Below are positions 1-64,000 of a stretch of DNA of 64,000 nucleotides, one piece after another (within the stretch, counting starts at the first letter, position 1; each line of letters starts with the position of its first letter). The DNA comes from Podarcis melisellensis. Taxonomy: Eukaryota. The position numbers and the translations under genes were made by a program. The stretch lies in the NCBI GenBank assembly GCA_964234715.1, contig OZ174279.1; one strand, 5' to 3'. Under the pieces are notes generated by a model that ran no database searches, was not told the origin of the DNA, and worked only from the letters and a program-made list of their open reading frames with translations.

Positions 1-1854
1 CAACTATGTATCTAACTGCTGATAGATAAAAATGAGAGACTTTTAATAAATAATCAGTTACATTAATAATATACTGGATTCTCAAAGCAGAACAGAACAT
101 GTTACTTTGCATAAATAATCAATCACAAAAAAAGTTTCATTGTAAATCTTAGATATGACACTGAGAGACTTGCTGTTTCAGTCTTTTTAAAGACATAGAT
201 GCATTTGTTAAAACTGTAAATAAAGCCAAGCAAACCTGATGTGTACTTTGATAATTCTACACAGCTTTTAAATTTATATTTTACCATCTCACAGACTCAA
301 CATAAAAGCAGCAATTGACAGAACTGGTTTTTGAATATACTTTTCTGGAAGCTGTACATTTTCTGGGTTTTTTTGAAATGTAGAGGGCGCTATTGCTCAT
401 GTATTTTGTAACAGTTTCCACATTTGGGGGGGGGGGGGGGGGAGAGAGAAAAGCCTCACATTTGTTTAATAGCTTGATGTTTACATTTCAAAAGTTTCCC
501 ATACATGGGGAACAAGAACATTTTATATTCTCTATTATTTGAATACAATCACTGTCAAAGTTAAATGTCAATGTTTCCATATAAAACTCACTTGGCAGAG
601 ATTGATACCTCAGCGCCTACTTCTTGGTATTCCAAAAGTTGCAGAGGAAATAGTTTCATTTTTGACAGTTTAAGCAGAAAAAACCATACTTTTTAAAAGT
701 GAAAAAGCAATTCCAGTTATTTTAAAGCCGATACACAATCCCCCACACACATACACACACAAGCATGCAGTGTAAAATCTTAGCATTTGGTGTTCAACAC
801 ACCTTACCAGCAGTGTGTAAGGTTATATCACCATGGATAATTTTCAGGCATTCCATACCCTACATAGCCTGCCTTATAAATAAACTCCTGTGATATATAT
901 TTTTTTAAAAAAATGCAGCACAACAGTGAAGTTTGTTTACAAAGGCTGGCAATGTACCAAATGCAAAGTTAAGAACTTCAGTAAAAGCAACTTTTAGGCT
1001 GCAGTACTTACATACTTGCCTGGAAGTAAGTTACATTGAACTTAATAGGACTTACTTCCAAGTAGACAATGCAAAATTAATTCAATGTGATATTTTCTCC
1101 CTGAGCGTCTTGGGTATGGCACTTTTATTTTGTTGGTTTTTTTAAGTATAGAATATTATTTTGGAACACGCTTTTTCTAACTTCTTTTCAGAATAAAACA
1201 CCACAGTCGAACAAACTTCATTGTTCCTCAGCTTCCATTAGCTTTAAAAATTTGACTCGAGAGTAGGTACTCTTGAAGAATCAATCATTAATGCCACATT
1301 CCTTATAACATAAACTAACACCACAGCTACAACATTTTCATACGTTTTTCACCCTTTCTCTGCCGTGGCCACAAGCAAACACACTTGTTCACTGAAAACG
1401 ATGGGTGGAAAGATGCTTAAAGCATGATCTGCATACTTACCCGGGAGTAAACGCATGGGACTTACTTCTGAGTACAGAGACACAGGAATGTGCTGTAAGT
1501 CTGTGTTGGATTGTGACTTGTATCTCTGAGGATGAAGAGGGAGAAATGGAAAAGCAGCTCAGTTAATTCCAAAATGCCAAGTTTCAACTCTGTGTCAGAA
1601 GTGTAAGAAAGTTGCTTAGCTGAAAAGGGGGGGGGGGGGAGCATCTACAGTCCTTTTCTGAAGTGAAGTATTTCTTAAACAGGCAATACAAAAGCAGGTC
1701 TAGGGTACTGAATTAGGCCTTCTAACTTTTGTAGGCACAAAAAGTCACCTCTCCTTCTCAGTGTATTTTGAAATGTAATTTGAAATTTGTAGAGGATTTA
1801 ATTATGGTTTGCCCATATCATCATTTTCATTTGCTTACAAATGAAGATGAACTG

Positions 1855-1929
1855 GTGTGCATGCACATGAAAGCTCACACCAGTGACAAACTTAGTTGGT
1901 CCTAAGGTGATACTGGAAGGATTTTTTTT
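1855..1929 (+). mobile_element. Degenerate Penelope-like element terminal-repeat fragment (partial hammerhead)
   Basis: GTGTGCATGCACATGAAAGCTCACACCAG...CTTAGTTGGTCCTAAGGTGATACTGGAAGGATTTTTTT aligns by eye with 15921-15995. The CTGAAGA part of the core is missing. Confidence 0.75.
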
Positions 1930-1982
1930 ATTTATTTTGCTTTAGCATACACTACAGTTTCTTTCACTATTCTACTACATCT

Positions 1983-2052
1983 ATAATAATAATAATAATA
2001 ATAATTTATTATTTATACCCCGCCCATCTGGCTGAGTTTCCCCAGCCACTCT
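1983..2052 (-). mobile_element. L2 LINE extreme 3' end with (TTA)n tail
   Basis: (TAA)n followed by TTTATACCCCGCCCATCTGGCTGAGTTTCCCCAGCCACTCT; this is the reverse complement of the tail of the L2 copy at 26140-26560. Confidence 0.75.
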
Positions 2053-2820
2053 ATCTATTGATTTCAATGGATTCTGTGTGAATTCTATATGCATCATCTT
2101 GGATCCATGTTGGATTCGGAAATGAAAAGGTAAATGTTGAAAAGAGTGTGTTTTATTTAGAGTGAAGAGATGTGTTCATTTCAAAGAACACTTTAAAATA
2201 AATTGGCTACTTTTCAAATAAGAAAATGGGCATTAAAAAGAATGTGCTGTTATTTCCCCCACCACCGCCACCACAACTGCCCTTTTATTTTAGTTCAAGA
2301 CAAGCTGTGGTTGCAAATACATTTATCAAGAATAGATAATACTCATTGTTTGCTTTTGTTCAGGCCAAGATTCATTCAAAAGTTTGGTGTTTTTTTAAAG
2401 AATGAGAAAAAGAGGCTTAAACCGTGCAGAGTAACAGTTGCATTTTATGATTATCAAGTCCTTTTGGACCAAGTCACCGAGAGCTTGACTGACTTGGATG
2501 CTGAGATGCATTTGGCCCTGTCTTGATGTCAAATCACTGCCATCAAAACAATGGCTCATATTACAGGAAAATCTTGTGCAAATGAGCCATAATGGAAGTG
2601 AATGACAATCTCCTAAGAGTATGCGGCAGGATTCGCCTTTGATCTGAAATACTGTTAATCTTTCTCAAACATAACACTAAGTATACTTGGCAAATCCTGT
2701 AAGAGAGAGTTTTCATATAGTGCAGGCCTGCAGAATCGAGAACCGTTAAGTGAAATACATGCCAATCAAGAGTTCCATATTAGCTACACAATTCTTTGCA
2801 CTTCTGAGCATTGTTCTGGA

Positions 2821-2860
<40 letters not shown>
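2821..2860. repeat. (TAT)n microsatellite
   Basis: About 13 perfect TAT units. Confidence 0.95.
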
Positions 2861-5103
2861 TTGTTCCTTTGTAGCAAGTGGGGTGGGGTCGAGGTTCTTT
2901 GCAACCATGTGAAACAATAGATTTAATTCAGCATGGGATATTGGTTGTCGCATACAAAGTACTCGATCAGAGGCATTTTTAAATTAAAATTCTGCAATAA
3001 TTTGCAGTATTGGGGCTGGTCTTGCAAAACTGCTTTGTTTCAAAATGCACTCATTCACCCCCGCTTTAGATTGCAGTTTTATTACAGCTGTAGAGCTGGA
3101 AACAAGCCAAATTACATACATTGATATTTTTCCTTCGTAATCAAAGCATGATAGGACAGCTTAAACAATAGGAGAGATTTCCACGGCAAAATTCAGCAGC
3201 AGTACATCTTGTGTAGAATATTGTGGATAATAAAACCTCCCATTTTGACATGTTTTATAGTCAAATCACACCCTGTGTGCATGTGCAGCCAAATATGTAC
3301 AGCGTATGTAGACAAATGCAAAGAGGGTAAATCATATTGATTCAGTGCTGGTCGGAAATATGTCTCTTTCAGTTTTGTGCTGCTTTTGAAGTACTGCCTA
3401 AAATCAACCCTGGGCTTCAAAGGGATGGGATTATAGCCTTTATCCAGCAATTAATATGGTTGAAACTCAGAATGTCAGCACCTGACAACTATCCAGACCG
3501 GGCAGTAGCTTGGTAGGGGTCCAGTTCCCCTGAAGAATTGGAGTTTACAATAAAATTAGTGCATAAATAGATTGAAATATTGGGAGGGGAGGGGAAAGAG
3601 CATACAATTTCTAATGTCTAACGACCTGTCTCTATTTTGACATGAAGGGGAGAGAAAAAATGGTGGTGTCCCTTGACCTTTAACCTGCCTTATCCACCTA
3701 GATCATTTTAATCTCCCACCAACTGTTAAGCAGAAAGAGTGCTATTAAAGAGAAAGCTATTCCTTTTGCCTTCTTACATAGATCAGATGACAACCTTCCC
3801 AAGTCCCTCCTCTCCGTCAGAGTTCAAGGGTTCAAAAATGGTCAGGATATCAAGGAAGAGTACGCCAGCAGGATGCAACAAGAAAGAGTTCTGAGCACTT
3901 TTTTATTTTTAATGCAGAGTAAATAGATAGACCGACAAATAAGATATTGTGTTTGTGTTTGTGTGAGGGTGGGTGTACACACACACATTGAAATTTTACT
4001 TCTGACTACTTTTCCCTCAGAAAGGGTTATAATTTTAGGGGGGAATGCAGCATTTGCGATCATCTGAAACGGCTCACTTAAGAAAGGCATTCAAGAAAAA
4101 TCGAAGAACGTGACACGACAAATTATTAAAAAAAGGAGTTCTTTGCACAGATAGTAAATAACACAACCATGCATTTAGGTACATGCGTAAAGCATGAATA
4201 ATTTATGACCTAGCCATGATACCTCTAATGTACAGCTGGGCTATGAAATCTTTCCTAGGAGGTAGCATAAAATGCGGAGGGGGTGAGCTTCTTGCAGTTC
4301 TCTGTGTGTGTATATGTGTCTGTATATACATAGATTTATATGCATAGCCTTGTGAAGCTCACATTTTTAACTGCACATGTTGGTTGTGATGGCATTATGT
4401 GTTTCTTCCTAGATCTTCCACTGGCTTTGATGAAAACATTCCAGGTGTGTGGGAGTGTGGGTGTGGGTGTGCGGCTTGCTCAAAAAACTCCCCAATAAGT
4501 GAGTGAGACATGCGAATCAACATGTTTAATTTATGAAAATCCAAACTTTGTTACTAAAAGCAGCCGCAAAACTCTGCGTTGATGGAGGCAGGAGGGAGAA
4601 CGACTGAACGGCAGAACTTTAATCATGACGATGCTTTGTTGGTTGCTGTTTGTAATACAGCAGGCTACCATAAATAATGGACAAGAGGAGAGAAAGAGAT
4701 TTTATCTTTTTTGTATCCTAGTGGTGGTTGTGTCCAGCAGCATTAGTCAGTGATAGGTGGTTAATAAGAACCACAAGACACCAGAAATCAAAGGCTTCAA
4801 AGTGCTTCTTGACTTGCTATTTCACAACATGTCATGGCATGGGGATCCTCAGGATTGCAAGGAGTGATACATGCACAGGAGAGACAAAGCCACGCACACA
4901 AAAATAAGAGCTTTGCTTGCTGTTTTGACCACAGTGATGCCTTTCGCCGAAGAGACAAGCCGTTTTTAAAACTGAGAAACCACTTGCCTTTTCAGCAATA
5001 GAAATCTCTAAAGTAAAAACAACAAGAAAAGTTTTGGGTGGGTGCACAGGCTTGGAGGCAAAGAAGCCTGAGCAGAATTCCACTTGTACAATAGGGCTTC
5101 CCT

Positions 5104-5807
5104 AAAATATGGTCTGAAGCTCAACATCAAAAAAACGAAGATCATGGCCACTGGGCCCATCACCTCCTGGCAAATAGAAGGGGAAGAAATGGAGGCAGTG
5201 AGAGATTTTACTTTCTTGGGCTCCATGATCACTGCAGATGGTGACAGCAGCCACGAAATTAAAAGATGCCTGCTTCTTGGGAGAAAAGCAATGACAAACC
5301 TAGACAGCATCTTAAAAAGTTGAGACATCACCTTGCCAACAAAGGTCCATATAGTAAAAGCTATGGTTTTCCCTGTAGTGATGTATGGAAGTGAGAGGTG
5401 GACCATAAAGAAGGCTGATCGCCGAAGAATTGAAGCTTTTGAATTATGGTGCTGGGGAGACTCTTGAGAGTCCCATGGACTGCAAGAAGATCAAACCTAT
5501 CCATTCTGAAGGAAATCAGCCCTGAGTGCTCACTGGAAGGATAGATCATGAAGCTGAGGCTCCAATACTTTGGCCACCTCATGAGAAGAGAAGACTCCCT
5601 GGAAAAGACCCTGATGTTGGGAAAGATGGAGGGCACAAGGAGAAGGGGACGGCAGAGGACGAGATGGTTGGATAATGTCTTCGAAGCTACCAGCATGAGT
5701 TTGACCAAACTGCGGGAGGCAGTGGAAGACAGAAGTGCCTGGCGTGCTCTGGTCCATGGGGTCATGAAGAGTCGGACACGACTAAACGACTAAACAACAA
5801 CAACAAC
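5104..5807 (+). mobile_element. Bov-B (RTE clade) LINE, 5'-truncated, with (CAA)n tail
   Basis: ORF2 C-terminal motifs GLKLNIKKTKIM, FTFLGSMITADGDSSHEIKR, LRLQYFGHLMRREDSLEKTLMLGK and WRALVHGV. There is an in-frame stop at 5321 and a frameshift. The 3' end is GAGTCGGACACGACTAAACGACTAAACAACAAC. Confidence 0.95.
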
Positions 5808-6805
5808 ACCTCCTTGTGATCCTTCAAAACTTCTCTGGACCACCAGGGATCCTCTGCAGTGACATGGGCACTGTGAAAGAGGGCAGAAACCAGGGGACTG
5901 CCTTGCATCAGTGCAAGGGCCTTTCACCTATACAAGAACTAGTTTCAATCCCAATCTATGTTCTCTCCTGTAGGTGCATGTTCTTTCCCCCCTATAATCA
6001 GGTCGACACCTTATCTAAAACATAACATGCTGAAGATCCATCCAGCATCTCTCTGTTGTGTTAGCATGAAGAGCAAGTTCTTGCCTTGATGTAATATTTG
6101 AACCCCTACCTAGCAGTGCTTTCTGCACTACATTGACATAATTAGTAATTCCATTCCTGGATTTGCATCAAAATACACTACAGATTGGCCTGTTACCTGA
6201 AAACAGCTGCTCTTCACATTGCCTTTTACCTGGCAGCAGCCAGCCTCGATCATTAGCTGAGGGCCAATGTAAATGTTACCTATTCCAAATGGGACTACCC
6301 CAAAAAAAAAAAAAAAAGCTTTCACTCACAGTGGCATTCCACACGGTGGGGGCAATATTTCAAAGTCTGTCACCCCAAGCTTTAGTGGCATTGCACACTG
6401 TGGGTGGTGGCAGACCTTGGGGTCTCAAATTTCAATGGTGCCCTGTGCAACACAAAAATTCAGTGTTCCCCGCCTCTCACACTACATTCCAAGTTACAGT
6501 TGTATCATCTCCTGGGGCACACGCGAGGCTCTGTTCCAGGTGCAACCGAACCTGCCATGCTCCCCTAAATCCACCTCTGCTGTGGAAAAGTGAAGGAAAA
6601 TAACAGATTTCAGAAAGCAAGTGTCCATGAGTGCAAAATGCCCAAAGTGTCCCAGCCTGGCCAATAACTGCCATGGTGACATCTTCATTGGACTGCAATA
6701 AGCAGGTAAAAGATTGGTCGCTTGAGGAAGCAAAGCTGGAGAGATCCTATCTAGGAAAGAGCAGTCTGTGGCATTTCAGATGAGGTAGAAAAATGATTAA
6801 TGATA

Positions 6806-7131
6806 NNNNNNNNNNNNNNNNNNNNNNNNNNNNNNNNNNNNNNNNNNNNNNNNNNNNNNNNNNNNNNNNNNNNNNNNNNNNNNNNNNNNNNNNNNNNNNN
6901 NNNNNNNNNNNNNNNNNNNNNNNNNNNNNNNNNNNNNNNNNNNNNNNNNNNNNNNNNNNNNNNNNNNNNNNNNNNNNNNNNNNNNNNNNNNNNNNNNNNN
7001 NNNNNNNNNNNNNNNNNNNNNNNNNNNNNNNNNNNNNNNNNNNNNNNNNNNNNNNNNNNNNNNNNNNNNNNNNNNNNNNNNNNNNNNNNNNNNNNNNNNN
7101 NNNNNNNNNNNNNNNNNNNNNNNNNNNNNNN
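6806..7131. other. Assembly gap (326 N)
   Basis: Run of n characters. Confidence 1.
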
Positions 7132-7631
7132 TTGTTCCCAGTTAGGGTTTGGTGACAATAATAGACTGAAGAAAACTCCCAAGAGGAATAGTGTGATTCC
7201 CACTTCAAGTGTATAAATGACCATCGTCCTCCCAACTTTTTAAGAAGCAATCATACACCCCAAATTGGTTATTCTAACATCTTTGTACTGTCATGTTCTG
7301 TCTTCATCCCTGTCAAAGCATTCCTGACACTCAGTGGTGATTCAGATTTACTGAGCCAAAGCCTCTATACTGGCAATAACCACCATCTCGGGTGAGGAAA
7401 AGGAGCAGAACAGGATACAGAGCTTTTATGTGGCATAGAATTGAGAGGACAGAGGGCGATTCTGATGAAGACAAGACGGCACATCCTCCTAAGGCCCTTT
7501 TCAGCTATGGAGATAATTGGGGAAAGCATATGTGTATTGTAGCAAGCAGCCATACCCATTTGAAATAATCTAATTAACGAGGAGCAAAGCAGGATAGCTA
7601 TAGCTATGCCAGCACAAGCTGCTCTATGTGC

Positions 7632-7902
7632 CAGGTGTGGCCCTCTTGAGTTTGATGAAGCACAACTCCCATCATCCCTAGCCATTGACCATGCTTGCTA
7701 TGGCTGATGGGAGTTGTAGTTCAGCAACATCTAGAGCAGGCATAGGCAAACTCGGCCCTCCAGATGTTTTGGGACTACAACTCCCATCATCCCTGACCAC
7801 TGGTCCTGTTAGCTAGGGATGATGGGAGTTGTAGTCCCAAAACATCTGGAGGGCCGAGTTTGCCTATGCCTGATCTAGAGGGTTAAAGGTTCCCTGCACC
7901 TG
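7632..7902. mobile_element. Older degenerate hAT-type palindromic MITE (host of the insertion at 7737-7872)
   Basis: CAGGTG...CACCTG ends and an internal ACAACTCCCATCA...TGATGGGAGTTGT palindrome, interrupted at ATCTAGAG. Confidence 0.7.
7737..7872. mobile_element. Young hAT (Charlie-like) MITE, 136 bp
   Basis: Perfect 58-bp inverted arms (7737-7794 and 7815-7872) starting CAGGCATAGGCAAACTC. 8-bp TSD ATCTAGAG at 7729-7736 and 7873-7880. Confidence 0.92.
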
Positions 7903-8066
7903 CTCACAACTATGCATATTTACCGTACATAGGTGCAAGCAAGTCTGGGTGTTTCATTTAATGTCTCAAAATGCAAACACAAGATGTTTTCACTAGATCA
8001 GGAATGGACCATCTCGCCAACCTTTTTGGACTAGTGAGCATGTTTTAAATTTTGAGAGAGTGCTGT

Positions 8067-8432
8067 GGAGACGCGGGTGGCGCTGTGGGTAAAATCTCAG
8101 TGCCTAGGACTTGCCAATCATATGTTTGGCGGTTCGAATCCCCGCGGCGGGGTGAGCTCCCGTCGTTCGGTCCCAGCTCCTGCCCACCTTGCAGTTCGAA
8201 AGCACCCCTAAGTGCAAGTAGATAAATAGGTACCGCTTTATTGCGGGAAGGTAAACGGCGTTTCTGTGCGCTGCACTGGTGCTGGCTCGCCAGATGCCGC
8301 TTAGTCACGCTGGCCATGTGACCCGGAAGTGTCTTCGGACAGCGCTGGCCCCCGGCCTCTTAAGCAAGATGAGCACGCAACCCCAGAGTCGGTCACGACT
8401 GGCCCGTACGGGCAGGGGTACCTTTACCTTTA
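8067..8432 (+). mobile_element. Sauria SINE (subfamily type A)
   Basis: tRNA-like head GACGCGGGTGGCGCTGTGGG with B-box GGTTCGAATCC. Conserved core GCAAGTAGATAAATAGGTACCGC, Bov-B-like 3' end AGAGTCGGTCACGACT, and (ACCTTT)n tail. Confidence 0.93.
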
Positions 8433-8944
8433 AGCCCCGTTAAACATGAAGAGACTAATTTCTGAGCAGGCGTGTCTATCATTTAACTGTGAATTAACTA
8501 TACAGTAAATTCTTAATTGGTGCCTGCTCTTCAGCTCCTGCTCAGCTAGAGACATGCCCAAATCTCTTTGCAAAGTATTCACATTTGGCATTGAGGTGGA
8601 GGGGATTCTTTAATATTCACCCACACTTATTGTGTAGTAGTATTTGCAGAAAATAAGTTCTAGGGAGTACCTGATCTGAGAAGAACCCACCACAGGCTGC
8701 TAGAGGGATATGAAGGGCAAACTATGGAGTTTCCAAAGAGTTAAAAATAAGACCAAAGCAGGAAAAGTACACTAAAGGGGTGGGGAAATAGCCGCTCTTT
8801 AAGGCACCGCAGGTTCCCATTGCCTTGGGTCCTAACAACTCACTCATCAGTCTCAACTCTGACTTCACTCACTGGCTAGTGAGTGGGAGCTCACTCACTG
8901 GGAGCAGCTAGGCTGGTTCAGTTCACTGATCTGGCAACCCACAG

Positions 8945-9072
8945 GTAATCTGTGGCCCTCTAGATGTTGTTAGACTCTAGCTCTCATTCACCCCAGCCAG
9001 GATAGTCAGTGGTCCAGGAAAATGGGAGTTGTAGTCCAGCAATAACTGAAGTGCCTGAGGTACTCCATCCCA
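8945..9072. mobile_element. Degenerate hAT MITE, same family as 7737-7872
   Basis: TGGCCCTCTAGATGTTGTTAGACT...TGGGAGTTGTAGTCC remnants. Confidence 0.55.
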
Positions 9073-9213
9073 TGCTCATACTCATCTCCTTACTTTCTCA
9101 ATAGATATTAATTCTTTTGTTCTTGCATATTTTGTTTGAGACGCCCGTACAGTCTTTGTTTGTGTATTCCATAGCTGTTCCTGCTGTGGTTCTCACTGTT
9201 TCCTGGATGCTAG

Positions 9214-9550
9214 GTAAAGGGAACCATGACTGTTAGGTCCAGTTGCGGACGACTCTGGGGTTGCGGCGCTCATCTCACTTTATTGGCCGAAGGAGCCGGC
9301 GTACAGCTTCCAGGTCATGTGGCCAGCATGACTAAGCCGCTTCTGGCGAACCAGAGCAGCACACGGAAATGCTGTTTACCTTCCCACTGGAGCAGTACCT
9401 ATGTATCTACTTGCACTTTGATGTGCTTTCAAACTGCTAGGTTGGCTGGAGCAGGGACCGAGCAACAGGAGTTCACCCCATCGCAGGAATTCAAACCGCT
9501 GACCTTCTGATCAGCAAGTCCTAGGCTCTGTGGTTTAGACCACAGCACCA
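9214..9550 (-). mobile_element. Sauria SINE (type B)
   Basis: Reverse complement of the Sauria SINE body. 12-bp TSD CCTGGATGCTAG at 9202-9213 and 9551-9562. Confidence 0.92.
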
Positions 9551-10104
9551 CCTGGATGCTAGATCACTATCAAACAACAACCAATGGTAGGATACAAACA
9601 GAAACAATGAAAAAAAGTAACTTGTATACAATACTTGTATGCAAAATGACAAAAGAGAGAGAGAGAGAGCAGGATTTGGCTCCTTGATTCATTGGTAGTA
9701 GCAATCTTAGAAGAAGAAATTCACTGCCATGATAAACTATTTTCACGCTTTGCAAAAGGCATTCTTTATGGAGCCACTGCACTATCAGTGTGGTTAGAAT
9801 GGGGAGTGGACAGAAGAATGCCAGACTTTCGTTCAGCATTGTGAACGCGAACACAACAAAGTATCGTGCCTGCTAACAGCAATCTCAATTATGCAAGTTT
9901 CCTTATGCAGCCATCACAGCAGCGTCCAAACGCTGGAGGGAAGGATATGTGTGCTTTGAGAAACCCTAAGGTATGAAGAACTACAGAAAAGAAAAAAGAA
10001 TCTTTTGGGGGAAACTCTCAGAAGAGGAACCCCCAAAACTAGAGCCCAATGACAACTGACAGTATGCTGAATGGCTGCTGGGGGAGGAAGAATGGGATGG
10101 GGTA

Positions 10105-10333
10105 CAGTGGTACCTTGGTACCTGAATGGCTTGGCTCCCGAACAAATTGGCTCCCAAACACTGCAAACCTAGAAGTAAGTGTTCCGGTTTGCGAAGGTTT
10201 CTCGGAAGCCGAACGTCTGATGCAGCTTCTGCTTGAGTGCAGGAGGCTCCTGTAGCCAATCAGAAGCCACGACTTGGTTTTTGAACGGTTTCGGGAGTCG
10301 AACGGATTAAGTTTGAGAAGCAAGGTACCACTG
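10105..10333. mobile_element. Tc1/mariner (Tigger/pogo-like) MITE
   Basis: TA|CAGTGGTACCTTG ... CAAGGTACCACTG|TA terminal inverted repeats with TA TSD. Confidence 0.9.
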
Positions 10334-10463
10334 TATTCTCTAAACAGTGGATGCTGGCTCATTAGGATGAGAGCGCTATTGCCCCACCAGCATTAGTTCA
10401 TGCTCAGACACCTGCCTGCCTCCTTATAACCAGTCCATGGGATGGCACTGCTAATAGTTTCCT

Positions 10464-10563
10464 CCTCCTTAGTGCAGCCCATTGTAGAACTCAACAGGAA
10501 GGAGGATGGAGACCTCCTTAGTGCAGCCCATTGTAGAACTCAACAGGAAGGAGGATGGAGACC
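10464..10563. repeat. Exact tandem duplication of 49 bp
   Basis: CCTCCTTAGTGCAGCCCATTGTAGAACTCAACAGGAAGGAGGATGGAGA occurs twice, starting at 10464 and 10513. Confidence 0.95.
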
Positions 10564-11940
10564 AACCTAGAATTAGCTGGCTTTGCCTATCATTGGCTCT
10601 GGCTCTACCTGTCATTGGTCTGCCTGCCTTCCGACTTACCAGTCCCAATGGGCACCAGCTGCCAATGATTCTAAAATAAGACATGGCTGGATAACTGGAA
10701 CCCTGGACAGGAGCACTTTACCTGCAATGTTTAGTTGCAGATGCCACCTGTATCTAATGTTTGTTAATGGCAGCTGCTCAAGTCCAGATCCAGTCCAGAA
10801 CCCAATGAAGATCAACTATGAAAACGTATCCTGGTTAATTGATAGGAAAGTACTCAAACTGAACATGGCTGCTAAAGATGGGGAAGGATAGATAATAAAT
10901 TGAGTTATGCCATCCCCAAATTATTCAAAATGTTCCTTTTTTTTAAGAGTATAAAACATGACCAGGTTCTCAATAGCTTGAGAAATCCCAAGTTGTTTAG
11001 TGAACTACAGCTAGCTTGTTCCATTGCATTTGGATGAAGGAATCTTTAATTTTGAAATTCACTGCCTCTCCACCATTACAAGACCCTCCAGGGCAATGAT
11101 CTATCAAGTTCTGACTGTCTCAAACTGTTTGTGCTGGATTCAGCATCTATCACTCCTCTGACTTGCTGCACAATCAGCCAAGAAACAATAATTTTCAATT
11201 AAGAAACCTGGAGAAGACTTGGGGACTTGATTTATGGTGCATGACTAATTACCAAATAGCTAGTCTAATGAAAATTAAGCTCCTGGTTACTACAAAGATT
11301 TAACTTCATTTTCATGAAAGGATGTTGATATGACACAAGATATAATTTACTGAAATGTTATTATATGTGTTAAGACAATAAAATGCTATAATTTGTAATT
11401 AAAATGATCTTATTCTAATTGCATATCAATGCAGTATTTACAATATGAACAGTTATGTCACAATACTTTTCTGAGTCCCGTCCCCCCCCCCCACATCATA
11501 TATCTAAAGGCAATAAGGCCCCTCTGACTAGCTTCACTCGCTCATTCATTCTCTCACTCCAGGCCAAACTACATGTTACGCTGGGAGATCTGTGATTGAT
11601 CTCCCGGCTTTTTAATTTCTTTTTACTGAATGCAGATGTGGGAGCTGTTAATTTGGTTGGGGAAGCAGCATGGGGGCTGGAGGTGTTTAACACTTTCACT
11701 CTGTGACATTTTCCTGATCTACATTGCCCCCTGCAAACACCTCTTTGCTGCGGGAGGGAGAGAGGAAGTGGTGGTGTATTACAATACACTCGCCCATATC
11801 ATTGCTGCAGTTTTCCCCTATAGAGCAAATAACTTGAGAAGAGTTTATGTAGAGTTGGAAAGTGGCACGGGGGGGGGGAGAGTTAAACACCCCCACCTAT
11901 TAATGCACACAAACATGCACATCTCAGATGCAGAATCATA

Positions 11941-12562
11941 CAAGGTGTGACTGGAAAGTTTGGTGAATGGTCACAGAAATCGGACAGCAAGAAATATTCG
12001 AACATACCTTACAGGTCTTCAAAGTAGGCCCCTTCTGACACAATGCACCATTGACAACGTTCGTAGAACTGTTGGAAACTTCTGGAGAAGTCCTCTTTTC
12101 AGTTCCCTCATCACAAAAGCTTGGACGTGTGAAATGTTGGAAAATCTGTGCCTTTCAGTGCAGATTTCAGTTTTGGAAAAAGAAAGAAATCCGGTGGGGC
12201 CAGATCAGGAGAATATGGAGGGTGGGACAACTCAGTAACCTCAGTAACAATTTCACATGGAATATGCAATTCTTCCACCATCATTCAGACGGACAAACGT
12301 CGATCCCGCATCAGTGACTCACGAACTCTGTTGACATTTGCTGCCATTCTGCTCATCAACGGTCTGCCAGACCAAGGGTCACCTTCGATGGTTTGCTGCC
12401 CTTCACAGAAACACTTCACTCATACACTGTCTTTCGAGTTACAGCTTCATCTCCGTACACAATTGTGAGCATTTTATGGGTTCCCAATGCTGATTGTATG
12501 CTTGAATATTTCTCGTTGTCCGATTTCTGTGACAGTTCACCAAACTCTCCGGTCACACCTTG
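11941..12562 (-). mobile_element. Internally deleted mariner transposon with transposase remnants
   Basis: Imperfect TIRs of ~65 bp (CAAGGTGTGACTGGAAAGTTTGGTGAA... / ...TTCACCAAACTCTCCGGTCACACCTTG) flanked by TA. Minus-strand remnants read HKMLTIVYGDEAVTRKTVYE, EGDPWSGRP...DRRLSV, and LSHPPYSPDLAPPDFFLFPKLK (the mariner YSPDLAPxD motif). Confidence 0.92.
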
Positions 12563-13171
12563 TATATCTTCTGGCATAATATGATGTTTGGTTCTCACTG
12601 CATGGATAGCATCATCATTTGTTTCGTCACAAGGTGGCACGGAACTTAGTTGTGTTTGTGAGGAGTTGGGGATTTCCTGTTGTGGTTCTGTTCTTGACTC
12701 ACAGAGAGAACAAATTTCCCGCCTAGCTTCCTGACTGGTGTCACTTAAGCCTTCCATGACACTTGCTTTGGTACCAAAAGGTTTGTAGAATACCATAACT
12801 GCCAGGGGATATAATAACAACCGATATACATCTGGTGTATACAGACACTGGTCTTGTTTGGTACCACCACTTTGAAGGAGGCTGAACTTGTCTGTTCAAC
12901 AATTAATTCCCCCATAATGCAATGCCAGTGAGCCACTCTTGGTATGTGGTGGGCACATTGAGGGTGGAGGTACATGGCCCACCGCAGTGACCACAGAGGG
13001 CATTTTGAACCAGGGCCACCTTAGCCATCCCTTTCTGCAAACCAGCCCTCCAACCTGTGAAATGGCACCCACAAATTCTTGCCTCCCTGGTCCTCGTTCA
13101 AATAGCAGGACAGATATGGTGGCTGGGCTTCAATCAATACTTATCAGTTCTTTGACCCTGAGTGTGATAGT

Positions 13172-13274
13172 CAACTAAGGGTTACTCAGAGTAGACTTAT
13201 TGAAACTAATGGGCCTAACTTGTTCATTCATTTCAGTGGGTCTGCTCTGAAGAAAACATTGTTGAATACCACCC
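13172..13274. mobile_element. Short palindromic MITE-like repeat (family of 44825-44943), partial
   Basis: CAACTAAG..CTCAGAGTAGAC...GGTCTGCTCTGA...GTTGAATACCACCC matches 44825-44943. Confidence 0.6.
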
Positions 13275-13399
13275 CATGTTCCACCAGGGTCATCACTGTA
13301 GTCACTGGACTCCTCATTGGCCCTTTCAATGGCACTGCCAATCCCATTCAACACTGCCATGGGGACAAACCCTTAAAATGTTGATATGGGTTTGCAGCA

Positions 13400-13543
13400 T
13401 TGCTTGGATAGCTCAGTTGGTTAGAATGTGGTCTGATAACACCAAGGTTACAGGCTTGATCCCTGTATGAAACAGCTGCATCGATCTCCAATCCAGGGTG
13501 TTGAACTACATGATCCTCAGGATCCCAAAGCTATGATTCTATG
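13400..13543 (+). mobile_element. tRNA-derived SINE with CR1-like 3' tail
   Basis: A-box-like TAGCTCAGTTGG, degenerate B-box GGCTTGATCC, and a tail ending CTATGATTCTATG typical of CR1 3' ends. Confidence 0.65.
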
Positions 13544-14271
13544 GTGTTTGTTGGGTTTTGTTTTTTTTAGTGTGGCAGCTGGTAATCATGCAGTCCAGAA
13601 CTTACACGAAAGGGGAAAGGAAGGGAAACTTACGTAGTACATGCAGGAAACCATTTGCATCTTTAGAAAGCCTTTATGGGATTATTCATTTATGGTCAGA
13701 AGGACAGCTGGCAGCCAGAAAGGAAATTTCAAATATGTTTCATTTCCTCCCTGACCCATTTATATTGAGGTTTGTTTGAGTAGATGTGCCGATCTGACAA
13801 TGGGCTGAAATTTCAAGCGATTCTTTTTCATCCTTTTCAGCACTATTCTGAAGCTAGTTTGTTGATGCTCAAAGCATCCATGCATAGAAAAACTGTAGAT
13901 CTGGGGTTGCCAGCCTTTTGGGGCATGTGGTTACATCTGCAAACTGCAGCAACTGCTGTAGATGTTATTTTTTATTGTTGTATTAATGGTTATGATAACA
14001 ATGTAATAATAGCCTGCTTGACCAGGCCAATGGCCCATCTAGTCCAGCATCCTGATCTCACAGTGGCCAACCTGATGCTTGTGGGATACCTACAAGCAGG
14101 ACCCAAGCACAAGAGCCTTCTCCCCTCCTGCACTTTCCATTAACTGATATTCAGAAGCATGCTGCCTTCAACAGTGTAGGCAGAACACAGTCATCAAGGG
14201 AAGTCGCTCCACCTCCTTGATCATTTTGGTCACCGTTCTCAGAACCTTCCCCAAGTCTACAATATCCTTTT

Positions 14272-14671
14272 CAGTGCTATTTATCTAGAAAAAGAAGTAC
14301 CAGAACTCACCATGAACACCTCCCTTATTTCCTTATACAGTCATGCCTCAGGTTACAGATGCTTCAGGTTGCATATTTTTGAGTTACGGACCACTGAAAC
14401 CCGCAAGTACCCGAATGGGTTACTTCCAGGTTTCGGCAGTCGGACATGTGCAGAAGTGCTAAATCGCGCTTTGCGCATGTGCAGAAGCACCGAATTGCAA
14501 CCCGCGTGTGTGCTGATATGCCACTGCAGGTTGTGAACATTGCAGGTTGCGAACGTGCATCCTGCATGGATCATGTTCGCAACCCGAGCGTCCACTGTAA
14601 TGGTAATGGTGTCTACCTGAGAGGTGCTGAAACTGAATTCCAGTGAGTTCCAGCTGGGAAAAAAAGTCCTG
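14272..14671. mobile_element. hAT-type MITE
   Basis: Imperfect CAGTGCTATTT.../...AAAAAAAGTCCTG ends. Perfect 8-bp TSD ATCCTTTT at 14264-14271 and 14672-14679. Confidence 0.8.
14338..14597. mobile_element. Tigger/pogo-like MITE nested in the hAT MITE
   Basis: TA|CAGTCATGCCTCAGGTTAC ... GCAACCCGAGCGTCCACTG|TA. Confidence 0.82.
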
Positions 14672-15849
14672 ATCCTTTTTGAGGTGATGTATTTTATTGA
14701 TTGTGCACCATGGATGACTCTGTATTGCCTTCTTGTTTTTTATGGCATTTCCCCTTCACTTTATAGCATGGAATCCAAAGATATAAACACTTAAAACATA
14801 TGTAAATTTAAACTACTGTGCTCCTCCTTTTTTAAAGAAAAAGTAAAAGTTTGAGTGGTGATTTGTGCTTATTTGCATTCTTTATATTATTTCATACAGA
14901 ATATATCTTATTTCAGATAAAGTGTAAGGAGTTACTCTCTCCCCTTTTCCTCAAGAGTTCTTGCACTTCTGCAAACCTTGGGGTTAACCTGATCCTGGTG
15001 AAACTTCCCCCTTGTCTGCTGCTGCTTGCTTGGCTACATAAGCAATGGTACTCAGTGCCTTAGTGTTGGGAATAGGGGCAATGATACACTGATGTACTTG
15101 TTTTGCCTTCCACATGAAGGCTGGCGGAATCTGATTCCATGTAGCAACTGCTCCACACTAAACGTACTGCAGTGCAGTGAGCTTGCCATAGCTTGTAATT
15201 ACATGCTTCAGAATACAAATTTGTCCAGCTCTTAATACCCTGCTGTGTTATGAACTGAATGACCACCAGCCAAGTTCTCTGCTGGCTCAGAAAGCAGAAT
15301 GTGATTTTGTAGCATGTGTGGTCACTGTTCTCCAGCAGACCAGGTGCCCAAAGCCTGCCATTTTGTAGGGTCATGTTCTGTAATCTGAAACCCGTCGCTA
15401 TCTCTGAAAGGTTTTAGATTGCTGTGAAATTACATGAACCACAAAGCCAGCTAACTTGTAGGACTTTTTCATATTCACCCTTCGCTCTCAATGAAACTCT
15501 CGTCAGTCGCTGGGAACTATGTAACCAGACCAGCTGCCCAATTTAGATTGCTTTGGTTTGGCATGTATAGTTTCCATTTGGGCCGGTTCTCTTGATTGCT
15601 CCATGCAAATATTTTATGTAGTTGCTGTAATCCACTTGATCTAGAAAGCTCTCTTGTTGCTGAGGGTGTCTGCTTGGGGAGGGAGGAAGCAGCCATCTGT
15701 CACTGCTAGTGCTGAGAAATCTCAGGAAGCTATATGATAAAGCACATGTATGTAACACTACGGTCCACCTGTGTCAACATTGAGAACTGACAGAAAACAG
15801 AAAAAAATCCTTCCAGTAGCATCTTAAAGACCAACTAAGTTAGTTCTTG

Positions 15850-15887
15850 GTATGAGCTTTCGTGTGCATGCACACTTCTTCAGATAC
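15850..15887 (-). ncRNA. Minimal type-I hammerhead ribozyme (minus-strand copy)
   Basis: Exact reverse complement of 15909-15946. Confidence 0.78.
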
Positions 15888-15908
15888 ACTGAACCTATCT
15901 GTTTCAGT

Positions 15909-15946
15909 GTATCTGAAGAAGTGTGCATGCACACGAAAGCTCATAC
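15909..15946 (+). ncRNA. Minimal type-I hammerhead ribozyme
   Basis: In order: GTAT (stem I), CTGAAGA (core), A, GTGTG-CATG-CACAC (stem II), GAAA, GC, TC (UH cleavage site after 15942), ATAC (stem I). Stem III is reduced to the palindrome AGCT, as in the minimal hammerheads known from Penelope-like elements. Confidence 0.8.
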
Positions 15947-16540
15947 CAAGAACTAACTTAGTTGGTCTTTAAGGTGCTACTGGAAGGATTTTTTTTTGTT
16001 TTGACTATGGCAGACCAACACCGCTACCTATCTGTAACTGTCAGAAAACAGGTGAGCTTTACTCATTAAGAAGTCTTATGATTACTAAGCCAATCTGACC
16101 AAGCTGCCCATCACTAAACCCCACATCTATATTACAGGAGACCAGCAGGAATCTGTGGCAGTACCACATAATCTCACCATAGGTAACCCACGTAACAAGA
16201 TGGTCTACACATTTCAGCCATGGCATGGAATAGTCACTGAGGGTTTTCACACTGAGGCTTAAAGTGCCTTTGCAACTCATATATGAAATCTACACCATGC
16301 AAAAAGTGTTTCTGCTGGCCTTAAGGAAGCTGGCAGCAAAGGCTGGTAGTTACTTGGAAGAAAACCTGTTTGCTTTGAGTAGAAGAGAGCCATTTACCAG
16401 CAGGAACTGAAAAGGGATACATCTCAGTGGAGTATTGGACTGATGTGGCAGAAATAGGGATACAGTTCTACAACAGAACTGACTTTCAAGAGGCATGTGT
16501 CAAATTGCAGCATTAAGCCTTAATCACAGCTAAGGGTTTA

Positions 16541-17523
16541 CAGTGGTGCCCCGCAAGACGAATGCCTCGCAAGACGAAAAACTCGCTAGACGAAAGGGTT
16601 TTCCGTTTTTTGAGCTGCTTCGCAAGACGAATTTCCCTATGGGCTTGCTTCGCAAGACGAAAACGTCTTGCAAGTTTGTTTCCTTTTTCTTAACACCATT
16701 AATACAGTTGCGACTTGACTTTGAGGAGCAACTCATAGAACGCAGTGTACATAGTAGCCTTTTTTGAGGTTTTTAAAGACTTTGGTGATTTTTGAAGCTT
16801 TTCCAAAACTTCTTTTGCAGCCATTTAGTAAGTTAAGCTTTTAAAACTTTTTTTTGGGGGGGGGTGGATTTTGGGTTGGTGTGTTTGGAATTCAAGGACT
16901 TGGTGTTGGGGAGGGGTTTGCAAGAATCTGGAAGCTTGTGTGTTTTTTTCTGCATTTTTATGATTTTCTGTGACCATTGGGCCACTCTGCTGTTTTTTTA
17001 CAAAAAATTCTGGATTTGAATTTCTGTGTGCTGGGTGGCTGGGGGAACAGTTGGGGAGGGGTTTGCAAGAATGTGGAAGCTTGTGGTTTTTTTCTGCATT
17101 TTTATGATTTTCTGTGACCATTGGGCCATTCTGCTGTTTTTTTAAAAAAATTCTGGATTTGAATTTCTGTGTGCTGGGTGGCTGGGGGAACAGTTGGGGA
17201 GGGGTTTGCAAGAATCTGGAAGCTTGTGTTTTCCCCCCTGCATTTTTATGATTTTCTGTGACCATTGGGCCACTCTGCTGTTTTTTAAAAAAAAATCTGG
17301 GTTTGAATTTTGAAATGCTCTTTACAGTATGTGTGACTTTAAAGAGCACTTAATAAACTCTTGTTGTACCAAATTTGGCTTTGTTTGGACTTTTTTTGAC
17401 CATAGGAACGCATTAATTGATTTTCAATGCATTCCTATGGGATTTCGTGCTTCACAAGACGAAAAATTCGCTAGACGAAAAAATTCGTGGAACGAATTAA
17501 TTTCGTCTTGCGAGGCACCACTG
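16541..17523. mobile_element. Non-autonomous Tigger/pogo-like DNA transposon (983 bp) with internal tandem repeat
   Basis: TA|CAGTGGTGCCCCGCAAGACGAA ... TTCGTCTTGCGAGGCACCACTG|TA, with repeated subterminal CGCAAGACGAA motifs and many retained CpGs. Confidence 0.92.
16905..17309. repeat. ~144-bp tandem repeat, ~2.8 copies
   Basis: GTTGGGGAGGGGTTTGCAAGAAT unit starts at 16905, 17050 and 17193. Confidence 0.92.
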
Positions 17524-19360
17524 TAATATCCCATACTGAATAACAAGGAAGTTTGGGGCTCTTCAGTTAACTATAACAACATCAGGGATAACAAGCCCCT
17601 GCGTGGTCTCCCTAGGCCACAATCCCAGCTCAGTTCACACCCCCTCAGTGGCTCTGCTCTATACGCGGTGCTTTTGAGCTGTGATATTGCTTACTTGTAT
17701 GGAGGATGGCTATACCTCCATATAGGTAAGCATGTGCATTTGTAGAATCCTATGGCTTCTATGTGGCTGGGAGGTAAGATTGCTCTGCTCACTTTTGTCT
17801 TTGACTCCCATCCACAGATTTCCCTAGGAGGGAACATGGCCCTCATCTGAAAAAAAAAATGTTCCCCACTCTCGTTCTAGGCTGGCTGAAGGAGTCTTTT
17901 CAGCTGCTGCAGCATGGCTGTCAATCTATGGGGCAGGGGAGCCACAGTCACATATATGGGAATTTTTTGTTGACTAAGCTACGAAGAAAACCATGCATGA
18001 CTATTTTGATTTTCTTCCACTTCCCTGTAGGATACTGATTAGCAACTAAACTAAGAAACAAGAGATACTGTACCAGAAACAATCAGGATGTCTGGAGAGG
18101 TAGATAAATACACAAATTATTGAAAGAGAGTAGATGGCTAGTTGGGGGAGCTCAATCCCCAACCATTCCTAAGCTGAATGATGAGCACACTGCCTAGAAG
18201 CTAGCTGCTCCAGCATTATGAAACACAGAAGCAGGCAGGCAGCCCCAAACTAAGTGCTCCGTAGACATCAGTCAACCATATTTATAAGAACAAAATAGCA
18301 AGCATCCATCTAATATACACATGTAAAACTACCAGGTTACTCACCTAAAAAAAGGCAGCCATTTCTCTATTCATCAGCCAAGAAATTTGCCCTATAGCCT
18401 CTGCTGACCTTCATGGTCAGGAAGTTTAAAAGCCTAAGAGTTGGGCATTAAACCTGAACACATTTCAGATGGCAAATTTGGGTCTTCAAAGCAGGCATTG
18501 TTTTACATGTGGCCAAAACAACAACAAAATACTTAGGGCAGTAAGTATGGTAGGAGTTAGGTTAAGGCTGTACTGTAAGGTAGATGGAAGGAGGAGAAGG
18601 ATGTGCTCTGGCATAGTTTGGAGCCCTCAGAAGCGTAGTCATCAAGGCAGGACTTTAGGGCAAGAATTTGTGGGCCCAGTTCAGCATGTGCAGAAGGGGC
18701 CATCAATGCAGCAGGTCTTCAGATCACATTTTGAAAGAAGTGAAGTAATACAAATTACCATCCACCCAGAGAGCCACCAAAAAACCATTTGCCATAACAG
18801 CACCACTCTGTTTCTTTCTGTCTCTGTCTTTGTCCCCCTCCCCAAGATCTCACACCTCATACATGACATTTCACAGATTGTTATTATTATAAACAATGAA
18901 TCTGTTCCCCACCTTGTCCTCTTCATCAACTTGCCTAACATAACTACCTGTTTTTTGTTTGCAGACAGATTGTTTGCAGACAATTAGCTAGATTACTGCA
19001 TTCCCAAACTGAGGTGGCTGAGGAAGGCTCTCCCCGCTAAATTAAAATCAAAGGCACAATTCATTTTTACAGCCACAAGGTTTCCTGATGGCTGGTCCTT
19101 AAAGGAGTACACCCCAGCATGTGTCACTGGTCTGGATACGCCTCTTGTAAAAAGGCCTCATGTAGAGAGGTAACCTGGCTCTGCAGCATATGGGCAGACA
19201 GTGCAGATGTTAAATGTTGTCAACTATATGCCCCCAACAACAGCCTAGCCATTGCATTCTGCACTATCTTGCTGCTTCTGGACCAGGCTCACAGGCAGCT
19301 CCACATACAACACACTACAGAAATTCAGATTTGAGATTACCAGTGTATGGACTACAGCGG

Positions 19361-19404
19361 CCAAATTATCCTGATCTACAGAGTCCAAATTATCCTGATC
19401 TACA
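19361..19404. repeat. Short tandem duplication (24-bp period)
   Basis: CCAAATTATCCTGATCTACA at 19361 and 19385. Confidence 0.9.
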
Positions 19405-20872
19405 TAGCAGTAGCATCTGCTATGTACTGTAGCAGATGAAGGCGGTAAAAAGGAGTCCTAGCCACAGAGGGCCTTTAATACAAAGATGAATCCAGGAGTA
19501 CCTCCAAGCTACAGACCTGATCCGTTAGAAGGTCCCCATTCAGAACAGGCAACTGACCTAACTTCTGAATATGTGGATCACTGACCCACAGAGTCTCTAT
19601 CTCCCCAGGATTCACTTGGTTTACTGATCCACCATTGCATCTGGGCACTGGTCCAGGGTTTGCACAACTTCTCCTGATTCAGATGTCATGGAGAAATAGA
19701 GCCGGGCATCATCAGCGGACTGATAGCATCACACTTCAAAATGATGTGTTGCGGGACATTCAGTGCATGTGTGAACAGGTGCACATGCATATATCCCATT
19801 CACCACATTTAAAGTATGCCAGTTTGTGTGAAGTGACTCTAATGTACATGTGTCTTGCCATAGCTTTCCGTTTACAGATGTAAAGGCCTGCTGTGCCGCT
19901 CCTGGTTATTCCCGGTTGTGTTTTTCCATTCAAAACACATGTAATGTTCTATGATCTCTTGTTTTAGAACCTTGATTACTCTATCACTTATTTATAGCTT
20001 CTAGTTTATGCTGGGTATTCTTATAACTTAAGTGAATGTATGTTATTAATTTCAGATACTCTTCTACTCATTAGCTACTGCATTAGGAGAATAATGCTAC
20101 CATCCTCTCCGAGCTTTAGAAGGCTGTAGGAATTCATTTGGACTTGAAACTAAAACAATGACTGGGTTGAGACTTAATATAAAACCATAATTTGCACTAA
20201 CTATAGATACAGTGAACTGCATAATGTGAACTTCCTGGTGTGCAACTGAAAAACCATGGTTTAGGGTGGCTTTTCTTCTTTTGTTTTGTTTCCCTTCATT
20301 GCAAAAGGCAATCTCAGCATAAAATCAGCAATATTCTATAGGAGCCAGAGGACACCTCCAACACCTCTGCCTTGCTCTCAGCAAAGGGCTAAGCAGGAGC
20401 CCTTCATTAGAGCAAGGCATTCTGGGTGAGATGGCTGGGAGACCGCCAATTTTGCTTTAAATTCTAATGAAGTTTTAACAGAACTTCTAGCCACTGCAAC
20501 AATATGGTGGTGGCGCAGCCACTCTGACCCAGAATGCTTCACTCTTAAGAAAGGACTCCCCACATTGGCCCTTTCTCAAATGAGAGAGGCGAGGGGAAGA
20601 AGATAAGCTAGCGCCAAATGCCCTTACCCAAATAAGTCAGTGGGTGCAAGGATAAAGGAGTTGAGGCAAATGGATAGTGGCAATAGGAAAGGAAAGGGGG
20701 GAGTGGGTGGAGGCAGCAGCAGCGGGAAAGGAGGAAGAGGAATATGAGTGTTGGTAGCAGGGAGAGGGAGAGAAAGAGTGTTGGGCAGTGGGAGCAGTCC
20801 GAGAATGGAACCTCATGCACCAATCCTGAGTTTCAGTTTCTGTTCTTTTTTGGCCCCAAATAAACCACAGTT

Positions 20873-21223
20873 AAGGGACGCGGGTGGCGCTGTGGGTTAA
20901 ACCACAGAGCCTAGGACTTGCCGATCAGAAGGTCGGCGGTTCGAATCCCCTTGACGGGGTGAGCTTCCATTGCTCAGTCCCTGCTCCTGCCAACCTAGCA
21001 GTTCGAAAGCACGTCAAAGTGCAAGTAGATAAATAGGTACCGCTCTGGCGGGAAGGTAAATGGCGTTTCTGTGCACTGATCTGGTTCGTCAGAAGTGGCT
21101 TAGTCATGCTGGCCACATGACCCGGAAGCTGTACGCCGGCTCCCTCGGCCAATAAAGCGAGATGAGCACCGCAACCCCAGAGTCAGCCACGACTGGACCT
21201 AATGGTCAGGGGTCCCTTTACCT
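20873..21223 (+). mobile_element. Sauria SINE (type B), full length
   Basis: GGGACGCGGGTGGCGCTGTGGG head, GGTTCGAATCC B-box, and conserved core. 12-bp TSD TAAACCACAGTT at 20861-20872 and 21224-21235. Confidence 0.95.
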
Positions 21224-22525
21224 TAAACCACAGTTTGTAAGCAAGCTTGGGTTCAGACATCAAAACAAACTATAGCCTATGAAACAAACCATGGTTTTGC
21301 ATTATGTCTGAATTCAGTCCATCATTTGGGGCTAAAGCAGCTTGAATGCAAGGACTCTTGCCTAACTGTTTTGCTTAGCAAATAGTATGCAAGCCGTGCT
21401 GCACAAAGCTTCACTGATCTTGAAGTACAGATACACAAAAGACTATTGGGGCCTCTGTCTTTCAGCCACAGCGCTCACTATAAACAGTACAGCTGTTGCT
21501 ACACTTGTGATGGGTAATGCAATTCCATTGCACGAACCTATTTTTCTTTCAGTGTTCAAGCAAACCTTATTAAAAAGAGGAAAAAGCAGTATAAACAAAG
21601 TAGAGGGAAAAACATAATAGCATCATAACAACGGAAAGCTGAATCATCTCGTCTTCTAGTATTTGCCTGTGATTTTTCAAAGTGCTAAGTTTCTCTATTA
21701 AAAAGACATGGAGATCTTGTTTTACAGCATATTTGAAACACACAGAAAAATGCTACATGCTGAGCAATGAAATTGAATTTTTTTCCTCCTCTTGAAAGAG
21801 ACCTATCCATTTCATTCACATCTGCCATATTTTTAAGTAAAAAAAAACAATAGGCATCTACAAAAATATTTTGGTAAAATCCATGGAAGTCCACAGGGGT
21901 CCTGAAACCCAGAGAGATATTTCTTCCAACCTTCATATGAATAACTCATCCATTGCCTCTGTTCTTATTTAGCTCAAATGAAATAATAGCAAGGAGATGC
22001 AGAAAACCTATTCTCTGTTCTTCTTTCCAATACTTTGCACTTGTTATAAGGCGATTAATAGAAGCAAAGCACTTTGTGTGTTAAATATTGCAGGGTCAGG
22101 ACAGTTATCTGTTGGCACATAAATATTTACAAAAGATTGTGCTGGAGAAGTTGTTCATTGATTTCATTCCCCCCCCCCCTTTCTTCTTGCCCTGAAAAAG
22201 GATAGATTAAATTATTACCCTATGCAGCCATGGGAAAGCAATCAACACAAGAAATCATGGACAGTGATTTTTCTTTTACAATCGCAGTTTTGTAAATAGC
22301 AATCTTTAAAACTGAGCGCCTATAACTTACATTGTTTAAGCTTTGAAGCAGACGAGAAAACCAAAACATAGAGAGTAAGCATATGAGTTATTATTAAGTG
22401 GATATTATTGTTATTATTATTATTATTAAGATTTATTGCCCGCCCTTCGCCATAAAGTCCCCAGCGTGGTTTGCAGCAATGTAAAAACACAATATTCAGA
22501 TCAAGTCAAACAACCATGTGCAAGG

Positions 22526-22527
<2 letters not shown>

Positions 22528-22564
<37 letters not shown>
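22528..22564. repeat. (TG)n microsatellite
   Basis: About 18 TG units. Confidence 0.95.
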
Positions 22565-22567
<3 letters not shown>

Positions 22568-22585
22568 TTAGTGCAATCACTCCAT

Positions 22586-22765
22586 CAGTGCAAGGATTTC
22601 TGCTTGTGCAAAGAACATTCTCCGCCTCTCCTCCTCTCATGTGCCCCCAAAATCTGTTCTAGGGGCTCCCCCAACCCTCTGCAGTAGTTTTTGGACAGGC
22701 ACAGGGCACACAGGAGGGGAAGAGGTGGGGAAACTCCACTTGCACAAACAGAAATCCTTGCACTG
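22586..22765. mobile_element. Palindromic MITE-like element
   Basis: CAGTGCAAGGATTTCTGCTTGTGCAA / TTGCACAAACAGAAATCCTTGCACTG inverted repeats (26 bp, 1 mismatch), with a looser internal palindrome. Confidence 0.65.
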
Positions 22766-22951
22766 CTAAGATACCCAGTATTATGCCATAATGCATGCAA
22801 TTATAAATTAAGAAAGCTTAGTAGATCAGCCAGTCTACTACAGCAATGTTAGGATGCCATCTTGCTCTTATGTAGGTTTGCAAAGGGGCAGTTCCACTAG
22901 AGTTATCCTGTCTCTGATTTTCTCACTCCTCTTCTGCTCTTGGCTCTTGAG

Positions 22952-23312
22952 AAAGGTAAAGGACCCCTGGACGGTTAAGTCCAGTCAAAGGTGACGATGG
23001 GGTTGCGGCGCTCATCTCGCTTTCAGGCTGAGGGAGCTGGTGTTTATCCACAGACAGCTTTCTGGGTCATGTGGTCAACATGACTAAACCACTTCTGGCG
23101 CAAGAGAACACCCTGATAAAAACCAGAGCACACGGAAACACCGTTTACCTTCCACAGTGGTACCTACAGTACTTATCTACTTGCACTGCCGTGCTTTCAA
23201 ACTGCTATGTTGGCAGGAGCTGGGACAGAGCAACAAGAGCTCACTCTGTTGCAGGGATTCGAACCACCAACATTCAGATCAGCTAGCCCAAGAGGCTCAG
23301 TGGTTTAGATCA
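22952..23312 (-). mobile_element. Sauria SINE (more divergent variant)
   Basis: AAAGGTAAAGG tail, TATCTACTTGCAC core, and GGGATTCGAACC B-box in reverse. Confidence 0.88.
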
Positions 23313-24496
23313 TCAGCCTAATGATTTGGCTAGCCTTCATCCTATCAGAGGTGGATATTGGACAGCACAACCATTTTTGCTGTGCAGTGTGCCATGCCTA
23401 GGGTGTAGGCAACTATGGTGTAGTGAAGTGAGCAGAATGAAAGGTGAGAGGCAGGGGTGGGTGGGTGTGCCAAATTTTGGCCTCGCACAGGGCACTGCTG
23501 AAATATGAAAGACCAAAGTTTGCCCCTATCCTATTATAGTCGAACCTCCATGATTTCAGGAAGCAAATGAGGAAAACCTCTAAGCCCTTCTCAAACCCCA
23601 CAGGTTGCTAATTTCAGAGGAGGTAGCTTAGGCCTCCGTCAGGCAGATTCTGCCCTGGAAAGCTAAACCACATTCCAAACATGCCTGTAAATTTCTAAAA
23701 CAGATTATCAATATTAACGAAGCAGTTTACTGCTCTGTAACCCAAGTCTCATGCTGACAGAACCTTCCTGTGGCTGGATTGCATGCAAGAGCACGGCCTC
23801 TTTCACTTGGTGGCTCTTACTGAAACAGTGTCTTCCATCAAAGCTTTTACAATAAGGTTGAACAGTCATGTAACCACCTTTTTCTTTCAGGAGAGAGGGG
23901 ACTAAAGGAATCTGTTCCTGTCATATATTCATGAGTTTAATTGTTTATAACTATAGTTATTCAGCATGTAGAACTGATTAGGACAGAGAAATAGGTCCTC
24001 CTGAGGAATATAATCAAATACACATGTTCTGGGATTCAGGGGAAACAACTGCCCTCTGTAAATGACTTCCTAAACAAGAGAGGGAAACCTTTAGACAGTC
24101 CTATTAGACTGAAGACTACCACAATATGCCTTACTTACAGCTGATTATCTTTCCTAGGACTTCAGATGTCCGATCTGACTGTATAGCCTTCCTAAAGCAC
24201 TTGTAAAGCCCTTATAAATAAAGGCTTTCTAAGAATTTTAAGAGCTGGATGACTAATGTTTATTCCCATGGTGAAGGGAAGTTAGGAGAGCAACTGCCCC
24301 ACAAGCCACTGCTGAGTAGAATACAAAGACTTTGTTCTAAAATATGAAGTAGCAGCCATAGGGAAACTGAACAGGCCTTCCCATTGCCGCATGCTACACC
24401 TCATTTCTTTTTATAGGCTAACTCTCTTCAGCTGGCTATTACTCCCAGCTGTCTTTTAAAAAGAGTTAAAAGGAAAAGCCATACTATATCTTCATG

Positions 24497-24647
24497 CCGT
24501 CTAGCTCAGTATTGTCCATTCTGACTGTCATGGGGTATCCAGTGTTTCAGGCAGGTGATACTCCCAGCCTTACCTGGCGACAGCAGGGATTAGAACCCCA
24601 GGACCTTCTGTGTGCTAGGCAGATGTTCAACCACTGAGCTACAGCCA
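24497..24647 (-). mobile_element. tRNA-derived SINE, degenerate
   Basis: Minus strand reads GGCTGTAGCTCAGTGGTTGAACATCTGC...GGTTCTAATCCC head, followed by a body similar to 29490-29590. Confidence 0.6.
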
Positions 24648-24780
24648 AGAAGGAATACTTAACCATGGAAGAACTAGATAAAACTAGATAAAACTTTGGT
24701 TGATTATTTGGTCAATTATTCCAAAAGGCTAGCTGGCAACCTTATGCAAAGGTGATACAATAAGGGAGAACAATAAGGGA

Positions 24781-25307
24781 TTTTATTTTATTTACTTTTC
24801 AAGTTTATACATTTCACTAATTTTATACATTTCACTAATTTTTACAAGCATTATGACATTTCAAAATTTGACTTCCTTCCCCCTCTTTCTGCAGTTCCTC
24901 AAATTTGTTTCTAATATCTTCTGCATTTAACTTAATTTGTTCATTTATTCATCATTTATTCATCTTCTTTAAATATGTACTCTTATAAAATTGCAGGTTG
25001 GTACAATAATCATGCCAATGTTTTTATCTGTTTATAATGTATCTGTAAATATTCAATAAACCATTTCCATTCTTTTATAAAAGATTTGTTGTCTTGTTTC
25101 CTTATTTTTCTGCATATTCTGTAAGTTTTTGTATCCATTCTTCCTTTGCTGGGACTTCTGCTTCTTTCCATATTTGGGCAAGTAACGTTCTTGCCACTTT
25201 AGAAATATACATGAATAAGTTTCTACACATTTTAGGTAGTTCTGTCCCTATAATTCCCCAAAGAAAAGTTTCTGGTTTTTGTTTTTTTTACAAAGGTTAT
25301 TTTAAAC
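24781..25307 (-). mobile_element. L1-clade LINE 3' fragment
   Basis: Minus-strand translation KPETFLWGIIGTELPKMCRNLFMYISKVARTLLAQIWKEAEVPAKEEWIQKLTEYAE resembles the C-terminus of reptile L1 ORF2. An A-rich 3' UTR follows and ends in TAAATAAATAAAA. Confidence 0.75.
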
Positions 25308-26139
25308 TTGGGACATCTTTAGGCAGAATATTGGGAGGTGACATGTTTGTTCCAGATCTGAGGTTGTTACGCCTCCCACCTTTAAGAAAAATAATTTTTA
25401 ATCACATAGACACCATCTACATATTCAAACCACTGACCAGTTTGTATTGTGTTTTCATGGGTGAGCATGCAAGATTCTTCTTATACTGTTTTAGCTGCTA
25501 TTTAAAAAACGGTTCCTTTCATGGCAAGCTGTTAAATGATGGTGGTAATCCCATTAAAAGTTGCCAAGTTTATAATCCTCACCCATTTCCCCAAAGATTC
25601 TCACACCACCTTCTTCAGGACTTGGAGACAGGGCACTTCTCCCATACCCTTTAGCAGCTATGAAGTGAAGCATTGTGTTTCCCAAACTAGATCATAATGG
25701 CTGCTCATATAGCCTGGATTTCATAAATTATCCATAGGCTCATCAATTTATTCCCACTGATTTATGATTTGAAAACAGAATGAGTCATTCTTGGCATTAT
25801 ACAGAAAGTGTGGAAAGTAAAAGCAATTGGAAAATGTATCTGGAGAACATGCTTCCAACCAACTACAGTTGGTTGGTTGCTCTACAGAACTCAACATGGA
25901 GGGAACCTTAATCAGTGTTACTCTGCAAACAAGCTTCTCTACTAAGGACACTCCTGACTCCTGCTTCCCACTCTCATGGCCAGTGAGCCACTGGAGGAGG
26001 ATGTTCTCAAGATGCATCTCTGACTGCCCTTGTTGCGTGCCCTGGACTTGGCTGCTTCTCAAAACCATATTTCCCTCCCTGGGTTGGTTTTTCTCCTCAG
26101 TGGGCAGTATGATCTCCACAGATACGTTTCTGATCTCTG

Positions 26140-26560
26140 CAGTTCATTTCCAAGCACAATTCAAAGTGTTGGCGCTGACCTTTAAAGCCCTAAACGGCCT
26201 CGGCCCAGTATACTGAAGGTGTGTCTCCACCCCCATCATTCAGTCTGGACACTGAAGTCCAGTTCCGAGGGCCTTCTGGTGGTTCCCTCACTGTGAGAAG
26301 TGTAGTTACAGCGAACCAGGCAGAGGGCCTTCTTGATAGTGGTGCCTGCCCTGTGGAACGCCCTTCCATCAGATGTCAAGGAAATAAACAACTATGTGAC
26401 TTTTAGAAGACATCTGAAGGCAGCCCTGTTTAGTGAAGTATTTAACGTTTGATATTTTATCGTGTTTTTAATATTCTTTTGGGAGCCACCTAGAGTGGCT
26501 GGGGAGACCCAGCCAGATGGGCAGGGTATAAATAAATAAATTATTATTATTATTATTATT
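26140..26560 (+). mobile_element. L2 LINE 3' end with (ATT)n tail
   Basis: VHFQAQFKVLALTFKALNGLGPVY (L2 ORF2 C-terminus), a ...ALWNALP... region, the 3' UTR, and a TAAATAAATAAA-(TTA)n tail. Confidence 0.9.
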
Positions 26561-27231
26561 GGTACATCCTGCCCAGGGAGCTATGAGGGTGCTGTCATGT
26601 GTTGTACATCTTCTATTCCCTTCTTTTTGTATGTGTTATGCACTTGGGACTCTGTTGGTGGAGCTGACATGAGGGGGTTGCCTGGTAGATGGTGACATGT
26701 GAAAGGGGCGTCTCAGTAGCAGTTACCCATTTTGTGGAATGCCCTCCCTGGTGAGGTACATTTGTTTCCCTCATTATTAAATCTTACGAAGAATCTAAAA
26801 AAAATCCTGTTTACTCTGCATTGAGTGGCTGAAAGACTGGTTCCTGACAACTCTGAAATGCTTAGCTGTGAAGGCAGCTGATTGTTTCTTATAAGTTTTA
26901 GACTATATTTAGAAGTTTTAATTGTATTCTTTTAATGGTCTGTTTGCCCTCTTGGGCTCCTTTGGGAGGAAAGGCAGGGTGTGAAATTAATAAATTTAAA
27001 CATTTATTGAATATTTATTAAATTTATCATGATTATTTATAACAAGGAATCAGTGGCTGTGAGCAACATAGATCCTCTTCCTGGAGTAACAGGTTCATGG
27101 TTGGTTCTGCCACTGGCTTTCATGGAGTGAGGGTGCTGTGACATCGCCATGCATTCTGTGTCATGTGGTCATGTGGTGGGCTCTCTGTTGTGGCTCCATT
27201 ACTGAGAACTCATTGCTTCTCTGGGAGAATT

Positions 27232-28047
27232 CATACCCTCCAACATTTCTCCAATGAAAATAAGGACATCCTATTCCATCATCACTGCCATCACCATCAT
27301 CATTTTATTATTTATAACCTACTCCATCTGACTGGTGGGGACGCAGGTGGCGCTGTGGGTTAAAGCCTCAGCGCCTAGGACTTGCCGATCGAAAGGTCGG
27401 CGGTTCGAATCCCTGCGGCGGGGTGCGCTCCCGCTGCTCGGTCCCAGCGCCTGCCAACCTAGCAATTCGAAAGCACCTCCGGGTACAAGTAGATAAATAG
27501 GGACCGCTTACTAGCGGGAAGGTAAACGGCGTTTCCGTGTGCGGCTCTGGCTCGCCAGAGCAGCGATGTCACGCTGGCCACGTGACCCGGAAGTGTCTCC
27601 GGACAGCGCTGGCCCCTGGCCTCTTGAGTGAGATGGGCGCACAACCCCAGAGTCTGGCAAGACTGGCCCGTACGGGCAGGGGTACCTTTACCTTTACCTT
27701 TACCATCTGACTGGATTGCCCCAGCCACTCTGGACAGCTTCCAACATGTATAAAAACATAATAAGATATTAAACATGTTTTTTTAAAAACTTCCCTATGC
27801 AGGTCTGCCTTCAGATGTCTTCTAAAGGTTGTATAGTTACTTATCTCCTTGGTTTGGGGGCAGGGGGCATAGCTCCATATCCTCCAATATTTCTCTGATG
27901 AAAATAGTGACGTCCTGCTGCACACTTCAATATTTCTCCAGTGGAAACAGGGACAGATTGAGGAAAAGCAGGACACAAATCAGAAACTAGGACGGTTTCT
28001 GTAAATCTGGAACTGACCCTGGAAAAGAGCGATACTTGGAGGGCCTG
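27232..28047 (-). mobile_element. TIR element carrying an L2 tail (family of 30622 and 59605), interrupted by a Sauria SINE
   Basis: Ends CATACCCTCCAA / TTGGAGGGCCTG and an internal reverse L2 3' UTR. The degenerate 6-bp flanks are AGAATT / GGAACT. Confidence 0.75.
27337..27702 (+). mobile_element. Sauria SINE (type A), full length, CpG-rich (young)
   Basis: Head and B-box intact, (ACCTTT)3 tail. 12-bp TSD CCATCTGACTGG at 27324-27335 and 27703-27714. Confidence 0.95.
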
Positions 28048-29154
28048 GGAACTCTCAGTGGCATAATCTCTAGCTGGTGGGTGGGCTTTGGTGATGTTTC
28101 CAGGGGCACTGGAGAACACATCTGCTGGTTTTAATGCCTCTTCTGCATTTTCTGATGGTGTGTTTTGCTCCTCCTAGGCTACACATGCATCAAGTATGGT
28201 GGACAATATTCTGCTGGTTGCAGTGGTGACAGGGGTCTCCCCAGTCCTGGTGCAATGTCAATTGAGGGCTGCTCTGTGAAGCATTACTGGACCGGTGAGG
28301 TGGAATCAATGACTGGGGAACCAGACTGGAATTATTAGTGGGAATGCTTAATTTTACTCTTTCTTTTGTTGTTGTTGAAAGAGTCCTTTGAAAAACCTCT
28401 TCAACAATCAGAGTTCTTTCTTCTTAGTCACTTGTCAACATTGTTCTCTTGCCACTTTGAAAGGAACTCAAAGAGAACAGCTCTCGTGTTATATACTGCT
28501 AAGTGTTACCATATATATATCAAACTATTTCAGCTGCCTTCTCCCCTCACCCCCCGCCCTGTTCTCCTTCCAAGTACAGAATTTTCCTCAAACTTGTCAG
28601 GAGAAACAGCAGTGTATGGAGAGGAGGCGGCTGTATGAAAGTCCATTAAACATGGTGGTGATCTCTTTTTTTAATGATTCCCCCCCCCTTAATGATCCAA
28701 CCTCCTCTCTTGTTTGCCAGTAGCAATATGTCAACTTCTTTGTTTATTTGTTTTGCGCTAGTTAATACCGCATGTCACTCCTGATGCTCATGTAGCGATG
28801 GCTTTTGCCAGCTCCCAGCAAGCTAAATACCTTGTTTCGTTGTCAAGTGCCAGCACCCTTTCTGTGCAGAACATTTTTATTAATCATTCCTGCACCTTGG
28901 GAGAAAAAGCTTCATACAAGATTGTGTGTCACATGCTAACAGTGAGCGAGGTAAAATCCCGAATCCATGCACAAAGGCTGCAAGCAGCATGACCCACACA
29001 TGCAATGCCAGGTGCTTATTGCTGGATAGAGATGCAGTGGAACGCTCTGCTTTCGGTCCCCACAGGGTGAATGTTCCTACCACTACAACTTCTGTCAGAT
29101 GGCCTTGGCAACACATGGTTGGTACTCCGGTGTAATTCACAGTGAACCCTTAGG

Positions 29155-29478
29155 CAGGGGCGGAGCAAGCCCAGGGGCGGAGCCAGCCACCTGCGGGGCC
29201 AGCCGAGCTGGGGCAGGATGCTTCGCAGGGCCTCTGAGAAGTCTGCCTGCCTCCTCCCACTCAGCCGCCATATAGCTGGGGGGGGAGGCAGCAAGCCAAC
29301 CATTTGGGGCAGCGTGGAGACTGCGGGCACCCAAGCCACCGCTTCACTCCCAGGAGAGACGCATGGCTCGGGCACACTGCAGTCCCCACAGTGAGCGCTG
29401 CCCAGCATTTTGTCACTCCCCTCAGTGGTGACACCCGGGGTGGACTGCCCCCAATGCACTTCCCTTCCTCCGCTCCTG
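29155..29478. mobile_element. GC-rich hAT-like MITE
   Basis: TIRs CAGGGGCGGAGCAAG / CTTCCTCCGCTCCTG; the TSD is not clean. Confidence 0.55.
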
Positions 29479-29489
29479 CCTTGATGTGA

Positions 29490-29590
29490 TTGTCTGAAAC
29501 CCTGGAGAACCTCTGCCAGTCTTTGTAGACCATGCTGACCTAGATGGACCAAAGGTCTGACTCATGTGGCAGCTTCCTATATTCTTATGT
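29490..29590 (+). mobile_element. 3' part of a SINE/CR1-type tail
   Basis: CTAGATGGACCAAAGGTCTGACTC...CTTCCTATATTCTTATG, a CR1-like terminal motif. Confidence 0.55.
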
Positions 29591-30621
29591 CCCCTTGAAA
29601 TCCATGGGGAAATGAAATCTTCCACCAATTCTAAAGTACAATGGTTTCAATACGATTTAGGCTTCTTTACACACACTTGGGCTCTATAACTACTGTTCTT
29701 GTTAGTGTCATTTTTTGCATTAGCAATGTTGGTGTCATTCTTCATCCTTTACATATAAAGGGTCTAAAACAACTAGGCAACCTACACATTAAAAATAAAG
29801 CAGACCCGAGGTCCCTGTGGTGGTGGCTACAGCAAACAAGGAAAACCTTTCAGCCTCCATTGCTTTAGCAGTGTCATTGAGCAGAACAATTTTAAACTTT
29901 GCAGAATCTCTTGGGTGCGATATGTTTGTAAAAACACTTTGCTGATAAAATAAGCTCCATCATATCACTTGAATGATAGATTAGATACATCATGCTACAT
30001 GATACAAAAGACTGCAGGCATATAATTTTCAGTTCCAAGCTAATTTTGGATTTTGTGGCAGAGATTCAGCCTTTATGCCACCTTCCTGCCCTAACCAAAG
30101 AAGAAACCACATGAACCACAATGCTTCCTTTTTCCTTTTGCATGCTGTAATGTTTATGTGATTGCTCCAAAAGTTATCTGTACTGCAACTCACTATGTCC
30201 TGAAAAATAATAATATATGGACTGGTTTCTAAAGAACTTATGATTGGTAGGTTTCCAGTTTGTGGTGAACTGGTGGTGTGTACTCAGTGCCATGTGTACA
30301 GATCACATTGGCAAGTGCTGGTGGGAGAATCATTCTTACCAATGGGTGCAAAAGCTAAATCCTACACATCATGGTGAATGGCCAAAATAAGCACATCACA
30401 GACTCAAGAAGAACAGTAGTATGAGTGGGCCCTGAATCACAATTTAGGCTTGTTTTGGACCATTTATAAGTTACTTCTCTAGTGTGTCTGCATCCATTGC
30501 AAAGGTCCATTCATATTGACTTCATCTTGTAAACAATGGCCACATGCAAAATGGGCTTTAAAAAACAAAAAAATACAGTACATTAAGGCTTGGCAGACAC
30601 TTCTCACTTGTTCATGTACAT

Positions 30622-30955
30622 CAGACCCTCCAAGTGTTCCTATTTTCCAGGGGCATCCCTGATTTAGAGAAGTTTCTGATTTGATCCTGAAATGTACCAC
30701 TTTCCCTTAGGATGCCCCTATTTTCATTGGAGAAATGTTGGAGGGTATGGAGTTATCTGACCCCTAAGCCATCTGGAAGCAATCCTGTATAGGGATTTTT
30801 TTTTAATGTTTAATGTTTTATTACATTATTATATATCTTGGAAGCTGCCCAGAGTGGCTGGGGCAACCCAGTAAGATGTGTGGGGTATAAATAGTAAAAT
30901 TATTATCATGGAATGGGACGTCCCTATTTTCATTGGAGAAATGTTGGAGGGTATG
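30622..30955 (+). mobile_element. Non-autonomous TIR (hAT-like) element with 6-bp TSD and captured L2 3' UTR
   Basis: TIRs CAGACCCTCCAA / TTGGAGGGTATG; TSD GTACAT at 30616-30621 and 30956-30961. An internal L2 tail at ~30770-30905 is bracketed by a duplicated CCCTATTTTCATTGGAGAAATGTTGGAGGGTATG end. Confidence 0.82.
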
Positions 30956-32134
30956 GTACATATTCTGTTTTTAAAATAAATAAACTTAAATGCTGGACAG
31001 CTCAATAATAGTTTGTTATTCCATTTTCCAGTTTATTACTTTAAAAGTAGTATTATATGAAAATTTCATGTGACACATGGATCACTTTTCTCTAGGATAT
31101 AGTTTTTTATATTGTAGGTCCTATGTCATGTCTCTGTTGCTATAGAAACTATAGAAGAGCAAAAGCTTGTGCAAAACCTTTTAGGGAGGGGGGGAACCCT
31201 GCATTCTCAACTGTTTTTAAGTTGAGACTGTCCTCACTTCAGAGATTTACAGCAAACGCACACAAAAGTATGATTTTAGCATTAAACACAAGACAAGTCT
31301 CCGATTGCATGTATTTGCAGTCTTGTCATTTGGACAGAAAGATCCAAGAGCAGATATCCAGATTTAAATACTATGGCAGTTTTGTATTGTTGTTAGAGGT
31401 GATTAATTACTCAAATCCACTGTGAACCATTCATTCAGTGCATGGTGTGTAAGCCCAGTCCTTTTATCTCCAGTATTCTGTAACATCCAACTGGTTAGTT
31501 TTACTCCACTGAACTAAACAAGGGTGTGGGGCCTTCCGAGGCACACACTTTGGATAAATACCACTGTACATTTGCCAAGAGGGTCTCTAAAATCAGCTCT
31601 GTAAATGTCATGATCCTTAAAGCCATTGTGGTCTCCATGAAGAGAGTTCCTTCAGCACATTTGGCGAGGCTGCCTAGCGCACACTTTGTTTTCCCAAGAG
31701 ATGAAAGCGGAGCAGTAAACCATTTTTGTACAATGTCATTCTCCCACAACAGTTTATGAAAGAAACATCTGTGACAAGAATCTCTAATGTTGTTCCTCAA
31801 AGCCGCAGCAGACGCTAAAAGGGAGTTGTGCAAAAATCAATCTCTTTCCAAGGCCTTCCAGACCATGACACTTGATTTGCTCAGTTTCACATGTAGTAGC
31901 TCCTTCACATGTGCGGAGACACTGGGATATTGAAAGAGGGGATTTCATTCAGGCTCAGCCTGAATAAACAGTTTTGCCAGATAGCGTGCAAATGTACGAG
32001 TTTGCATTACCTCAGAACTGTTCAGAATCCTGTTGCTTTGGCAGCAACAGGGGAAAATTGCAAACACGGGCTTTTTATTTGCATCCATTCGATTTTGTGA
32101 TAAGACTATACTATTACATTTACATCCCACATGG

Positions 32135-32293
32135 TTCTCCCCTTACCCATTTTATCCTCAAAACAACCCTGTCAGGAAGGTTAGGCTGAGAGAACATGAT
32201 TGGACCAAGATCACCCAGTGACCTTCATGGGGATTTGAAACCAGGTTTCCCAGGTTCTTGTCTGATTGCTCTAGCCACTACACCACATTGGCT
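32135..32293 (-). mobile_element. tRNA-derived MIR/CORE-like (Squam3-like) SINE
   Basis: Minus-strand head AGCCAATGTGGTGTAGTGGCTAGAGC, B-box GGTTTCAAATCC, and body CTCAGCCTAACCT...CAGGGTTGTT. Confidence 0.65.
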
Positions 32294-32546
32294 AGATGGA
32301 GACAAATGCCAATTTACTACACATTTTACCTCACCGCTGCACCTGTTTTGTGGGCAAATTCTCCTTACCACTTGGCAAATGATAAGACTCACTCAAAATG
32401 AGGCCTGACACCCCAAGATAGCTGTATCATCTGTATTGATCTGCCAAATGTTAATAAGGATTTTTAATATTACTTCTTTACCTTAGAAGTAGGCACCAAA
32501 ATCAACCCTATAGCCAAAATGAGGTCCCACAACTTCCAGATGCCAT

Positions 32547-33167
32547 GAATGAATCAGAATTGTAGAGTTGGAAGGGACCCTGAGTGTCGTCTAGTCTCAC
32601 CCCCCTATGATACAGGAATCTCAACTAAAGCATCCATGAGAGATGCCCATCCGACCTCTGATTACAAACCTCCAGGAAGGAGAGTCCACCACCTCCCAAG
32701 GGAGAATGTTAAACTGTTTAGTCAGAATCTCCTTTCTTGTAACTTGAATCCATTGGTTTGGGGCCTACCCTCCACAGCAGGAGAAAACAAGCTTGCTCCA
32801 TCTTCCATGTGACAGTTTTATAGATATTTGAAGATGGCTATCGTATCTCCTCTCAGTTTTCCTCTTTTCCAGGCTAAACATACCCTGCTCCTTCAACCAT
32901 TCCTCATAAGGCTTGATTTGCAGACCCTTGATCATATTGGTTACCCTTCTCTGCACACCTTCCAGGTTGTCAATATCTTTCTTAAATTGAGGTGCTCAGA
33001 ACTGGACACAGAATTCCAAATGTGGTCTGACCAAGGGAAAATAGAGTGGGACCATTGCTTCCCTTGATCTGGACACTATACTTCTGTTGATGCAGCCTAG
33101 AATAGCATTAGCAGTGTGCTGCATCACACTGTTGACTTGTGTTAAGCTTGTGGTCCACCAAGACCCC
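32547..33167 (-). mobile_element. CR1 LINE 3' fragment
   Basis: Minus-strand ORF2 motifs [38 protein letters not shown] and [11 protein letters not shown]...[17 protein letters not shown]. The 3' end is CCCTTCCAACTCTACAATTCTGATTC. Confidence 0.92.
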
Positions 33168-34941
33168 GAGAATGAGCAATGAATGTGTACAGATGGGAGC
33201 CCGTTCATATTCTTTGCATTCATTTCGGACTGAGAGAATAATGTACCAAACGGGCACCATTCAGTCCAGTTTTCCATTTCCTCCGAAATGAACACAGATT
33301 TCTAGCAAAATGGGCTCATCCAGCCTCCCTCCCACTCTCAAGTCGGAGATCTTATCCAGTCTTAATACCTGACATCTATTAACTGGGGATTTCAGGGACC
33401 AAACTTAAGGACCAAAGACATGCAGATCACACACTCCACTGAGTCTTGATTATTGTTAAAGAACTGCCTCCTATTAGAGTGCCCTGCAGTTCCATGAGCC
33501 ACAATGGATGCTTTTTTATTTCACAACACCTCAGCTCCCAGGATCAGACTCACAGTGTGAGGATGCTAATAAAAATCCATTGTTGTTGTTTATTAAGTCT
33601 CCGGCCTTTGACAGGCAAAGGCCTTCCGAAATCCCAAATTGCAACTCTAAGGAACCAAGTAACACAATGTAATAAATCTGGCACAATACTGGACACTAAA
33701 TATCCTCATCCACTGTGGTAAACAGGCTCAGAAACTGCTTACAGAAACAGGGTCATCAGCTTTGATGCTTAAGCAAATACTTAAAGAGGGTGAATAGTTC
33801 TACTGATTTTAAAAGGACTATTCACAAGCCGGTGCCAAGGACCTCCTTAAAATGCTTTATTAACTTGTAGGCCACAGTGAAAAACAAATATAATCAGCAA
33901 CAGCCAAAGGGGGAAAACTTCCAACATTAAAGGAAAGCAGCTGGGAGTCAAGTTTGTGCATTCTTTTCAAGAAGATAAATAAGGAATAGAACAGGCTGGA
34001 TATTCCTGCACAGTGTATATAATGGCAAGTTCTTATATCTGGTTTTTTTTGGGGGGGGTGCATATATTCATCTAGAATAAATGATTTTCCATGTAGCGTT
34101 CAGTACATGGAATTAACATTTGATTTCAATTTCCAAAGCCCATTTACTCACAGGGCAAATTAAAGTGTTTTATTCTCAAGAATGAAATGCAAAGATTCAG
34201 TCTCGTGCTACCTCATAACCCCCTCTCTCCCTTGGGAGCTGCAATTAAAGTTTTTTATATGAATAGTCATTTAGTGTGCAAGGTATTAAGCTGAAATACT
34301 TGGGATGGTTGAATTTTCCCATCGTACTGCAGCTGGCTTGTACAATGCATCCAGTTTTACTATCAAACATTAGACTTGTGAGTACGGATTATGTAATTTG
34401 GAGAAACAAATATGTAATGGGATTTACTATGACATGCTGTACCGTGATGCTCATATCTGGAATCTTATAGCAGATGCATTTAATAGAGTAATCAGTATAA
34501 TATAGAACTATAATTCAGCACATTCTGTAACAAGATAATGACATTATTATATCACCACTATTGAGAGTTTATTCTCAAAAATGAAAATATGGCTTCTGGA
34601 TGTATTGCATTAAGGACAACGACAACATATATTTTGTCCGTTCATTTTCCCACCCATCATTTCTGGGGGAATCGCATCACAAGATATGTACTCATGACTT
34701 GAGATCTTGTAAATTCCAGGTCCAATGCTGCTAAAGGAGCTTTTCCCACTAGACTTTCATGAACATTAGTATGTCCTCCCAATTGCTGGTTCAGCTAATG
34801 GCTGTGTATCAGAACAATTTACAGAATGCATTTCCCCCTGCAAAAATCATCCCAAGCCAATCCTCCTCAAGCACATGTTCATGTAAATATATTTAATGTG
34901 TGCAATGCACAAAGCCTCTCCTCTTCCCTGAGGGGAGGAGT

Positions 34942-35936
34942 TGTGAGTGGGCCTCGCTTCCCGCGCTTCACAAGGGGTGTGGATGGCCCCCTGTGTCACA
35001 GAGAGTTCCAGGCCCGCGTCATGCCCACAGCCAGCCAATATGGCTGGCTGGGGGTCGTGGTTTGCCACTCTTAAGTGAGCATGGGACTGTGGCTCAGCCT
35101 GTTTGTTTCCTGCACGCACTGATCTCCCTCTCTCCCTCTATTCTCGTGCATTCAACACCTGACCTTGCTATGGACCTCAGCTGGTCACCTTGGTTGTCCA
35201 AGGGGCCTGGTAGGAATTTTTTCCACTTGGCAGATTGGCACCAGCTACTTGGTTTTTCATCTACCTAGTAGCAAATCTTCACAACTTTGTAAGGTTTGAC
35301 AGGCATTGGGAAATGTGTTGGAGGGGAGGTTGTGGCCATCACCTACCCCTCCCTTTGAAGGGGATTCCATTAAAGGAATCTGGTAGTCTTGGTTCCTGTC
35401 TGAAGCCCATGTGGTGGCTATGGCCATGGCAGGACCCTCCGGTGCCTCTTGGAGAGAGCTTCCTGTTGATTTGCATCAACAAGCTTCCCTACAGGTTGTT
35501 AACCCTTGTGTGACTTCCTGCAGAGCAGGTAGGAGTCAAGTACAGTGGTACCTCAGGTTAAGAACTTAATTCATTCTGGAGGTCCCTTCTTAACCTGAAA
35601 CTGTTCTTAACCTGAGATACCACCTTAGCTAATGGGGCCTCCCGCTGCCACCATGCCGTCACTGCACGATTTCTGTTCTCATCCTGAAGTAAAATTACTA
35701 TTTACCCAAGGTACTATTTCTGGGTTAGCGGAGTCTGTAACCTGAAGCTTCTGTAACCTGAAGCATCTGTAACCTGAGATACCATTGTATAGTTGGTTCG
35801 AATCCAATGCCTAAGCCAATACCACTCACATTCTGTAACCAATAAAGTTGTGGCCTTTTTTAGCCCATTAACCTAAAATACTTCTGTCCATGTGTCTTAT
35901 TTCATCATAAAGCAGGGGATGGGGCCTCAACTCACT
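34942..35936 (+). mobile_element. Possible solo LTR (unassigned), interrupted by a Tigger-like MITE
   Basis: GC-richer block starting TGTGAGT and ending ACTCAC, with CCAAT at ~35035 and AATAAA at ~35841 near the right end. No clean TSD. Confidence 0.3.
35543..35787. mobile_element. Tigger/pogo-like MITE
   Basis: TA|CAGTGGTACCTCAGGTTA ... TAACCTGAGATACCATTG|TA; same family as 41864 and 61953. Confidence 0.9.
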
Positions 35937-36159
35937 ACTTCAGATAAGACAGGCAGCAAGAATGGTTTTCCTTCCATCTCCTGCACTCAAAGGACACCCG
36001 TATGAATGGAACTTGAGGAGGAAGATTGACCTCTGCTACAATCACTTGAATGCAGAACGTCTTAAAACATATTTCTTCCTGTACATTTTGACATCTCTTA
36101 TTTTTCTCTTCTGCACTTATTCAAAAGCTAAAGGACATTTGCACCAATTAAACCACCCA

Positions 36160-36295
36160 CCTGGATCAAACCAAATATCCACCTAGTCTAGCATCCTGTT
36201 TTCGACAGTGACCAAACCAATGCCACTGGGAAGTCCATATGCAGGACACAAAGGCAATAGCCCTTGCCCCCAGCAACTTCTGTTCAGTAGTGCTG
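36160..36295 (-). mobile_element. CR1 3' UTR fragment
   Basis: CCTGGATCAAACCAAATATCCACCTAGTCTAGCATCCTGTTTTC matches the reverse of 43930-43975. Confidence 0.55.
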
Positions 36296-36612
36296 TGCTG
36301 AAATTTGTCCTTCAGTTTCTCAAAAGCTCTCTTCATCTGCAAAAGAGGCTTCTGTTGTTCTGCTTCTCTCACAGTGTTCATTAGAATGTTTCTTTATACT
36401 TTCAGTGGTTGCAAGGTTGAATTTAATGCGTTGCTCTTCAACTGGTGGGTAAGGACCCACTAGTGGATTGTGGCCTGATCCAAGGTGGGTTGCAACAGGG
36501 CCACCATCCAAATATGTGGTAAAAGATTAAGAAATGGGTCCCCAAATGCATGGGGTCCTGGGTCTGAAATGGTTGAAGATACCTGATTTAATGTATTGTT
36601 ATGAAGTGGCCA

Positions 36613-36614
<2 letters not shown>

Positions 36615-36657
<43 letters not shown>
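36615..36657. repeat. (GT)n microsatellite
   Basis: About 21 GT units. Confidence 0.95.
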
Positions 36658-36661
<4 letters not shown>

Positions 36662-37234
36662 CAACTCTCTGTAGCCTGCCCAGCTGCCTGTACTTCCTGA
36701 GTTCAAAAAGCTTCATGGGAGGAATTGCCTCATGATGTCTCCCTTTTGGTTTTAACTGAATTGCAGGAAAATGGGGTGGTGATTGCGGAGCACATGAGAT
36801 TGATGTGCTTGCCACTTTCCAAACACATTTCTTTGAAAGTTAAAAGACTTTGCTTTTTTTTTAAAAAATGACCACAGTAACCAGGCACATGGTGGGCAGC
36901 ACTCCACCACCTGCAATTACAGAAGAGGGGATGTCTTGGAGTTTTCAGGAACTGTAGGCACCCAGGGATGCTGCTGAGGTCAAGAAAGGGTACCCACAAG
37001 TTAGGTAAGTGAACAAAACTCCTGCACCCCACATATGGTAATTTCTCCCAAAATGTTTTGTCCTTTCTGGGAAATTATCATTGTGATTTCTTTTCTCAGT
37101 AATTGATGGGAAATTATTATTTTTTAAGTGCAGAATAAATGTTCAGTTCTGTACTTGTAATCAGAGGCATGCTGTCTCAAAACCTGGAGGCCGTATGTAG
37201 TCATCAAGATTAGTAACCATTTATAGGTGTAACC

Positions 37235-37376
37235 GCCAGAAGCAGCTTAGTCATGCTGGCCACATGACCTGGAAGCTGTACGCCGGCTCCCTCGGCCAAT
37301 AAAGCGAGATGAGCACCACAACCCCAGAGTTGTCCGCGACTGGATCTAATGGTCAAGGGTCCCTTTACCCTTTACC
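37235..37376 (+). mobile_element. Sauria SINE (type B), 5'-truncated
   Basis: 3' half only. 13-bp TSD TATAGGTGTAACC at 37222-37234 and 37377-37389. Confidence 0.9.
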
Positions 37377-37427
37377 TATAGGTGTAACCACCATGAATTT
37401 ATCAAATTCCCTTTTAAAGTCACCGAA

Positions 37428-37575
37428 CCAGAGAATTGTAGAGTTGGAAGGTACCCCAAGGGTTATGTTGTCCAACCCCCTGCAATGCAGGAATCACAGC
37501 TACAGAATCCCAGAGAGACAGCCATCCAACCTTTGTTTAACAGCCTCCAATGGAGGGGAGTCTACCACCACCTTC
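37428..37575 (-). mobile_element. CR1 3' end fragment
   Basis: AGAATTGTAGAGTTGGAAGG...TCCAACCCCCTGCAATGCAGGAATC, the same terminus as at 32547. Confidence 0.7.
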
Positions 37576-38574
37576 CTCATTCCTAAACTAGTGGCTATCA
37601 TCACCTCCCAGCCCTGCCACATTATAATAATGTCCTTGTCCATCCTGGAGAGTGTTTGCCTTCAATCCAGAGGTAACTAAAATTGTCTCACCACAAGGAA
37701 CAAGCTGTTGCTATCTGCTTTATCAGAAGTGCCACCTATTTAACCTGGCATTAGACATCACGCAAATGATCAAACATTGGCAACAACAAAGGAAAAGAAA
37801 CAAACATCAAACACTCTCAATTTCATTTTCTGATTTAGGCCATTCCTTCTACTCTGCCTTTATATCCATATATCCATAAAAATGTAAGGAGGGCAAACAG
37901 ACACACAAAACTTAAAACAATATATCAAAACTATCCAGTTAATTATCAAGGCTGTGTTTATTCCATATGATTTCACGAAGCTCTGCAGCTAAAACTGGTG
38001 AACAGGATAGGGACTGTCATCTGTTATCAATCCACCACCTGATCACCATATTGGACTGATCTAAAGCCAATTTTTAAATTACCTAATAGTCGAAGAAGAC
38101 AAAAATCATTTTCGATGCCAATAATAGCTCCGTCTATCAAAGTTCAAAGTTCCCAAAGTAGGGTTTGTTTTTTAACAAGCACCACTTATAACAAGATTTA
38201 TAATGAATATGCTTTTTTATCATTATGAAATCTATTGGTTGCCAAAGGATGTTAAATTTTGGAGAAAGAATATTGATTTTAATTCAAGTCAAACAAACAG
38301 ATATAATAATAATAATTTTATTATTTGTACCCTGCCCATCTGACTGGGTTGCACAGTCTTCTTTGAAAGGATGGTTTCCACGAAGCCACTGTCTTTGCAG
38401 GATCTAATGCAATTTTGGATTGGTTTTGTTTTTGTGTACTGTATGAAGTTTTATCATGTGAGCCACTCTGGATTCATCCTTGTAAGGAAAAATATGAGAT
38501 TAAGGTTATTCAACAAATCATTTACTACAAAAGTGCTAATCAAGGGAGGGAGAGAAGCAAATTAACATGCAAAG

Positions 38575-38589
38575 CAATAACAATAACAA

Positions 38590-38647
<58 letters not shown>

Positions 38648-38866
38648 TATTTATACCCCGACTATCTAGCTGGGTTTCCCCAGCCACCCTGGGCAACTCC
38701 GAACAGAATTAAAAGCACAATCAAACATCAAACATTAAAAAAAACCTTCCCTATACAGGGCTGCCTTCAGATGTCTTCTAAAAGTCAGATAGTTGTTTAT
38801 TTCCTTGACATCTGATGGGAGGGTGTTCCAGAGGACAGGCACCACTACCGAGAAGGCCCTCTGCCT
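38575..38866 (-). mobile_element. L2 3' fragment with an expanded (TTA)n tail
   Basis: Long (TAA)n at ~38575-38646, followed by the reverse L2 3' UTR (CTGCCTTCAGATGTCTTCTAAAAGTC). Confidence 0.88.
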
Positions 38867-41863
38867 TTTCATAACCATGAAATCTCACTGGTTGGTTTTA
38901 TGCAGGCTGACCGTGTTCCTAACTTTACAGAGGACAGTCCTCTATTTGAACAAAGGTTCTAGGCCTAGAAGTGGGTTTTTTGACCTGGAAACCTCATACC
39001 AGGACCAGCCCAAGACATTTTGGCACCTGAGGCAAATCACAAAGTGGCTTTCCTCACTAGGAAAGAAGGGGTGAGTGAAGAGATCCTGGTAAGGCATGCC
39101 ATCTGTGTCCTGATGGCCAGCCTCCACTGCTTCTACCTAGCTATGAAAGCTTCATGAGCCCAGTCCTCCTTTGCCAGTGATCGCCCCCTAAGATGGCCTG
39201 ATCAACCACAGGCACTTCCCAGTATTTACTACCTCATGCTGTTCAGCTGAACCACTGGTGCATAGTGCTGATTTGCTGGACTACTTCAGTGGAAAGATGT
39301 CTCACTAAAACCAATGATCCACTTAGCAAGTCCCCTTGGGCTCATGATGCATATGGGAGGAGAATCTTGGCCAATGGCTCTTGCAATTGAGTTGTGCTTT
39401 CAGAATTTAAGGGTGTAAGCAACTTCTAAGCAAAGGCAGTGTGTTTCCCCCCGGGATACGTACCAATGCTCTTTTGCACTGTGTTCATGTTATACATGTA
39501 AAGGAATGTGTTAAACACCATTTCTTCTCTGAATGTCAATCATCAGATGCTAAAATTAAGACATTGCTTGTCTTAAAATTCCATAGTAGTTTCTGCAGTC
39601 CAATCCAGCCAAGTCTGGAAGTAAGTGCCGCATAGCACTACATGCTCATTTTTAAAATATAAATACCTGTATTGTCAGGTAGATTAGTTTCTTCTTTCAG
39701 GTAACTCCATTGCTGTGTCATAGACTGTGCACAATGGAGCTCAGATGTTGATTACAATTCTAAACAAAACCTATGCCCAAACATTTCTGGAGATTTCTTA
39801 CAAATGTGTAACTAGAAAGCTGTGTTTTAGTGCACATGGGTTAGAGCTCCTGCCAATCTGAACCAAAATTTGAAATTATTTCCCAGTTCCATTAAGGAAC
39901 TGGAATATAATTTCAAATTTTGGTGAAATTTGGTATCAGGATGTTGTGCCTGGGACTCCTTTGCCTTATCAATTAACAATTGTTCTTCCCCAGTATCAAA
40001 GGGCTGTGGTCTATGGGCTGCTGTTTAGAGATGTGCATAATGTAGCTTTAAATTTCATTGAGAAACCAAACAAAACCTCTGGCCTTAAGGCTGCATGTTC
40101 AAATGCTACAGTCCCACAGTGCATTACACTAGTCAACACTTCTTTTCAAATGCCACCCGCATAACAATTAACCTCACTTCAACCTTGAGGTCTCTGATTA
40201 GTGATGGCCTATTGTTTAAGTTCCATTAACATAGCCCCTGTGTTGCCCTATTCTCACTCAAATGGACTAATCAAATCAGTCACCAAGGTCTTAAGCTCAA
40301 GGTCCAGCCTCTTTAGTGATCAGTGGCTTTCAATTTAAGGAGAATGGTTTATGTCACCAACACAGTCACAATGAGTATTGGCCTGGCATGGAAAAACATC
40401 CCTAATGATCCCCAATCTGGGAATATCAAGGGCCTCTGGAACCCACAATATGATAATTTCTCTCTCTGCATACTAGAAAAATTACAATATCAATGGAGAA
40501 GTCATTAATTCATCCAATTGCAACTAGCTTGTATCTGAAAGACAGCAGACCTTCCATTGGTTTCTGCTTTATTTCGGGATACAAATAGTCTACTGAACTA
40601 TTGAGACAGGGAAAAGAATATGTTTAGGCATCCTCCCCCCCCCCCATTTCCCCCCTCTATATTGTTCTTCATCTGTCTACAATACCATATTTCTCTGTTA
40701 AAGAAGTCAGTACTGTTTATTTTTCCAGATATTGCTAAACACAGTGTTGCTAATCTACCCAGGCGGCTATTATAATTTGGGGTGTGTACAGAAGTTGATC
40801 TCATTCGCATAAAATGATAACTCGCTATTGTGCAGCTTAGTAGGTTTTAGCGATTTGTAATTAAAAATTCTGTAAGTATTATTTTTCTGTTTCTTTTTTT
40901 AATGTCTCTTGATTTCTTTCAAGGTAATGAGTGTGTTTATTATGTAACCTACTGGGGTGCTACAGCTGGGAGCATCATGGAAAGTCAGAGCTGCTTTATA
41001 GCGTTAACACCCAGCGCAGCTTCCTAACCTATACAATCAAGTGAATTCTTGCATATGTATTGATACCGCATTATAAATGCAAATGGGAAAGAGTCACTGA
41101 TAGAAAGGAGAAGCACATTTTGATTGGATAGGCCCATGTCATGTAGATGAGCTCAAGAAATACTTCAGGTTGGACGTGAAAGAAGTTGAGAATGAAAAAT
41201 GTAGAGGCCACAAACTTAATTAAGGACTTTCTTCAGTCAGAACAGAAAAGGGGCTGAGTCCAGGAAGCAATTCATTTTAGGGGGACAGCGGCTGCCTTCT
41301 TTCACCTAAAACAAAATTGGAGGTGATTTTTACCTGTTTATTTTAGGGGTCTCACAAGAATTTCCAGAATGTCAGGAGGCTGTATGACCTAGACCTTGGG
41401 GTTACCTCATGTGAAGAGGTTGCTTGGGAGCACACAGAAAGCTCCAGTATAAGTGATGATCCCATTAAGCAGCATGGCTTACAATGCATCATGGATCCAA
41501 ACTGTTTCCCTCTGACCCCTAGGAACTAAGATGAACCCAGCTCCACTAGGAGAAAACAGGGCTGAAAGGAGTCTGCTTGGGTGTGAGAGGAAGGCATCAG
41601 GTGGATTTTGTAGGCCTGCTAAAGAACAGAAAGGAAATGTTCTGACTGTACTGTCTGTGCCTGATTTCTGCTGGAACAGCAGCTCCCCACTAGTCTTGGG
41701 CAGTTGCCAACTCATGTTTACATTGTTAACTTTGTCTTGGATCCTGATTGTCTACAGTTCTAGCACCTGTGCCTGATCCTAACCTGACCCATGACACCTC
41801 TGAGGTTGCTTTAAGCAGGAAATTCTCACTTTGGTTTCAGTCCGCTTGGACCCTGATACAGTA

Positions 41864-42094
41864 CAGTGGTACCTCAGGTTACAGACGCTTCAAGTTACTG
41901 ATGCTTCAGGTTACAGACTCTGCTCACCCTGAAGTAGTACCTCAGGTTAAGAACTTTGCTTCAGGATGAGAACAGAAATCGTGCAGCGGCGGCGGGAGGC
42001 CCTATTAGCTAAAGTGGTATCTCAGGTTAAGAACAGTTTCAGGTTAAGAATGGACCCCCAGAACGAATTAAGTTCTTAATCCGAGGTACCACTG
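41864..42094. mobile_element. Tigger/pogo-like MITE
   Basis: TA|CAGTGGTACCTCAGGTTA ... TAATCCGAGGTACCACTG|TA; opposite orientation to 35543 and 61953. Confidence 0.92.
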
Positions 42095-42833
42095 TACAAG
42101 GAACTGCTCTCAGACATATAAGATGATTGAAGTGTCTCTAAAAGTGAAAATAACTGTGCAATGTTTAATCAAAGAGTGAGCTGCTAGCCCTACAAGGCCA
42201 ATGCCTACAAGGGTAGGAGAGTGAAGGGAAAATGAAGAGGCAGGACGTTAATTTGACAAGACCAGATCAAAGTGGTGAGATGGAAGCATGCATTTATAGC
42301 TAATTGGCGCAGGATGATCATCCCTAGTTGCGCATTTAGCTGGTTGCTCTTAGTCCTCTGGCTGAAGGCAGGAGGAGCCAGAGGGGCTGTTTTGGGGCAC
42401 AAATCATGTGTGCTGGTCCCATCCATTCCATTCTGGCCATCACATGTCAAGCATGAAATTCTGAAAGGGGATTTTAAGTGCATTTAGTCAAGTGCATATA
42501 GAATCCCCCTTTGGAGCTTAATGCTCAACACAAGAAGGTCTGGGGTGGAGCAGGTGGGTTGATGCTCATGGGAATATGGTGGGTGAAGCTGATGTGTGCT
42601 TCCCCCACCATCCACTATTGTCCTTGTGTGTTGTTTTGAATAGGACAAGTATCCTTCATCTTACTTCTGGAGTTCCCCTTGTAGAGTCGAATTCTTTCTT
42701 GCAGGAAGAGGGAAAGACCCTGCAGTAGCTACTTCTTTGGTTGCTAGCTAGGCCCAGACTACTCTCCTTGACTGCTGCCTTTGTGGTCAACTGCCACCAT
42801 CACTGCATGCACACAATTTGCCTACTCTCTCAT

Positions 42834-43997
42834 AGATCTTGGGGTCATAGTGGACAGTTCATTGGAAATGCTGGTCCAGTGTGCAGCCGCTGTGAAAAAG
42901 ATAGATTCCATTTCAAGGATCATGAGGAAAGGGGCTGAAAATAAAACTGTCGGCATTTTAATGGTGTGATGCCAGTCTATGGTGCAAGCAAACTTGGGAC
43001 ATTATGTTCAATTCCGGTTACTGCAACTCGGAAAGGATGTAGAGCTGGAAGAGGTTCAGAAAAGGGCAACCCAAATGATCAAGGAGTTGGAGCAACTCCC
43101 TTATGAAGGAAGGTTGCAACATTCAGGGAAGTAAACGGTTGATATGATAGAGGTGCATACAATTACACATGGTGTACATAAAGTGGATAGAGATGAATTG
43201 TTATCCATCTCTCATAATATCAGGAATCAGGGCCAGCCAACGAAGCTGGATGTTTGAAGTTTCAGGACACACAAAAGAAGGACACTACATAGTTAAACTA
43301 CAGCATTTGATCCCACCATAGATAGTAACAGCCACCAACTCGGATGGCTTTAAAACACTAGACACATTCATGTAGGTGAGAGCTGGAACATAAAGAAGGC
43401 TGATCACCGAAGAATTGATGCTTTTGAATTATGGTGCTGGAGGAGACTCTTGAGAGTCCCATGGACTGCAAGATCAAACCTATCCATTCTGAAGGAAATC
43501 AGCCCTGAGTGCTCACTGGAAGGACAGATCCTGAAGCTGAGGCTCCAGTACTTTGGCCACCTCATGAGAAGAGAAGACTCCCTGGAAAAGACCCTGATGT
43601 TGGGAAAGATGGAGGGCACAAGGAGAAGGGGATGACAAAGGACGAGATGGTTGGACAGTGTTCTCAAAGCTACCAGCATGAGTTTGACTAAACTGTGGGA
43701 GGCAGTGGAAGACAGGAGTGCCTGGCGTGCTCTGGTCCATGGGGTCACGAAGAGTCGGACACGACTAAACGACTAAACAACAACAATGCCGTCAGTGGGC
43801 AAGCTCTACTTCCACTGCCTGGGGCAGTATGCTTTTGGATGTGAGTTGGTGGGAACCATAAGTGGAGAGAGTGCCATTCTGCTCATGTTCTGCGTGGAGA
43901 CTTTGCATAGGAACCTGGTTGGTCGCAGTGGGAAACAGGATGTTGAACTAGATAGGCCTTTGGCTGGATCCAGCAGGGCTCTTCTTATGTTCTTATG
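42834..43997 (+). mobile_element. Old CR1 LINE 3' fragment, interrupted by Bov-B
   Basis: DLGVIVDSSLEMLVQCAAAVKK and LEEVQKRATQMIKELEQLPYEGRL remnants. The 3' UTR resumes after 43786 and ends GATCCAGCAGGGCTCTTCTTATGTTCTTATG. Confidence 0.85.
43376..43786 (+). mobile_element. Bov-B LINE 3' fragment
   Basis: Near-identical to 5391-5807, with a (CAA)n tail. Confidence 0.95.
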
Positions 43998-44824
43998 CCA
44001 GTACAAATAATATTGGAAGCATTTTCAGTGGTGCAGTAAATTGGAATGGAAGTGCTTACCCAGGTGTTTAGAAGACCACTTCAACACACTGACATACAAT
44101 CCAGAGGGTTTTATTGAGTAGCCTTAAGGGGTCCCTTCTCCATATGAGGAGCACCTTTTAGCCATTTACATGTGATTTGTGTGATGGCTGCTAATGTCGG
44201 ATAGAAAGGCAAACAGAGCTGTTTTAAATTAGCTTTCATTTTAGCCGCTGCTGATGCATATAGTACAAGCCGAAGAAATGCCAAAAAAAAAAAAAGTGTG
44301 AAAAGTGCTTGAAGGCTTCCCTTTTCTAGTTTTGTCCATTTCCTTGTGCAATTCTCTCTCCAAAATATCCAGCACAGAGTAGGGGAAATGCCAAGAGGGA
44401 AAAGCGTTTCAACACTGTCACAGCACACATTTCTTCAACCAGTGCATAATTAGCTTTCTGACTGCATCTCTGCCACAGGCTTTGATCATCATTGTAAATG
44501 GAGGATTGACATGTTCGTATAGGAGAGGACTGGCAGCAGGAATTGCAGTGATAGCTAACTAGAACCTCCATGTTTAGAGGCAGTGAGCCCAAGTGTTTGA
44601 GTATGAGCAAGTGGCGTCTGTTTCCTTCATGCTCTGCCTCTGAGCTTCCAGGAACCAACTGGTTGGCTGCACTTGGGAACAAAATGTTGGCCACCAGGAA
44701 TTTATCATCATTTTTTATTTTTAAAAAAGGACAAAAGGTGCTGCAGTTTTGCATAGCATTTGCAGATGCTAATTTAGAAATAATGGGTGGTATTCAATTG
44801 TTTCTGTTTAAACTTGTCGTCATT

Positions 44825-44943
44825 GGGTGGTATTCAACTAAATTTTGCTCAGAGTAGACTTACTATAATTAACGGACCGAATTATTCATGTTTATTCATT
44901 TCAGTTGGTCTACTCTGAGCAAATCTTTTGTTGAATTCCACCC
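44825..44943. mobile_element. Short palindromic MITE-like repeat
   Basis: GGGTGGTATTCAAC...TTGCTCAGAGTAGAC / GTCTACTCTGAGCAAA...GTTGAATTCCACCC. Confidence 0.7.
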
Positions 44944-45186
44944 AGTGACTACAATTTTAACCGAAATGCAGTACATCACACCACAGATGACCAGGTGGCC
45001 TAATGTCTGCTCAGTTTGCTGTCCAGCTGCCAAATGTTGATGAGCAACTTCAAAGCCACTCCTACTCTCCCTTCTTATGGTTAGTGATCATTAAACTGGC
45101 CTTGGACCAGGTAGCTCTTCAAATAGAGGATTCCTTTAGAGGGCTTTCCTTTGTAATGTAGGACATAAGGCCACCATACCATCCAG

Positions 45187-45222
45187 AGAAGAGGAAGAGG
45201 AAGAGGAGGAAGAAGAAGAAGA
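45187..45222. repeat. (GAA/GAG)n purine repeat
   Basis: GAAGAGGAAGAGGAAGAGGAGGAAGAAGAAGAAGA. Confidence 0.85.
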
Positions 45223-46870
45223 CCGTCCAGGCTCTTATGTGATACTAATGGAGGCAGATATTTTACATACTGAAGATGCAGTGGTGTAAGCTAGTTTATT
45301 CTTTTTGTTTGAAAAAAACAGTTTGGAGTCACAGGCCCCAGCTGTGGCACCTGATCCTTAACTTCCAAGAAGAATATGGGTGATTTTTATTATTTTTATT
45401 ATTCAAGCACTTCAGGAAACTTAAGGTACAATAGGCAGGACTGAGAAAATGCTTCACATTCCCTAGCCATTGTTTTTGTGACACCACCTCAAGGCTGCGA
45501 TTCCCCACAAACACACACCATCTACCTCCTGTTGCTCTTTTGTTAGGGAGGAGACTTGTGGTATAGAGGCTGATTATTAGTTTTCTTTTCTTCTCTTCCC
45601 CCAGTCCCCTTTTTAACTAGATCATCCCCCATTTTCGTTCTTTCTTTTTAAGGAAAACAAAACAAAATAAATACCCCCTTCCAAGTCCTTGTCAGAACCC
45701 TCTTACTATCCTCATTTTCTCCCCCCTCAACAAGAAAAAGAAAGAAAGAAAGAAACCTGTTTTTAAAAAGAAATCAACAAAGGGCACAAACAACTTTTAA
45801 AATTAAGCAAGTTTAAGCTGGTTTTAACCACTTAACTTATGACTCATTTTGAAAGCTTCTCTGTCGTGTGTATGTTGAGCTCAACTTGCCTATTGTGCAA
45901 AGTGGGGTTATTTGCCTTTTTGCATGGAAATGTGGCAGCCATTTTGAATGGCAAGAACTCCATTCAGACAATAAAAAAAACCCCAAAAGACTCTGCAGGT
46001 TTTGCATCCTTTGGGGTGTTAGCAGAGAAAGAGGAGAAAGAAGTAAAATGGGAAATGACCAACTTGCTGAACATTCCTGTATTCTTCTTTTTTTAAAAAA
46101 AAAAAATCAGGTTAGAAGCTGAAGTCAAATTCCACTCTCTCTGGTCCATTCATTCACCTACAGAGAGGAAACCGTTTGCCCTGCTTTGAGAGCAGAGTGT
46201 AATTATATTTATACCCCAGAAATATGTTCTTCTTTCGGCAAATCTGTATCGCATTCATCATCTGGAATGTGTTCTCAGCGTCCGTAGTGTTGCTGCGGAC
46301 TGAGACTGCAGCTGCTACTAATCAGAACTGATCTGGCAGCGCTGGGCCTGAAGAAACTTCAGCTGGTGTAGCTGCCAGCTTTCTTATCAACACTCCTCAG
46401 AGGGACCAAATTACATCCGTTCTCTGGAGAAGCCGCTTGCTTTCAGTTCACTTCCAGCTGTAATTCAAGATGGCATTTTGATCCACAAGGTCCTTGGAGG
46501 TTTAAGTCCAGTGTAAAGTTAGCGTGCCGCTATAACAAGTCTTAACCTACCATTTAAAGATCAGCTGGGTTACATATGCTGGCTGTGCCTAGGAAGCAAT
46601 CCTATGACTCTTTTTAGTGGCTTCACAACTTATTTCTTTTTTAAAAGGCGGCTTTAGTTATCTGAAGGAGCTCCTGGTGTCTTTTTGATTATCACCTAAT
46701 AGCTAAGTAGTTGTTCATATTTATCAATTTAATAGCGCTTTCCCTTTGCAGGGTGTTTTACAATCTTTGCTTCATTCACCATCACAACAATCTGGTCACT
46801 ATTATTCCTTTTTACAGACTACATTATTGGAGGAGTGTGCGATGTGCCCATGGGAAGCCTCACGAGTGTG

Positions 46871-46902
<32 letters not shown>

Positions 46903-47209
46903 ATACCCCACCCATCTGGCTGGGTTTCCCCAGCCACTCTGGGCAGCTTCCAACAAAATATTAAAAATACAATAAAACATCAGACATTGAAAACTTCCCT
47001 AAACAGGGCTGCCTTCAGATGTCTTCTAAAAGTCAGATAGTTATTTGTTTCCTTGACATTGGATGGGAGGGCATTCCACAGGGCGGGCGCCACAACCGAG
47101 AAAGCCCTCTGCCTGGTTCCCTGTAACTTTGCTTCTTGCAGTGAGGGAACCACCAAAAGGCCCTCGGAGCTGGACCTTAGTGTCTGGGCTGAACGATAGG
47201 GGTGGAGAT
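46871..47209 (-). mobile_element. L2 3' fragment with (AATC)n tail
   Basis: (GATT)8 at 46871-46902, then the reverse L2 3' UTR/ORF2 end matching 26225-26530. Confidence 0.9.
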
Positions 47210-50200
47210 CACATTCAAATTCAGGTTTCTCATCACCAAAACTAGCTCATTATCTATTGGCTACACTTGCTATTTGTAAGGTCTTGCTAAAGCCCAAGCC
47301 ACATGTTATTTTTGGCATGGTGGAAAGGAAAATCAAGTTGCTTTTTCCACAGATGTTTTATATGTTGCATATAGTTTTTTACTGCATCCTCAGACATTGA
47401 GAACAGTTATTTTCTGCACCATACTAGAGATGTCATTATATAGTTTGTTTCCAGACTTAAAAAAAAAAAAGAATCTTGGCAGCCTGTGATACTTGTTCTC
47501 TAAGTACCATAAGTATTATTATCCCCCATATTCTTCTCAGGTTCAGATTTTAATCTGAGCCAGAGAAGCATATTCCCTTCTATCTGCCTGCCCACTTCCA
47601 ATCCTTCTATGCCCTTCATCCCAGCTGTGTACCTTCCTTGCTGTTCCAGCTGTTGTGGTGGTACGGTGGAAGAAGGCAAAAATGCTTCTTGTTTTTCCCT
47701 TCCCCTTTCTGACATCTGATATGTTGATATGGTTGTGAGCCAGGCACCATGCTAAGAGCTTCAGTGCTACTAACCACGAACCACTACAGTTTTGCTCTAG
47801 CATGAAAAATATCGGCTCTCACTATGTGACAACACATTCAAACATATTCCTAATGGAAATGGATGATTTTAACCACATCAAAAAGTAGAATGCGCCTCAC
47901 ACCTAAACGCTGGTTTCTTTTCTAGAAGAGAACAGGTATGCTGTTTCTAAGAATAGGACCTGTGAGCCAGGAAACAGAATGTTCCAGTTTAAAATTTCTC
48001 CATTGTCATGAACTCAGCAGGCAGGCCACTCTTCAGCCACCTATATGCAAAATGAGGAAAATGAGACTGATCCATTTTACAGGACAGCTCTAAGGAATAT
48101 TACACTAATCTGTGGAAGTGCTTTATACACACCAAATGCAAGGTTCATTTCTTCTGACCTAATAGTATTGACAAATGGCAATATTGCACCCTGAAAATTC
48201 ACAGGCCAAAGTGGATTCACTCGTATCTCAATGCAAATTCAAGTGACAAGTTGATGTTTCTTTCTTTTCCCCAGCAATCTCAAGTCCTGCTCATCTTCAT
48301 TGTCTTCTTCTCATAATTCACCTCAATTCATCTTACTTAAGTCTCTCAGTGAAAACTGACTCTGGGAAAGCACAGAAATGGCAAGATATAGGTTAGAGGT
48401 TGCTGCATACTAGTAACATACTGATGTCTCTTCACTCCAGTCTCATACACATATTGAACAGGAAATAAGAATAAAGTACCATGAGTGTCCTACGGTGTAT
48501 ATAGGAGCAACCTTCTCCATTTCCCACTTTGGAACCATCATCAGGCACATATAAAATATACTGACATTAGAGGGGCATATTCCCGAACAAGGGTACACAG
48601 GACTTTAGCCATAGTCACATTAGCAGAACATCATGGTAATGAATGGATAGATAGATGATAGATTATATTTCTATAGAGAAAGAGGGGTGGGGGGAGTATT
48701 GTGGTATGATAAAGGATGTGTGCACTAGAATTTCCAAAAGAGGAAAGTATAATTACTACTAACAAAGAATATTTGTTTTCATATGACATTAGCATAACAA
48801 ATGAGACTATGCATGCAACTGTTTCAGGTCCATAGCAAACATTTTCCCTCTGCCCCCATTACAAATACTCTATGACCAAAATCACCATTCCAAAAACCAC
48901 AATCCCTTTTCATTTCTTCCAGGCATTATTATTCTGCAGCTTGTGCAGATATGTGCTTATAAAAGTCTCATAATTCATATGGAATGTTGCTGGGATCATT
49001 TCTCATAACTATCCTTCCAGAAAACAGCATGCCATTTTTGCTAAAACTCTCAAAAACCCCAAAAGTTTTTTGAAAATGATGTGTTGTGTGAGTTTTACAA
49101 TGGTGCGTTTTTCTGATTGTTCCATCGGTGCAAGAATTCTGCTTGTCAGATGGAATGAACACGGCTTTCCTTCTCTCACATGTTGTTCTGGGGTTTCTCC
49201 TGACCCTCCAAGGTGTTTGGGGCAAAAAGAAGGAGAGAGAAAGCTCCATTGTGCTAGTGGGAGTCCTTGTTCTGGCTTCTGCTAGCTCACCAAGTTAGTT
49301 GAATCCAACACAGAGACACCTTTTGTATGATAAATACATACACTCATCAATGCTTCCCAGAGACTTGGAAGCAGCAGCACCCATTACATTGTGGGAGAAA
49401 CAAATCCAGATTAGCTATATGCTATATATGAAGAAACCCAGGCTGCCATCTTGCAATGTTTCGTAAGTATTGCACATTGAAGTCACAGCAACTGTCCCCC
49501 TCACCCTTTCTTGGGAGAGTCCTCTGAGTGGGAAAAAGGCAACAGACTCTGAGCACTGCTTGCTTTAGTAGTGCTAGGAAAGGAAGCAATCTGCTCTACT
49601 GCTGCCAGCCTTACTCAGCCTAGGGACCTGAGAGAGATGCCCGAGGCTCCTCATTGGCAGTTGCTAGGGAAACATTTTAGGGAATCTTTTTCATAAATTC
49701 ATAGTAATCTTCATTTCTCAAATGTCAAGGCTAATGACTCACCCTTTGATTACAAATGGGATTTGCTACTGCAGAATTGCTGGCAGCCTTCAAAGCTAAA
49801 TTGTATTTGTCGGCATTTGAAGACTTTTAGTACGCTGGATACCACTGCTCCCCTTGAGTGAGCAGAAGAAATACAGACACATGAATATTTACCTCTTCCT
49901 GCAGCCCATTTAGCTGATGTCCTTACAGTCAGTCAGACAAAGACATCAGCTGTTCCAAAAGGGAGTGGGAAATCTGACAGGAATGTCCCCCTCCTCCATT
50001 TTGTTTCCAGTCAGGAAAAGGTAAACATTATCCCTGCACATGCCACATACCCATGGTTGGGATAAACCAAGGACACAAATGTTACTAATAATTGTGACAT
50101 AAATCATTCCTAATGAAAGACTTTCATTGAAGGTGGACTGGTCCAAACATGAAACTTTAGGAACCTATTTTCCTCCCACTGTCTCTCCATGTACAAGATG

Positions 50201-50371
50201 ATTTTACCTTGTCTTCGAGTGACTGTGTGTCTGATGTTACCAAGGGCAAATTTTCTATTTGAAGGACTGTTGGAGGACAGACCTCAGTTTGAAGGAGTCC
50301 TCGCTTTGAATGGCTCTCCAAACTTGGTTTAAAGGTAAAGAACCATAAGATGGGAAATCAATATCACTTCC

Positions 50372-50675
50372 ACACCATACATTTAAAGCAAATGACTTCC
50401 CCCAAAGAAAACTCGAAAGTGAAGTTTTAAGGGTGCTGAGCACTGTGGTGGGCAAACTACTGTTCCCAGGATTCTTGGTGAGGGGTGGATATCATGTGCT
50501 TAAAATACATGGTGTGGATGTGACCTAGACATTTAAAGCACATGACTTCCCTCAAAGTATCGTGGGAGGTATAATTTGCCCTCACAGATCTACAATGCCC
50601 AACACTCTTAACAAATGACAGTTTCTAGGATTCTTTGGGAGAAACAATGAGCTTCAAATGTGTGGTGTGTGACCT
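50372..50675. mobile_element. Two adjacent degenerate palindromic MITE-like repeats
   Basis: ACATTTAAAGCA(A/C)ATGACTTCCC at ~50379 and ~50529. Each is followed by ..AGGATTCTT.. and a reverse-complementary (AT/GT)GGTGTG end. Confidence 0.45.
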
Positions 50676-51924
50676 GAATGCTCCCCCAACAGAAAACTTA
50701 TATACACATATCTGCAAATATATGCCCTCTTTCATTCTCTTTTGCACTTATGCACAGTGCATAAGTGGTTGCTTTACCTTGGCTGAAACTCTAGGCCAAC
50801 CAATGGTGCTGTCCTTAGCTTTTTCATGTTAAAGGTGTGATAAGAAGCTAGCCTACGCACATACACTCACCTACGTACAAATGTAAGTATTGTGGGCTGG
50901 CATGAAGCAGTCTGTCCCAATAATATTTCCCACGCCAGGTCTCATTTTGGCCAGTAAGCTTTGCAAGGCAGAGTTCATGGATGCACGTTCCTTGTTTGAT
51001 GCCTCAGAGTGCTAATCAAATTAGCCTAATTTTTGTACTACCTAAGCCACAATAAGCACAGCGTAACTAGACAGATCCCCTGACCATGCTGAACTGAGGA
51101 AAGGCACTCTGTCTCTGGGAGTGTAGAGAAGTGAAAGAAGGCTTTGATACCACCACCACCCCAAAAAAGTCCTATGTGGGGCCTAAGTAGTACCCAGCAA
51201 CACTTGCACAGCCACCACACAGAAAGGGCAGGATGCCATAGCCCCATGAAAAATGTTACTGGGGATGAGGCACAGCCAACTTTTAAAGGTGGGCCAACAC
51301 TCCCAGTCTCATTGGCTAGCCACAAAGACCCTTAAGTGTTCATCTATACTTTATTCCCGTGTTTCATTCCAGAGGAGAAGTTAGGAGTAAGCCCCAATTG
51401 CATGTTGAAGGCAGCTTGGTACAAATAACCAGAATAATTTGATTCAGCACCTCCTCTGAGAATCTTTAGCTCCGGGACAGTTGCAATGTAGAAGCCCCCT
51501 AGAAAGCAGTTAAAAGGGAAAAAATACCAATGGTGACAAAAGAAGGCAAGAGAGAAGAGTCCTGGCAGCAAAAGGAAGACGCAGGTTACGAAATTGTTTG
51601 GAAATGACAAAGCAACACAATTAGGAAGCAGGGATAAAATGGGGGTGTTTGCACAGGAATTCCAGAATCTGGAGAATGTGTGGAAGAATGCTGTTTAAAC
51701 ATTTCACCTGGACGGCCACTGCCCACTGCAAACCGGCAGAACCATTTCTGCATCTGAAAGTTGCTTAATTGTTGCATTTGCACTAATAATTGCATCCCTT
51801 TGTTTTACTCGGCTCTGGGGAAAGGCAGCTTTGGAACTGAATCTCATTTTGAAAAACAAAAAAGTGCTATGACAAGCTCAGGGATTTTCCACTACACACT
51901 TTTAAACCAAATCCATCATCATCA

Positions 51925-52112
51925 TCATATGCCATCCAACTGACTGGGTTGCCCCAGCTGCTCTGGGTGGCTCACAACAAAATATTAAAAAAACCTTCTT
52001 TATACAGAGCTGCCTTCAGATGTCTTCTAAAAGTCAGTTCATTTCCTTGACATCTGGCGGGAGGGCGTTCCACAGGGCGGCCGCCACTACCAAGACCACC
52101 AGAAGGCCCTTG
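51925..52112 (-). mobile_element. L2 3' fragment
   Basis: The reverse strand reads ...VVAAALWNALPPDVKEMN plus the L2 3' UTR. It abuts a half copy of the hAT MITE at ~52112-52167. Confidence 0.8.
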
Positions 52113-52646
52113 GAGCTGGAAGTTGTAGTCCAACAACATCTAGAAGGCACTACATTGGCTACCCCTGAAATATAGCTGAACAAACTGATTAGATGTTCAT
52201 CATCAATCAGAGGTGACAATAAATTTTCTGCAGGCATCCACAAGGCATTACTGAGTCTCATCTTACATTCTGAGTAGGGAAATAAATTTTTCTACATGTA
52301 TATCTCTTATTGGCTCCCAACAAAGTCAGGTTGTGTACATGGTTTCTCTCCCCGCCATCAGCAATTTTATCATCACAACAACCCTTGGAGATAGGCTGGG
52401 CTGAGGTATAGGGTTGCATTCAACAGAGCACTAAGGTGGCAGAATGTTCTACCTACCCACCCCACCTTGCAATATGTTATGGGGCTCCCCCAATCTTCCA
52501 GAACAGATTTGTAGATGGGAGAAAGGGAGAGAGGGGGAGAGGTTAATTTAATATCACCCATAATGACTAGTCTAAGAGAGGCCATTGTGCTTCATAGCTG
52601 AGTGGAGAGATGAACCTGGGATCCCCCAGTCCTATGCTTTGTAAAA

Positions 52647-52888
52647 CAGTGGTACCTCGGTTTTTGAATGTCTCCATTGACAAACACTTTAGTTTTCGAA
52701 TGCCATAAACCTGAAAGTAAATGCTTCGGTTTTAGAACACACCTCAGAAGTCGAACATGACATGCTGCTTCCACTGAGTGCACGATCCTGAGGCCTAGCT
52801 GTTGGCTACTGAGTTTTCGGTTTTCTAATGTTTCAGAACTTGAACGGTCTTCCAGAATGGATTACGTTCGAAAACCGAGGTACCACTG
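52647..52888. mobile_element. Tigger/pogo-like MITE (related to 10105-10333)
   Basis: CAGTGGTACCTCGGTTTT ... AAAACCGAGGTACCACTG|TA. Confidence 0.9.
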
Positions 52889-54625
52889 TACATCTGAATA
52901 GGACAAACTAGACAAATTTTCATTCTAAACACAATTATTTCAAAAAAACTGGGAAGATATTTTTATTCAGCACACAACCTCATTGTCTGCCATCCTGAAA
53001 TGCTAACCCGCTACAGATTATAGTTAGTGAGCAATATGCAACATGATAAGCACTTTTCCTTAAATGCAGTCCACGTACCAATGTAAGCTGTGCGATATGA
53101 ATTGAAGTGAAGGGAGCAACTCTCCCAGGGAATGTGCATGGAAATTATTTCCCCAGAACTGGAGTCAGATTGCCATATGGGTCAGCTTAGAGAATTATGG
53201 AATCACACAGATGAAAGGGATCCAATGGATCATCATGTCTAACCCCCTGGCTTTGAGATGAGATATTCTGAAGCGTCCCCTGCCAGATGTCTCTCCAACC
53301 ATTTCTTGGAAAACCTCCAGGGAATCATGTCTGATCTCTTCCTGTCTAATCTGTTTATTTCAAAATATTTTCATGATTCATAGCATAATTCGGGGGAAGG
53401 GAATGGGCTGGGGATTCCCTTAGCTATTTCTTCCTCCAGTGTATATAGATGGATATTCAAGAACCTCTAAGTTTCCTGCAATGAATTACTCTATTATTTA
53501 TTTAATTCATTTATATCCTGCCTGATCAGCTGACCTTACCAAATAATAGCACATCTACTGGGCAACAGCCTTGTGCTGCCTTGGGCTTTGTTGAATGTGA
53601 CTGACAAGGAGGAAGTGGGCTGGTGCAGTTTAGAAATTCAAAATGCAATTACTGGTTATGATTCCTAGTCCTTTTCCATATTTTACAAGTAAAGTAAAGA
53701 ATAAGGAAGCACTTGCACTCACACCTGGGTTAAACAATATAATTGTTTTGGGAATGCTTGGGAAATGTAGGATATTTACACAAATAAAATCTCACAGGGA
53801 GGATATAAATGACAGACAAGCCTATTGTCTCTTGTTGGAAGCAAGGTCGGGTCTCCACATACAGCAGAATATGATGGGAAGGATGTGATAAAATGGATAA
53901 ATACCAACTCAGGCTGTTTGGAGAGGGAGTGAGGAGCTACGATTTTTGAAAACTGCTGCACGTAATAATAATAAAAAATGCTTTGATTGCTTTCAGACTA
54001 CAAAGGACCACTATTACTATATTAACCTTTGTATGTGGAAATAATGAATAAAAATGGCATGCTTCACTTAAAACCCTGGGCGAATACATGATCTCTTTGG
54101 CTTTTTAGCTCCCAAATTAACATACATTCATATAAGCATACCTTTATTTTGTGGTCTATTTCTCTATCTCCCCCTTTCCTATCAGGATTTGGAGTAAGGC
54201 TCCTACTGTCTTTTTTAGGGGAATGAAGCAATCAGTAGCCTTTCTGTTTGCAAGTGATGAGAATGAGACAGGGACAAGCCATGGATGGTATTTTGCTAAA
54301 CATGAGATTATGGGGAACCAATGAAACTTGTACATGCCCCCCTTTTTTGCAAGTAAGGGGCCAGAGTGGGGCTCTCTCGCATAGTGGGCAGTGTGCGGGA
54401 CGTGACTCTGCTCCTTAAACCAAGACTAGGATGTCACATGGAACACAACACACTATTTTATGCCACAACCAAAAGCACATATTTATAGGACTGTGTTGCA
54501 AGGCTATGAGATATACACAGGGTAATGGTTTTATTTACTACACTGATAAAATCGAGTGTTAAAAACAAATTTATCAAAATATATAGAAAACCATGAGATT
54601 AAAACAGATACAGATTAACTATACA

Positions 54626-55093
54626 GACAAAGGTCCATATAGTTAAAGCTATGGTTTTCCCAGTAGTGATGTATGGAAGTGAGAGCTGGACCATAAAGAA
54701 GGTTGATCACCGAAGAATTGATGCTTTTGAATTATGGTGCTGGAGGAGACTCTTGAAAGTCCCATGGACTGCAAGAAGATCCAACCTATCCATTCAGAAG
54801 GAAATCAGCCCTGAGTGCTCACTGGAAGGACAGATCTTGAAGCTGAGGCTCCAATACTTTGGCCACCTCATGAGAAGAGAAGACTCCCTGGAAAAGACCC
54901 TGATGTTGGGAAAGATGGAGGGCACAAGGAGAAGGGGACGACAGAGGACGAGATGGTTGAACACTGTTCTTGAAGCTACCAGCATGAGTTTGACCAAACT
55001 GCGGGAGGCAGTGGAAGACAGGAGTGCCTGGCATGCTCTGGTCCATGGGTTCACGAAGAGTTGGACATGACTAAATGACTAAACAACAACAAC
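54626..55093 (+). mobile_element. Bov-B LINE 3' fragment
   Basis: Open frame MVFPVVMYGSESWTIKK...RIDAFELWCWRRLLKVPWTARRSN...YFGHLMRR, with a (CAA)n tail. Confidence 0.95.
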
Positions 55094-57759
55094 AAAACAG
55101 ATATGCGCAATAAAATTATATGTTAAATTTTCAGGTAGGCTTGCTTAAGCAATAATTTTTTTTAAGCAGGTGCCAAAAACCATACAGTAAATGTGCCTGT
55201 CTAATATAAATGGGCAGAGATGGGCTGCCACACCGAATGATGGATTCCTTGCACATTATGTGGCCCTTGTAAATTTGCCAGTTCTGCATATCAAAGTAGT
55301 CCCGCAGGCACATATAAAACCTGGTCCCAAGGTATATTTTCTCAGGTATATATTGGCATGGAATTTACAGGACAGCTGAACCTATCACACCTGCTACTTC
55401 TGGTGTTCCTTTATAAAGGAAGATTTGCCAGATAATAATTATTATTAATGATTATCCACCCTTCACCCTAAGGTCTCAGGGCAGATTGCAACTCAAAACA
55501 ACAGTTTAAAACAACTCTTTTTTAAAAAAAAATCCATTGTATACTGCCAGAACTTTAATATAGAATTATAATCAATCATAGGGGTTTTTCGTTTTTTGTT
55601 ACTGTAACTCAAGTAGGTTGAACTTGCCTGGATGCTCAATGAATAAAACTAAGAGCAAGGTTCTGTTTTGAACAGTGATTGAGAAGTGCTGAAAATCGTA
55701 TGAAGGAAGAGCTTGTTTGCTGATACCTCCTTTAGACACCTAATAAGGAAATAAATGACTTTGGCCACCTCTTGTGTAACATCTTGCCCTCGTTTTACAA
55801 TGAAAAGAAGCATCAAGCGGGATATGTATATACATTTCCTATAAGATGCAGACTTACTGTTGCATCTTTATTCAACATCAGCTTCCAGATGGGAACTATT
55901 TTTCATGGTTCATAAAGCCAAAACCAGCTGCTACATTTGAACCTACATAAAGAATTGGCTTTTTTTTTTATTGCCTTACCAGGGCTTAGAAAACAATTGC
56001 TGTTGTTTCTTTGGGACTGCTGCACTTTACATCCCTTAGAAGGCTTACCGTATGATATCAGGATATTCTTAAAAAATAAAATTAACAACCCCAACACTTG
56101 TAAAGGAAGAGACACTTTTTCAGCTAGCTCAGCACAAATAAAAACAGTATCCCACAGAAAAGCGATGTGCCTTCACAGTGCACTTCAACTGTGCTCAGAT
56201 ATTTTTTTCTAGAAAACTTGCAAATGGATATGAGATGCTGCTTCCTTCCTCCTTTATTTTTGCTTTGTTTTGAGAAGATAGGAAGTACACCCAACAATTT
56301 CCTCCTCCCACCCTCCCGCTTTCCTCTCTTCCAAGCAAAAGCCATTCTTTGATAGTGATAGGGAAAAACCATGGCGATTCTCACAATGCATAATATTCCC
56401 ACAGTTTAAACCAATATTTAACCCTTGACGTGCTTTGAGGAAAGACTGTGTAGGCTGTGTGTCTGAGCCGAAGGGAGAAAAGGGAGGAGGCTGGGGGGGG
56501 GATCCTCATTAGGAGTAAACCTAATATTATGGGAGGAATCATGCAACACTTGCAGCTATTATTATAGTCGGGCATAATTCATTTGCATTTTAGATGGGAT
56601 TGTCAAAGCAACCAAAGCAAAGCACATCAGTTCCGGAGGAGAATTATTCAGGCTGGCCAAATTACCCATCTCTGTGTTTTTGTCATTAGTCAGAGATTTC
56701 TAGTGGGGGTTTTTTTGAATTCACTCAGTCACATGCATTAAGGATTTTTTCCCCCTCCCCTGCTCGCACTTTGAAATAGCATATGTCAGCACATTCAAAG
56801 GAGCCCACAGAAAACCAAGGGAGAGGCACGCAGAGAGTTAACATGTGTGTATGACAGGGAAGCAAGTTTGCTGTGAATTGGGAAGCACAAACTATAGTAA
56901 ACCATTGGATAATCCCCCACCCCGCTAAGTGGCTTCCCCAGAGGCCTGATACAGTGCCAAAGCCTCTTACGCATACTGAGACAAAGCCTCTTGCAAGGCG
57001 AATTCAACTCCTGAAGCCACCATACTGCTTCCTGACAGCCTCCAATTGCATAGTCTCTGTATTTGTGATTCCTGCTGCTTATATTTACTTGTTCCCAGGG
57101 CCACAACAGGCTCCATAAACAAATACTTGCCACTGGAATGGGCTTTATATCAATTCAGGTACTGTGCTTTGCTTTCCCTTCCAGGATTTCCCCCCTCCTT
57201 GCATAGATTTGTGCAAATAGGCTTTTAATACCTTGGAGAGATTAATTTGGCAATTACAAGCCAGTTTAGAAACACATGCTAAACAATTGGTCATATAATC
57301 ACCATCCCTTCTAGCATAGCACTATTGAAGCTTAGGGAAAACATTTTCCGAAGCAGAAAAGGCATGTTTGCTCTATGGATTTATTAAGGAATAAACCTTA
57401 ATGTGTTGATTAGTTCCCAGTGGATGTTTTGTGTTGCTGTCTCTCTTTGGCCTGCAGACAAAAATGGAAGTGATATGTCTGATTACAGGTATTCAAAACC
57501 TTTGTGGAACCATGTGTAGATATTAAAACAGCAAGGGTTGGGCTCACTGCTACATTACAACAGTTTGTACACCAATGGAATGCACTGGCCAAGCTCTTGC
57601 TTTGAAAGAAGAAAAGTGAAGTCTCAAGGGAATGGACTAGGGTAAGATGTTCACTTTAATAGCAAAATAAAATTGACTGGAGAAGTAATGAAGCTTACAT
57701 AGGTGATGATTAAAATTTCAGAGAGGAGATGCTTCAGTATAGCTAACATAACCAATGAG

Positions 57760-57880
57760 GCAATCTCAAAATATTTGGACTCCAACTCCCATAAGCCCCA
57801 GCCAGCACAGGCAATAGTCAGGGATGATGGGATTTGTAATCAAAAACATCTGGAGGGCACTAATTTGGGATAAGGCTGCA
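57760..57880. mobile_element. Degenerate hAT MITE (family of 7737-7872)
   Basis: CAACTCCCATAAGCCCCAG...AGGGATGATGGGATTTGTA...AACATCTGGAGGGC. Confidence 0.6.
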
Positions 57881-58777
57881 ATAAAGTCACAGTCTCATCT
57901 GCCATTTCTTATCAACTTTAGGTCCAAGTCAGAACCACTGATGGAAAATATATGATCAATGAAAGTGGCACACTGAATTTTACCTGAGATGTAAAGGGAT
58001 GGTTTCACATGATGGTTTTTGGCCTACTGGCCATCCACACACTGGCTTATGCTGGTGTAAAACTGGTGTTGTTGCTTTAATCAGACCAATTCACAGGATT
58101 ACTGCATGAACTGTTTTGGTCCAGACTGCAGATTGCTTGGACCAAACATTGGGAGGTTTCAACCACTATAGTCTCCTGAAACAGATGCCAACAACCTAGC
58201 ATGCCATTAAACAGATGCTGTCATTTCTCAACTCACTCTCCAGGTGTATTCCCACTGCAATCTGCATTCCCACATAGTTGATTTGTCACCCGAGGCACCA
58301 GGAAACTGACCTGAGGGGTGGGGGAAACAGTTGGTAACAAACATTTTAAGGTTCACCAAGAGTACAGATATAGCAATATTGTGCCCTTGGCCTGTTGCAC
58401 CCTTGTAAATAAGCCCACAAAAGTTACTAGCCTGCAAAAATGTTTACTACCTAGATGCAGGCTAGAAAGTTAGGGTGGAGTGGTCTGTTCTTCCTGCTGC
58501 ATCAGTGCTGAGCATTCTGACAATCCAAAAGCAACACAGTAGGCTAATAATATGATTACAACACTTATTATTATTATTATTATTATTAGCCTACCGTGTT
58601 GCTTTTGGATTGTCAGATTATTCTGTTTGCAACACAGGGGATCTTTGTTGTTTACCTTCAGTGCTGAGCATGGCGGAAGGGGTTTCTTTCTTCCAGTTTC
58701 CATGGTGGGTTTAAATAAGAGATGATGACCCAATTAGAATTCGTGGTCTCATCCTGTCATTGGCTCAGGCTTAACCT

Positions 58778-59534
58778 GTTGTCTTTGTCCATGGAGTTTT
58801 TTGGCAGGGATACTGGAGTGGCTTGCTGGTTCCTGCTCCAGGTGGATCACGTTTGGTCAAAATTCTCCACTATGACCAGTCCATCTTGGGTGGCCCTGCA
58901 CGGCATAGCTCATAGCTTCTCTGAGTTACTCAAACCCCTTCACCACAGCAAGGCAGTTATCACCGCAGATGGTGACTGCAGTCGCAAAATTAAAAGACTC
59001 CTGCTTCTTGGGAGAAAAGCAATGACAAACCTAGACAGCATCTTAAAAAGCAGAGACATCACCTTGCCAACAAAGGCCCGTATAGTTAAAGCTATGGTTT
59101 TCCCAGTAGTGATGTATGGAAGTGAGAGCTGGACCATAAAGAAGGCTGATCACCGAAGAATTGATGCTTTTGAATTATGGTGCTGGAGGAGACTCTTGAG
59201 AGTCCCATGGACTGCAGGAAGATCCAACCTATCCATTATGAAGGAAATCAGCCCTGAGTGCTCACTGGAAGGACAGATCTTGAAGCTGAGGCTCCAATAC
59301 TTTGGCCACCTCATGAGAAGAGAAGACTCCCTGGAAAAGACCCTGATGTTGGGAAAGATGGAGGGCACAAGGAGAAGGGCACGACAGAGGACGAGATGGT
59401 TGAACAGTGTTCTCGAAGCTACCAGCATGAGTTTGACCAAACTGTGGGAGGCATGGAAGACAGGAGTGCCTGGCGTGCTCTGGTCCATGGGGTCATGAAG
59501 AGTCGGACATGACTAAACAACTAAACAACAACAA
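58778..59534 (+). mobile_element. Bov-B insertion with inverted 5' segment
   Basis: 58778-~58960 resembles the Bov-B 5' region in antisense; ~58959-59534 is the sense 3' end with a (CAA)n tail. 12-bp TSD CAGGCTTAACCT at 58766-58777 and 59535-59546. Confidence 0.9.
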
Positions 59535-59604
59535 CAGGCTTAACCTACTGCTAGTCTTCCTGCCTTCCACTTTACCAATCCCAATGGGCATCAGCCACCA
59601 CTGG

Positions 59605-59993
59605 TGGACCCTCCAAGTGTCCCTATTTTCCAGGGACACCCCTGGTATAGAGAAGCCATCCCGATTTCTGATTTGATCCCCGAATGTCCCACTTTTCCTT
59701 AGGATGTCCATATTTTCACTGGATAAATGTTGGAGGATATGGTAGGGTGTCCCTTTCTTCATTGGCAAAATGTTGGAGGCTGTGGAATTATCTGATCCCT
59801 GGGCCATCTGAAAGTAATCCTGTATAGCGAGTGGGGTTTTTAAAAATGTTTAATGTTTTATTGTTTTTATATATGTTGGAAGTTGCCCAGAGTGGCTGGG
59901 GCAACCCAGTAAGATGTGTGCGGTATAAATAGTAAAATTATCATTAGGGAATGGGAAGTCCCTATTTTTGTCAGAGAAATGTTGAAGGGTATG
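59605..59993 (+). mobile_element. Non-autonomous TIR element with 6-bp TSD and captured L2 3' UTR
   Basis: Ends TGGACCCTCCAA / TTGAAGGGTATG; TSD CACTGG at 59599-59604 and 59994-59999. Collinear with 30622-30955. Confidence 0.82.
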
Positions 59994-60267
59994 CACTGGT
60001 AGCAAGCCCTATTTAATTCAGTATCTCTTTCTCCCAGATAGGTGGGGGAGAGATTACAGTCTTAGTTGGGCATGATTTATGGAATGCAAATGAGAAATGA
60101 TTGTGAAAACTGGACTCAGAGCAAGCTTATCATCTGAGCTCAACCCCTGACCTCAGGATCCTATTAGGCCAATTCCACCTCATAACCCCTTTAGTTGGTG
60201 AAGTGGTTGCCACAATTCACACACACCCCAAGAAAGGTGGGGAGATCTGTTGCCCAATGTTCCAGGG

Positions 60268-60596
60268 GGTAAAGGTAAAGGTAAAGGGACCCTTGACCAT
60301 TTGGTCCAGTCGTGACCGACTCTGGGGTTGCGGTGCTCATCTTGCTTTATTGGCTGAGGGAGCCAGGGTACAGCTTCCGGATCATGTGGCCCGCATGACT
60401 AAGCTGCTTCTGACAAATCAGAGCAACGCACAGAAATGCCGTTTACCTTCCTGTCGGAGCGGTACCTATTTATCTACTTGCACTTAGACGTGCTTTCGAA
60501 CTGCTAGGTTGGCAGGAGCAGGGACTGAGCAATGGCCGACTTCTGATCGGCAAGCCCTAGGCTCTGTGGTTTAACCCACAGCGCCACCTGCGTCCC
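60268..60596 (-). mobile_element. Sauria SINE (type B) with deleted B-box
   Basis: (GGTAAA)n tail, core, and head GCGCCACCTGCGTCCC. About 30 bp containing GGTTCGAATCC is missing near 60535. Imperfect TSD GTTCCA(G/A)GGG. Confidence 0.9.
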
Positions 60597-61699
60597 TAAG
60601 TTCCAAGGGATACTTATTACCAATTGGCATAAATGTCACATGGTCATTCCGATCTTCCAGTATTGTTTGCTGCCAGAATAGAGCCCTTATCAGCCCTGCA
60701 GAACCCTACTTCCTTCTTCTCAGCCCTCTGCATGTGTGCATTCATTCACTTGTTGTTTTACTTGGCACTCACTGCTTCTCAATCTATGAATGTTGGCATA
60801 TAAAAGGCTGGCAGCCTTTCAGGCCCTTTAAATTACATAGGGTACTTTGAAGAGCACATTAACTTCTTTGCCTTATGAATAGCTATAGTTAACAACTAAT
60901 GCAAAAAAAAATGTGCTAAGGTAAAATAACAGAAGACTTCCCAAAATCTATTTGAGATGGATTGAATCTAGAAGCCAAATTTCCAGCCCTGCTAAATTGC
61001 AGGATGTTGGTTTGGCCCATGATAACAGTAGAAATCAGAAGTGGCCTAAGGTTGAAATGGATTCACTATATTTATATTAGTGGGAAGAGGGTATGGTTGT
61101 TAATTGTAACTCTTCAAAGATAATAGCAGTCTCCGAACAACTCTCAGCACCCTGAACAAGCTACATTTCCCAATATTCTTTAGGGGGAAGCCATGACTGT
61201 TTCAAGTGATATGATGTTGCTTTGAACATTTGGTGCGTATGATGCCTCAGTGCAGTTCTTTTAGTGAAAACAAATTTTAGGCTCAGATCGTACACTTTTA
61301 TTTGGTTGGCATTCAACAAAATGCTGGACCTTGCACTGATCCACCTGGTAGTGTGGCCAGTTCTGCATGGCCAAAAAAAGCGGAAGGTTATCATCAAAAA
61401 GAATACAAAAGAGACTGCAGATTTGCATAATACCTGCACATGCTAATTCATATGTACACATGCAGGTTTAGAAATAATGGATATATTCAACTGTTTCTAA
61501 GTTTCATTCAGAGTAGATCTGTTGAATTTTATCGTCTTAACTTAGACATGTCCATTCATTTCAATGGGATTACCCTTTGATTATTGACTGTATGTCTTTC
61601 GTACTTGGCTCTGTATAGTGGAGCTTTGGGTTCTAGTTAAAACAAAGTAGGTCCAATAAGCCTAATGTAGAAGAATCAGATGCGTACAATTTCCTTTGT

Positions 61700-61731
61700 C
61701 TATTTATTTATTTATTTATTTATTTATTTAT
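61700..61731. repeat. (TATT)n microsatellite, probably a retroelement tail
   Basis: About 8 TATT units. Confidence 0.85.
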
Positions 61732-61952
61732 ACATTCATTCAAAGCTTTATTCCACACTTTTCAGCTGGAAAGCTCTCAGTATGGCTTATAAATAATTTT
61801 TAAAAAATAAAAAACCCCTCACAGAGTATCTGCCCTTGAGCTTGCAATCTAAAACAACATGACACAAAAGGAAAAGGCAGTGGGCAGAGGAGAGAAAAAC
61901 AGGCGAAGTTGGGTACCAAACTCTTGATGTTACAAAGTTCATATAAGGACTA

Positions 61953-62183
61953 CAGTGGTACCTCTGTTTACGAACTTAATTCGTTCCAGAGGTCCGTTCT
62001 TAATCTGAAACCGTTCTTCACCTGAGGTACTACTTTAGCTAGTGGGGCCTCCCGCTGCCGCCACGCGATTTCTCTTCTCATCCTGAGGTAAAGTTCTTAA
62101 CCCAAGGTACTACTTCCAGGTTAGCGGAGTCTGTAACCCAAAGTGTTTGTAACCCAAGGTCTTTGTAACCCGAGGTACCACTG
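61953..62183. mobile_element. Tigger/pogo-like MITE
   Basis: TA|CAGTGGTACCTC ... GAGGTACCACTG|TA; collinear with 35543-35787. Confidence 0.92.
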
Positions 62184-63384
62184 TAGCTTGGATAAATTAC
62201 ATTAATATCCTAAGAATCTCAGGTGTTAAGATCCCCTAAGATACACAGGTTTTCTAACACATCCTGGATCCCATCATAGTTTCTAATATAAACAGAGTGG
62301 TTGCGAGTGCCTTTTTAGCAATACCATCTCTGTATCATATTCAGATTGGCAGCTAATATAGGGATGCCTGTCCCAAACCACAAGAGTCCATTCCTTTTGG
62401 AAATAGACTAAAACAGATTTTAAAGCAGACTTTAATATTTTGGACTAGCATTTGGAGCCAGTGTTGAGACTACTGAGGATCAGCAATTGTAATATTTGTC
62501 TTTAGCTGCTTAATTACAGTTTAATTCAACTGCTAAAGGGAATCTTGAGATTTCACTATCAAACTTTCTTAAAACCAAAATTTCTCAAATTCTTTAAGTG
62601 CTAGAATCTGATAGTACTTTATTTATTTTGGATGCTTTTCTGCCCCAAAGGGGTTCTCAAAGCAGCATACCAAAACAAACAAAGAAACTTACGGTAACTT
62701 AGGAGAAAACTATTTTAATGTCTGATGCAATACAATAGAAAATTAGCAATAAAAGAAGAAATCAATCAAATAAAAGCAAATAATAAACAATATGAAATAG
62801 GACCTTAAGTAGCACACAAAAAACCCCAAGAAACAGTCAGTCTCAGCAATAAGAGCTTACCTGAGACCTGCAAGTATAGGGCATTATACAAATTTTAATA
62901 ATAATAATAATAATACTGAAGGAATAGGACAAAAAGAAAGAAAAAGATATGGCCTTCTACAGATGCCAAGAGAAGGATCAGGAAGGGGCCAGGTAAGCCT
63001 CCTGTGAAAGGGAGTTACACAATTTGTACTACAACTGAGAAGGACCTGACCCATGTTCCACATTTCTTTAAAGTTGGTGCACAGCCACCACGCTAGACCT
63101 TCATACCTTTTTAATAGCAGTTCTCATTACATTCCTTGATGTAGGATTCAACTCCCTGGCTTCATCACACCATTTGCTCTTCAAATCCTATTGTATAAGC
63201 ATCCAGTCTCTTAGGCAGAGGCTTCTATCCTTCCAGCATTTTTTATTATTATTTTAAAAACAATGCAGAGTTGTTTTTCTTTCTTCTTTTGTCTTTTTAT
63301 TATGGGGGGGGAGCACACTGACCATCCCACCACTTCAACCCAACCTGAAGGCATAGTTCAGATCTAAACAATAATAGCGAAGTT

Positions 63385-64000
63385 CCCTTCCAGTCGGGAT
63401 TCAGGCCTCATCATGGGACTGAAACTGCCTTGGTCACACTGGTTGATGATCTCCGGCGGGCTAGGGACAAAGGTGAGAGCTGTTTCCTAGTTCTGCTGGA
63501 TCTCTCAGCAGCGTTTGATACCATCGACCATAACATCCTTCTGGGCCGTCTTGAGGGGCTGGGAGCTGGGGGCACTGTCCTACAGTGGTTCCGCTCCTTC
63601 CTCCTGGGCCGTGTTCAGAAAGTGGTGGTGGGGGGTGAGTGTTCAGACCCCTGGGCTCTCACTTGTGGGGTGCCTCAGGGTTCTGTCCTCTCCCCCATGC
63701 TTTTCAACATTTACATGCAGCCGCTGGGAGAGATCATCAGGAGGTTTGGGCTGGGTGTTCATCAGTATGCAGATGATACCCAGCTCTACCTCTCTTTTAA
63801 ATCAGAACCAGTGAGGGCAGTGAAGGTCCTGTGTGAGTGTCTGGAGGTGGTTGGAGGATGGATGGCGGCTAACAGATTGAGGTTGAATCCTGACAAGACA
63901 GAAGTACTGTTTCTGGGGGACAGGAGGCGGAGGAAGGAGCGGACAGGAAGGAGCGTCTCCACCCCCATCATTCTGCCCGGACGCTGAGGTCCAGCGCCGA
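63385..64000 (+). mobile_element. L2 LINE ORF2 reverse-transcriptase fragment (5'-truncated, internally deleted, runs off the window)
   Basis: Uninterrupted frame with PFQSGFRPHHGTETALV, LLDLSAAFDTIDH, GVPQGSVLSP, YADDTQLY and LRLNPDKTEV. After ~63947 the sequence matches the L2 3' region at 26216 onward. Confidence 0.93.

Follow-up and report, generated by a model that had tools for sequence, protein, structure and literature searches.

A likely Penelope-like fold-back insertion with a hammerhead motif on each strand in a 64-kb stretch of Podarcis melisellensis

Introduction

The minimal hammerhead ribozyme of metazoan Penelope-like elements (PLEs), as described by Cervera & de la Peña 2014, combines a short helix I with a long helix II (PMC4209133). 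It is further marked by an unpaired base at 9/10.1, a G10.1-C11.1 pair, and a palindromic 15.2-16.2 segment (PMC4209133). The same study reported thousands of dispersed single motifs from truncated PLEs, as well as dual motifs on opposite strands, with reptiles among the genomes that carry them. Single motifs showed no cleavage, and dimers cleaved weakly (PMC4209133). At the level of whole insertions, Craig et al. 2021 list as PLE signatures 5' truncation, an adjoining inverted 5'-truncated copy, and a tail of 30-40 bp that is often found on one end only (PMC8557442).

How such insertions are made has been studied with Poseidon_Ac, the PLE of Anolis carolinensis. Frangieh et al. 2024 found that the Poseidon_Ac protein nicks and extends both target strands, that reverse transcription (RT) starts at two internal sites, and that the tail equals the stretch between these sites (PMC11167929). 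The Poseidon_Ac hammerhead requires the PLE protein for cleavage and is dispensable for insertion, and RNA-seq gave no reads that stop at its cut site (PMC11167929). In addition, Porath et al. 2017 identified Penelope as a massively hyper-edited repeat in lizard (PMC5625713).

Here, we analyse a locus in a 64,000-nucleotide stretch of Podarcis melisellensis DNA (hereafter the window) that carries two hammerhead motifs back-to-back on opposite strands. The original prediction, made from the letters of the window, saw two intact minimal hammerheads of PLE type that together form a potential self-cleavage site for transcripts of either direction. We find it likely that 15801-16035 is instead a recent retrotransposition product of a very abundant PLE family, namely a fold-back in which the hammerheads are passengers and are masked.

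Results

A 38-nt hammerhead string lies at 15909-15946 on the plus strand, and its exact reverse complement lies at 15850-15887, where the motif reads on the minus strand; the coordinates and the reverse-complement relation given in the original prediction were thus confirmed in the sequence. On the plus strand, the string parses as a minimal type-I hammerhead with a 4-bp helix I (GUAU at 15909-12 with AUAC at 15943-46), the C3-A9 core CUGAAGA (15913-19), and an unpaired, bulged A at 15920 between A9 and G10.1. Helix II follows at 15921-34 (GUGUG-CAUG-CACAC), with G15921-C15934 as the G10.1-C11.1 pair, and then come the GAAA of G12-A15.1 (15935-38), the palindromic GC (15939-40), and U16.1 and C17 (15941-42). 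The GC sits inside an A-GC-U at 15938-41, so that the palindromic 15.2-16.2 that a dimeric helix III needs is present. In the folded motif, UUC/GAA pairing across a 3x3 internal loop can lengthen helix I. All catalytic boxes (C3-A9, G12-A13-A14, A15.1/U16.1, H17) are present on both strands, and the parsing proposed originally (core residues, 4-bp helix I, helix II hairpin, and palindromic AGCU) holds on each of them. The predicted cut on the plus strand falls 3' of C15942, i.e., at 15942/15943, and on the minus strand 3' of the C at 15854, between 15854 and 15853. Both motifs are therefore intact, as claimed, but they are not two independent hammerheads; they are one motif and its inverted duplicate within a single inverted repeat.

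We searched for the motif with a descriptor of our own (4-bp helix I, CUGANGA, 0-1 bulge, helix II of at least 4 bp, GAAA, 0-6 nt, UH), which matched two sites in the 64-kb window, just these two, and none in 50 shuffles. Likewise, the 34-nt core with at most 3 mismatches was found in the window at these sites only, where 0 occurrences were expected. The Rfam hammerhead families (type I, type III, HH9, HH10, and II) gave 0 matches over 401 nt at either the gathering score or E<=10, so the hammerhead search that had been suggested as a check picks out both motifs alone with our descriptor and neither of them with the Rfam models. This blank was expected because the motif is without the helix III hairpin that Rfam hammerhead models require.

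Helix II and its loop (GTGTGCATGCACAC, at 15921-15934 and 15862-15875) together form a perfect palindrome of 14 nt. Pairing between two RNA copies would favour this site over the 4-nt helix III palindrome: the helix II duplex was calculated at -25.2 kcal/mol, vs. 2 x -4.1 kcal/mol for two hairpins, and this duplex builds no helix III. We know of no discussion of such pairing for PLE hammerheads.

Both motifs are contained in an insertion of 235 bp (15801-16035) made up of an inverted arm, a 9-nt junction, and a direct unit of 133 nt. The direct unit (15903-16035, plus strand) is the 3'-terminal part of the repeat family, as delimited by the edges of summed family depth. The inverted arm (15801-15893, minus strand) is the reverse complement of 15903-15995 and is without the last 33-40 nt of the direct unit. 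It ends at the mirror of 15995-16002, and the direct arm reaches 16035; these arm lengths define a one-sided tail of 33-40 nt (15996-16035, plus strand) that the right end has and the inverted arm does not. Between 15801-15893 and 15903-15995, there is one real mismatch, 15822 against 15974. Taken to its full extent, the inverted repeat spans 15794-15893 and 15903-16002 with 98% complementarity around the 9-nt spacer, and we infer that its extension to 15794-15800 is a 7-nt microhomology of the target end AAAACAG with the UGUUUU tract of the element. The insertion is flanked by a target-site duplication, the left copy of which (AACTGACAGAAAACAG, 15785-15800) is identical to the right copy (AACTGTCAGAAAACAG, 16036-16051) at 15 of 16 positions; the right copy was placed by the direct repeat and by the empty sites reported below.

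The junction between the arms (CCTATCTGT, 15894-15902, plus strand) consists of 9 nt that equal the last 9 nt of the element (16027-16035). However, from 15898 (TCTGT) onward, it is also element sequence in other family copies. Because these copies have 15898 onward preceded by a different conserved sequence, CCTA, 4 of the 9 bases, is the sole locus-specific part of the junction.

We compared this anatomy with what is described for PLE insertions. An inverted 5'-truncated copy adjoining a direct copy is present, as is a 30-40-bp tail on one end alone (the 33-40-nt difference between the arms), and so is a target-site duplication (16 bp) with an empty orthologous site. The motif, in turn, matches the published PLE hammerhead feature by feature (PMC4209133). 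The locus therefore very probably belongs to the PLE class, as the original prediction had proposed on the strength of its minimal type-I hammerhead; this assignment derives from the motif and the insertion anatomy rather than from a linked RT/GIY-YIG open reading frame (ORF). Read from the junction, the frame that crosses the motif stays open until a stop at 15954-15956, and about half of the family depth carries another letter at 15954. With the 42 aa between the stops of this frame as query, a word-index search of proteins of 23-73 aa brought up no candidate.

Some other features of the window should be mentioned here. Its sole RT fragment lies at 63430-63987 on the plus strand, open to the window end (185 aa, RVT_1 E 1e-26), and its nearest Atlas clusters are chordate reverse transcriptases of LINE type. 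By eye, the fragment looks like an RTE/BovB-type LINE that is unrelated to the hammerhead repeat. About 500 bp downstream of the insertion, at 16536-16663, a 16-18-nt motif (TGCYTCGCAAGACGAA) recurs in five degenerate copies at intervals of 16-37 nt, and these probably belong to another repeat. At 6806-7131, 326 consecutive N mark a gap or a masked stretch, and several mechanical ORFs at 6747-7250 that span it are meaningless. Finally, the target-site duplication ends in ...AAAACAG and is followed by GTGAGC (16044-16057), which resembles a 5' splice-site consensus; two RNA-seq runs of a close relative gave 0 reads on this flank and so no sign of an exon edge. The region had been called probably intronic in the original prediction, and no exon was found close to the insertion.

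Sequence data from related organisms show the site without the insertion. In a 921-nt contig of organism B (X4) and a 2,201-nt contig of organism F (X12), 15784 is joined straight to 16036, which is the exact empty site. Compared over 15650-16190, both contigs hold a single copy of the 16-mer and show 0-1 flank differences. By contrast, the runs of organism A held 0.88-0.89 of the sampled words of 15600-16250, vs. <=0.75 for organisms B to F; the filled site is judged from these word shares. The insertion is real and sharply bounded and, since two very close relatives have empty sites, it is young or still polymorphic.

The element occurs once in the window, and the family beyond it is very large. 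In two relatives, the element has matches at >=85% in 7,915 and 14,876 contigs, respectively, and its summed depth is 10^4-10^5 times the unique-flank depth, a ratio that should not be taken for a copy number. This family depth climbs at about 15897-15915 and drops off at about 16036-16040, and the flanks of family copies are heterogeneous beyond 16038-16040. Many copies run 5' of 15898 into conserved sequence (agreement 0.61-0.91), indicating that the family is longer than the present copy. Loose ends with heterogeneous flanks occur at about 15996-16003 and 16038-16040. These positions are compatible with two classes of 3' end, a picture that is blurred by variation in the length of a T run. 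Moreover, among the joints listed, at least 15 connect left-arm to right-arm positions at other coordinates (169 further joints were recorded), so other family copies are also fold-backs, with their turning points elsewhere. Exact-pattern scans of metagenome contigs and viral contigs yielded no outside copies of the motif, and a full-text literature search for its sequence yielded no match.

Within the motif (15909-15946), the DNA variants at >=5% among the rows shown were 15934 C>T, 15935 G>A, and 15942 C>T, each at <=25%. The first two belong to one CpG, and 15935 G>A gives G12A in 13-20% of depth; 15942 C>T equals C17U. High-frequency, partly transversional subfamily changes all lie downstream of the motif (15950, 15954, 15969, 15989, 15998, and 16022). 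Even so, the density of variable sites was alike in and outside the motif (3/38 vs. 7/89 among the rows shown, with 20 further), and no compensatory base pair across family copies was seen among these rows. The pattern weakly suggests that source elements may have kept the motif while individual copies decay neutrally.

We analysed two stranded RNA-seq runs (X23 and X24) of organism B, about 12% of each of which was read; organism B is without the insertion. The unique flanks of the insertion received 0 reads in either run. On the element itself, there were about 1,350 reads per run, of which 97% continue into unlike sequence, and the two orientations were about equal. These family reads are passive transcription of many copies. 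At the predicted cut (15942/15943), no end pile-up was listed, with depth near 380 on each strand; the threshold for listing was a fifth of depth, which leaves room for low-level cleavage. RNA depth in these family reads of organism B likewise shows no step at the cut site. One candidate signal on the minus strand, 5-6 molecules with starts at 15851 and 15853 in one run, where depth was about 24, was rejected as noise, as it lies one base off the predicted cut, did not appear in the second run, and has a blank mirror site at 15x the depth.

Family RNA also carries strand-specific A>G changes between 15935 and 15975 that reach 34-46%, vs. <=0.6% in DNA contigs. The most frequent were at 15960 (148/434 in X23 and 162/355 in X24) and 15971 (142/464 and 144/377, respectively), and others in X23 were at 15945 (67/364) and at 15938, the core A15.1 (53/351). 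These counts are from one read orientation; the other showed about 0-3%, and mirror T>C changes appeared in the opposite read orientation. Such changes are the mark of double-stranded RNA that undergoes A-to-I editing, here at the level of the family. Because the RNA source is without the insertion, both masking and editing at this locus are read across from the family. The T run at 15989-15997 was also one base shorter (at 15990) in 12-20% of RNA reads, vs. about 0.3-1% of DNA contig depth, which could be explained either by transcribed copies unlike the bulk of the family or by a homopolymer artefact.

Folding predictions bear directly on whether the motif could form at this locus. The minimum for RNA of the insertion is a 93-bp hairpin at -170.7 kcal/mol, and a hammerhead-compatible fold lies 69.7 kcal/mol above it. 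For the isolated 133-nt unit, the hammerhead-compatible fold lies only 1.9 kcal/mol above the minimum free energy, with a pairing probability of 0.88 for helix II and 0.06 for helix I; a UUCAG/CUGAA hairpin competes and ties up part of the core. As read from the sequence, the antisense arm is transcribed before the sense motif in either direction, and co-transcriptional folding would therefore also favour the mask. Because the motifs are on opposite strands, no transcript of the locus holds two sense copies, and so no helix III dimer can form in cis. A trans AGCU/AGCU duplex was calculated at about -2.5 to -3.9 kcal/mol. With each motif predicted to be hidden in the 93-bp hairpin, cutting at this locus is very unlikely.

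Discussion

In contrast to the original prediction, our results do not support a working self-cleavage site at which the sense hammerhead cuts transcripts of both directions, a reading that we regard as very improbable. It draws on the intact core residues on both strands, on the isolated 133-nt unit, which comes so close to a hammerhead fold, and on the Poseidon_Ac motif, which does cleave when the PLE protein is present (PMC11167929). Yet, at the locus, the antisense arm comes first whichever way transcription runs and can pair over all 93 bp, leaving the hammerhead fold at +69.7 kcal/mol. Cleavage as dimers joined through the palindromic stem III, which the original prediction cited for PLE hammerheads in general, fares no better, given that no partner is available in cis and that the trans helix III would contribute just -2.5 to -3.9 kcal/mol. 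Single minimal hammerheads are inactive in vitro (PMC4209133), and cleavage failed in 8 of 9 dimer elements from frog. The family reads, with no end pile-up at 15942/15943 at about 380 per strand and 0 reads on the flanks, also speak against cutting, and a like negative has been published for Anolis (PMC11167929).

The remaining alternatives concern what the insertion is rather than what it does. It could be that the 133-nt unit is a non-autonomous, retrozyme-like element whose RNA template was tandem or circular and which PLE enzymes moved in trans, as opposed to a 5'-truncated autonomous PLE. The unit is preceded by the same 9 nt with which it ends, as though copying had gone beyond a single unit; one contig has a joint that goes back from 15987 to 15909; and retrozyme consensus sequences of reptiles average 176 bp and derive from pLTRs. 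Still, we judge this unlikely, as the locus has no tandem array and holds one direct unit with an inverted copy, fewer than two head-to-tail units. Most other copies extend 5' of 15898 into a conserved stretch that differs from the end of the unit (with 87-91% agreement among RNA reads), which makes the family longer than 133 nt, and just 4 of the 9 junction bases are locus-specific. A host-used RNA gene, with the hairpin as a precursor of miRNA or endo-siRNA, is more doubtful again, to the point of being highly improbable. Family RNA is edited as double-stranded RNA, and Rfam miRNA models do align, e.g., MIR1222 at 73.2 bits (E 2e-16), but all the scores, those of further families included, are below gathering (73.2 vs. 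90 bits for MIR1222, and 48.2 vs. 100 for mir-3149). Moreover, the models come from unrelated families and match both strands equally, which is a generic response to a long hairpin; the flanks are without RNA reads; and the insertion is absent from two close relatives and hence is not conserved. Assembly error, finally, is a fair concern where tandem and inverted PLE structures are known to cause trouble (PMC8557442). However, the clean 16-bp target-site duplication agrees with the precise empty sites, the word shares of organism A (0.88-0.89) stand above those of organisms whose site is empty (<=0.75), and fold-back joints recur in independent short-read contigs, so that we give an artefactual fold-back almost no credence.

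We therefore return to the insertion as a recent PLE retrotransposition product and consider how it may have arisen. The product would consist of the terminal ~133 nt of the element, kept in direct orientation, with the first 93 nt of this unit attached head-to-head as an inverted copy. The hammerhead would then be the normal terminal motif of the family, and its presence on both strands would stem from inverted duplication during insertion. Most likely, the two target strands were both nicked and then served as primers for reverse transcription, in the way known in vitro for the Poseidon protein of Anolis. The right cDNA would have started at the element end (16035), possibly with 3-4 nt of microhomology, and the left cDNA at UGUUUU, an internal site 33-40 nt further inside the RNA that offers 7 nt of microhomology. 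This offset would account for the one-sided tail. Both cDNAs would have been extended to about 15898-15903 and joined there. A brief switch of template may have left the additional CCTA, with which the junction comes to match the final 9 nt of the element. The same structure would also result if one cDNA had snapped back on itself, and a single locus does not separate the two routes. A transcript of the locus would fold into the 93-bp hairpin and thus be a substrate for ADAR editing rather than for self-cleavage. Inverted Alu pairs are ADAR substrates of this sort. Since both arms hold an uncleaved motif, hammerhead cleavage would not have set the template ends, in agreement with the findings for Poseidon_Ac (PMC11167929).

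A broader reading is that the fold-backs of the family as a whole are the genomic footprint of symmetric, two-strand-primed reverse transcription by a dimeric PLE particle, with the family still active, a main source of ADAR-edited double-stranded RNA, and the bearer of a self-silenced ribozyme. We put this forward tentatively, as a possibility that we hold to be somewhat less probable than even. If it is true, the absence of the insertion from two near-identical relatives would mean that the family is still active, and the footprint would provide in vivo support for a mechanism so far seen in vitro alone.

More immediately, the locus represents an already described class of repeat that has thousands of copies, and silence of its ribozyme motifs is almost certain. 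It shows very recent activity of the family in this lineage. The absence of PLE minimal hammerheads from birds and mammals, taken with the editing of Penelope in lizard (PMC5625713), points to a chordate host that is probably a squamate reptile. As a sharply bounded example with a precise empty site, the insertion is well suited to the study of inverted PLE structures and of the one-sided tail. It also offers a caution: because the insertion itself provides the antisense mask here, the context of an intact hammerhead core has to be considered before it is counted as an active ribozyme in genomes of this kind.

The essentials of both the structure and the motif class are already published. Like the minimal hammerheads of PLEs (PMC4209133), the motif is of type I with a 4-bp helix I, a possible 3x3 loop, and a closing UUC/GAA stem, and it shares with them the long helix II, the one unpaired base, G10.1-C11.1, and A15.1-U16.1 around GC. 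It differs in that the two motifs are 21 nt apart inside a fold-back, vs. 100-700 bp in that study, and in that helix II and its loop are perfectly palindromic over 14 nt. Compared with complex PLE insertions with pLTRs (Arkhipova 2006; PMC8557442), all three signatures are found here, but in a miniature of 235 bp that has no ORF and whose inverted copy mirrors nearly the whole direct copy.

The layout CUGAGGA-U-helix II-GAAA-CG-UC of Poseidon_Ac, compared by eye, is like that of our motif, and the distance from the cut site to the RT start or 3' end is 82-89 nt in Poseidon_Ac and 93 nt here (15942 to 16035). The sequences themselves are not obviously alike, with short resemblances by eye only, and the Poseidon_Ac ORF starts at helix II, whereas the frame here is open from upstream and stops at 15954-15956. 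Non-LTR retrozymes (Cervera & de la Peña 2020, PMC7229834; Li et al. 2026 preprint) are likewise short, ORF-less units of a PLE terminus with a type-I hammerhead; unlike them (PMC7229834), the present locus has no head-to-tail array, and its family extends further 5'. Lastly, inverted Alu pairs and lizard Penelope (PMC5625713) resemble this family in forming double-stranded RNA from repeats with clustered, strand-specific A>G changes. Whereas an Alu hairpin is built from a pair of elements, here one insertion provides both arms.
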